DNA of 64,000 bases. Source: Klebsormidium nitens. Taxonomy: Eukaryota > Plantae > Klebsormidiophyceae. Position 1 is the stretch's first letter. Each line of letters opens with the position of its first letter. Positions 1 to 64,000 of this stretch are shown here, one piece after another. Location: the NCBI GenBank assembly GCA_000708835.1, contig DF237412.1, forward strand, positions 11,247 to 75,246, read 5' to 3'. The notes under the pieces were generated by a model, which saw only the letters and a list, made by a program, of their open reading frames with translations, had not been told where the DNA came from and searched no databases. Both the position numbers and the translations under genes were made by a program.

Positions 1-800
1 ACCAAGTGTTCGGAAAAAAAAGGGAACGGCTGGAAGCAGTGACGTCACGATTGCTTTAAGTGATGCTTGATTTAGTTTCAAGCGGATGAGACGTAAAGTG
101 GTCAGTGGATGGGGTGGAAAGGAGTCTGAAAAATGGGGGCTTGGAAATGAGCTGAGGAGGTTGCGAGATACAATTATGCAGTCTGTGGCGGAATCTGAAT
201 GAAGTAGAAAAGTCGGGAACAGATCCAAGGATAAGCAAGATCCCACGGGTTTAGTGGAGAACAAAACGAATTTGCCGATGGAGATGTACAATACCTCAAA
301 GGCATGAGCAGACTCGAGTAGGAATGATTGAAACCTGACACAATTGTTGGACTGGGTGGTGGAAGAGAGTTCTGAAAGCAGACTACCAAAACAGGAAAAT
401 GGCAAACGGCCTAAGGACCCGTGGGAAGCTGTTGGAAGACATTTTCCAGAAAGTATTCGGAAAGGGACCGGAAGGCAGCTAGTGGACAAAGTAATAAAAG
501 GACGCAACAAATGAGGGCAGGGGTCAGTATGTAAAGACCTCCACCGAGGTCTCAAAAAAACAAAATGGTCTTGAGAAAACACGAGCGCAGGTTCTTCTTA
601 CCATAACTTTGCACGCCGCTTCCCCATGCCCGTGATCGATTACTGGAAATGTACGCACCACCCAGTGTGGGGCGGCTGACGGGACCTGTGGCGTCTGGGG
701 AATGTCTTTCACGCTCTCCATGCTGCATCGGAAAGGATGAAGATCACGTCAGCCACGTCATCCCGGAAAGATTGCTTCAGTCAAAATGGACGAGACAGAC

Positions 801-1031
801 TGACAGAGCGGGGTCAAGGAGAATCGGTAATTTGGGGACCGGGGCCGGAGATGCTGATGGAAGGGCTGACGTGGCGGGGTTTAGTGGCGAAACCCTGGGC
901 TACGCTTCTTTCGACCAATCATTGCTCGGTAGTCCAGGGTCAAAACCCTAAACCTCGCCACGTCAGCCCTTCCACCAGCATCTCCGGCCCGGTTCCCCAA
1001 ATTACCGATTCTCCTTGACCCCGCTCTGACA
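801..1031. repeat. Long near-perfect inverted repeat (foldback): about 100-bp arms around a 31-nt loop; MITE-like or hairpin-RNA locus
   Basis: 804-884 (CAGAGCGGGGTCAAGGAGAATCGGTAATTTGGGGA...GGTTTAG) is the reverse complement of 948-1028 with only a few mismatches. Pairing continues imperfectly to ACCCTGG (892-898) / CCAGGGT (934-940). No TSD found. Confidence 0.92.
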
Positions 1032-3655
1032 TCTCCCAATACAATCGCTGGAGTCGCCTTCGAAGCTAGGAGAGTTTTGACTCTGGGTGGAGAAGTATTG
1101 ACGGTGACGTGTCAAAGCTCAGCCTAAATAACGGACGAGCCCATCAGGGCCGTCATGAGTGGAAGCCAGCTGCGTCACGAGCCGCAGAGGGCTGACAACT
1201 GGCACCATACAAAAACCGCTCCTCAATGTGAAAAGGAAATCAAGCAATAAAGCCTTTGTTGAGATTCCTGAGTACGCATACTCCTCTATAGTGCCAAATA
1301 GCTCAATCAGCCCAGTCAGTCTCTAGCGGCTCTCGAAATTGCAAAGAGGGCAATACATCCTGCTCCTCGCAGGGCGCAAGACCTCTGAAACGACGACCGA
1401 CGATTTTCGCATCTCTAACACTGATATCGCTTCTAGATTTCCTTCTAAGTTTCAACATTTGCTACTCTAGTGCACTGCACTCAAAGTTCCTTAAGGAGGC
1501 TTTCGTCTAAATTGAGCGTCGAAAGGATAGCTAACCTGGGCAGAAACTGAGGGCGCACCATAGAGCAGCTATGTTGTTAGTAGATCGGCGGCAGCATCTT
1601 GAATGCGCGCGGCGAGTGACGACGTCCTGGAGAAGGTTTGAGATACGTTTGGTCAAGGTTGAACGCAAAAATTCGAATGGCCTCATCATTGGCTTCCTGA
1701 AAACTTGAGTACTTTGTAGCACGTCTTACGTACAAGAAAGTCAGACGATCGTCGTGATAACTGCGCCGGATCTGTAAGGAGAGAGGTTCAGTCATCCTCA
1801 AATCATGGTAAACCTGTCACCTAGAGTTGAAGAGGACATTTTAAGGAGCTCGAGAATTCCAAAACTAAATGTCTCCTAAACAAGGGGCGCGAAATGTTGA
1901 TCCCAAACTGATTTTGAAAGTGAAACTGTGTCTTCTGGCCCTTCCAAGCGTCGAAACCGAATAGATCTTACATCAAAGGCAGAATTGAGGATAAAGCGAA
2001 TCTCCAAGCATATCTCCGCTTTCTCTTCAGAGCACTTAGTTGCGACTGACCGTCACAGTAACATAGGAGCAGCACCAGAAAGACATCCTTTCGGCTCAGG
2101 CACTATATCAACACGGTACAAACTCGAAAGGTGTGAAAAAGCGAAACATGTGTCCTTCCGGGTGACATCCAGCTAGCAATCTCTTGCAGGAGGCCTCTTG
2201 GATCGGAAACAGAAGCGGATTCGCATGAGAAGCCACGGCGGGGCAGCATGTCCTTCCCATTCCTTTGGATCGGGTAGACTCCAAATATCTGAATAGACGA
2301 GTTCGATGATCCCACGTTGTTTCAAAGGATCACTCGTTCTAAGAAAGTCCGAGGTCGAAATTCAAAGACCTGTCAGTCCATCTGATCATGATCATACTGC
2401 CTGATGGAGTTCTGGCCTGTCTTTGACTTTCTTGTACACTTCCGAAGCTTCAATAGAAACTCGACTTTCCAATGGTTGAAATCAGAAGTCTATTTCCAGA
2501 GGAGACGACGGCTTGGCATGTTGCTTACCAGGATGATGAGCTGGGCGCATTCGCCCCAGAAGATTGGTCGTAGTTGGCAGGCACCCGCGGGCAGTAGAGG
2601 AAGCACGCGAATTTTTCCCGAAGAAAGTTGATGCGTTGATGTTCCGTGAAGATGATAAAACGGCAGAGACGAAGGCACCAGCAGGCTGCAAGTAAGGTCT
2701 CCATTAACGGCCTGCTCTGTTCGTGAAAACTCAATCATTCTGTGGAAGCTTTTCTCAGCAACCACGTCAGTCAGCTTCAAAGGTTCAGACCGATGCTATA
2801 AGGGCCTGATGAGATCTCAGAAGGAGTTCGGGTTCGAACTCGAGTAGAATTCAGGAGGGCGTTTGGAAGGATCAAGACTTCATCAGTTGACCTCGAGAAT
2901 CCTAGTCCCCCGTCTTCTCAGAGGCAACGAGAATCAGAATCGAGCGTATCAATACGTGCACCATAAAGAGCACCAAATCGCAAACTGTAACGAAATCTGC
3001 CACCTCTTTCCCGGCCCGCTTTTCCAACAATGAGAAGCTTTCGTGAAACAGAACTTTGACAGATCCAGATTTCAGCATCTCTTCGTGGTAAGCTCAACGA
3101 AGTACGAAATAGTCGGCGCAACAAGATGAGTTTACAATCTCCAGGCTGCAAGATGTTTGACTAGCACCTCAAACCAACAATGCCAAGCGATACCGGAGTT
3201 CAGATGATTGAGCAAGGTCTTGAAGTCGCATGGGCTGAGATTGCTGACCTTGCAGAAGGGCTCGCACTGTACCGCAGGCCGTGCGTCGTTCAGTTGTTAC
3301 ACCTCCTTGCAGGGACCAGAAAATGGCAGGCTGCTGACGGAACTAGGCGATTGACTGTGGAGGAAGATGATGACCATCAGGGCCTGAAGTAGACGTCAAA
3401 AGTCTAGGCTTCAGGAGCTTGCAGAATAACATTAAAGCTCAGGCTGACCGGACGATACATGCGCCAGCATGTGCAGGCTCGTCGGAGGTGTTCTTGCCGG
3501 CTTTTGCTTAGGATGCTTTGAAGCAAAATCTCTTTGTCTCTTTGCGGAACTCTAAGCCCATCCCAAATCAGATAAAGGAAAGATGCAAAGATTATTACAG
3601 CAGGCCCCCCCTTGACACCTCATCGATCCACACATAGGGGTCGATAGGGCATGTA

Positions 3656-4740
3656 ATGCACGTTCAAGATTCAAACAACCAACCCCTGAAGCAGGACCAG
3701 AGTCTGAATTGCCAACTCTTGCGCAAGCTGCTGCAGTTTGACCAACCGTATACTTGGCCTATACAGGTGTCCGTTTTTTATTTACTCAAAAGCGAGTCAG
3801 GAGTAAGAGAACCGCATCTTGGAGACGGAGGTTACGGAGGAGCGAGTTGCGTTGATAGGAAAGGGTTCGACGACACACCAGAACTAGAGGGAGGCCGCGT
3901 TGTCGGCAGGCGTGGCTCGTACACTGACGGCTCCAGCAGCAAACAGCAAGCACAGCGCGAGCAGATAGTGAGGCGACGAGAGCGGAACGCCGTCGGCAAG
4001 CAAGGAGATAGTGATGACGTCAGCAGCCTGCACAGAAGGAAGAGCTGATCAGCCTAGAGCCCGAAACAGTAGTGGGCGGAAGGAACTTCCTTCAAGGAAT
4101 GCTCAGGAAGGGATGCTCAGGAAAGAAACTGCTCCTTCTTGAGTCGATTGTTACAAAGACCTGCCTCTGAGGAAGTTGACAGATGCAGTATGCTTCGTGA
4201 TGCTCTCCGTATAAATGTCTCCGCTTTGCAGAGCGTAAAAGGACAACAATCTCCTGGTGGAAGAAAGTGGAACCACATAGGAAAGGAGCATAACTTGTTT
4301 ACGTCAAAGTTTCTCAATCCTGCAGCAGATTTGGTCGACCTTCAAATCGTCGATCACAGCCTCTCAGGAGAAGACGGTTTTTGGGAGGAAAAGCACCACA
4401 TGGCTCTCAGTCTGAATTCAGCTCGCTGTTTCTCATTCGATTGCCATCCAAAAAGACCTTAAACCCTGCGTGTGGTTGTCAAAGATGGCCAAAAGGCTCA
4501 TTCTTACTTGCCCAAAGGCTACTTCTTCACCCGAAGCCCTTCTTCATAACGAGAACACTACAAAGGCACTGCTCAAAGAAACAAAACCCCTTGAAAACCC
4601 CTCAGGTCTGCTTTCAATAAGAGCCCTGCCTAGCGTATTCACACTCAAACTTCGAGCCTTATTCATGACTCTTTGCTTGACCACCAACCACAAGTCCCCA
4701 GAGAGGCAACGACGAGGCAATTGCAGAGACGATAAATGAG
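3656..4740 (+). pseudogene. Decayed long reading frame, family not recognised
   Basis: ORFs 3656-4048 and 4139-4462 share one frame, which continues past 4700 interrupted by several stops. No recognisable motif. Confidence 0.35.
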
Positions 4741-6481
4741 AGAGCCTCCCCCTGAAGCAGGAAGATGGCAGAAGCTGCATTGAAACGAGCACGTTTGTTT
4801 AGGCACATCAATCAGAGCTTTCAAAGAATCTTACCTGCCTTGTTTCTAGAACTTGGCCTCCTCAAATCGCACGCAATGCGGAGATGTCTCTCTGATTGTC
4901 CTTGCAAGACCAGACTTTCTCCTTCTCAGAAATGTCACGAACTTCTGAGCGCGCCTTGCCCGCGCCTTGCCAGATGCGTTTATCTCCGTCAAGCCCGTGT
5001 GTCCAGAGAGGAGGGATGCGAAGTACAGCCTTGCTTGTCTGAAGAACGCGGTGCTGCGGAATCATGAATCCAAGGACACTGCTTATTGAGCAAGGCTGAT
5101 ATCTGAGAGGCAATGCTGAACTTGAAAGAGGGCAGCGCTGAACTTGTTGCCAATGTTGTTGATGCTGAACGGTCTTTCTATAATCAGGAAGAGGAGGCTG
5201 CAGCTGGTTTTGATCAAGGATGCCGTCCTTGCATGGATCAAGCAGCAGCCGCAAATTGAGAAGCAATCAGGAGTTGCTCAGAACGATATACCAGAGTCTC
5301 GTTTGCTCTGCATGAGGTTGCCGCAGAGGAACCTTTGAATCTGGCTTCTCAACTAGCCGTTTCTCAAGGCGCGCAATCAGGGATCTAATGGCTCTGATCG
5401 CATTCGCTAAGGCTAGCCGTTGGCGGATTGCTTCATGCTTCAAGACAGATGCGAGACAAGCAACGCGGTCAACGCCTCGGAATATGCGGCAGCCGACATT
5501 GCATGGAGTGTACAGAGACGGCTTGAAAAGATCTTCGTCCATCTTCGCCCCAGAAATGCTGCCAGGCGGGCGCGTACGGCATGCAGAAGGCATGTGCCGC
5601 CCTCACGTAGCATGCAAGATGAGTCCTCTGGAAGTTGACATGTGAGGACATGCTTTGTCACTGTGCGTGAGTACGTCCGGCCACAGCGAGTGATCAGAGA
5701 CGATCATGCGTGATATTCCGGACTGTGACTTACATATGTAACACGTCAATTCGGAGGACGTTTGCTCGGTGACCATGCCACTGGCAGGGTGACGAACCAG
5801 GCTCCATATAGCTCCATGCAGGTTGCCGGGCCAGGCGGCCCGGCAGCTCCGTCAATTGTCCGGAGCCCGATCGACTCTTGATTCAAACGCATGACGTACT
5901 AGTACGTCTGCACTTCCCCGTGCAGGACTTTCTGTACCAAATCACCTACTGTATTACATGGTTTTCAAAAGAGTCCATAGACTCTGTAGTCTCCGGACCT
6001 CCATAGTACAAGTCCAGATCGATCTTGACTAATTCCCTGCCAGCAGCCGGCTGGTATTACCGGGGTATTATCCTGGTGTCATGGTGTCAACGGTGCAAAT
6101 TAGATAAATAAATGGGCTTCTGACGGACCTATTCTGAAGAATTATTACCTTCAGCTAGTGAAGCTAGCTGAGCGCGGGCTCATGCAGTGGTCTGATTGCC
6201 AAAGCGTCCCGTGACCAGGAAAGCTAGGTAGCGAAATAACCGTCAATTTATCATTCTACCCCGCGCGCGCTTCATTGAGCATTTGCACCGTCCGATCAGC
6301 GCCTCTAGCGGACCATCCACGGACAACTCTTCGGGCCCACATTGATGTCAGCTTGCTACATCTAGATTCTAGGTCCTAGCTAAGGTTTGCCAGCAGATGC
6401 GCATGAATGCTCAGGCGGTGAGGGTGCAGTGAGCTCTGCAGCCTGGAGTATTCTCTTCTCGCCTGTCTTTGAAGATACAAG

Positions 6482-6983
6482 ATGGCCCGCGGGGGAGCTG
6501 GCAAGCGGCCCCACTCTCCCGAGAGCGACGGGGAGGGGGCAGCTGGGCGCCCAAGCGCAGCGTCTGCTTTCCCTGAAGAAGGCGTGTTTCCCGTCAGCGA
6601 CCCTGCATTTCCGAAGAACCCCTTTATTGAGAGCCTTGAGCTGGATGATGAGAGCGATGACGGAGAGGACCTGGATAATTCATTTGCAGCAATCGCCCCC
6701 CATGTCGATATCATGTTCGACCCTCCCGCCAGGCGGCCAGCTATCGGCGTCAATCCCACTAATCGAGGCAATGCATCACCGATTACCGAGTCTGAGACTG
6801 AATCGGTGGGCGGCCAGGCAAGCACCGCTTGGAGCGGCGTAAAGGGTCCGATGCAAACAGATTTCGTAAGCGGCGGAGTGGGAGGGTTCGACGGGGGCGG
6901 ACTTGCGTCGGGCGGCTCCAGGGGTCCTGTGACGACAGTGAATGATAAAGGAGTGCTGGTGATCAGGCAGAGCAGTGATGCAG
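6482..6983 (+). CDS. Candidate first exon of an unknown acidic, low-complexity protein (downstream exons appear decayed)
   Basis: ATG at 6482, open frame (MARGGAGKRPHSPESDGEG...LELDDESDDGED), ending at donor-like GCAG|GTACGC near 6983. No intact continuation found. Confidence 0.3.
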
Positions 6984-9347
6984 GTACGCTGAACAGGGCT
7001 CCCGATTGCTCCCCTCTTCTCTAACAGTGGTTTGGGTGCGCTCTTGCAGCTTTGGCGTCAATCGAAAGTGCATTCCTCATATGCTTGTTGACGATGTAAG
7101 ATCGGGCTTGCATTTTGAATCTATTCTCTTGGCTAGACCAATGACCGGGCTCACATTCGACAATGTTGCTGCTTCTGCACACACATCAGTTTCTCTCAGA
7201 CGAGTCTACCGGAGCCAGTCAACCTTGTTGAAAGTCTCGAACGTGATGGATTGCTTGAAGGCTTTTGAACACGATGCCAAACATCAAGGTATGTCAAGTG
7301 TTTGTTAGAGACCTCAGGTTTCACCGGGAGCTTCGGTAAGCAATGTCGACCTTGCATGTTCACATTCATTGATCGAGTCACTGAATCTGATAGATCTCCC
7401 AGCTTGCTGCTCAGAGCAATCTCATGCAAGAAGGCCATCAAACGGGGATTGACGAGACTCTCCCTGACTTCTGCGACAGTTGTTTGCTTGACTGCTGAAC
7501 CGCTTTAAGCAAAGTTTGTTCACGCATCCTAAAAAGAGAGTAATATTGAGCACCACACCTGTGACTCATCTAGAACTCCTTCCTTCTCCCCTTTCAAAGA
7601 AAGTGCAGGGCTTTGCGCAGCTACTCTCACAGGACTCTTTGTTTGCTAATGCTACTGGGCTATAAAGCAAGGTGCCACCGCCAGGCTCCATAGCGACCAC
7701 AATTGTCATGCAGAGACCTGTAGCGAAGTCCCCCCAAAAGCGACCCTATGTGCCCCTATCCGAGGCAGGGAAGCAGGACGTTTAGAGCAAGGAAAGTTCT
7801 GAGCTGTTCACAGTTGAGCTTGTTCTGAGACTGCAACACGCATCTTCATGCAGGCAATGCTAGCGCCTCTCCTGCGGTAGGCGGTTTCCCGCAGCTCACA
7901 AAGGTGCGGACGAGGTGAGCCCTATGCAACCATGACTGTCTTTGCATTCACATGTGCAGAAGGTGCCAACTTTGGTGACGGGGGCAATGTATTGCAAGTT
8001 AATGAGGGGTCTACATGCGACCTCTGCAATCAAAGTCTAATAGAGGGAGTCTGTTTTCTGATCAGAGTTGGTTGAAGTATCCGAAGTTCCTGTTCTCTTG
8101 CACAGGTTGGTTACTGACCTAGCTGACCACTCATTTGACTCACAACATGGTTGAGAGAAAAGAGTCGCTGCTATCCAGTTGGCAAAAGCTGGTTCTGCTG
8201 ACAAAGTTGACGCTTTTGCTTGAGCAGTCCCAGAAGGATTTGCCGTCAGCGTTTGCATTACAGATAACCTAGCGTTACTCCCTTTGAAAGTTCGCTCTTG
8301 TATCTTCAGGTTAACTGAGCTCCGGAGCGATAGAATGGGAAAAGCTTCAGATCTAAATAAGAAACACTGATTGCTAATGCCTATGTTCAGGCGAGAAGAA
8401 GGCCAGCCCCTTGCACGTGGGGTAAGCGACGCCGCCCGGGGTAGCAACCAATCAACGCCTGCTGTTGGGGCCGAGGGCATCTCCCCCACAAGCATGCAGT
8501 TTGCACCCGAGGCAGCAGACAAGTACAGAACGCCAAGGGAGGTAAGGGAACAGCCAAGGATGAAGTGATTCGGACTGTTTGATCTCTGTAGCTGGTTGGG
8601 ATTTAGAGGGCTCGTAGAAGTCTTGGACGGCTCCTAAAGACTCGTTCACTGAATCAACACTTGAATACATGGAACCCCAATGAAACTTCTACCATCCCTC
8701 CACCGCTCAGCTTCTCTGGTCAAAAGACGAGGTCTGTGGCTCATGATCGGCCTACTTTCCGGCTCTATTTTATCAGTCCCCTCTGAGCAGCGGAAGGCTA
8801 GGAGGACGGAAGTGTGACTGTTCTTGAAGCACCAGATATATCCCGAGGAATACTTCAAAGCAGAGGTGAAAATGCGCGGAAGGAACATGTCGCATCCCGC
8901 AGGTACCCGAGGCTGTCTTCTCGCCAGTCGCGTCTGAGCTGCGGGAGGCTCAGGAAGACCGAATTACCGAGACCCCACACAGTTTGCTGTCTCCCGAAGG
9001 CCAGAGACTCGCGGCTGCATGGAGCGCTCAGGCGATCAGGGAAGGGGGGGCACAAGCGGCTGCGCCATGGTCTAGCATCTCCAATAGGTGAGGGGCTGCT
9101 GTACACGAAGAGTTATTAAAGCTGGATTGGGTAGAAAGAATGTCTGAGCGCATTGTCTGAGAGGGTCTGCGATTCGTCGGTGTTGCTGCCTTCTAACCGG
9201 AAGTGTCTGGTCTTTGAAACGGCGAGTGACTTAATGGCAGATGCGCCTGTCAGGTTTCAACTTGTAGCGACCTTAACCATCTTTTACCGTCCTTGCGCCT
9301 CTGAGGATGTTCCGAGCTCGCTCTTCTAGGACTCTTCACATTTGCAG

Positions 9348-11314
9348 GTCAACCGGAGAGTCCACGTCGAGCTTCAGAACCATCAGAATCTTGAAACTTC
9401 GTCGCAGCTCAATGGCCAGCCGTCTTGTGATGGACAAGGCCCGCACCAATGTTTGGTCGATGGCTGCTATAAGGAGTCTTCCAGACGTCTTTTTCTCGAC
9501 AGATCAGACTATTGAAAGCTCTGATCGTCAGAAGCCTCAAGACGCGACAGATCGGGAACCCCGACTACTTTTGCCCGTGCAGTTCTCTGGTCAGCCGGCC
9601 AGTCCCTGAAGACGTCGGCACCGTTCTCTGCTACATCGTTCGCGAGAAAGACTCCTTATACCGCCTCTACACCCAGCAGGGCACGGGTCGGCCCGACCGG
9701 CTTCTCCTCATTGCGCGAGAACACAAACGCGCGGGCAAAACCGACTTTACCATCGCGTCCACATTGGCCGGCATAAAGAGCCGGGAACCGGAAGACGGGT
9801 TTGTGGGTACGGTTCAGGGGAACGTTATGGGAACCCGGTTTGCGTTGACCGGGGCTGGGGTTAGAGAGGATGAGACAGGGACGGTAGAAGAAAAGAGGCT
9901 GCTAGCGGTGACGAACTTCCAGGGGTCAGCGAAGAAGCTGAGTGGGGACTATCGGCGGATGACGGTTACGGTGCCGAAACCCGTGGTGGTTACTGCCAGC
10001 GACACATCTGCGGAGGCTCCGGTAAGTGCTTGTTTGGCATTGGCGAGCCTTATTTCACGGGTTTCCTTGTAGGATCATGTTTTCCAGTGTGGCAACAAAT
10101 CTGAAGCTGAAGATTGCATGGTCCAGCTGCGCTGTGGATCTCTGTTACTCCATGGCGTCTAGTTCAAGTTGTCCGTTTGGCAAGGTTAGGGAAACCACTT
10201 CAGTCAGTAGACACAGCTTGGGTGGTTTGGAGCACGGAACGAGGAATCAGCGACTGAGAAATGAATCAAGCTCCTCGGAGATTGCCGTCACCTTTTGCAT
10301 AAGAACCTGGTCAGCTGGGCGCGATGGAAGCTTATAAATGTTGCGCGTGAAGTTAGTTGTACGTTAAGGGTATCTTTCAGGGTAGCCCATACGACTAACG
10401 CGGCGTCCTTGAAGTTGCGCATTTGCATCAATGTCGTCTCAAATCTGGACATGTTGAAATCTTGATTGGTTTAGTTTCCAGATTCATTCTTTGGTAACCG
10501 CTACTTGTCCCCTCGCTTTCTCCTGAGCTTCTGTACTTCAGGAGAGCATCTCGCCCTCCCTAATACGGCGGCCTTTCAAAAGTGGGGGCCTTCAAAATCT
10601 GCTTTTCGACTCTTAAAACATCATGCTAAGTCCGTTGTGCGATTCTCTAACCAGGATGTCATCCACTTTTTTTCAGGTGGGCTCCCTCGCCCTACCCGAC
10701 ACGTGGGATGCGAAAGACGGCGTTGCCCAGACCGCCGTGCTGAACACCAAAGTCCCGTACGTGCGGCGCGTGAACGGCGTGACGCAGCATTACCTCCCGT
10801 ACCACGGGCGGTGCCGGCTGCCGTCCGTCAAAAACTTCCAGCTCGTGTACGAAGACGACCAGGAGCATGTGGTGCTTATGTTTGGCAAGGACAGCAAGCA
10901 CACCTACTGCATGGACTACAGGTGGGGCGACGACTTCGATTTATGCGCCAGTCTCTCGCTGTCGTAGTGGTCAGCAGATTGCTTGCATCGCCCAGTTCGT
11001 GGTTCGGGCTCGCAAGGAAAAGCACAGATTCTGACTATTGCTGATCATCCGGGATCTCCTGATGACTCACTCAAAAGGTGTATTGCGAGCATGAGTGGCT
11101 ACTGTCTCCGATCTCTTTGGCCAGGGGAGATGCGTCGTCTGTGTTTCGATCTTGCAAAGCACTTTTGGACTTTGCAAGTTCCTTTCCATTCCATATATTG
11201 CGTGAAGTTGCTCTGATCCTCTTTGCGACCTCCTGCAGTTGGCCGCTTTGCGCGCATCAGGCGTTTGGGATCAGCCTTGCCTCCATCGCGACCAAGTTGT
11301 GCTACGCAATCTGA
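9348..11314 (+). CDS. Tubby-like protein (Tub domain), divergent; 5' end uncertain (possible extra exon about 8900-9088)
   Basis: Exons about 9584-10021 (SLVSRPVPEDVGTVLCYIVREKDSLYRLY...FVGTVQGNVMGTRF), 10677-10921 (GRCRLPSVKNFQLV...VVLMFGKDSKHTYCMDY) and 11239-11314 (WPLCAHQAFGISLASIATKLCYAI*) splice in phase. They match the Tubby hallmarks 'SVKNFQL', 'FGK...MDY' and 'PLS..QAF.I.L.S..TKL'. Confidence 0.9.
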
Positions 11315-11993
11315 CCGGGACTGTTGCATTGACTGATGGCACGGTGTCTACATGGAGCCGGGCACACACACTTGAAGACTGTTTACTGACCTTGTACTTC
11401 ACTTCGTTTAAAAAGCCATTTGTAATACAGTGGCCACAATGTCTCTCTGTAGGCAAAGAGAGCGATGGGTAGCAAGGGGTTTACCAAAAAATGTTTATGA
11501 TTGAAGCTGTTGAAAGCTTCAATTCATACAGCCGTCGCGTCTCTTCATGGACCGTCTCAGTGGTCTTGTCAAAGTATAATAGCATGTCTGTATTTCTGTC
11601 GCCGCATGGGAACCTGGTTGATTCTTCTGGTCTGTCACGAACTTTGGAGACTTGATCGCATTTGTCCGATCAACGTATGCAAATTATATCCCCCAACTTA
11701 GTATTGCCCCAAGTTTTACGCTGATGCTAATGATGCATATATGGAGGGTTTTTTGCTAGCTTTTGTTAGATTAGCAAAATCTTACGTTAAGATGGGCCGG
11801 TCTCGCCGGACCCGGAGTCGAGACGGTCGACTCCAATTCGACTCCCGTGGATTGCATTCAATATGTCAAATCGTTTGTCGAATCAATATCGTCAAATTGC
11901 CCTAGTGAGATCGGATCTCAAGGTTTGACTGATGCATGTGAATTCCGTGTAACAAGGTGATTTGAGGCCGGTTAGTATACATGCCTGTCAGAG

Positions 11994-13323
11994 TTAGTAC
12001 GCGCCAATCGGCGCTTGTAGCAGATTTTGCTTCGGGACGTACGGTCGATCTCTGAGTCGGTAACCAATGAGTTCTAGCTTCAGCCATGCATCAGTGTAGA
12101 GGGGCAGCGTACGATGGTCACCCCGCGGGTACGCGTAAGTATACTCAGGCCACTTTCGAATTACGGAGTGCCCATGAAGAGGATCGACGTTTATATTGTC
12201 AAAGCATGAACTATTCTGGTCGTATAGATAGTAGCAACGTTGTTGACAAAACGGCGAATCTGACCCTCCCCTAACTCGGAGGGCGCAGAAGGTCAGAGTC
12301 ATGTCGGTTGGGTCTGGTTTGAAAGTTCGTTTGCCGGAGTAGAGCTCAAACAAGCCGTAAGTACGTAGGTTCAACGACGATGTACACAATCCCAGCAAAA
12401 CTTGGGGAGTTTCGGCACATAGTGTCAAACTTTCGTGCTCAGCCCCTGCTTAGATCTTGTATTTCCTCTCGATCCTGATCCGGGGTTTTCCTTTTCAGTA
12501 CTTGTCCGATCTATATGATGGAAAGGTTTTGTGTTGATCTTCGCGCTCCTCTCCCATGTCCTCGTTTGTTGACTCATTGAATGAGTCGGTCAGGCTTTGC
12601 CGTCCTTTCGCGACAGTAAACGTTGCCCCCTACGCAGTGACGTCCGATATGTATGTCAGCAGCTGCGAGACGAAAGGATCCTTCCACATTCCTTTTTTTC
12701 TGCTCAATTCATTTTGCACTCTCGTCGTAATCTCTCCAATCAACCTGAACAGCGCTTTCTAACTAAGCATATCATGCTGACAAGAGGATCACCTGTTGAG
12801 TTCTGACCACGATTCAAAAGTCGACTACATGAGTCTCGAACTTTGTTTCCTCTCGTTCGCGCCTTTCCAAATGCGATCCAGCCCTTTCTCTAACCTTCTG
12901 TTGATTTGCAGATCACCGAAATAGTCTTGGCCTCTAAACACGACACGAGCCTGTACGGCTCTGACCAGGGGCTCGAGATGGCGCAGAGCGTCCTGCATGT
13001 TCACGCTGCCGGTCAACGTGAACCCAGGACGTGCTTGTTGCAAGGCGTACAAGCCGGCGACGAAATTGATGAAATACTTTGAAGGCTTTCTTCGACGACG
13101 AGGCCGGCTCAAAACTGCAGCAAGCATGGCGCTTCCCCAACGCTGAAGATACTGGTCTCGTTACGACCCCATCTGTTAAGTCAGACGAACGAGTACGTTC
13201 AGACCTGAGCCCTTTACTCCGGCAATAACTTTTCGGCAGGCGCGGCTGATTGCGTTCAAGAGCGGAGTTTGCCACGTAGAACTTGGCTCGATCCGCTCCG
13301 TTGATTGCTACGATTGCATGCAT
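11994..13323 (-). CDS. Orphan coding-like segments, possibly a gene remnant
   Basis: 12825-13127 shows strong G/C third-position bias (TTC ATC AAT TTC GTC GCC GGC TTG TAC GCC...). 11994-12428 reads as an aromatic-rich globular peptide. No clean splice model links them. Confidence 0.3.
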
Positions 13324-16025
13324 CTGACGTCAGATACTACTAGCTGGAGTTTTTACGATAAGAGCTGTGCTCAAAGGAGCGCCTCGGATGTAACCTAGAA
13401 CTGAACACACGGTGTGAGCGCCATAAAGACAGCATGTATTCACCAGCGCAGTAAAATTCGAAACCCCTCAGCTTGTGGTGCTCTCTTTCGGGTACACGTT
13501 CTTCGAGCCCGCGGACACTGATCAATAGCGAACATGACCTTTTCATGGCCTTCGAGGAGAGCGTGAACCCTCGCAGGTGAGATTGCTGTCTGAAACATTG
13601 CTCAGATGATGCAGACAGACGCATTTCTTGCCTGGGTTTGCTGGCCCGACAGCATACGCGGCCGGCCGCGTCGATCAAAAAGGGGCGGGCTGGGCCGGGC
13701 CGGGGCGGCCCGACCGCCCGGGCGGCCGCGCGGCGCGTTGCCCCTCTGTCGGATCACCGTCATGCGCATGTACACGCACGGGCTTTTAAGAGAAGTGTCC
13801 ATGACGCGGCCGCCGCAACCGGCTGCTAAACCTCTGCCGACGGCACTGAAAGAGCGCGCCAGCAATCTTTTGAAGCCAAAAAAGGGCTTCCGTCAATTCT
13901 GCATTTCTGAATTCGCCTGTCTTAGGCACTACTGAAAGCATCTCCTGTTTCTCTTCCACATTAACGGTTAAGGAAGGAGATCCTGCAAAGCCCTCTGTAT
14001 GCAAGAAGGAGGTTTCTTCCCTCAGCAGGCTTGAATGAGAACAAACTAGTTCTATCTGGCCAGTGCGTGCAGGCAATTCAACGTAAGGCAGCTGCTAAGG
14101 TAAGCCGTCAGTAGACAAGCCTTAGAGGATTTCAAATCTGCTTGTCTCCGGATAAATAATCGTGTGTGATACGTGCCACATCTGGCATTCCTTCTTCACG
14201 AACAGAAATTTCAAATTTGAGGACAGAAGCGTAGTAGATAGAGCGGCTCCTGTCAGAGATACCAGGCCACAATCCCATTTGGAGACATGTGCATTGCTTT
14301 CAACATGCTGGTCGATCGCCGTGTTCCGTGCTCCGTTTTCTGTACGTTCCGAGCAAAGAGACTTCTACCCCAGAGTGAATTGCAGGTTATACTTGCTGAA
14401 AGGCTCGAACATCCTGTTAAAAGCAGATGAAGGAGGCACAATGACGATGCAGCCTTCGTAGAGCTTTGTATGCCAAGTCTCAGCACACGTTCACTGGTCA
14501 GGGCAATCTAAGCAATGGAGATGATCGAGAACAGAGCCTTGGATGAATGATGATCCTCTTTCCAAGAAAATGGCCAAACACAGACTGCTCGGAAGCATGA
14601 AGCACGTCAACAACCTGGCAACCAGAAGAAGTTCAGGTCTGCAGAAGAAAGCCCTAACCTTTTGAATCCATATATGTTAAATCCCCTTCCTCTTGATGCA
14701 GGTGTTGAAAATGACATCTGAACTGTCCTCCAGCAATATGCAATCCTAAGCAAGAAAGAGAGAATCTTCAGCAAAGCGAGAAAGGAGCACCTGGCACCAT
14801 TTTGTGAGCCTGCACTTTCGGTGAGAGCGGCTGCGAAGACATTTTCGTCCGGAATAAATTTCAGTTGCGGGTTCTTTGGATTGTTAATCTAAGCAAGTCT
14901 CGTCAACTGTGGCTTCAATCATGAACGCACAACCTTGTACTTTTCTGCAGAAGTGCTCCAATTTTGGTTCTACAGATTGCTGTCTCAATCAAGCCAAAGA
15001 CTTCCGTAATTTCTCGAGCAGGTTGAGCATCTGCTTTGTCAGCCTCTGACTGAGCCCGATTGCAAAACCATAACTGGCTACTTCTCGTGGATGCACAGTT
15101 TCAGCATTCACGTCCGAAGCCATCTTTGCATGAGACTTCCCAAGCGCAACTTCACCGCATTAACAGGAAAGCGCTTGACATGAATGCCTTACTCTCGATC
15201 CATCTCCTCATCTCCAAAGCTGTACTTGACGGGCATGCTGTGTGCAGCCTTTCGTTTGCATTTTCCCTTGATCTCTCACTGCTATAATACCTGAAGGTCC
15301 TTTTGCTGTCCCGCAGAAAGTCTGCAGCTGAGCAAGCCTGCAGCTCAAACCTGCTCCGAGCTTCACCTGGCGTCGCAAGTTACTGACAAATATTGCGCCC
15401 CCCCTTTTGCAAGCGAAGCTACGCTCATCTTCGACCGTAAGCTAAACACCGTTCTCCAAACAGCTCTCTCGCATTCTGTCGGTCCGCTTTATAATGTCAC
15501 GGCAGTCGACCTCAAACCTATCAAGAAAACAGAAGAGGAGCTTCGTTATACAGTCTCTGAACTCAGGACGATTCATTAGAGGTGATCGGAGCTCTTCAAT
15601 GCCGCAGTGGTGTTATTGGTGCTCTTAGGAGCCGTTGGCCGTACAAATAATTGGACCTTCTGTAGTTGTCTAGGCTTTCACAGTGGTACTCCAAACGCCC
15701 GCTCTCTGAATCGACAGTCTTTTTGACCGATTTTGATCAACATAAACCTTTCTGGAACCATTTTGATAGATATCCATGGCCATACTCCTGTCCTTAACCG
15801 CTGTAATCTCGTAGGTTGGAAAGCTTCAAGACTTCTCTGTTGTATAGAACAGATCTCAATGCGATGCGCTCCTTTCCTGGGGCCAGGCCGAAAGTGTTTT
15901 ACGGGGTGATCACCTCTTTTTCAGCCGACCGCAGCGACAGAACACGCAATCTTTGGTTACCAGGCAGCAAACTTTGCAAAGCATAGAAAATCGGCTGATT
16001 GACTTTAGGTTTTGTTCCTTTCCAG

Positions 16026-18232
16026 CATGGATACTAAGCAGCAGCATGCACGTGCATCAAGTGACAACGCAGGCGCCATTGGCTGGGAAGAGGCAGCGGG
16101 CGAGCTCCCAGATAACGCCCTTTGGCGCAAAGAGGAGGTGAGACATCGTATTATGCTCCTTTCTTTGACCCTTAGTATCCGATAAGTGCACTTAGACGCT
16201 GCCGTCATCATGGTTGTTCGGTTCACTCTTTGGCGGATCTGGAAAATGTTGTTTGGGATGTCAGCTGGCTCGATTTTTATATTCGTCAAAGCCAGCCAGA
16301 GTGCTGTAAAGACTTACACAAGGCTTTTCAATAGCTCGACTTTAGAGACACCTTCTTTTTATCAGGGTGATGCCTAAAGCTTTCAGTATGATTTTCAACT
16401 CCTCAAGAAACACTCCGACACAAATACAATAGGTTCTCCGGTCTCTTCCGACGAACTTCAGCTCCTGTTCTCCGTCCCGAATGTCTTCCTTGCCTTCGTC
16501 CTTTCCTTCTCTTCCGTGGATCCTTGTAAGCTGGCTGCTGTTGAAAGCGTCTTCTTTTATTGCGGGATCTCCTAAATTGACTCGTATTCGTTAAACGCCG
16601 GTTTTGCATTCTCCATTCTTTTCGGGTACAACCTCATTCCTCGTCTCCAAAGAGCAAAAGATCTGTAAGCAAAAATGAACCTTAAGCCCTCAGTTGAAAC
16701 GTGCTGTCCGCTTTCTCGCGCTCTCTCTCACATCCAAAGTCCCGGAACACACTATACAATTGCCGTTCGATTCTACGCCTTCCCATCATGCAGATCGACC
16801 AGTATTTCCGTAGCATCTTCCCCTCGAAAAGTCTTCAAACGACCAGGTTCTTCGTTATCTGCTTTTCCAGAGCATCAAAGGAGCGGTTCCTGCTCCTCCC
16901 TCCCAGCCGGCCCGCCTTCCTAAGCCCTCCGAGTCCAGCAACTCCTCGAACTCTGTCGCCCCGAAAAACTCCCAGGATAAGACCGACGGCCTCCCGACCG
17001 GCTTTTCCCCCACGTCAAGCGAACACACCCCTCGAAGCACAGCCCCCGAGCAAAAGCCCCACTCGACCACGGAAGTCTGGCAGCCAAACCACTGGATTCA
17101 GTCGGCAGCAGCATCGACTGTGAGAAAGCCTGCCCCCGGAGAACTCCCGGAACCCCAAGCAGTGTCTGCCACTGTCCTTTCGGACGGGTCTGACGAGGTC
17201 GGTCACGATGACGTCGGAGCCGAAGGGACGTCTCTCTCGCCTGCCAAAACGAGCGACAGCGGAGCCGGGCAGGGCGACCAGGACTGGGCGAGAAATCTCC
17301 CTCCGCACCTTCTGGCATTTCACCGCGAGATTGAGGAGCTGAAAGGGCCCGAACACGCAGAGACGCGAAGCCGCCTCGGTATGAAGCTACTGCGCCGGTA
17401 TCTGGACTACGTGGTGGGACCGTTAAGCACAAATTGTAAGTCTCACTCGTTGAATGGCCACCAGATTGCAAGTCGCAGGACATGAGCATTGCTATTTTCT
17501 CGAATGGCCGCACAGTACATGTAATCTCTTTGGCACTCTTACTGTGGCGGAAAGGAAAGATTGAACCTCGCTGGCAGAGACAAGTATACTCTCTGCTCCT
17601 CGTGAACGTGATAGTTTAACCACAATAGAAACAAGAGAGAAGGAGGAGGACGTAGCACTTGAATGTTGCTCAGTCCCTATTTGACTTAGGAGGGAAGTTA
17701 CTCCTGCGTGCCAAATCTACCCTGACGATGAAGGATGAGAAACAAAGCTTCTCATTTGCCGCCTTCTCTGTGCTCGTAAAGATTCACGTTTGCATATAAT
17801 CGAGAATAGTAATTGACGAGTTGGTGAAGGACTGACCTTCTGATGGCATCAGAAATCACATTTGAACGGACCGTACGCCACCTATTGATCCACAAGCGGC
17901 TAAGTGGAGGCTCTCTCCGTCTTTCCACAGGACCGCAGGACACAGCTTGAGTTCATGATCAAGGCCTACGAGTTCGAACCTCTTGTACTGGAGACGCTGC
18001 ACAAGCTCTTGTCTGAGTGCCCGTAAGTCTTCCGCACTGTCCGTTCCTACCGGCTTGCTCCTGAGTACCTGGACGGTCGGCTTGACATAATCTGGCACGA
18101 ATGTTTTACTTCACTTGTTGGGGGCTGTTGATCAACCGTCCTCCAGACATTTCGAAAACTTGGAACCTCTGATCCGTCAAAAGGGAAGTGGTGTCAAAAA
18201 GTTTTGGAGCATCCATAGAGACCCGAGGTGAA
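16026..18232 (+). CDS. Hypothetical protein, spliced; Pro/Ser-rich N-terminal half and helical C-terminal half
   Basis: Exons at about 16026-16137 (MDTKQQ...RKEE|GTGAG), 16871-17435 (open, ends RYLDYVVGPLSTN|GTAAG), about 17931-18021 (DRRTQLEFMIKAYEFEPLVLETLHKLLSEC|GTAAGT) and about 18146-18232 (HFENLEPLIRQKG...DPR*). The last two join in phase; one middle junction is unresolved. Confidence 0.55.
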
Positions 18233-18738
18233 TGGAAGCGTCGTAGCGCTCTCGAATAGTAATGTTTGTCACGCTCCTTCCCGAGCACTAAGTGAACGTC
18301 TCTAGCGCCCGGCCTGATGCATCATAAAGTTGTTCAGCCCGTTGCTTCGGCTCGTGAGAGTTGCTCAAGGACCCTGGAGACTGAGAAGAAGACTTTCTTA
18401 TGAAACTTTTGTTTGCCAGAGGGCGTCGAAGCGCATGTTTTCCTCAGCGACCGTACACCCCCCAAAAAGTCGCCCAAGAAATCCAACCAACGTCTGGTCT
18501 CTGGGATATCGACCGGTCCGTCGCATTTTGCAATCTTGGGCAGGATCCACGTAGAGGACAGGCGTCCCCTAAAACTTGGCGGTGCGCTTTTTTTGGGCAG
18601 CCGATGACGTCATCTTACCTCCTCCCGAATTGCTGCGTTTGCCTCCGGGTTCACATACCTCCGAGACTTTACGGTTTTGCTGAACTTCCTTCTGGAGCCA
18701 GATCTTGCGTCCGAAAACGGGCCGCAAACGCCCTCCGA

Positions 18739-19934
18739 ATGTTAAAATGCTTGACCGAAACGGTGACGCCAGCTGATTCCGTCAATTTGCGCGTCTTCCC
18801 GTTCACTCAAGTTGCTGACAGAGCCGCCCCCAACTCTTGCAGCCCCACCCCAACCCCCGCCGCGCGTTTCAAGCCCGGAGGCGACCTCAGCACTGTCGCG
18901 TCCACTGTCGAGAGCTTCATCTTTGGCATAGCGCGGACTCTCTGTGAAGGACGAGAGAAGGGCGCATTCAACCTGCTCCAATGCGACCAAGGGCTGTGCG
19001 ACTGGCTCCTCAAGGGGTGGAAGGGCCGGCTTCCGCCGCCAGTCGTTGCCGCCTTCTCCGAGTCGAGCCCGGAAGAGATTACCGACGACGCTGCGGGCCT
19101 GCTCGTTGCCCTCTACCACATGAGGTGAGTGACGGCCAGCAATTTACAGTTAGATGCTAATCGAGTTTGTTGCGAGGCGTGTATAACTTGACGGTTCTGT
19201 CGATTTGCGAGATCCCGACATATTAACGGTTAACATTGGACTGGTAATCTTTTTAGTCTCTAGAAACGACACTTCCGGTAAGTAGATAGCAACGCCTGTT
19301 CTCAACCTTTTGCTGTGAGGTCCCAAAATCACGGTCGGACAAGTCAAGTCACCTCGGTGCTTCGTTTGGACACCAATTACAGCTCGCTCGCAGACATCAT
19401 TTGATTCCTCTGAAGCACTTTCTACCTCTTTTTTGAGAACGCGTCCTCGAAGCGCCGTTCCAATGGGTCTGCAGGCTCTCCGCTTGTTGAACTTCTCGTG
19501 ACACACTCACAATAGGACACTAGAATCCTCAGTATTTTCACATCAGGTCGGTTGCGCTGCCACCACCCAACAACTTTATAACCCCCGTTGAACTTCAAAA
19601 TGCAAAGAGAATCTTTTCTTCCCGCAGCGTTCATGCTCGGAGCCACCCCTGCCTGCGCATCCAAGGCGACGACTACTGCCTCAGCGCGGCACTCTTCGCG
19701 TGGCGCGAGTGGGGCAGCGACCTGCTAATATTCCTGCTAAACACCTTCTATTACGCAATCGACCATCCCCCCACCCTCCTCCACTCCAAGTGCACGCCGC
19801 TCGGCAACGACCCGTCGGTCTCCGCTTCGTTCCACGGGCAACTGTGGGATGCAAAGTTGACCGGGGAACTGCAACAGCTTCTGTGGATCCTGCGCGCGCT
19901 GTCCCTGAAGCAGAGCGCGGCACGCGCCTCGTAG
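18739..19934 (+). CDS. Hypothetical protein, two exons
   Basis: Exon to 19124 (...ITDDAAGLLVALYHM AG|GTGAGT) joins in phase to 19628-19934 (CCCGCAG|C GTT CAT...; VHARSHPCLRIQGDDYCLSAALFAWREWGSDLLIFLLNTFYY...ARAS*). The start codon is tentative. Confidence 0.65.
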
Positions 19935-20645
19935 ACATGAGAGTATCTGGCCAAGATTTCGTTGAGCTTGAACAAACCGGTGGTGTGAAGTCGTAGAAGC
20001 TCAAAGATCAGGTTTGGATCCTTTGGAATGTTAGCATTCATAAGCGTGACAGTCTGAGAATTTTGCTTATTGCCTAAGTTGATTTGTGCTATTGGCAGTA
20101 GACGGACTGCAGACCCAGGATTGATGAGCTAGGAACGAATTGCTGGACATCGCAGTACATCCTCATCAGGGAGTTGTTCTTAGCTTCAAGTGTGTGCATG
20201 TGAAATAGATTGACGACACCATTGAGTGTTAATAACGTGGCCATAAATTAGAGTGCAACTCTTAACAGGACTTCCCATGCACCACGAGCACATGTATCGA
20301 GGCCGGAATGATATTATGGTTCGCCCTGATTCCGTCGACAAGAAGATGCCCCACAAGCGGGAAATTCACTAGCTGCTTTGGGCGATAAGGTATGCAGACC
20401 TTAGCCCATGAGATTTTCGATTATAGACATCTTAGTACCATGGAAGCATTCCAACAGAGGCCAGGCGCAACACCCGCATGGCGTTGAACAGGGATGTCCC
20501 CATACCCAGGCTAACAGGACTTGATCAAAGACATCCGTATTTCCTAGGCTGAGAGCTCCTCTCTTTCTCTTCCCCTTCGCCCCGGGCCGGGGTGGTGGGG
20601 TTTAAGGGCGAAGGAGCGACAATTATCTAGACAAACCAGAGTTTC

Positions 20646-21480
20646 TCAGCACAAGAGATGTTTTGTGCTCTGAATAATTAAGCGAGATTGGCGCATCTCG
20701 TGTGCCCAAGGTCGTGCTGATAGCCACTCGGGCCACGGAGCTCGACATCGTTTTAGTTCCGTCGCCAAAAAGCTGAGAGTGACTGACTTGACCGACCACC
20801 AAATCATGCTTTCAACCCCTGCGATGCTAGTAGGGACCGACACGAGACACGGAAATGAGGACTCCTCGCGGATCACATTAATGGTAAGGTGAACGTTTTG
20901 GAAGACCTCGGTCAAAATGCAGTGTCGATCTAAGTTAGAGCTGACAACGTTCCTCGACGTCGCTCTTCAAAAGAATATAGACTCGATTTTCAACAGCCTT
21001 TAGATCTTCTAAACACTCCTCGGAACAAGCACGTAGCTTTTGGCGCAGCACTGGTATAGGGTGCGCGCAACACGCTAAGGAACACGTCGCTGGCAGGACA
21101 CGTCGCTCGGACGTCACGTGCAAAGCTGTTCGCATACGCACTTGGATCTGTCGCAGTGTTCAAGCTGGCCAGCAATAATATGGCCCCCGACAAACTTGTT
21201 CGGGCGCAGTACTCACATATTGCAGATCCTCCTCCACCGCAACATCTGGGGCAAGTTTGGCCTCATACTTGGAAGCACTGCCGTCTTGGGAGCACTGCAT
21301 GCGTTTACCCCATGTGGCTCGCAGCAACATCTAAAAAACGGGGCTGCCCGTCAATGCGAAATTGGCCCACGTGGCTATTGCACATTGAATTTGGCCGGGC
21401 ATCTGGTCGCCATGTGGAACGTGTCCCACAACATTCATCTCAAGGGCGGCCTTGTAAATGGTGCAGTAGGGAAACAAAAA
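20646..21480 (-). pseudogene. Spliced gene remnant with an in-frame TAG
   Basis: Frame TIYKAALEMNVVGHVPHG...GSPVF*MLLRATW...AKLAPDVAVEEDLQY ends at a GTGAGT donor near 21215. Further coding-like pieces at 20935-21060 and 20646-20915. Confidence 0.4.
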
Positions 21481-24054
21481 GTAAAACAAGACTAATTTCA
21501 TGTTTGGTCCCTCGTTCGGCTATTGACCCGCCAACATGGCCTGGTCCCACGCCGGCTGTAATAGCAGACTCTGAGCCGATCCCCAGATTCCCAGCTAGCA
21601 GCTAGTGCTTGCATACCTACGCCAAATGTACTGCCAGTCACAACAGATTATGCAAAAGCTAAGGACATTGAAGCTTCATAGACATGGACGCGAGTATAAT
21701 CTGGATTGTACTGCGATACGTCCTCAATCGCTCGCGACAGTGTCAATCTGATCAGGGTCATCGGCACAGCCCGGCCCCAGCCCGGCCTGCCCCTGCCGTG
21801 CCCGGGCCCAGCTGCCCATGCCGCCTTCTAAACATTTAGGGACGTCTGAGGGACGTCACGGTTATTACTAAGCGGGTAGTTGCGGCCGGTACCAAGGTGG
21901 TCTGGCACAGTACTGATCTCGCGATATATGGCTCTCCTCCGCCTCCAGGACCACAGTGCCAAGAAAACAAATAGGAAGACGTAGGACCTAGGTATGGTAG
22001 GTACTGGCAGGTTATAACTGGCACTGCACAGGTAATTCATATTACAAGAACCAGGTAGGGACTGCAGCTCTGTTGACAAAATAGACAAAATCGACAAAGC
22101 TCGACAAGGAATGGGAATGCATCCGAGCCATAATGCATGATCAATCTTGTCTCTCGATTTGAAGTTACGAGAAACCGTATCCGCAATTATCCTGACCCCT
22201 AGGAACTTCAGGTTCATTTAGCATCATGTGTGTGTGTGTTGGGATCTTGGGAGCATGTGGAGACACTCTGGACACTGATCAGATAATCACGAGTGACATA
22301 GGTTTTGATTGAAATCCCCGCACTGTGGGCACTAAGAGACCTAGTGTCCCATCTGGAAGGTATAATCAGCTTACTCCTAAGCTCATTAGTACACATACAT
22401 CATAGATTGTCAAAGATCTAATCAATAATACAAACCCAGGCTGCTTTGGTCCCGTTTGTTTCTGTTTCTCCGTTGCTCAGTCGATCAGTCCTTGCAGGGA
22501 TCGGTCCCGTGACTACTGCCTTTGGAGCTGACTCGGAGGTCGTGACTGGGTGCCCGGTTGACGGTCCTATTATGAGATTGCGACTTAATGCATGATGGCA
22601 ATCTGACGTACATTTTCACCTGTTGTAAGGTTTTTAAATGTGCCAACTGGCAATCGACCTCAGATTCCTCAACCAATCAGATCGAACGAGCCGTACTCTA
22701 GTCTCTGTCATATGATCGCATGCTGACGTTGCAATTGGCGGGATTTCATGGGTGCATGCTCGGGAGTCGGAACTTAAAGATTGTATGAACATCCGGGACA
22801 GGATTCTGCCCCGGGGGGCATCTCAGACCCGGGGCTCCACCCTGGGGCCAGTAGACTGCTTTTGCAGGTCGCAGGTTTTGGTCGGGGCAAGCAGTCCCTG
22901 GGGTCTGCTCTTACCCGGGCTACTGCAAAACAGCTTCGGGGATACTCTGCGCCGGTCATTCGGCGCCCCGATCGCATCTGCGCGGCTCGGAAGTCGGAAC
23001 CCGTCACGTTCCGTTCAGGCTGTACCTCGTGAATCTGACGCAAAACCGGTACTAGACGTGAGTCAGCCCGAAGAGTGCACCTACGACAGAACAAGCTATG
23101 GCCACGGAAGTGCCCGGGGGTCGGGTACAGATTCAGGGGTTTGCAGTGTGTCTTCAATAATTGGGCTGCAAACTGCAGAGCCAGTGCTTCTTCCATGGTT
23201 TAGGTCTCTTTAGTTTCGGCTTCCCCCGGGCAAATTGCTCAACATGTACTTGAGAATCGAGGCTCTCAATCCGGTGAGTCCGAAACCGGTTTGCCGCTCT
23301 ACAGGATTACGGCTGCCGGCCGCGAATGTAGGTAATATTTAACACGCATCGTCACGCAAGCCCTTGCCAAGCCCTGCCATGAGCCAATGCCAAGCCTTCA
23401 AGGCTGGATCATTGCATGTATGCCAGCGCCCGGTTCCCAGCTTCAAGGGTTGCAATCATCATTAGCCTTGATGATTGCAACCCACTAGCCGCCGCCGCCA
23501 ACCGGGCTGCCATCCTTGGGCGTACACATAATTTGCCCTTTTTAAGGTAGCTACACAGGTAGCTGAAATAATTTACCGTATGCATGGGCTGCACCACTTT
23601 GGGCCCCCCAGAGCTTTTCAATGTACAGATGATACCGTACGTGCACCGGCCGTCTGGCGACGGCGGGGGCTTGCCTCTTCCGACTATTCGAACGGCTGGA
23701 AATCAGCACACAGAGACGACCGGGGCCCTGCATGCTCTAGTGCGGGCGCGCCGGACGGCCAAGTCATGCTTATTCCGGGGGGCAAGTACACAGGTTTCCT
23801 CCCGAGCCTCGAAGTTTCGACGTCGGTACCCTTCCATGCACGAACTTCGACGGCGAAGCTGTCGAAGCACACGTGCTTATGACTGAGCGGCGACCAAATT
23901 CGTCGCATAAACAAACGGAACCGCACGATAAATCATCGACGGACGACCCCAAACGCCCAGCCAGGGCTCTAGCGCAGGCAGCACCCAACCCAATAATTGC
24001 CAACCGCATTTAAAACCAACAAATGCTGGTCGCCCAACACAACTGCACGTCGAA

Positions 24055-24252
24055 ATACTGGCAACGCTCGCTTGCACTAAGAGCCGCTTGCACTAAGATA
24101 CGTAGCTCCCGGGCACCCAAACTAAAACCCTAACCAAACAAACAACGCGCTCCGCACCCGTACCCACCCTAACCCCCAGACTAACCCCACCCGTCCCCCG
24201 GGTGCCTATCTTAGTGCAAGCTGCTCTTAGTGCAAGCTAGCGTTGCCGGAGT
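24055..24252. mobile_element. Small non-autonomous TIR element (MULE-like if the 9-bp flanking repeat is a TSD)
   Basis: 24060-24100 (GGCAACGCTCGCTTGCACTAAGAGCCGCTTGCACTAAGATA) is the reverse complement of 24207-24247 with 2 mismatches. CACGTCGAA lies at 24046-24054 and 24253-24261, each 5 nt outside the TIR core. Confidence 0.7.
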
Positions 24253-26133
24253 CACGTCGAACATAAATTTGGCGACAGCTAACCACAACGCCCCACAAAG
24301 CATGTCGCCAGAATAACAAGCACGTCTCGACGCGAAGTCGAGCATCTACGCCGCTCCGCGCGCCAGTCTGCCATAAGTCTGACAATTTATATGGGAGGTA
24401 TTCTCTTCTTTCCTGTACGTTTTATCGTCGAATGTCGGCCAATCGAGCAAGGTCGAAGCGCCTCGATCGCCAGGGCCGCGTCGCGGCGTCGTACAGTGCC
24501 GAAATCGGCGTCCCCTATGTCTCCCCTCTTCCGGAGGAAGAGGCAAGCCAATATACCTAGAACTTGAAGGGACTCGGGGAGTGCTTGAATTCTCACAAAA
24601 GACAAGGATGCCTCTGGCGCCAAGTAGGTACGTCCACAGCATGGATCCAGACAAAACAAGTCATGTACGACAGGTGCTGAATACCAGCCTGCTGCATGGG
24701 TGATCAAGAGCTACGTACCTAGCTAGCTCTGACCACTGGCACCAACTTATGCAAACTTTTCCAACGGCAGGGATGAGGTTATCAGTCGAGTAAGACAACC
24801 GCAGAACCTTAGCATTTACACACGGGCCTGCTGAGACCAAACACTCGCAGCTGCTGGCAGGGACGGATTGCACTTACGCCTGGAAGCAACGCAACCCAGG
24901 ACGTAGCTGTGACTGCCTGCCATTGTTCACCAGCAATGCAGTCTTCCTGCAATCCTCTACATGTAGCTGTGTAGTTGATTGCTTGGTAAGAAGTCTGACA
25001 GCGGGCCTCCAGATTAGTCCCAGCTGAGGTCTGCTTCCACAACGCAATTTCAGCTCAACTGGTCGCTGTGTGCAGAGGAGACGTGAGTTTTCCTATGACC
25101 CCATTCTCTGCTCGGGCCACAGAGTTGAACTTACTCTTTCAACTAGGAACCCAAAAGTCCATTTGTGAACCAAGAGGAGGCGGGGCAGTCTACCAAAACT
25201 GCTACAGCAGTGTGCAGAGCTCCAATCGCTGCTGCAAGGGTAAGACCTTTTACATGGATCTGCTATATCAGTTCTGCTAGATCTGCTTTCAAGAAGCAGT
25301 GCATGCATGCATTACGTCATTTATCAATGCAAACTGGCAAAGTGGGCATGCTCCCAGTTCCAGAAGGTCCGTAGACAATCTCAGTCAAATTTCAGAAAGC
25401 CTCGAGAGATGGGATGGATGCAGACTGTCACCAAAGGTTTCAGAAGTCTTGTGACCAGATTGGATGTTCAAATGTGAAGGAATGCTTGGGATCTACCATT
25501 CATGGGATTGCAGTCATGGTCGAATTGGACTCTCAGCATTGCGTTCCATCTGCCAAGGAGTTAGGACCGCCAGTTACTCCCATAATAGGTGTACAGTTGC
25601 CTTCAACGTGCTTAGGACTCATATGCATTGCGGTTGAACATCCAATAACAAACATGTAGACCTGGAAGGTTTGTGGCACCCTACTCCTTCAAGGCAGCTC
25701 ATATGACCACATTCAAAGATGAGATCTAGTTAATGTCCTTATGCATAGAGTTGCGCTCAGTCTGCTCCCAGCTGCAACCAGCTTCTTCTCATAAGCATCT
25801 TCTTGTTTAGTCACAAATGGCCTCAGCATTCAAGCTACTCACAAGCGCAGCCGCGCAGAATGCAGTCTTTTCCACTCCTTTCCGGGGCACTCCCCCGTAT
25901 CTATCAGGCTTCTTCTCACCTTGTCACCGTCAGCATACAGTCTACTCATGAGCTCATGTGCCAACGGTTGGGCGTAATCTAGCCTTTTCCTCTCCTTCCA
26001 GGGGCACTCCCCCGCTTGAGTTCACGCACAACTGCTGCAACTGAGAAGCTCTTGGGTGTTCTGCAATCCAGGCTGTCACTAAGCAAGCAGTGACAGTTCA
26101 AAACAGCATTTGTGCTTGGAAATAGCTTCCATC

Positions 26134-29100
26134 ATGCCGATGACAAGCAGTTCCTCTGGCAGCTCAACAGAGTCTTGGGACTTTTCAACCACTAGCAGTG
26201 AGGACCTTGAGGACCTGCAGCTGGTTGTAGAGCCAGACGTGCTCGATCGCTGCGGGAAGAGGATCAAGTGCGCCTTCTTCTCACACAGTCTGCAGGTAGG
26301 AAATACATTGAGTGTGAATATCAATGTCTCCTCTGCTCGCTGTGTGTGTGGCTGCAAGTCTTAAGCAGGGCAACAGTTGGTCCACTTGTATGCAGGCAGA
26401 TCTATCTCTGTTATCATGTTGGACAAGGGTTGCTTATGATGTTTGGACCGACAGGCGGACTGTCAAGCTGTAGACAAAGTGTGTTGGAAGTCGAGGGCAC
26501 GCTTTTGAAAAAGCTGTCTTAAGATCTCGGTAGAATAATTGTCAATGCGTCAGTTATGACAGGGTGCAGAAGCCGTTTGAATTCCTCTAATCATCAAGTG
26601 CTTAAACTGCTCAGGTTAACTGTTGTTAAGGGCTCAAGGGCAGCTGTCCAAAGTTTTCCTTTCAGATCCGAAGGACTTTCTGCAAGGGGAAAAGAGAGAC
26701 GCATTGGAAGATCCCTGCTCAGTCCAGTGGCTCTGCCTGAGAAAAAGTGTCTTGCAAGTGATTCTGCAAACTCACCTATCCACTGTGTGCTGCAGCGAAA
26801 CGGCGCGAATGTATACCTGCTGCACCTATGTAGCTGGCTGATTGACGAATTTGAGGTGGACCTGGTTTCACCCAAGGTGGGAACTTTCACCACTCAACCT
26901 CTTAAGAACGCCGTCCAGACAAGGAGCACTTCATAAAGCCTCTTTCCGAAGGTTTGGAGAGGGGTTCGTTGAGACAAAGTAACTGGACAATCTAAAGTAC
27001 AGAAGACTTGAACACATCTTGAACATGTCTGCAGAAGACTTGAACACGTCTTACATGTCTGCTGGAGGTCGCATTTATCACTGGCCTACGCCCTTGTCAA
27101 CAACGGCCCTGAATATTTGAAGGCAACTTGAGAGAACAGAAGCCTTCTGAATATGAATCGTTCTTATTTTGCACAGTCCGCAGAAAGTCAAAAGTCACTG
27201 CGAAGATGACACGCAAGCTCAAGCTATTCGAAGAATCATAACGCTGAAAGCGTACATGACCATGTCTCTCTGGCACACGTGTAGTGTACCTCAGCGTTCG
27301 ATGGTAGACGACCAGATTTTCATGGCATCACACGTGCCACCTCCAGACTTCACTGCAGATGCTCTGCTTCACTTTGCAGGATGGACCTATGCGGGCTGAC
27401 TTCGAGGCGCTTGGCGTGAATTGCAGTGCCATCAGCCCTTCCAAGGAGAATCACCGAGAAAGGCAACTCCTGAAGCAGGTGCAATGCTGCTTCGACCCCA
27501 CCATTCCCCCTGTCACTGATGCAGCAAATGCAACTCAATTTTGCTATACCGATTGACTCTAGATCAAGCTTAGATGTGGTTGCGCACAGTCCAGGCACAA
27601 GCCAGAACGGAACTTTCTCACCTGCCGCCCATGCTGCGGCACTGTCAGATGTGCAGTGGCACGTGTGATCCGTGTTACTCTGAAAGGCCTGAGACTTCGC
27701 GCTCATCCTCGGACATCGCACGAGGTGTTCGTCCGTCTCTTGGATGCTCTGGCCAGCAAGCTTAAATTGCGAAGCTTCACCTTTTCAGCAGAAAGATAGC
27801 TGGAAGCGACCGTAGTTGATGCAGTCGTTAGAAAAGCAAAGCTTTACTGCCTGAGGGAAAGGGCTCGGGATAAAAGGGCTTGGGATTGTGCTGGCATTGC
27901 TTCATGTTGCAAAAGAATAGTCGCAGACTTCCATCTTGTGATATGGAACTCAAAAGATGGTTTTTGGCTGTTAGGCTGGTCACTTTAGGTTTTTTTCCTT
28001 CGAGGTTCTTCTGGACCTTTTCAAAGACCATTGTTTTTGAAGCTTGCCCTACTTCGACCGTTGTGAACATGCCTGCCGTTCCAGAATAAACCGAGGACCG
28101 TTGTATCAGTTGATCTGACAGTTCAGCTTGCCGTGCACTGTCTAGGCAGCTTTTTGTCGGGTCCGCTTGATGAATGCTGTTACTTTCTCACAGCCGCTGC
28201 AGACTGTGACTTTGTAAGCTGCTCCAAAATGACTCTGTTTCCTCTTCATTCATAGTGATGTTCATGCTCATGGAAACATATACTTTGAACTCTTTCACCT
28301 CTCGTAAGACGTTGAAGGTTGGAATATATCAGTGACACTGGAATTCGCACCAACCAATCTACGTTGATCTGCAAATATAGGCGCAGTACACTTTTGTCCT
28401 CTGCAACACCATCATGCGCGCGGAGGTGGCGGTCATTGCTGAGGAGATGGGCACCCCGTGCGTGTGGGTAGTGCACGAGGCGTGGCCGCAGGACCAGTTC
28501 GAGTACTACGCAAAGGAAGTCTTCCTCATGGATCACGTGAGTCGATCAAGCTCGTGCTCTGGGGCCTTCTTTGACGTTCCTGTCCCAAGCCCTTTGGTAG
28601 GAAAGAGGGACGCCGTGTTTAGTAGTGTGGTAAAGTCTGTATTCTCTTGTACTCTTACACTGCTGACATATCTGACCTTTTTGTCTTTCCTGTTGCTACT
28701 GCGTGCTGCAGATCGACTCCGCCCTGCTGCACAGAGCTTTCAGTCTCTGCACTCGCATCATCTTCCCTGCCAATGTTCAAAAGGAGCTGTACGCGGGTCT
28801 GTACAAGGACGGGGCTGCCCTATGCATCTACAATGGTGAGAGCAGTGTACCCTTGCTTTTACCGCTTCGCTTGGCAGTCAAAACGTATCGACTAGTGACG
28901 GATTGGTACGCCGCGCCAAAAGCATTGAATTGATTCGTCATTTGCGTACTGGAAAGTCAATTTGCTGCCTGGGAAGCGCCCCCTGTTCTCCCTTCATTTG
29001 AAGTTTACTCAGAGCTTGATCCTCCTCGGTTTCGATCTGTTACAGCTGGTATCAATCGTCGCGTATCAGCCCCGCTTTGAGTCCGTTGCAGCAGCATCAC

Positions 29101-32100
29101 CGTCCCCCTTCAACCTGATTACATCTCAGCTAGCCCCGCTAAACTCTCTGATCCGGTAATTCCTCACAGGGGAGGCTTCCTATAACATATTGGATTCTGT
29201 TAGAGTTGCTCTTTCGTTGATTGTCTTCCCCGCGTTGCGCTTCCGCGTTGCGCTTCTACTAGATTCTCGGTTTCATTTCCTTCCTCCACTATAACCCCAA
29301 TCTTCTGACTGTCCGAGGTTCTTCCATCGCGCTAGGTGGATATATTCGTGTACCTGGCGCTCTGACTTACGCCTGGCCCACCCCTCTCTTTCCGTTCCCA
29401 ACGGAAAGCATGTCCGCCGCAAGCCTGGCAATCACTTTATTACCATAGACTAATCTCTGTGTGTCTGCGCCTGACTCACAGGTATCCCATTGGACGCCAT
29501 TGACGAGTTCGTGAAGAGCAACACCCGGGAAGAGGTTCGCTACGCAATGGGATACGAACCAGACGACTTTCTCATCGTGCAGGTGGGTCTCGTTGAAAGG
29601 CAGGATGAAAGTTCTGAATGCGGCTTCATGCCTTGGCAATTGGAAAGGATGTAAGCATCATCATCGGGAGTATATGTCACAAGTTTTAATGGAAGGCCGC
29701 GCTGATAGAACCAAGGTCGTGCTGTTGATGACGGCAGCAGGTCACGTTTTGAACCCTTAGCACGGTGCGACAACCTTCTGGACCTTAAAGACCTCTCTAT
29801 CTATTCTACGTGGTTTGTCCTGTAGCAATCGAGCGGTTTGGAAACCAGCTTCACATTGCGTTATGGTGCCCTCTCGACAGGTTGGCACCGTGTGCAACCG
29901 CAAAGGTCAGCTGTACTCCGCTAAGGCCTTCGTCAAACTGGTCGAGGCGGGGGCGCATCCCAACGCCAAGTTGCTCATGGTCGGCGCACGCTACATCCGC
30001 GATCACGAGATCAAGTACATCGACGAAATCAACGCTGTGGTCGCCAAAGCGGGTCTGCAAGACAGGGTCAAGATTTTAGACTGCCAGGATGATGTCTTCC
30101 CGGTAAGGCTTCTTGGTGAATCTATGCGCGTCATTCAAAGTGGCCTGCTGAGGCGAAATGACGAGTCTGGCCATGAATCAATTTCAGATAGCTACTGACC
30201 ATCACAAAGGGTCAATGCGTTTGCGGCCTGCATTTGTAAGTCGAGTTGCGGACACGGAGAAGGTCCTTACTCTGACCAGGAATGGATCGTTGTTGAGAAA
30301 ACCCAGTTTGATCAAGCTTCCCATAGAATGTGTTTCTCTTTCTTCTTTCTTGAACCTTAAAGAGACGCTGCTTCTCAGGCTCGCTCTTTGTCTTGGCTAA
30401 GTTGCGTCTTTATCACGTATCAAGCGACAGGCTAGATAAGTGCAGCAGAATCCCCATGCCTTTATCGTCGAAGTACACGTGTTTGGAGGGATTCAGAAGG
30501 GTACTATTTTGGGTCAGCTCTCTTTGCCCTGTAGGATTTTGCGGCCGATCGACGTCAAGCTCTGCAATCTCGGCGTCTGGCCAAAGCTGAAAGTGCTCAC
30601 ACTGTTCTTTTGTGCTTTTTTCAGTTCTACCTGGCAGCGGACGTGGTGCTTCAACCGTCTCTCAACGAGGTTCTGCCGCTATGCATCTGCGAGGCGATGG
30701 CCTTCGAGCGACCGGTTATCGCCACCAGAATCGATGGCATCCCCGAGGCTCTTGATCACCACAGAGAGGGGTTGCTGATCCCGCCCGCTGATGAGGTACA
30801 TTGCCCCTTATCTGCTGCCACGTGTCGGCGCCGTGACTGGAACCGGTGCGACCACAGGCGATGTGCGTGTGTTTAATTATGGACGTACCCAAGGTTTCCA
30901 GGCGAAGCTGCTTGTCAATAAGCGGATGCACCGATGCAGTGGCGCTGTCGTGTTACAGCTCCTCTCTTTGCCGCATTTTGTATGGATTTTCGCTTCTTTC
31001 GTTGAGCCCTTTCTGATTTCCTGCCCAGAAGGGTCCGCCTATATCTCCCCGGAATGAGTACGCATGTCATCCACAGTCGGTGCGCTACTCTGACTTCTGA
31101 GAATGTCTTGGATTGTGCTGACGGCATGTCCTTCACTGTATGACGTCACAGGTCGCCCTCAAACTGGCCATAAAGTCTCTAGTGGACAACGAGGATGAGC
31201 GCGTGAGGCTGGGTGTCAACGGGCGGAAGAGGGTGCAAGAGCAATTCAGCTACCGCAACATGATCAACCAGGTAAGAGTGCTAGAGAGTCAGGACTGATG
31301 TTTTTGGCAAGAAAAAGTTATTTGATCAGCATACAAGGTGGCATGCGAGGAAAACCTACTTTAAATCGCCGTTCAGTAGGCAGAGTGCATAATCAAGAGG
31401 CCCAGCTTCCACCTGCTCTCAAGTGATCCAGAAGGTAGTCGCCACATTTTGGCACCCGCGTGCAGATCAAGCACGCCATTCTCTAGTGGTAACTGCCTGT
31501 TGTTCGTCCTGACAATTTCCGCCAAGAGGTGCCTCCTTCGCCGCGTGTATGATGCGTTTATTCCGCTCTATTCGCGCTTATTTCTTTTGCTTCTCCACTG
31601 GTGGCCACAGTACAAGGACTTCATCAACAACATCGTGGAGAACGATGTTCGAGTACAGACGCCCGTCCGCACGCCGAGCACGACACGCGGATTCAAGCAG
31701 TGGGAGGATACCGTTACAGGTGAGCTTTCGTCGCCAGTCTTTTGAGCATGACTGAGCTCGTACTTAAGTGCAAGTTTGTCCTGGACGGGTGTTCAGATGC
31801 CCCTCAGTAATCCGCGATGTCTGCGGCAGCTACAGTTCCAAACCGGTGGAGCAGCACTTAGAACAGACGGACTGGTCCATTCCAAGCGGTATCCTCCCAT
31901 GACGCTTGATGCCGGTCGGTGTCTCACTATTTTCGCGTAGGATGACGGCAGCTTTGGCCGTAAAGGACCTCCAAATGGCTGCAAGATAGAAAGTGCGGTT
32001 CGTTTAGTTCAGCAAGTTATCTGATGTTTGTCTTGGAACTGTTTTACAGTGTTGGTAGACTTGGACAATACCGTGGTGGACTGGGACAAGGAGTTTACCA

Positions 32101-33670
32101 AGCGGTGGATTGCGGCGGGGAACCCAGCAAGTGATGCAGACGTCATCAAAAAGAGAAAAAGATTCGAGATCGAGCAGAACTTCAATGCGCAGCAGACAGA
32201 ACTGGTCATAAAGGTGCGTATCCAGTTCTTGATCCCGCTCTCACTCGCGACCGACAGTTTCAATTGAATCGGTCATTTGATCCTGTTGGCTGCCTTTGAA
32301 ACGGCTTTTACGAAAAACGGTGACTTCCTTGGTTCTTCCGAAAAGCTAGATTTAGCGCCGACTTTGCTTTGAAAAGGTAAATGCAAGATATACCAGGAAA
32401 CTTGTCGTTGGTCTATCGAGCGTATAGGATAGATTCGGACACCCAATTTTGTCATTTGCTTGTTGTCGATGCATTGAGAGTGCTTAGTAGTCGGGCTGCA
32501 ATGGCCGCAATGGAGGTGGTCAGCGGGACTGATTTGTGGCTCACTCATGTCAAACTAAGCGGCCACATCACTCCGCGAATCTCGCTGACTTTTCTCCTGT
32601 GTTCTCCGTCTGATAGGTCATCGCCCAGCCCGGCTTCTACGCCCAGCTGGAGCCCTTCCCGAAGGCCTTGTGGGCGCTGCAAACGATGCTTCAGGTAGGC
32701 GAAGCACAAGGCTCTACACGCGTTTGACTTATTCAGAACTTGTTGGAAGACTCACCCCTTGGCGTTCTGCGTCAAAGTAGCGCCGAAACGGTACATCTGA
32801 AAGGCCGTTAACGGACACAGGACCGTTTCCGTACGACAGTGGCGCCGAACTAGGCGCGCTCTTTATTGATTCTGGCGATGCATTGGCGCCGCAGAAGCCA
32901 ATGACCCAGAAGCGCCATTCAGGCGTTTTTCGTCGCCGTTCGTCACCCGAGATGCCCACGGTTAATCTTCATCTCCGTGTGCACACCTTTCTGTCAGCAC
33001 TTCGACATTCTTCCTCTGGGCCCCCGGATCATGATCATAAGTAAGATCATCTCTGCGCAGGGTTCGATGCGCTTCGTGTAACCTGAAAGAATCCAAGGCT
33101 TCCGTTCCGACTGAAAGGCGTTTCTTATCGCAATGTCTCGTCCTCTTGCCGACTACGGGGGTTGATATTCACTTTACGGGGGTTGATTTTCAGTGGCTGA
33201 AACGTCGAACAGGCGATATTGTGGACGGAAATATCTCTCGATTGAAAGAGAGAACTTATGAGAACTTCTCCTCCCGCAGTCTGGCATCGACGTGAAGCTG
33301 GTGACTTCCCCGCACCCCTGCTGCCGCGCTCAGTGCACAATCGAGAAATACGAGTGGGTTGCCAAGCACCTAGGGGATGAGTGGTTCAAGCGCCTTATCA
33401 TCACCGCAGATAAGACGGCAGTCCGAGGGGACATTTTGATCGACGACAAGCCTGCCGTCGTTGGGTAAGTGATATGTACAGCTGGCAGGCATGTTTCGTA
33501 CTCTTCATACATGCCAATGGCGCCTTCAACTGCTCGTTTTGGAACAAGTGTCCTGGAACGCTCTGAAAATGCAGGGGTGTTGGTGAGCTTTTTGGATCAA
33601 GTGCGCTGCAATATGGTCTCTCTTTTTTCTGGCATTCTTTCTGACGTACCACTTCTTGCCTTGTTAAGTC

Positions 33671-33709
<39 letters not shown>

Positions 33710-34079
33710 CCGTCGTACTCGCAGCAGCCTTTAAGGTGACTGGTGCGGGTCTGATTGCCTCGAGCTGACGAGATGCTTGCACGGTATTGATCACTTTAAC
33801 GCCACCAAGCGCAAATGATTGAACGAAACTGCCTGTGAACTTCGTCCACTGACTCGCATCTCCACTCGCTATTGTCTATGCGCCTTATGTCCACCTGAGA
33901 CGATGAACCTCTGCGGCGTTTCCACCAGGTCCATGAAGCCGCAGTGGAAGCACGTGCTCTTCAATGCGTCTTACAACGAGAAAGTCACAGGCAAGCCACG
34001 GTTGACTGCTTGGGAGGACTGGGAGCGCGCTGTTCTCCCACCTAGTCACCACAAGATTCGCAGGTCCTTCGGTGCGTGA
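26134..34079 (+). CDS. GT4 (GT-B, group 1) glycosyltransferase fused to a C-terminal 5'(3')-deoxyribonucleotidase-like (NT5C/NT5M) HAD phosphatase; 640 aa, 14 exons
   Basis: Exons 26134-26295, 26796-26876, 27380-27478, 28381-28536, 28712-28835, 29482-29582, 29881-30102, 30625-30795, 31152-31271, 31611-31719, 32050-32213, 32617-32694, 33280-33464, 33929-34079: all GT-AG, in phase, sum 1923 nt. GT4 motifs: FFSHSLQRNGANVY, VWVVHE, NGI, GTVCNRKGQ, E-x7-E (SLNEVLPLCICEAMA). NT5C motifs: VLVDLDNT, GFY..LEPFP, VTSP, EKYEWV, DKT..RGDILIDDKP, WKHVLFNASYN. Confidence 0.9.
33671..33709. repeat. (GCTT)9 microsatellite in intron 13 of the GT4-NT5C gene
   Basis: Direct read: nine GCTT units plus GCT. Confidence 0.97.
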
Positions 34080-35560
34080 TCCGGTCCTGCTTGCGTTGCA
34101 ACGGTTCAAGACAGTAGTCTGAAGTGATTCTTAGGTACTTCGTACAACACTGTTGTGTAGTCCTTTAAGGAAAGGAACATTTTGTTGGGGTGGATGTGTT
34201 GTAATTTTGGCGAAGTGGATGTGTTGTAAGTGCAAGTATGGGGAAGACCACCAGGGCACAGGGGCTTAGCGCAGGATTCAAAGTAGCGGCGTTGCGCAAG
34301 ATTCTTCAGGTACCTGACTGTACAATATTGTCGAGATTGTTTGACCCTTTGAATTCAGAGGGCTCTGTACCATAGCAGTTCTGTAGCAGATTCACAATGT
34401 TGGAAGCAGAGGATGGAGCGACATAGTCGATCTATTGACGTTGCGCAAAGGCGCCTGTACTGTCAAAGCTACTCGTGACTCGTACACACTGATTGAATAT
34501 CGTGACCGAATTGTGGAACTTGCCCTCGGGCCTTGCGCGCAAGTTGGGAGTGCTAGGGGCAGATGCGCTCTTCCTTCGCGGATCATGCAAACGTACCCTC
34601 CAGTAATACATTGTGCAAGTTTTGAGCGAAGCGACTAATTACGTCGGAAAGGGCATCCGCGGAGCAAACGAAGCGCGGCATGCCACATGCAATGCTGTGA
34701 CGTGTGTTACTACATGAACCCGAAAATCTATCTGCATTGCATGCACATAGCATCATGCATCACATTATAGAAGCGACGTACTAAAACATGGGGCTGAATG
34801 GGGTACACAGAAGGTTTGTATCGCATAATTATTGCCGACTCGGATTTTACTATCGAGTTAAAGACCGCGCACGCGTCAAGATATAACGGGCCCCTCAATG
34901 ACTGAGTTACCCTATTGCGCTGTGTATGTTTATGTGCACATGCAGATGAATGGTCATGAATGGGCGTTTACTCTTTTCTTAAGTTAGGTAGTTGATCTGC
35001 TTCGATGTTTTATAGGCGATATATGGTTATCACGACAATTACTACCAGAACTGTATATTTTCAGTCCAACGATTCTATACATGTCATTGGATCACAACTC
35101 TGCGTGCCTAGCCAGCTGCACAAACTCTCACCTAGCCATTCGCGAATTCCTTTTTGCTACACGGGCTGCCTAGTCCGGCCCCATGATGTGTTCTCCAGTT
35201 TATCGTTTGCGTGCACGTTTACTCCTACAACTTAATTGCTACAATCTAGTTGCATGGCATCTATCTTTGTAACCTGCACATTGCAGGACAGCTTCGAATT
35301 TTCAATCTACCTAAACGCCTTCAACTTTGGCAATACTAGATTACTCTAAGAAAGACAAACTTCTAGTCACTGCTACTTCTTTCGAAGCTGCTCCACTAGC
35401 TGCGACTACAATCTTATCTTTCACTAGCTGCCTAGTCCTCCTTGCATCTCCTGAAGATTGAATGTTACACAATTTAAGATCTTTGCGCATGCAATAAATC
35501 GACGAAACCACCGGAAGTGTCAACAAGATGGCCCTTGCACGACGACTGCAGCTCCTGACA

Positions 35561-38500
35561 CTACTTCGAGAGTGTTAGCAACGTGGCCGCCACGACGAGC
35601 ACCGCTCCCGAGATCCAAAATATGGTCCGGTTTCGTTTCCCCTTCATCTCGTCGAACATAAAGATGCCCCACAGGCCGGAAACGAATAAGCTGCTCTGGA
35701 CGATAGGGTATGCGAGACCGTAGCCCAAATATCCAATGGCAAACATCTTCAGTACGGTGGAGGCATTCCAGCAAAGGCCAGCCGCTACACCTGCTCCAAA
35801 CAAAGGGATCAGTATTCAGCTTCATCTTACTTGATACCCGTATCTCAAGAGCTTGAAACAAACTCTAGTCTCTGCCAGAACGTCGAAAGAAGGTTTTGGA
35901 GAAAAAAGCTTGGCATAAGGAGTGTCCCGTGCTCTATAGAAGCGGAGTTGACGCTTCTAATTTGTCTGGTCGTGCTGAAAGCCAGTTCGCCGAGAACGTT
36001 CGACATCGTACCAGTTTCAGCGTCGGTCAGTGACTCGATTCATTTAACACCAAAGAATGCTTTTAAATGCTTGCGATGTTAGCCTCGGACGCAACGAACA
36101 CGAATTCATCTGAAGAATGGTTCTAAAGCATCCAAATGGAAGGTCACCCATCGACCAGAATCTGATATATACCCAAGGTTGGGAAGGTGAGAGGCCTTGC
36201 AGTCGGCTGAACTGATTGGCCTACGAGAAAAGAAACTATAAGCCCCATAGAAAAAACAGTAAAATCCGGTAGATCCAGATAAGCCGAACGTCCCCAATAT
36301 CCACAGAATTCACCCCCGTCGACTCCAGCAAATACCTGACAATCGTTCCCTCTGACTGCGCATTACAGGAAATTCATCCTGGAGTCACTCTCGAACGGTA
36401 AAAATCCACAACCTTTCGCAGGCACGTAGCTTTACGGCACCCTTGGAACATGTGGCAAGCTGAGGCGAACACGTGGCAAGCCTTTCGCCAACGCAGCCAG
36501 GACCGTTACAATGTCAGAGTCAGACATGATGGCCCCCGTTTGGGCTCAGTACTGACCCGTGGCGATTCTCCGCAAGACCTGTGTCAAATTGTGCATCCTC
36601 GTAACGCGCACTGGGGTCTGAAGGTTCAGGTTGAAGTGCTTCATCAGGTATAGGAACAAATTTCTGACACGAGGCAAACTTGAAAGAATCGGGGCGACTC
36701 GAATATTACCTGGCAACGCCGCAGTCTTGGGCTTTAGCTCGATTCGCTCTCTCCTGTAAAGGTGCGGCAGAATGGCAACAACCGGTGCGCCAATGAGCAC
36801 TCCCGCGATTAGCGACGGAAGGTAGGCGATCCCACGGGCGGACTCCGGCACGAATTGCATCGGCGCCAGGATCAGACCCCCAGTCGATCCGGCAATAACC
36901 GAGAAGAATAAACCAGCTGCAGAGCAAAACACAAGGTTGTTTATGGTGTTTGGGACAAGAGACATTACCAAGCGTTAGGTTAGGGAGCCAGGGGACGACT
37001 CTACCTTTCAAATGGAGACTTCAGAGTCAGGCTGAGAAAAGGATCTTCAATCCGAGGTTGGAGAAGACAGTTCTTTGAAACCAAAGCAGATTCTTGACCA
37101 GACTGTCTACCCTGCCGATAGAAGATGAGAAGTTATGACATTGCTGACCATGTCTGTAGACTTAGAACTGTATCCTTTGTTGCTGCTTACAGTGCGCTCG
37201 GACAAACTTCCTGCCAACAACCAGTAAACCAGAAGCAGTAAACGACAAACGCCAGGGAAGAATTGCCACTTGTAAGGAACGGATGGACCAGCCAACTGAA
37301 ATGCGTTCTGGTGAAAGCCTTTCTCTTTCAAGCAAGCAGGCCCAATAGCAGCGGAATGAAAAAGTAGACCGGCAACAAAAACCTTTTTTAAGACTCTCCT
37401 TTCTCACCTGCGAAGTGCCACAGTTTCTTGTTATTCTCCTTGTTGCCAAGCAATCCCGCCACCTCATCATCCTCCATATCAGATGGCCGCCCAGCATAGG
37501 CTATGCCCCCAATGCTAGCTAATAGTAAGCCCAGAGCAGATAATGCAAGAGGCATGTTTCGGAGGTTGCCCCCATTCGGATCGAAGAAGAGGCCGAAACA
37601 GAAGGACATGAGGGATTCTGTCCCGCACTTGACGCCGGTCCCCACAGACGCGCCAAGGAAGCCTGAGAATGAAGTGGACGGTGTCAGAGTGTGAAGACTC
37701 GCTTGAGTTGTGAGTATCAAAGGGTAAGGCCGACAGGTGCATGAAACTGTCGTAGCGACATGGCCACAGAGGGGCAGAGCAAAACTCATACTTGAACCAG
37801 CAATTGCAGTGCCTATGCAAAGAACGCAAGTAATCGCCCATTGAAAATATGAACTGCTGGAAGTTGCAGTATGTAGTGAAAACAGGCGACTCCGCTTGGA
37901 TATGGGCAGACTGCCAGCGTAACGCCTCCACCTGGCATGACCAAACTGACAAGTCGGTAACCAAGGACACCATTAGGGCCGTGGTTGAAAAAACACAGAA
38001 CTATATTACTAAGGAGCACAATCTTCACAGCCGCAAGCATACTGCAGCCCAATCTACCCCTGGAAATCAGTCTATCTGTACTCCTCTCATCCTTTAAGTA
38101 CAGACAGACTTTCTTAGGGCGACCCAGGGTCAATGTTTGCTGGCATCTTCTGGAGTTTGAAAACCTATGAAGGACGAAAGTTGAAACCTTTGCCGGGTGC
38201 AGATATAAAGCGTCTTTTTTCAGGACTCTTGAAAGGCTCACATGCTGGTGGCATGCATGCGCCAAAAGAAAGCCATAAGGCACTTGAGAAACTACAGACA
38301 AGCTGGGTGCAGGCTCAGTTACATTTGAACCTCACAGGCAGTCTCATTCAGTTCACCGAGCAACAGAGCAGAGTCAATGCCGTAGCCTTCACTTAACATC
38401 GTTGGTTGCCTTCACGAGAGGCCAGCGATTTACGTTGTACACTCACTTACGGTCACAAAGGCCCATGCAATTGTTGTCGACAAGAGCATCCCACTAATCA

Positions 38501-38744
38501 GGCCCAGCGGTTGCCAGACGAGCGGCCCATGCAGCGCAGCAATCACCAGTCCGCTTGTGGAGAGCCCTAGGCAGGCCCACAGATTAAATACGGTGTCATC
38601 GACGTCAGAAGGCTTGAACCCGTCCTTTGCCAGCACACTGTAAGTGCCATTGAACACTGCAGAAAGCAGAGCTAGCAGGAAGCCTGTAATGATGCTGCTG
38701 GTGGGGGCGGTGAGTGCGTCGAGGGCGGTCAGCAAAAGCGCCAT
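35561..38744 (-). CDS. TMEM144-like multi-pass membrane protein (DMT superfamily, sugar-transporter-like); 4 exons
   Basis: Four hydrophobic exons join in phase: MALLLT...FNGTYSVLAK...FNLWACLGL...LGLISG...FVTVS / FLGASVGTGVKCGT... / GLFFSVIAGSTGGLILAPM... / GVAAGLCWNAS...GYGLAYPIVQSSLFVSGLWGIFMFDE...TLSK*. The C-terminal 'AYPI.Q....V.GLWG...F.E' pattern is typical of TMEM144/GRP-type DMT proteins. Confidence 0.8.
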
Positions 38745-39410
38745 CTTTCTGCAGCGTTTCCGCGCTGTCCCTGAGGTCTAGAGATCCGCTTCACAGGACT
38801 GCAGCCTAGCAGTTCTTCCACCAGGTTCCGTTCAGCCGCAGTTTCTCCAGTGAATCACACCAGCAGCAGGCATGCAGCTAACAGCTGATACCTCCCGACA
38901 TGCTTTCAGCTTCAAACCCCGAAAAGATGGACCTAAAAGAAGCGGAGGGAAGGGTCCAGAAGCCAGAGAGCGCAGGACAGACGGCTTCTAAGCTGCATGT
39001 GCGCATGCCAATGGCCCTTGCTTGCATGCAATTCAAGCCTCAGCAAGAAATGAAGCACAGCTTGGTTGGGTTTCCCCTGGTTTCTCTGTAGCAGTGTAGG
39101 GTTTGACACTTGGTTAAGCGAGGGCGGTGACGTTGCCCCTGACGGTTGTCCAGTTGCGCAGCCGAGCACCCAGTATTAATTAACGCCGTCTTTCTCGCCG
39201 ACCCCAGAACGGCATCACGGCTTTCCAATTCTTCCGCACGAACCATGCAACGGTTATAGATAACCCTATCCATGCGCGGGGAAGCCGCTCGTTCAAGACG
39301 TAGCTTCAAGTTCAAGTTTTCCAGGGAAATTTTATCAGACCAGTCCTGACTTTGCTGGTGTTTGCCAACCTTCGTTGCTTAGATCGCGCCCCAAGGAGCT
39401 GGCATTTGGG
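38745..39410. promoter_or_regulatory. Divergent (head-to-head) intergenic region, putative bidirectional promoter
   Basis: 666 bp between the TMEM144-like ATG (minus, 38744) and the DapF ATG (plus, 39411). Positional inference only. Confidence 0.4.
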
Positions 39411-42400
39411 ATGGCTTTGACAGCTGCGAGGCTTGTTTCAAGTGGGCAGCTTGCTCTCACATTTAGGACTTCCGACTGCGGTTATGGCCATGGTTTCAAG
39501 AACGATAGGGTAAAGGTGCATCAGAGGCTCCCACGGAAGAACACGATTGCAATGGGGGTGGGGGTAAGTGATGCTGTGAGTTTGTGTGATCATTGATTTG
39601 AGCAGTTTCATCCGTACTACTCTGCTCCCCTTTCATTTTTTTATGTTTCTGTCTGCTCACGGCCCATTGCAAAGAACTCGCTTTTGTTCCTTTCAAGCGT
39701 GTGATGGATGAGAAACCCGTCACGGTAAGAGCAGAAATGCATCAAGGGATCAGCTGTTCTTGTTGGCCGATGCTGCCTTGGGTGGTGTTATTATTGATCT
39801 CAGCATATACATGCCATGCTCTATGAGGACTTCTTTTCTGCCAATCTTGGTGGTTTCAGTGCTTTCAAATTTTCAAGTCAGCGCCACCGTAAATTATTCC
39901 TTCTGATGTTGAAGACAAAGCGTGCTCAGTGTAATTCTATGTTCCTCACCAATCTCCGTGCATCTTCCTTCCTTACTGCCTGTTCTTCTGAAGGTGTGTC
40001 TGAAAGCTGCACATCAGCTTCATTAGAAAGTTATCGTCCTGCCCCTCTTTAGAAGGCAATGTTGTGAACGGGGCTGCCCGGGCATCTCCGCACGTTCCTC
40101 AGACGTGCATACTAACTGTAGCTTCTTAAGAACATCCCAAGAAGACTTCCATTTGTAGAGTCCTGAATCCGGTACTTCACCCTGAAGGCTTTCTTGAGTA
40201 TGCCACCCCTGGCTGGGCCCTTACATCAAACAGTTGTTTCTTGGTGCAACTTATATTCAACCCCAGTGCCTTGAAGCGGTTGCTTACTTGAAGCATTGGA
40301 CCGTTCTGATTGTCCCCAGCTGGCTGCAGAGTGGTTGAGGTCCGTTCTCTGCGGTGCTCGACGGTAAGGGCAGCCTTGTCTTCCTCCAAAGTTTTACACG
40401 AGCTCTTTACGTTGTTTTTCAGTGGAGGCTGGCAAAGGTCCAGTTTTACCCTGTACTGAACGGTATGGATCAAACTTCCGCAGGCAACAGAGTGTCGATG
40501 TGACAGTGATTATCATGCCAGGTATATGCAGATTCAGATCATCTTTCTGCAGAAGCAGACCAGGATTTTGTGCCATTGTGATTCACCGCAATCCAGCTCC
40601 TCATTTGCTTCCACTTCATGCCTCATCTGCCGGCATCTAATGGAGCTTGTTTCCAGTCAGGGTCCTCTACCTTGGTAATTTAGGTCACCCTTTTCCTTTA
40701 TTTGGCTCAACCTGTTTTCATACCATTCTTTGAAGATTCTCCGAGAAGGAATACTGAGTTTTGTCTTCGACTCGCAGAAAGCCAAGGTTGAGTTCGTCAA
40801 GTATCAAGGCCTTGGAAACGACTTCCTTCTGGTCGACAACCGGGACCGGTCAGAGCCGTCAATCAGCCCCGAGCAAGCAGCGAAATTGTGCGATCGGAAT
40901 TTTGGGGTGGGGGGCGATGGCGTCATCTTCGTGCTGCCGGGGAAAGACGGTGCTGACTACACCATGCGAATCTACAACTCGGACAGCAGTGAGCCAGAGG
41001 TGAGGGTTCCTTTGTCAAGGTTGATTCCTCAGTGGACGGTGCAAGCGATGTACCGGACCATTTGCGAGACATGTCAGGGGTGGATTGAGGTCGTTAAGAA
41101 ATGGTCGCGAGTTATTAAGGGTGGATTTAGGCAGGTGAGGCAGACTAGCTACCGAATTGGAGTCCGCTCCAAGTCGAGAGTAAGCAACGGGGAGCTATTG
41201 GCGTGACAATGTGAATGGCCAGAAAATCTTAAGCAACTCACGGTCACAAGGTTTGGTCTGGGCTGTGATGGGACAACTGGACCTAACTTAGGTAAGGGCG
41301 AAACGGATACCTCCATGTGCGCTAAAGATCCTCAAGGATAGCGTTCATTTCGTCCGTTGCCTGCAGACTCTGCCGTTGAAAGGAGTCATTACGCACTTGG
41401 CTTCTGGGAGCTTCGAAGAGTTCAGACAGTCCTTGTTTATGCGAGTCTTCGGTCTGATTTGTCCGACTAAACAAACTCGCAGATGCTGATTGTGGAAACA
41501 ACGGCCCTCAAACTGTCTTGCAAAGAACAGTCCTCTTGTAGCCTGGTCTACTTTGGATCAAATTCGTTTCGCTACTTCGGGCAACTCCGAAAACCGAACG
41601 GGAGAGGGAAGCAGACAGTCGGGACGGCAAGCTTTGCACGATTGCAGTTGTCCCGGAGACATGCACGAGCTTTCGATAGGGTGCTGGTTTCTTATTGGCT
41701 GCAATTGACTTTCGCCTCAGCGCTCTGATGTAGGACATTTTTCGGGGGTTCTGGAAGTGTATCAAAGTTCGTGTGCGGTCCTGCGGAAGTGGTCGTCAAA
41801 GCATATGGATTTCTGTTTTGGACAACAAAAGAAACGCTGAGTGTCAAGATGACCGGCGCTCCCAGATGAATACCGTTCTATTTCACACGTCCGACGTAAG
41901 TGAATCTGTTAGACGAGGTTTTGGCAGACCCAAGCGCAACTTGCGCTGGAGAGCACAATCATCGCCCGTGTTAGCTCTTCATCTCTTCGAACCGACGATA
42001 CTTCGCCACTGTTTGTACGAGTACCTCCATCCAAGCCACCAGCGGTTGGTACAAAGCAGGACACAAATCAACGTGGGAGACCCTGCAACAGGCAAGGCAT
42101 TCCGTTTTCAACATTTGGACTTCACGAGAAAAAAGTAATTTGCTTGCGCAGATGTGCGGGAACGGCATCCGGTGCATGGCGAAGTTCGTCGCAGACCTGG
42201 AGCAGGCGTCCGGGTCCAAGGCGTACACAATCAACACGCTGGCGGGGCCGATCAAGCCGGTGCTACGGGATGATGGCCAGGTGTGTTTTTGTGATCAGAA
42301 CAAGATCGAACGAGACAGATTGGTGCATCGCAACCGGCTGAAACTCCTCTAATTGCGAGCTAGAAGTCTTAGTTCTCATGTCCGGTTTTAATCTGTGTCA

Positions 42401-45161
42401 GAACTCGTCACTTGTCTGAGCTTCTCACGTTTGAATCCATTGGGAAATCAGCTCGTATGTCGCTGTAGCCTTACCGAGGCAGCATCTTGGGATTGGTGAT
42501 CGAATTCCTACATCCAATACTGACATGGCTCACGTGATCTCATCCTGTTCATGCTGTTCCGGTTGTCGTGTATCCCGTAAGGAACCGTGTGTCTACGATT
42601 CGGGCACTTCGATGCACTCTCAGACGCATCCTCACAGCATTTTGTTCAATTTGGGAGTCTTTGGCGCCCACAAAATGGATCTGCATTGAGAACCCGGCTT
42701 GATGTATGCAGGTCGTGGTCGACATGGGGCCACCGATTCTAAAAGCTGCCGACATCCCGACGACTCTCAAGCCTACGCGCGAGGACGGGAGCGTTGTCGC
42801 GGCGCCGTTAGAAGTGGACGGGCTGACGTGGGCCGTGACGTGTGTCAGCATGGGGAACCCGCACTGCATAACGTTTGGCTGCGTAGGGGCTGAGGAGGTG
42901 CGCGTTTTGGGGTTCTTGAGAGTCAGAACTTGAGAGTTTTGGGTTCAGAATTTTGGAACTTGGAAATCTGGAACTTCGGAACAGCAGCCAACTTTTCGTA
43001 GTCGTCTTAGCAGTGCGGCCATGTTCTTTTCCTCTCTTCCCACTCCGCCTCCAGTCTCAACAACGTTTAACACTAGCTGCATCAGGAAACTCCACGCCCT
43101 TTCGATGACGTTTCTTTCGGCCTGTGGCGCTACCTTGATCCACGGACACTGGGCTACTACATATCTGCCTTTGCGGCTTCGATCTCAATAGCTTTATCAA
43201 GAAGTAGAATATATTTCTTGGATTCAGACATTTCAATGACTGCCGACATTCCTTGTGGCCCCTGACCGTTGGTGCTGCCACTATTCGCACGCTTCACCGC
43301 TTGGAAAAGCACGAGAGAGGCGTCGAAATTCTCCTTCCCGCCCGTCTTACACCCTGTCAAAAGCTGTTAGACGTATGTACCTTGATAAAATTGACACGCC
43401 AGGTAGATTGACCATGGAATTGCTCGACAGAATGCGTGGAAGGAGAACGTGGACCAAATTCGCTCGTTTGGGAACCCCAAGCTCTAGAACCCTTTCCGGC
43501 CCGCAGGCCGGTTCGGGGTTCGGACTCCTCTGTATATTTCGGTACCGGGCCATTCACGGTACACTGTACCCTTCTTCTTTTGCTGGCGGTCGTAGGTAGT
43601 GTGGTTCGAAGCAGAGTACCGGGAAGGTTGCCCGGTCATTTTCACGAGTGCCGGGGGCAGCTACACCACTTGCGCGCAGTCCAGGGCTGAGTGGGGGTTC
43701 GAAAAGTCCGAATTTGGTTTACGTTCTCCTTCCATGGGTTCTGACACCATCCTTTATCTGTCTTCTCAGGGATTGAAAGTGTCAGAGATCCCGCTAGCGC
43801 ACATAGGGCCTCTGTTCGAACGCAACGCCGTATTCCCTGCCCGGATCAACACAGAATTTGTCGAAGTGGTGTCAAGAACGAGGCTAAAGATGCGAGTGTG
43901 GGAGAGGGGCGCAGGTAACGGATCAGCTATCCCGACTAATCATTTCACAACATTAATTGCATCCCCTTAACAATTGTGAAACGCTGCAAGTATCGCTTTG
44001 TCCTCTGGATCTCTCTTGACCTTTGTACGGTATGAGCTGGTCAGCGAACGACCCCATGTTACGGCCAAATCGAGCGATACTTGACAAGAGATTCCGCTTC
44101 CTCTTGGCTGTACATCTTCGCTTCGAAGCCGATGGCTGCACCGAACTGCGTCTTTGTCGTGGTTGGACGGACCCACGGCAGAAAAGGCCCCGTACGAATC
44201 GTCTGACGTCCGCTCGTACGATTTGACGTGAAGACATCTGAGGAACTCTCAAGGTCCTTCTCAAAGAGGAAGCTGAATCGAGAGTTGATCTGATCTTGGA
44301 TTGACAGATTTGAAAGACGGCCACAAAGAATCAAATCAGAGCTTTCAATAAAGTCGGCAGGGTGAAGCAATCAGAACGAGCAACAAGAAGCGTGCAAAGT
44401 GCTCTTCGTCCCGATCCTTTCCTGCTTTGGTCTCTGGCATAGTGGTGCCTCCAGCGTCGTTTGACGCTGAAAAAGGAGGACCGTGCAAGGGACGCGCTTG
44501 ACCTCGCTAAATTCAATTTTGTAAACCTTCAACTTGGTGGTCATTTGCAGGGCCGACACTTGCTTGCGGAACGGGGGCATGCGCGCTGCTAGTGGCGGCA
44601 GTTCTTGAGGGACGGGCAGAGCGGGTAAGCCTAGAGTGCCCACTAAACCCAATCTGACGGTCTCTGCGCTTGCTCGGACCGACAAAATGGACGGACTGAA
44701 AAACGGAGCACTCTCAAGGATTCCCCTTGATCAGACTTTCTCATGACGACGAATCAGATCTAGTCGATTTGCCGATTTTGGCGGATGATTTTGAGAATCA
44801 GATCTGGAATATCCAAGCTCTCCGGTAGTGCTGCTTCTTTTGGCCCATGCTTTGACAGATGGCGGAAGTACCTTGTCGGACCGCGTCACACTTGTGCATT
44901 CCTGCCAAGGGGTCGTCTACGGTCTGCATCGCCAGAAAAGTTCTGAGCAGCTATGTGATTGTACTTTCGTTTTTGGAACTCGCCGGAAGCTTGCCATGCG
45001 AGGTGGACTGATGCCGGATCCTGTATCGCTTTTTCCAGACATGCACGGTTGAGCTACCAGGAGGCCCTCTTGAGATTGAGTGGCGGGAATCAGACAACCG
45101 CGTCTACATGACGGGCCCTGCGGAAGCTGTTTTTGAAGGTATCGCGCAGGTCAACGACTAG
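39411..45161 (+). CDS. dapF: Diaminopimelate epimerase with putative plastid transit peptide; 7 exons
   Basis: Exon 39411-39563 (51 aa, transit-like) joins 40778 ([16 protein letters not shown]...[10 protein letters not shown]...NSDSSEPE), 42152 (MCGNGIRC), 42709 (VDMG...VSMGNPHC), about 43770 ([10 protein letters not shown]...RVWERGAG), 44551 ([10 protein letters not shown]) and 45039-45161 (LPGG.L.IEW...[13 protein letters not shown]...*). Both catalytic Cys are present. Confidence 0.96.
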
Positions 45162-47179
45162 GACAGGTTGATATAGGCGTGTTAAATTTTGATATCCTTT
45201 ACGGCGGCTAACGCATACGGCCGTACCTCCAGTTTTGCTTAACCTGGGTTGCTAAGGTGAAACGGCTCTCAATTGAGGGCATGGCTGGCACTAGACCCTA
45301 GCTAAAGTCAAGTTCAAGCAGGCCGTCATTCATTGGAGCATGCCTTTGGATGGTTTATCGATTGAGCCCGCTTACATATCAACCAATGGTTGCCTCCGGC
45401 CAGTTCGGGCTGTCGTACGGTATCCGCACGTGCACACGGCATTCTTTATGGTTGAACGTGCTCCTGAATCAAAGTACCGGTCAATAGCCTGTCGGAGCAT
45501 GCATGAGTCGCAGGCTATCTTGTAAGATGGTCTCTCATGTAGCTCGCGCAGCCTGCGCTGAGCGCTTGCCAGAGCAACGGTTGTCAGGATCGGCCACATA
45601 TGCATGAGGCCGGCCATGTGCGCGCCGCGTGAACGCTGTCGCGGATGATGGTGGCCGCTCTTAGTTGAGTCTATGCATTCTCTGGTAATGATCCACGTAC
45701 GCGTCGGACTCACGTTCGAACTTGACGATCTGTCAATTCCGACAGCATGCGCATGCAGCGGCAAGCTTTATAGCAGTCTGGCTTGCCAGGTAATGCCACA
45801 TGACAGCAAAAGTCAAGATCATGTGGCATACATTCGCCAGCGCCGACATCGAATTCAAGCTTTCCGACAACTTCATTGATTGTATAGTGATTGCGATCCT
45901 GAGTACCATACCGTACATCCGAAGTCAAGCTGCAAACGATTGAAATCCAGCTGCGCACTCTTGCGACCATCCTGTATATAGAGAAAGCGTTCAGGGACCA
46001 GGCCCGAAGCATAATATATTCTCGATGACCAACTAAATGCCCATTGCATGCCAGGCTACGTTTAAACCCTTCGCATACAAGGTTGACTCAATCATGATGA
46101 GCGCGCGTGCTGAGCGCACAAGGGAGGCTTGCGATGACAATGATTCTGTACACTTCAACTCATATACAAGTAGCCGTTGCAAAATATCACTATTGTCTAC
46201 CTCAGCTTGAGTTTGATATTTTATGATCCAGCCTGGCTTACCCGGCTCCCGGGCGCCGCTTCAGACAGTCGGGGCAAGAGGTTCCTAAATTCGTGGTGTA
46301 CCTACCACCCCCTCGCTATTCTAATCCTCGTCCTTATCCATCCAGAGTGCTTCACCATTGTTTAACTCGCTCATGTTTTCGAGGGCAGCTGCCGCTCAGT
46401 GTCCTCCTCATTCGCTCCGCTTGGCTCTGAACCCGGGGCTCAAACGCCTGGCACCCACCAAACCTGCCCCTTGTCTGGGTGCGGCTTCCAGAAAGCCCCC
46501 CTCGCATGCCCTGCCTTCTCCCCACGACGCGCCTAAGTTCGATTCCGTGCTGCTCGCGGACGGTTGGTGCCCGCTCGGCAAAACCCCGACGCACCTTCGA
46601 GTCAGAATTGCTCCCGGTGGTGTCCCCCGGGTCTTTTTAGCAGGTTCAACGCAGCCGGGGGATCCCCCGGGTTTCATTCGGGGCGTGCGCAGCTTGGAAT
46701 GTTGCGCCAATGCTTGGGCAACCACGGCGTCGTAGGGCGCAGCCGCCAGCAAAGCCGGGGCGTGGTACTCGGGTAAACTCGGAAGCAACCCACCTACGTC
46801 AAGCTAACTAAGGAAGACCGAAAGTAGAAATCGAGGACTGCCACCTGGCTGGGCCGTGTTCGGAGCACTGTTTGGATTGAGAATCGTCCGTCGGGTTTGC
46901 AGCCGGTGTTACTGCACGGAAGAAAATGCACACTCTTAAAACCGGAGCACCTCGAACATGGTTACACATTCGTACATGTAGCCAGTTCCAGTGAACCATC
47001 GGGAGGCCACCTGCGAAACAGCTCGTCCGCCTTGATGGCGCAAGTTCATAAAGGTCTCCATAAACTTTCGGTAAACAACCAGGGTTTGTGTTAAGATTTT
47101 GAAGTCTTTGCAACTAATTGACGAATCTGCGAGCTCTCCTTGGCGCTCAACTAGAAAGGGCTGTCGACTGGGTTACTTT

Positions 47180-50100
47180 TAAGGTCATCTACATCCGTTT
47201 GCATCTGAAGAGCAACCCCCCAATCTCTGCCCGCCTGTAATCGAATTCTCGACGTTTCTGCTTCAAGCTCTTGGCCTCATCAGCTTTGAGTCGGTCACTC
47301 TCATGAGCTCCTGAAAGCCTGTGGTTCAAATCTCTACCCCTAGAACCCAAGATTTCGAAATTTTAAAACTCACCAGATTGCCTAGGCGTCACCAGTTGCG
47401 ACCCTCCCGGCTGGTTGAGCACGTTCACACCCGTCGGTGTAGCTCGGGCCTCCAGCACCGCCGCTGATTGCACGACGTGGCCCAGCGCTGCCAGGTTACG
47501 AACGGGGGATTCATTTACAGGATTCAAAACCTGAAGAATCGGATTTTACATCGCTTTCCGCCTCAGCTTTCTAGAGTGAGACTCGACAACCAGAACAGGA
47601 TGGTGCGACAAGGCCGTGCTGATTTGTCGAAACAAACAGAGGGGTCCAGGTGATGGAGCGATACCATATACGGCTGGATTTTTCTTGGCTGCTACACTCT
47701 CACAACCAGAAAGCGCTGGAGAAAACACTGACCTGCCAGTAAGGCCAACGAAGCGGACGGCGACACAACGGTCATTGACTGTTCTCACGGAGCCTGCACA
47801 TAGGAGAGAATGGACTTCAAGCTTGGACGGCGTTCAACCAAAGCTTTACAAAAAACGCACGAACTTATAGAAAGCGTGTGTGGGGGAGCACGAAGGCCGT
47901 TTGCAAAGCGTCTTTTGGATCCAACGTGCGCAAATTCGCTCAGGTCCGAAGAGCGATTTCTTGCCATATGGCAGATCAACTGTGCCAGCTGTGCCCCAGT
48001 TGCAAGGGCACTTAACGTCATTTTCTGTAGTCATCGCTCTCAAGGGCCTCAATGTCGGATACCAACCTCGATCTGGCAATCAGCTTGCAAACATAAGCGT
48101 TTCCTCCGAACACCTCTCTTGCCATTATCCCGATCAAGTGCTACCCGAGTTTGACAACACAGAATTGTTTCCGTACGTACGACACAGCCCGCGGTCTTCG
48201 ACAGTTCTTACCTTCTCTCTCCAGTTGGCGCGTCTGCTCCGGCCGGCCCCTCTTCCGTAGCTTCGTCAAATGTCCCCTCGGATCCTTTTCTCTCCGACCC
48301 CTCTCCGCTTCCCCGCTTTGGACCAGTTTTCTCACCCCTCTGTTCTTCGTTTCTTTTCCTCCTGATCCACTCTTGCCGCATCTGCGACATCTTCTTTTGG
48401 GCGACCAGCAGCTCCTCGGCCTCCGCAGCATGGTCGCCAGCTTTCAGCTTATTCCACCAGCTCACTATGAGCCCGTTGCTCACGAAGTAGGCTTGCTTGA
48501 CCATGTCCTTGACCAGTCCCACCAGCTTCTCCGGCTGATGGGCTCTCAAATACATAGACGCCAACCTGAGAAGATACAAGAAATAGCGTCGTTTACTTCC
48601 GAGCCCGGACAAGCCCAATCGAAGTCACATGAAAGATCTGCACCGACTGTCATGAGAAGATGTGAGCGCCAAAGAGACGGCAAATCCCCAACAGTAATCA
48701 CAAGTGCTGCTACTGATCCACTGCTTTCGTCACCTATGATTGGGAGCCTCGGTCTGGTCTGCTTCGCATACAAGCTCAACGGCAGTGGCCCGAACCGAAA
48801 CACGCGCTCTCGAAAGCATCATCGCCAGAATGGAGTAAAGAAACTCGTTTCTCGATACATAGAGGCGACTGTGGGCCTTGAACGCCTAGCAAGAATGCCT
48901 AGCACATGGACACCGACCCACGTAAACGGAAGTCGAAGAGAGAAGGTGGCAGCATCGTACTCTTGAAAAGCTCGTTCTGGCAGGACATGAGGTTCCTGCC
49001 TTTTGCGCCGCACTGCGAAGTAGTCCGCCAACACACCCTCCGCTTCAGCGGCCCAATTCTTTTCCGCCAATCGTTCAATCACGTTTGCGAAGTCGACTGC
49101 ATAGAAGTCGGCCTCTAACCCCTTGCCGACCAAGTACGCCTGCAGGGGTTCAGAATGTTGATAAGAAAAAGGGATGCTTCCGAACCCCCTGCCGACCCAA
49201 AAAATCCTGAAGGTGATAGATGACATCGAAGAAATCATCGGTCAAAAGTCGTTCGTTCTAGAGCGTACTTCCCATAAAGATGCATAATGTGGACGGGGGA
49301 TGCACAAAAAGTGGTCGAGAAAGTCAAGCAGCAACAATTTCATAAGTGAACCTATGTATACTTGTTGATTGTGAACCTGATGCACGTGCAGGTCGAGAAA
49401 GGGAATGCAAGCATTAATCCAAGCATAGAGTGGCGAGAATGTTTTTGCGGACCTTTCTAGCAATCAGCTTCATGAATACGGAAAAAAATCCTTGAGGTGC
49501 AAGGAACGGGACAAGGGGCCGTTGTCTTTGGGACCAGGTTCAGGAAAAGTGGAGTTACGTGGAAGAATTGGTGCAGTTTGCGGTTCGCTTGGAAGTAGGA
49601 GGAGTGAATTCAAGCCTTAGCAAGCTCAATGCGGGCTCTCTCGCAAGCGACAGGACTCAAAGCAACAAGCAAGCAGGCATGGCCTTGATATGCCAACTAG
49701 AGCTTGACAAACGTGATCAGACGAAGTATAAAAGGGGCCATATCCAGCCACGGAGACATTGGCCTCTTTACACAGGAAGGAATCCCGCATCATTGATTGC
49801 TTTCTTGAGGCCTAAATGGGCAAATGTCAACGCTTACAATCGTGCTCGCAACAGCTAAAAGGCTGGAACTTGACTGAACAATTCGCTTCGCAACAAAGCA
49901 GCAGAGCACTCCATCCTCATGTTCTCCAGTACAAGGACAGGCCAAAGCACAAGGAGTCAAAGCCTCTAATACTCCAAGCCCAGACATTAGGATACAACAT
50001 TTCAAAGGCTTGCCTGGTACATTGCCTTGGTCAGCCTGCGATTACTGTAGCACCTCTTGATAAGCAGCGCTTGCACTGCCAGGCTGTCATGGTGGGATCC

Positions 50101-51947
50101 CTTGATTGCTTCTAGTGCTTTATAGGCTGTGAGCGCTGTCTCTGGCTCCTTCACTGTTCTCAAGAAGAAGCGCAATGCCCCATCTAGTTGGACGCCTAGC
50201 CGCTCTTGTTGATCTGCCAACATCTGAGCTTCCGCTTGAAGTCCAGAATCAATAAGCACCCTTAATAGACTAATGAAACTAACAATGGGTAGTGGCGGGG
50301 CTCGTTCTTGTAGATCCAGCATCTCACGGACAATCTCCCGCGCCTCATTCGCCCGGCCCAGCTCAACAAGTGCACGGACTAGTTTCTTTTTTTGATCCAA
50401 AGGATACCTATATTTCAAACTTAGAAACTCCTCAACTGTAATACCAGAGGTCAAAAGGGCTCCCACTGTGGGCCACTCGATTGTCAGCCCCGTCTTTTCG
50501 ACCAAACTCTTATAGAGTGCCCAGACTTCGTCTCGCGAGCGGCCTTGCGCATGCATTGCCTTGATTACTAGGTTCGCACTATTTGAAGATGTCGACCAAC
50601 CGTTTGCTTGCACTTCCTCGTACATCTTAAGGACTTGTTCAAACATGTTGGCCCGGAGACAGGCAGCGAGGAAGATGGGGATGAGCCGTTTATTCCTTTC
50701 AGCGCGGGAGCGGTACCTGAGTGGAAGACAAGATGCAAAAGGCGATCCTTAACTGAGTGCTGACTTTCATTCCATTCATATAAAAATCCTACCAGGGGAC
50801 GCACCCCGGTACAGAGCATTGAGATTTCTGGAAGGGCAGTAGACTATTTAGAATCGTTGTATAGAGAGGCCATTCAGTAAAGCTGGTGAGAGAATCAAAG
50901 GAACCCTTGAGCAATTCCAAATTTACAATCAGGTTCTACAGACTTAGGAGCATGGCTTGTTGAAAGCGACTCATTACATTTGAAGTAAGCGATTCCAGCA
51001 GCTTTTCTGTTAAGGTCGTGATTGCAAGAACCATTAGTGCCAAATTGCAAGCTACTTGAGGCAACACCTGAGCAAAAACACTAGGTGAGGATGCAGATAG
51101 ACTCGCAAGAGTGAAGTTGCAAAACATAGTTGTGTAGATGTCTCGACTACTCTTCGTCGTACCTGTCCCACAGCCTGGAGATTGCATCCGTGTATCTCGC
51201 CGCTCGGAGGGCCTGCAGAACTGGACTAAACAACATATCCACAGAATTGCTCGAGTCCTGAGGTTGCTTTGAGAGCCACCAGTCAAGTACATTTAGAGCC
51301 CGCTGTGCATCCTCTGTGCTGCACCGGTATGTGGTTTCTCCCAAGTTAACCCTCTGTTTGGCGCTCTTGTCCCTCCTAGAGTTTTCCAGCGGGTCTGAGA
51401 GTTGGTACAGGGCACTAGCCAGTGATCTGACACCAAACGGTCGTCCACCTATTGTTCCGTTCGGCAGCCTCTCATCCAGATCCGCGTCCGGGGGCCACTC
51501 TCTCAAGCTCCGCAAGAGCTCCCCCCTGAGCACTTTCTCCTCTCTCCATTCAGACGGCCTCCAAAGGGAATTGTCCTCATTGTTTTGCCCACTCGCCCTT
51601 CTTAGCTTCTCTGCCCCTTGTTCTTTGAGGTCTTCTGCGTCCTCTTTTTCCGCCGCTGCTATAGCGCTTGCCCCGAAGGTGCGGGAGTGCCCGCCGGAAA
51701 TGTCTCCAGGAGACCTCACGAATCTGATGGCAGACTTTGCACATGCTGGCAGGACTAAGTAGGAAAAACGAGCAACCCCCCAGCTGAACGGCTGGTGGCA
51801 ATTCCCCAATGCATGTAGTGCGCCAGTGCCATTGGCCTCTGCCTCCAACATGCGCTTTGTGTCGAGGAAAGCGATGCAAGCCGGTCTACAGGCCTGCAAG
51901 ACCACCCTGCTTAGCCCAATGGAGCGGGCACCCAAATTTAGCGCCAT
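47180..51947 (-). CDS. PPR-like (pentatricopeptide) helical-repeat protein, probably organelle-targeted; 3' end unresolved
   Basis: Exons 51947-51163, 50716-50014, 49139 to about 48963, and 48568 to about 48209 join in phase. Degenerate PPR-like units include LIPIFLAACLRANMFEQVLKMYEEVQANGWSTSSNSANLVIKAM and KLVRALVELGRANEAREIVREM...IVSFISLLRVLIDSGLQAEA. Confidence 0.75.
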
Positions 51948-52165
51948 GCTTTGTCCAAGACAGTCGACATCCGCCAGGAAGCTACAGGCCTCATCCAAGT
52001 TCTCGAGAAGAATGCAACCTCACAGATTGCTATATAGTATACCTAGGGTCCTATGTTTTCAAAGTTTTCTCGAGCATCACGAGCAAGCAGCCTCTTTGGA
52101 TCGACGGCAATGCACGGTAGGATGAGTACTACCGGTCGTTGCTGGCATGGAGTCGAACTCAATTA

Positions 52166-52736
52166 GGGGAAGGTCATTTTGAATTGGTAACCCCCCCCTA
52201 TTTATTTGCGAGGGGGGGAGCCTGGGGCTTGAAGCCCGCCCTGGGGTCCCCATGGGGTAGGGGCCTTCCCCCCCTTTCACAGCGAGCGTGCCTAATGGGG
52301 GGGGGACCCATTGAGTCTGGTCTTCAGGCAGCCCAAGGGCGGGGGACAGGTCGCCAGACTTTAGTTTTCATGTACAAATCTGGGTTTTGGAAGCCAAATC
52401 ACGCTTGAATCGGCGATCTTGCCTCGAATTTCTTAAAAATCGGCATGAATTTCACCCAGAATACCCACATCTTGACCGAATATGGAGAAAATCCGACTGA
52501 AACCAACTCTCTCTCATGCCCGCATGGCAAAAAACTCCTCCTTTTTAAAATTTCTGGTAGAAAAGAAGGGGGGGGTACCCTGGGCCCTGATCGACAAAAT
52601 TTAAAGGGGGGGGGGGGGCAGAGGGCTCCCAAAAATTCCGGCTGTAGGTATGGGGGGAGTAGTAAGTACCAAGGGCTCTTGGCGAAAACCCCTCACAAAT
52701 AAATAGGGGGGGTACGCTTTCAAAGTGACCTTCCCC
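52166..52736. mobile_element. PIF/Harbinger-type MITE (Tourist-like), 571 bp
   Basis: About 55-bp TIRs (GGGGAAGGTCATTTTGAA...CCCCCCTATTTATTTGCGAGGGG / CCCCTCACAAATAAATAGGGGGGG...TTCAAAGTGACCTTCCCC), flanked by TTA at 52163-52165 and 52737-52739. No coding capacity. Confidence 0.92.
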
Positions 52737-52747
52737 TTAGAGGAGAA

Positions 52748-54300
52748 CTAAGTTCGCCCGGGGGATGTTGCCTTGCCTCGATCAAGAGGACCGGCGGCCT
52801 CCCGGCAGTAATAGAATTTTACGGTGACGCACATGCCGGGCCCGCCCGGCCCGGCGCGTCCACATGGCTCCATGGCGGCATAATGCAGCTCAGCTAGTGG
52901 CATTTCAATGGAGATTCTCTCAAAGCTGGTCTCATGCAGTTGGATAGGTTCATGAAGGTGCTCAATGAACGCCGTCATGCGCTCAACATGCATGTCATAA
53001 CTCTGCGACGTTGTACCGAGCATGTCAGAGCTCTAGAATATTAGTAGAGTGAGAGCAATAATAGCAAGCTTGAGCAAGTTACCATCAGAGTTATACAATC
53101 TTCGGTGTACATGTATAAGTAGAATCGGGGAATTGGGTCGCAATGACGGCCGCAAGCTCGAGTCCGTACCATACCCGCGAGACGTTTGTACCAATGAATC
53201 CATCTGCCTGCACGAGGTTTGGAATCTTTCGAAGCTATCACTGTGTCCAATCACGTGCACTGGCATTAGGCAATGGATGTCCAAGGCATGTTGCTGGCAT
53301 GTCGCAAGCATTCAAGGAGATCTGGAGGTCCACTTCATTTGAGCTCGCTAACTTGGCTTTATTGACTCAACCAACCAATGGCAATGGATGCTACATCTAC
53401 AAAATTCGGGTTTCTTCATCGTCCCATGCACATACACCATGAAATCGATGCATATACAAGTCGAAACGAGTCAAAAAAGCCGTTCGAACCTTATATTGTG
53501 TTGCAAATATCCATGTTACAGACGGAGGCGGACCGCATGCTCGGAAACAGGGCGCAACCGATTGCTAGTATGTTCTTGCCTCTTGGGATACTCCTGCAAA
53601 GAGGAGATCTTCTAAAAATTTGCAACGGGCTGAAGGCCCAATTTTTGACTTACCGCATCTTGAAAGTGCGGTGTCAGGCCTGCCAATTCCCCTTCGAATG
53701 ACAGAAAGGAGCGAAGTGATATTTGAAGAAATAGGAAAACAGAAACGATTCAACCTTTAGCCGTTCAACCGGATGCAATGCCGGAGTAGTTGCCCAATGA
53801 TACAAGTAGTGACCAGACTGATGTTCGTTGAGCCGGTTGACGCGGATTGTGCGATGCCCAACTAAGCGGAGAAAGGATTCCAGCGAAGGTAGTCGAACAA
53901 CATTTGATTTCGCCGACCATGCGGTACCGACTTTGTTGGTATCGAAGGAAGTGCCTGTTACTGTTTCTAGACGCAATCTATATCCAGATCAAACACACAA
54001 CGTGTGGCACAGGTTGAGAATACTCCGCAAGTACAAAAGAAAACAAATTGCGGTTGTCGCCTGCATTGACAGTGGTCTGACGAAACAACGGACCGAAAAA
54101 AGAACGAAGCATAGAACGTGGAAACAATGAAGAGAAGGCTTCAATACGCACCAACGAGCTTCGTGGCGGGGATGAGTGTCCATTCCTCGCACATCGCCGA
54201 ACCAAAAGCTATATTCAACCACGGCCTCCAGTAGTCTTGCCAGGCGAGCCCACAAGCTTTGAAGGCAGCGACACCTCGCAAGCAGTACCTGCAAGTAGGA
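52748..54300 (-). pseudogene. Multi-exon coding-like remnant, family not established
   Basis: Exon-like blocks with splice sites (YCLRGVAAFKACGLAWQDYWRPWLNIAFG...; ...HQSGHYLYHWATTPALHPVERLK; ADGFIGTNVSRVWYGLELAAVIAT...*), but no uninterrupted model. Confidence 0.3.
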
Positions 54301-57300
54301 ATCCATGGATTGTCCAAAGTTTCTGCTTACCGTTCGGATACCTGCTTGGCACAGATTAGGGTCAACAAGCCCCCCGTAAGTTCCAATCCCGGCTCCGTTG
54401 CAGCCTCCGCTTTCAGATCCAATCAAATACCGTTCAAAAGATACGGCTATCCTCCTCACCCCTGAAGAAGTTTGACTGCAGGAAGGGACAGGTAGGTCGC
54501 ACTGACACAAAGAACTCAAAGGCGACTCAATGAGGGTTTCCAGAGTGGATAGTCATATGCTTGTTTCAACTGGAACGTCCCTAGTTACGAGCCACGAAAC
54601 AGTGGTGATCAGATGCAGGAGAAACCGGCAACTCAGCTGAAAGTGAGTCTAACGATATCCCCTCCCTTTCTCCGCGCAGATTGTTCTCCAGTCCGCCATC
54701 TCCCCGTCGCCAAAGTTTGCACGTTATAAGCGACTGCCCTCAGTGTAGCTTACGGAAGGCATCTCAGAGTGAACGATGCAAGCATCCATGGTCGCCCCGC
54801 TCGCAGCATGAATGAAAGAGGCACGCCGGAAGAGGGAGCGCCGTCGCATGGTGGAGCACGACATAGTTTTCGGTCTCATATACTATAAGGGCCATGTATC
54901 ATTGAGAAATATGACACAGAATATGTTAACCAAGAAAATTCACCCGTTCTACACCCGTACCCACTCTAAACCTTCTAACGAATCTTACCCGTCATATGAA
55001 GGGGCCTCGTTCATGAGTCGCGGAACGCATGGGTTCAAAAACTCTGAGAACGAGACCCGGAGACAGCAACGCGCACCTGGTACGGCATGAGGCAAAGAGG
55101 CTGCCACGTGGCCCTGACCGAGAAGGGGTCCGATGAGCTGGGTGGTGGCACGGGGCCACCAACAGCTCCACCGCTAGCGCCGCATCCAAGGGGTCCCTAG
55201 CCGCGTGACCTGCGCACGACACACTAGCCGTTAGCACGAGCACTGTGCGTGAGATAAAAGTATCGGGTGCTTTGCAGTCCAAGCGCGTGCTGGCCGGCTG
55301 GGCTTAGTGGGGACAAGCGGCTACTCAACGTGAATTGTTGGTCCAGCGTCCTGCTGGCCGTATAGTCGAGGGGTACCACGACATAGTCCCCCAAGGACAT
55401 GCGCACAGCCCCCTAACCAGCACTGGGAGGCGCGGGAGAGGAACTCGGCAAGAGGAAGCAATGGGGCCCGCATCATGGCGCATGACAAGAAAGGTGTCGG
55501 AGCCGACACGCATTGATGGCCGTCCAGCGCCAGGGTGAGGCGCCGCCATCCAGCCAGGTGCAAACAAGACGAGAGTCCTGAGAGAACGAGACGAGGATTG
55601 AGGCATACTGTACAATTTAAACTGCTGAAGCATCGAGAGCATTCGTAGTCGGGGTCGCCGCCTTGTACAGCACGGCGCGGGGCAGGCAGTACGACACGCG
55701 GCGTCACGGGCACGCCGCTCATAAGGAACATCGACGTCGCTCGCGTGCTGCTCCAGCGCGCCGCGCACTAACTCCAGCTCGGCAGAGGGCTCGCCCCCCC
55801 TCCACGTGGCCCGTCATGGGGAAGCTCAGCCGCAGACCGGTGGCATGCGCCCACGGAAAGTAGCGCGCAGAGCGGCTGCCATCGCCTCCGCTTGAGACGG
55901 ACCCCCCGGCGCCAGGTACTTAACGTGCGTGAACATGGACTGGCACATCCGTAAAGAAAAAAGACACCACGCCGCTGCGAGGGGGAGAAACAAACAGACG
56001 GGCAGGCCTAAGAGCAGCGGAAACGCGTCCACTGTGTGGGGGGCAGTGCACGGCCAGGCCTACCCTGCCCCTCCTACAGCTAAGAGGGCGATCCCTTGTC
56101 TATGGACGAACTTTAAGTCCCTGACGCCCCATGCGAGCAGGGTGCGTGTGTTTCCAAAAGCTCAAATCCGCGCCAGTTATGTCTAAAGTGCCGAGTGCGC
56201 TTACCGAGATGAGCATACAAGAAGCGACGTCCGGCAGAGACCAGCTTGCCATTGTTGAAAGAAGAGCTCGGGGCAGTGGGCGCAGAACGGCCAAATGTTC
56301 AATCAAATTGTTTCTAGTCACAATCACCCGGAACTCAATGGAGAATTGATGAGCTGACCGAAAGGCTTTGGTGGGGCTAAATTGGAAAGTTACGGACCTG
56401 CAGCTTGCATTCGGGCATGCTGTTGACGGAGAGCCTTATAATGGTTTAGGGTTTACCTTCACGCTCTTGACCAATTTGGTGAGCGACTTCTCACGGCAAC
56501 TTACCAAAAGTCCCCCGCTCATACTTGCCTTATTCTTCAAGAGCAATCCGCAGGTCAAACTCTAAGCCAACAAGAGCGTCCTGATCATAAGATCCGCAAG
56601 GAGTACAGGTTCCGTACCTCTTGCGGAGTAAGGCGGGCCAGGTTCAGACTAGCCTAGCAGCCGCTGGCGTAGCAACAGAGTAAGGCCCACTACCGGGCCT
56701 GTCGGCCGGAATGGGTGTTGCGCCACGCGTCACGCACGGCCCCAGCGCGCGAGCCGCCGACCGATTTCTTCCTACAGCTGCAGGGCAGGGAGCGCCCTCC
56801 GGTATGACCGGCTGCGAGGAGACTGGAAGGAGGCGATTGGAAAGCGCTCGTGCAAGTGAGCCAAACGCTAAAGCGAGACTGAGCGGTTGCGGGGGCGGTT
56901 GCAGTGTGCGGCTGCGTGGCTTTCCGGCCTTCTCCTCGCGGCTGTTAAGAACGTCATTCCGCACTAGCTTGTAACAGCAATGAAGAAAGCTTATCAGGCG
57001 ATCCTTTAAGACGCGAAACCTGCTCGCCGAAATTGAGGGTCCTTGAAGATATTACTGGCGAGACTTGAGGCATTGAGCGAGGTCGATTCTCGTTGCAGAG
57101 CTCCAAAACACCTTGTCATAAATAACCGTGACCAATTTGAAATGCAACCTGTAAGACGAACAGAATGGATACTTTGACGAGTTTTGGGTTCCGGAGTAGA
57201 CAAGCATCAGAAGCCCTGGATTGCTGTGAATAATAACTGACTTGGACAAGTCTTGAGACCAGTGCCCTTTGTTTGACATGTAAGACAGCGAAGCATGGTC

Positions 57301-57649
57301 TGACAGACAGGAATGGACATCACTTGGTCCACTGATTGGTGCGAAATTAACAATTGGTCGCTTGCCCTCGCTTACCTGCTAACGTTTCACGACGATAAAG
57401 CGCCAGAGGAACCGCTAAACTTCCAGTAAGCCACCGAAGCGAGGCAGCACAACGGTCATCGACTGTCTTCATAGAGCCTGCAGCACAAAAGAAGCGGACT
57501 TCTGATCTTTGACGCATCAAACGAAACATTTACAGAGCGCGATGAACTTTTGGAATGCGGGTGCAGAGAGGCTGGAAGGCCGTCTTCGAAGCGACTTTTG
57601 GATCTGGGATGCCGAAAAGAACAGTTTCAAAGTTCGACGTCTGCTGTGT

Positions 57650-58310
57650 GGCGGACAAGCTGTACCTTCCGCCTTCTCAGCCTTCTCAATCGTTTGTAGA
57701 GCAAATGATACCAAGGAAACACCAGAAGAGGTCCCAACAACCTTTGTTGTAGTCATTGAAGCTAAAGCCTCATATGATTACGAGTAGGATTGGCACTCAG
57801 GCTCCAGACGTTATGCCTCTTTTAACATCTCTCTTTCCTCCTTCACGACAAAATGCTCTCCAAGTTTGACGCCGAAGAAAGTGTCATTTCGTCCATGCCA
57901 CCATCTTCTCGCAACGCTCACCTTCTTTCCCTAGTTGGCACGTCTGCTCCGGCCGGCCCCTCCTCCATAGTTTCCTCAGAGTTCCCGTTGATTTTTGCTT
58001 TCTCCACCCCCCCTTCGCTTCCCCGCGTTCCTTCGGCTTTACACCTCCGGTCTTCGTTCCTTATCATTCTTGCCGCATTCGAGACATCTCAATCCGGGCG
58101 ACCCGCATCTCTTCCGCCTCTGCTGTGTGGTCGCCGGCTTTCAGCTGCTCCTCCCAGCTCATCTAGAGCCCGTCTCTAACATTGCACTCTCGTCCAGATG
58201 AGCAGGTCCTTGACCAATCCCACCAGCCTTTTGGGCTGTTGGGCCCTCACGTACATAGTCGCCAATCTGACAGGGAACAAGGCATGGGGTACTAAGTCTA
58301 CTTGCCCCAC
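57650..58310 (-). pseudogene. Decayed partial duplicate of the PPR-like gene (copy of the 48209-48568 exon and flanks)
   Basis: RLATMYVRAQQPKRLVGLVKDL...LKAGDHTAEAEEMRVARIEMSRMRQE** aligns with RLASMYLRAHQPEKLVGLVKDM...LKAGDHAAEAEELLVAQKKMSQMRQEW. Acceptor and donor sit at homologous positions; a frameshift and stops are present. Confidence 0.85.
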
Positions 58311-59534
58311 TGACAAAATGAGGTGGAAGAAGCGGTAAGTTACGGTTCCGCTAACGCATGGACTATAACAATCAACTAGAGCCGCGACAAAGACAAGTGG
58401 GTTTGGAGACGATCAATCACTTCTTTCGATCGGCTTTGAGTAGGACGCTCGACTTGGGTTAGCTAAGGCGTACACACATGAGCTCAACGACAACAGCGGG
58501 CCGGAAACAATAGAAGAAACGAGCTTTTTCATGGCATCTCTCTGAGCAATAAAAACATTCTCTAATACCCTAGCCTTCAGCGCCAAGCGAAATCAAACAC
58601 ACCGATCACGCCCCAACTAGGACATCTATAGTTCGTGAGAGACAGCATCGCACTCTTGGAGAGCCACAACCAGCCTAGGCTTAGCCGGCCCGGCCAAGCG
58701 CGACCGTAGGATGAATGATCTGACTCCGCACGGGCGATCGTGGCCGTCGGTCCCAATCATATAATGAATTTTGGGAAAAACGATAGACCCAATCTCAAGA
58801 AGGAAGACGGACGCTGGTTCAGGGCGCTTCGGAGGAGCTATTTTGAATTCCATTTTTTGGCGGAAGAGGTCGTTGCGGCGCCCGTCCACCAACAGATTGG
58901 ATTCTGAAAAGGTGCAAGCGAAGCAAGCACCGACCGATCAGAGTGCACAGCAAGTTTCAACCGCTGGATGCTGGTATTTAGGGCGCCAAGTGATGCAAAG
59001 CGTCGGAGCTGGCTGACCAGGGGGTATGGCCAGCACATCAGTCTTTTGCATGGTCCTCCGCGAGCAATTTTTACTAGTGGCTGAGAAGCGAGCCTTATGT
59101 TCTTGACGATAGGGTCTAAACTTTCACCGCACAGTTTGTTCAGATTCGAAGGGGAGAGGCGGCCAGCTCAGAGCAGGTGCGTGGCATTGGGGTGAAATTG
59201 ACTACTTTGAGATGCATCATTCTCTGCTTTGCTTGCAGCAGCATCTAAGATTATCTGATGGATGCTTCTGGATGCTTTTGAATGCTCTGCCTAGGATCTT
59301 CTTGCCCTGAAGTATCACACACACCTTGCCATTTCAAACATCTGGGTTCCCTGTTCTTTGTGGAGCCCTCCAGCATTGGCTTTCAGAGCTCGAAAGCAGA
59401 GCCTCATCTTGCAAGAAGGGTTGCTGGCTTGTCAGGAGCACACCGCAAGGAATGATTCTGTGAATATGTTCTTACGAGTTTCGTGTGTTGTATGCAGGTG
59501 CTGACTGCTCTGCTGGCTGCTCTGTAGTTTCTGC

Positions 59535-60538
59535 ATGGCGGGTGGGGAGAGAGAGCGCAAAGGCAAGAGGAAGGAGCAAAGGTTTAGTGATCGCCCCCGT
59601 CCAAAAAGAACCAAGGCTGAATTGAAAGAGCTTGCTGAGCGTCGAGAAGGCTTTTATCTTACTGCAAAAGCAGGAACTACCTTCAGTTCCTGTCTAAGGG
59701 ATGGGCACAAGTTGGTCGGAGATCTGAAGGAATGTCCAAAGTGCCATGCCCAGTATGCCAGAGCCCATCTCTCTGAAGCCCTGGGGCCCCAGCAAGAATG
59801 CTTGCATCTTTGATGCAAGAAACATTGCAGCTTTCTGGCGGCGCAAGATTTCCTGGAGGTTGAATAACGCCAGCCACTCGGGCGTGCTCTGGGTTATGCA
59901 GCCGTTTGTTCCTCTGGCAGCTTTCAAAGCCACCTTCTCTGAGGACTGGGATGAGCTTGCTGTCAAAACAGCAACAGTCACAACGCATGTGAAGCTTTTG
60001 GAGACAACCAGAGAAGTAGAGGAGTTCTGCGCTTTCAACCTTGTCAATGAGAAGAGGGGCGCCGGCCCGTGCAAGCTGTTGAGCACTGGCGAGCTTCTAA
60101 TTGTGGTGCCGCCAATTGAGGTCACGCATACCTACAGTAAAGCAGCCGGCGCAAGGGTTCATTTTCTGTATGGATGGGTAAAAATGACAATCGTTGGGAA
60201 CATCAGCAAGACAGAGGGCATGCTCGAACCAGCACAAGGTTGGCGCTTTGTTGAGTGGTGGATCAGGGACAAAGCGTTTGACATGCTTTCTGATCTGGAA
60301 ATGGCAGTCTCGGAAGAGATGGTGGCGGCCTCTGAAGCCAAGCTCAGGAGCGAGTTCCCAAGTGACCAGGCATTTGACATGGCTAGGGTACACAGAAGCA
60401 TGGTGGCTGAGCACTATGTGATGCCGCGCCCTCGGACCAAAGAGCAGGTGGTCAGAATGCGCAAGAAGGCTGCTGAGATGCAGGCGGAGGGTTTGGAGGA
60501 CGGCTTCCATGATGTGCCAATGGCAGAGGACGAAGCAG
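59535..60538 (+). CDS. Unknown protein convergent with the transposase; split into two overlapping frames (59535-59813 and 59746 onward)
   Basis: A basic N-terminus with C/H cluster (SCLRDGHKLVGDLKECPKCH) is followed in the +1 frame by about 260 codons of protein-like sequence, ending at donor GCAG|GTAAGC (60538). Splice-like signals also occur upstream (59176-59498). Confidence 0.5.
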
Positions 60539-60763
60539 GTAAGCCTTTCTCATTGCATGCATATGTAGGTTCAGTACTCAAGGGTTTTGACTCTTCGAAT
60601 GTTGCAAGCAATCATCCTCTCTGCAAATCTTATTCAGCATTCTTTGTGTCACATTGTTTTATGTTCAACTCGTTCTCTACATCTAGCTTTCGCTACATCT
60701 TGCTACCTGTCCTGTCAACTGCGACTGTCAACTGCGAAAGTACCCTGATTAATACAACACTTT

Positions 60764-63700
60764 TTATATGGGGCGCGCAGATGCTGGAATTACGCGGCCC
60801 CCGGTGGTCCTTCCTCTACCTCTGCCACCCCTGCCACCCCTGGCCCTCCCCCTCTCCCGTCCTGCCGCCGCTGCTGGTGCCCCCCCTTCGCCCCCAACTG
60901 CCAGGCGGACTCCTCCGCCGGAGCCTCTGATGAGTTCACCTCCCGCTATAGCTGGCGCTGCGCTCCCCCCCTCAGTCGCAGCCCCCGCCCCAGGCACGAC
61001 CCCTTCAGCGCCTGGCACCGTCGCAGGCCCGAGTTGGACGCCAGACGTGTTTGAGGGCCTGATGATGGAGGCGCTGGCTGCGGCGCGCTCTCCACTTGGG
61101 TCATTGTCTGACTCCCCCTCTTCTTCCTCGCCGGTGAGCTTTCCAACTATGTTCTTGTAGCCCAGGAAAACTCGAGTGATTTCTGGTCCCAACTTTGCCA
61201 GCTTGTTATTGATCTGCGCCTGGCTCCTACTCACCAGCTGCCCCCGCCTCCGAGCCCGCTCGATTGTTTGCTCCGCCGCTTTGCTTCCGTCCCCCAAATA
61301 GCGCCTCTCGTTTCTGCTGACGGGCACAGTGACCGTCTGCGCAAGAGCAATTCGCTCTCGCCCCTTTGCCATCACCTGCAGGTTGCGACCCTTTTGTTGC
61401 TTCTCGTCCACCAACCGTCGATTGGTGAATAACAGCATGTCTGTTTTCCCCTCCTTCAGCTTGGCCTCCACAAACTGCTGTGACATGTCGGAGATGTCGA
61501 CCGGGAACCGCTGCACCATCTCAGGTACGTGGCTCATTGCCTGGTGCATATAGAGCGTTGCTCTATCTGTCCCAAGCTCCGCGGTGTAGCTCTCGACGTA
61601 CGCCACTGCTTTGTCTTGCACAACAATGCTCTTGCCCAGTCGCTCCTCCGCATCCTCAGGGTTGGTGAGGGGTTTCAGCAGCTCGGTGTAAAAGCTCGCC
61701 AGGTTGTCCCAAATCTTCCTGGCAGCGGCGCGCTTGGCGTCGTCCAGGATGGCGATGTCAAGGAAGGTGTTGTATGCGTCTGGGTGCAACAGCACCCTTG
61801 CTTCCCTGCAGAATGTGACAAGGGTTTTGATTAGAATATTTCATTTGTTTGCAGGAAGGATTATTGGTCAGAAGCAAGCAAAGAGCCAAGAGGGCGTGAC
61901 AGCAGTAGGCATAAGACCTCAAGACCAGCAGAGCATACTTAGAGTCAGAGCTACAAGAGTCAGTGCAGTACCTGGTAAAACAGCATGAGCTCAGGATGCC
62001 TCAGGTTGACTTAAGAGTTGCGCAGGTTGACTTAAGAGTTGCGCACGCAGGCTGATCCTCGATCATTCCCAAAGTTCAAGGCCGGGTTGATTGCACTTGC
62101 TCGTCTCATTTGAGTCGAGCTTGTCCTTGGTTTAATTCCAAGGCCGGTCAGAAGCAGAGCCAATTGCGCGGGGTGGTTCAGCTCTGGACGCTCCCAGGAG
62201 GGGCCTGTGCAAGCAGAATTATGTTGCATAAGAAGTCAACATGAAGGTGAGACACCGCCTCTTGAGCCACTCTACTTACCTGCCAATGAAGTTGATGTCT
62301 TGAGTGTCCTTCTTTTTGTCGCCGCTGGTCTTTCGCTGCTCCAGCTTTTTGCACCCAAGGTGGAGGGCTTTGATCAAGGCGTTGACAGCCTCAGTCTTTT
62401 CGGGGGTGTTGAGGTTCTCAGCCACGGTCCGGAGAAAGGTGATGGCCATCAGTCGTAGTAGAAGGTGTAGGATGCAAATCACGTAGGCCGTGATGGGGAA
62501 CTTGAAGAGTGGCGGTGTGCCAAACCTCATGCCAGCGTGCGATTGCTGGAAGTTTTTGACCTGTTGTTTGGTTTCAGGGGCTTTGGAGTTTTTGACCGCG
62601 TCTTGGTCGGGGAAGGGTTCGTGATAGTAGGGGCAGTCGACGTCTGGTCCGGTTGTCCATGGGCGGTGTGTCGCCGCGGCCATACTTTCCGTCGTGCAGG
62701 GTTTCGCAGGTAGGGGTACTTTCCAGCCCTCGGCGTTCAGGCACGCCTTCCCGTAGTTGTCTTTGTGCTGCTCACAGAAGCAGCACCCCGTGAGTGCTGA
62801 GGCTCCAGAGTGGCCGAGGAGCTCGCACATGAGGACGTAATCTGCCCCCAGGGTCTGGTCCACGTCGTAGGCTGTGTTGTCAATCTGCATCCCCCCGTAC
62901 GCCAGGTCATCCATGTGCTCTAGGAAGGGTTGCAGGTACTCTTGGTAGGTCGAGTACTTGTCTTTCCCCTCGAAGATTAGGGCGACCCGCATGTCTTTGG
63001 GGGAATGGGTTACGACCCTCTGGTTTCCGAGGAGCTTAAACCCCCATATGCTATGCGACTGGCCCCTTATCCATCCGGCAGCGTCACCCCCCCAATGCAA
63101 CCACAACTTGTCCTTAGCCAGTTGCGCGCGGCTCTGCAGGTACCCCTTTTCCCGGTCCTGCTTGACGGTTTCCTCGATGAGCTGCTTGAGATCTGCCCAG
63201 CACGCCGTGCCATCCTTGTTTTGGAGGAGGGGGATGATGGCGTGGAGGGCTTCCCGGTGGTCGTTGACACGGTTTTTGGACTTCAAGAGAGGTAGGAAAA
63301 TCTTGCTCCCCTTCCCCATGATCTCCAGGGGGATCCACTCCTTGAGGCGCGGATCGTAGGTTTTGCCGAGCAGGTTAATGAGGGCCTGCCACTTCCCCCC
63401 ATGACCGACCTTGCAGTGAATCTGCACAGCTAGACACTGGTTGAGCGTCCAAGCCTCTTCAATGGCCTTAACCACTGCGCGCTGATGGGGATGCAGCCAG
63501 ACAGGGTGCAGGCGGCACAGCTTCTCAAAGGCTGCTTTACTGTTTACAGCGTCTGTTGTAATGAGCTGATACTCTTTGCGGTGGCGGATATAATTCTGGT
63601 AGAGGGCGTTTTGACGGGTCTCCAGGCTGACAAAACCGTCGCGTAACAGGCTTTCAACCCTTTTAGCCATCTTTACCAATGTAGGCTTACTGTTACCGCC

Positions 63701-64000
63701 CTGCATTCTCCTCTCCTTTACAGCAGCAACCAGGATGCTTGGGCTCTGCTTGCGCAACTGATTGCGGTGCTGAACTCGGAGGGCTTGACTCTGCATGTGT
63801 TGCTGTGTCAGCCTCTTGTGTAGATTTTCAAGCTGCTCGGCGTGCTCTGCTCTCATGGACGCAATCTGTGCCTGTGCAGCTGTAACATATGCATCGTATC
63901 TCTGCTGAACCACGTCGGCTTCCCTGCTCAAACGCTCTGTAACTGATCGGACAGCAAGCGTCCTTTTAGGAGGTGGGGCAGCAAATCTACCCCCTGCTCG
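60764..64000 (-). mobile_element. RAG1-core/Transib/Chapaev-like DDE transposase gene, 2 exons, at least 920 aa, 5' end beyond the window
   Basis: Frame is open from 64000 to 62280; intron 62279-61806 (CAG|GTAAGT ... CTGCAG|G); exon 61805-60764. Motifs in RAG1 order: WGGD (63083-63085), GADYVLMCELLGHSGASALTGCCFC (D at 62840-62842, CxxC), CILHLLLR, FIGREARVLL across the splice, YMHQAMSHVPEM, SQQFVE (E at 61466-61468). Confidence 0.85.
62002..62043. repeat. 21-bp perfect tandem duplication in the transposase intron
   Basis: CAGGTTGACTTAAGAGTTGCG x2. Confidence 0.95.

Follow-up and report, generated by a model that had tools for sequence, protein, structure and literature searches.

The window analysed here, a stretch of 64,000 nucleotides from the streptophyte alga Klebsormidium nitens, likely carries one copy of a two-gene cut-and-paste DNA transposon with a RAG1-core DDE transposase. 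On this reading the element belongs to the CMCT clade (EnSpm/CACTA-Mirage-Chapaev-Transib), within which it represents a green-algal lineage of its own; it is not a strict Transib, and is probably defective in this copy. Scaffold DF237412.1 ends at window base 64000; positions 58665-64000 would form the right-hand part (5.3 kb) of a transposon of 6-7 kb, with the left ~1.1 kb lying beyond the scaffold end. The family was previously unnamed and also occurs in Mesostigma, Cymbomonas and Pterosperma. The initial annotation, which described a RAG1-like transposase in a green-lineage genome, was right about the host.

The transposase gene lies on the minus strand and corresponds to KFL_004630110 of K. 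nitens. Its frame is uninterrupted from the window end at 64000 to 62280 (exon A, open up to the scaffold end). A predicted 474-nt intron at 61806-62279, with GT at 62279 and AG at 61806, separates it from exon B, which together with the stop codon (60766-60764) occupies 60764-61805. The spliced sequence (64000-62280 joined to 61805-60767) is 2763 nt long and reads as 920 sense codons closed by one stop, in agreement with the spliced frame of at least 920 codons claimed earlier. The deposited model of KFL_004630110 (P0001, 852 aa) contains an intron identical to the one read from the window. In four RNA runs no contig covered the stretch, and neighbouring genes taken as a control were essentially uncovered too. 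Among the K. nitens paralogues the intron is not conserved, and the exons on either side are. Its position is common to all homologues of the Klebsormidium clade, whose open reading frames terminate at NFIGR, and intron-less relatives can be read without interruption across the junction of exons A and B.

All motifs that had been proposed in RAG1-core order are present in this frame (residue numbers follow P0001; coordinates are on the minus strand). Exon A encodes HWGGD with the first Asp, D238 (63085-63083), GADY with the second, D319 (62842-62840), CCFC with C338 and C341 (62785-62774), a C2H2-like finger formed by H377, C388, Y391 and H420, and CILH with C441 and H444. IGREARVL spans the splice junction, and exon B encodes YMHQAMSHVPEM with H593 (61546-61544) and H598 (61531-61529) as well as QQFVE with E619 (61468-61466). 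The helical domains of the C-terminus and the RGG-rich tail, which is disordered, are also encoded by exon B. The proposed spacings (81 residues between the Asp residues, 300 from Asp to Glu, 21 from the second His to Glu) are reproduced exactly, the pairing of residues with RAG1 is the same as in the HMMER alignment, and the helical N-terminus and disordered RGG tail recur in the AF2 model. Since D238, D319, C338, C341, H444, H593, H598 and E619 are invariant across 35 homologues of 17-23% identity, their presence is not a matter of chance. The protein would contain a catalytic domain of the RNase-H type, in which D238, D319 and E619 form the triad, and one zinc site. This site would combine C338/C341, which closely follow the second Asp, with H593/H598, which closely precede the Glu, like C727/C730/H937/H942 of RAG1. 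The additional C2H2-like finger would be inserted between the two halves of this site.

Structure and profile comparisons establish the transposase as a real homologue of the RAG1 core, as had been claimed. The AF2 model used here was built with 75 homologues (pLDDT 81.9, pTM 0.75) and replaced an earlier run on a shallow alignment (pLDDT 58). Aligned to RAG1 with VIA-align, it reached a Z of 22.1 (model residues 111-668 on RAG1 459-1008, rmsd 3.8 over 467 residues). The amphioxus protein BbRAG1L followed with Z 20.1 and HzTransib, the other structure suggested for comparison at the outset, with Z 19.5 (426 of 480 residues aligned); the next folds after the RAG1/Transib group were the P element at Z 11 and Hermes at Z 7. 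A Foldseek search with the model gave an E-value of 1e-11 and TM scores of 0.55-0.65, and language-model features placed clusters of RAG1 proteins at 0.93. At the profile level, a 35-sequence family profile matched RAG1 (E 1.7e-12) as well as BbRAG1L (E 3.4e-9), aligning the D708/C727/C730 block and the block from NGNFARKL through H937 and H942 to E962, and a profile restricted to the green lineage matched BbRAG1L at E 1.8e-4. RAG1 was reached only after more distant relatives had been included: phmmer and a Klebsormidium-only profile had no match in the PDB. HzTransib was matched by neither the 35-sequence nor the green-lineage profile. Pfam searches with both exons and with full proteins gave no match, and the Pfam RAG1 model produced only sub-threshold hits among family members.

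The resemblance to RAG1 and BbRAG1L extends from the dimerisation/DNA-binding region through the C-terminal domain (Z 20-22) and includes the DDE triad, at an identity of just 10-13%. As in RAG1, the CxxC cysteines follow the second Asp, here by 19 and 22 residues, and the HxxxxH motif precedes the Glu, here by 21 residues and in RAG1 by 20. Unlike RAG1 and RAG1L proteins, the family has the extra C2H2-like finger between the zinc halves and the RGG C-terminal tail. Shape alone, however, cannot separate the lineages, because clusters of Transposase_21 proteins were found at a TM of ~0.5, similar to RAG1.

What surrounds the gene points to a mobile element. At least eight diverged copies exist in K. 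nitens, the complete ones being 5.6-7.5 kb long and bounded by inverted repeats 5'-CACAACCAGCC...GTG. The CACAACCAGCC terminus was found at 17 ends, and the same 15-bp terminus occurs at its predicted place in the window and flanks seven complete elements on either side, so that the search for CAC-starting inverted repeats recommended in the initial annotation was successful. In the window the right end of the element covers 58665-58764 on the plus strand, where the terminal inverted repeat CACAACCAGCCTAGG (58665-58679) is followed by the conserved subterminal boxes ACCGTAGGATG (~58703-58713) and GCCGTCGG (~58744-58751). Such boxes are conserved on the left and on the right, but the two sets differ, making them asymmetric. 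The subterminal boxes of the element include ACCGTNGGATG and CCGTCGG. Intact copies of the element lie on DF237217.1 and DF237292.1. Outside the termini (in the window, beyond 58665) the flanks are unrelated between copies. The P0003 copy has a KDZ and a D5_N gene beside it, but both are external to its inverted repeats and so do not count as parts of the element.

Read from these flanks, five of the seven complete copies have a target-site duplication of 2 bp, while 899 shifted controls gave 2-bp identity in at most four of seven. The other two copies have a 3-bp flank match and no match, respectively. Duplications of 3, 4 and 5 bp were tested as well, with 1, 0 and 0 matches among the seven, and the 5-bp duplication anticipated for a Transib did not materialise. 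Between K. nitens copies, dN/dS is 0.09-0.17 at dS 1.1-3.1 and introns are unalignable; judging from these substitution rates, the diverged copies are kept under purifying selection. The termini are nearly identical despite this divergence, which argues for selection on the interaction of transposase and ends. A 14-mer inverted-repeat scan of JGI metagenomes returned 120 loci, none encoding a relative, and these were taken as chance matches.

A second gene lies tail-to-tail with the transposase at 59535-60560 on the plus strand (3' limit provisional); its product is basic at the N-terminus and has a zinc motif of the CxxC type. The arrangement is retained inside the inverted repeats of L002, L003, L004 and the window copy. 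Searches of Pfam and the PDB with this gene gave no match, and its one lead is a weak zf-MYND feature. A RAG2-like reading was dropped as sequence-level searches gave no kelch or PHD signal, and in this respect the family differs from RAG1/ProtoRAG with their RAG2-like kelch/PHD partner. By analogy with TNPA of En/Spm, the partner protein may bind the subterminal boxes or otherwise help synapsis.

The copy in the window had been called apparently intact. This holds for its frame and motifs, yet in comparison with P0003 the gene lacks ~52 codons at the N-terminus and the element lacks its left end, because the scaffold stops there, and the near-invariant zinc ligand Cys391 of the finger is replaced by Tyr (TAT, 62626-62624). 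In addition, a 4-nt insertion at ~59779-59782 shifts the frame of the second gene. Given the Cys391Tyr replacement, the frameshifted partner gene and the unassembled 5' end, the window copy is probably defective, and the suggestion that it is potentially active cannot be upheld.

Elements of the CMCT clade of Kojima 2025 share the motifs C(2)C and H(3-4)H, begin with CA and end with TG, and duplicate 2-5 bp of target (PMC12730594). The family has C338-x2-C341 and H593-x4-H598, both invariant in the 35 homologues, CAC..GTG termini, and duplications that measure 2 bp (five copies) or 3 bp (one copy). It would fit a distinct green-algal lineage of this clade, a placement drawn from indirect evidence. 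Its sequence features would put it closer to Chapaev and RAG1/Transib than to CACTA. Its two His are five apart, as in RAG1, and in plant CACTA this spacing is four. Membership in one of the named superfamilies, be it Mirage, Chapaev, EnSpm/CACTA or Lanisha, seems unlikely. In favour of it stand the CAC..GTG ends, a duplication of 2 bp like that of Mirage, and a pair of genes with subterminal motifs as in En/Spm. None of the family members, however, reaches the Pfam thresholds of these groups: 0 of 75 match Transposase_21, DUF1258 (Mirage) gives weak matches in 3 of 75, and DUF1280 (Chapaev) scores at most 23 bits against a cut-off of 25 (family meanings from PMC3985635). These sub-threshold matches in relatives span ~35 residues each and fall on the shared D2/CxxC block, and Chapaev duplications are 3-4 bp long (PMC4079192). 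Lanisha (MT647524), a recently named streptophyte CMCT lineage from the moss Ceratodon purpureus, is by its description similar as a CMCT-placed cut-and-paste element (PMC8245031, PMC12730594). The nearest named relatives of the family are all green algae, a further difference from the CMC superfamilies. When the 35-sequence alignment was used in a word-indexed search, the Klebsormidium clade alone came back.

That the family is instead a very divergent but genuine member of the Transib superfamily appears improbable. RAG1, RAG1L and Transib are indeed its sole strong matches in the PDB, a ranking biased by the lack of a CMC structure there, and the profile matches to RAG1 and BbRAG1L and the language-model features point the same way. 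Its termini begin with CACAA, like the RSS and the Transib heptamer, and HzTransib shares the RAG1-like fold, short CAC-starting inverted repeats and cut-and-paste movement; 5'-CAC repeats are common to CMC elements too, though, and thus do not discriminate Transib. While RAG1/ProtoRAG and Transib duplicate 5 bp and Transib encodes one protein, the duplication in the seven complete copies is 2 bp, never 5 bp, and the element has two genes. Both profiles missed HzTransib, and the Pfam RAG1 cut-off is passed by none of the members; together with the duplication and the two genes, this speaks against Transib proper. A published study reports Transib-like proteins from 'plants' (PMC9435367), but Klebsormidium is absent from its supplements. 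The initial annotation had also considered a domesticated recombinase, that is, a host-serving gene family that no longer moves. Strong and long-standing purifying selection (dN/dS ~0.1), the low copy number and the fact that no near-identical recent copies were seen would suit such a role. We regard it as highly improbable, since conserved inverted repeats and short flank duplications surround complete copies in multiple unrelated, non-syntenic genomic contexts, four copies interrupt the assembly at scaffold ends, and the partner gene in the window is frameshifted.

As a two-gene CMCT transposon, the element would rely on its transposase to bind the 15-bp termini and to make the cut at CAC. 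Cleavage, if it resembles that by RAG1 and Transib, could proceed through a nick followed by hairpin formation, and integration would then occur with a 2-bp stagger.

It is possible, though on balance we doubt it, that the family constitutes an unnamed RAG1-fold lineage of superfamily rank across the green lineage, branching between Chapaev and Transib/RAG1. If so, it would comprise the streptophytes Klebsormidium and Mesostigma, the chlorophytes Cymbomonas and Pterosperma and many metagenomic relatives, with the 2-bp duplication, CACAACC ends, asymmetric subterminal boxes, inserted C2H2 finger and dedicated partner gene as its signature. It would also offer a non-animal, experimentally tractable outgroup for the origin of the RAG1 architecture and of two-part end recognition. 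To our knowledge, work on RAG1 and Transib has been confined almost entirely to animals, and we know of no solved structure for the other CMCT lineages. V(D)J-like biology in algae is not implied, and the window copy is no candidate for an active element. The modelled green-algal transposase combines a RAG1-core match (Z 22) with a CMC-like 2-bp footprint and two genes, and thereby ties both groups together through specific residues and ends. The family also gives a name to hundreds of 'hypothetical proteins' that lie outside every Pfam model.

The transposase gene occupies the last 3.2 kb of the window, on the minus strand. In this filamentous streptophyte alga, an uninterrupted reading frame runs from 64000 to 62280 and, after a predicted intron with canonical GT..AG borders (62279-61806), resumes at 61805 and continues to the stop codon at 60766-60764. 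The initial annotation had counted at least 920 codons; the spliced frame comprises 2763 nt, exactly 920 sense codons and a single terminal stop. A database search returned KFL_004630110 of Klebsormidium nitens (P0001, whose residue numbering is used here) with 100% identity, and the deposited model carries the same intron. The gene and motifs described at 60764-64000 are thus confirmed in frame, predicted splice sites and motif content. Scaffold DF237412.1 ends at base 64000, so that about 52 N-terminal codons, judged against the paralogue P0003, and all upstream sequence are unassembled.

Searches of the window transposase against Pfam, and against the PDB by phmmer and a Klebsormidium-only profile, gave no match. 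In an exhaustive HMMER search, a Klebsormidium-clade profile matched 606 proteins, many of them full-length (E 1e-59 to 1e-19); named sources are Pterosperma (a transcript), Cymbomonas and Mesostigma, the others being metagenomic. Aligning 35 family proteins of 17-23% identity revealed 12 invariant columns: D238, D319, C338, C341, H377, C388, H420, H444, G505, H593, H598 and E619. The resulting profile scores E 1.7e-12 against mouse RAG1 and E 3.4e-9 against amphioxus RAG1L, and a profile built from green-lineage proteins only still finds RAG1L at E 1.8e-4. HMMER aligns the family motif GGD..G..G....C..C with RAG1 GYDEK..CTLC, which contains D708, C727 and C730, F.GrecekLl with NGNFARKL, and LY.H....H.P...S.QG.E with YFHKTLAHVPEI..SEGNE, containing H937, H942 and E962; these are the pairings proposed from the sequence by eye. 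Throughout the family, an inserted C2H2-type zinc finger whose linker resembles TG.P (P0001 377-420; window 62668-62537) separates the C338/C341 half of the RAG1-type zinc site from the H593/H598 half. This finger is recognisable by profile matches to classical zinc fingers and remains unaligned to RAG1 in the HMMER comparisons.

An AlphaFold model of the transposase, computed with 75 homologues, reached a pLDDT of 81.9 and a pTM of 0.75. Foldseek returned E-values of 1e-5 or better only for RAG1, RAG1L and Transib chains (TM 0.55-0.65 by target). In VIA-align, model residues 111-668 superimpose on RAG1 459-1008, everything after the nonamer-binding domain, with Z 22.1, followed by BbRAG1L (Z 20.1) and HzTransib (Z 19.5); the next fold, the P element, scores Z 11 and Hermes Z 7. 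Together with the profile matches, these scores make the predicted RAG1-like fold a sound claim, and the structural comparison suggested in the initial annotation confirms fold and homology. The PDB is not known to include a structure from CACTA, Mirage or Chapaev, and any relative within the wider group would therefore be expected to rank RAG1 and Transib exclusively there. A shape search of the ESM Atlas placed RAG1, arthropod Transib-like, DUF1280 and Transposase_21 clusters all at TM ~0.5.

The family shows every defining feature of the EnSpm/CACTA-Mirage-Chapaev-Transib (CMCT) clade: C(2)C and H(3-4)H motifs, CA..TG ends and 2-5 bp duplications (PMC12730594). Among the 75 relatives, none matches Transposase_21, 12 show sub-threshold matches of ~35 residues to DUF1280, and one a sub-threshold match of similar length (~35 residues) to Pfam RAG1. 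By language-model features, too, DUF1280 and RAG1 clusters are among the 100 nearest listed, with no Transposase_21 set in that listing. A published grouping puts DUF1280, the Chapaev family, with RAG1 and DUF1258 (Mirage) with Transposase_21 (PMC3985635). Chapaev makes duplications of 3-4 bp (PMC4079192) and Transib and RAG-like elements of 5 bp (PMC9435367), whereas the algal family makes 2 bp. Judged by these features, the family fits none of the superfamilies compared (EnSpm/CACTA, Mirage, Chapaev, Transib) in all respects. A further, new superfamily, Lanisha, comes from the moss Ceratodon. Transib-like proteins from 'plants' were described by Tao et al. (2022), whose supplements do not include Klebsormidium (PMC9435367). 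Of the proposed RAG1/Transib likeness, fold and homology stand, and strict Transib membership is not supported. The family is best read as a separate lineage that belongs to green algae within the known CMCT clade, its elements moving by cut and paste, carrying two genes and leaving a 2-bp footprint.

The alternative of a domesticated recombinase is not supported, as copies end in shared inverted termini, have unrelated flanks and carry short duplications. The suggested copy count yielded at least eight paralogous loci in K. nitens. Four copies lie at scaffold ends (window 64000, L006, L007 and L008); the short-read assembly breaks at the element, and copy number is thus probably underestimated. 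Copies align only in coding DNA (~70% identity), their introns being unalignable, with dN/dS of 0.09-0.17 and synonymous sites near saturation (dS 1.1-3.1). The inverted pair CACAACCAGCCTAGGGG in the P0003 locus predicted a terminus near window 58650, and the motif was located at 58665-58681. Similarity stops at the same 15 bases in every locus, beyond which copies are unrelated.

K. nitens and a Klebsormidium-like genome (JGI samples 3300060284/5) together yielded seven complete elements, 5.6-7.5 kb long. Inside the termini, left ends carry an A-rich box and CCGTCGG(C/T)AAAAT at ~+45, and right ends ACCGTNNGATG at ~+40 and GCCGTC at ~+80, making the ends two-part and asymmetric. That end sequences are nearly identical while neutral sites are saturated argues for continued selection on an interaction between transposase and ends. 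Inverted repeats at both ends were thus found as anticipated, but not the expected 5-bp duplication: five of the seven elements are flanked by 2 bp (TC, TT, AG, GA, AG), one by 3 bp (GTC) and one by none, with 4-bp and 5-bp matches in 0/7. Among shifted-offset controls, 0/899 reach five matches.

The second gene starts at 59535 on the plus strand, tail-to-tail with the transposase, and is kept in three further loci (L002, L003, L004) at 41-70% identity. Its protein includes a Cys-x2-Cys motif and a basic N-terminus that is nearly invariant, and matches nothing in Pfam or the PDB; a weak feature match to zf-MYND is the one lead, and none of these searches gave any indication of a propeller like that of RAG2. 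The window copy of this gene is frameshifted by four extra bases at ~59779-59782. The window transposase also has Tyr (TAT, 62626-62624) at the second Cys of the inserted finger, where every other protein of the Klebsormidium clade, and no fewer than 90% of the more distant relatives, have Cys. The description 'apparently intact' therefore holds for the open frame only: with these two defects and a 5' end lost because the scaffold ends, the window copy is truncated and probably defective.

At the P0003 locus, an ORF in another frame (L002:13609-13944) ends in an RGG tail and ASARPI, an ending conserved in P0001 and the paralogue P0004, so the 3' end of deposited KFL_002680090 (P0003) is probably mis-modelled. 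Immediately outside the left inverted repeat of this element lie a D5_N primase-like gene and, on the opposite strand, a gene that weakly matches KDZ transposases (L002:2487-8342), probably another mobile element. LTR-retrotransposon genes (RVT_1, rve, Chromo) adjoin the elements on two Klebsormidium-like JGI contigs (L005:1014-2812; L130:1-5186 and 14930-19318), which look like repeat-rich neighbourhoods.
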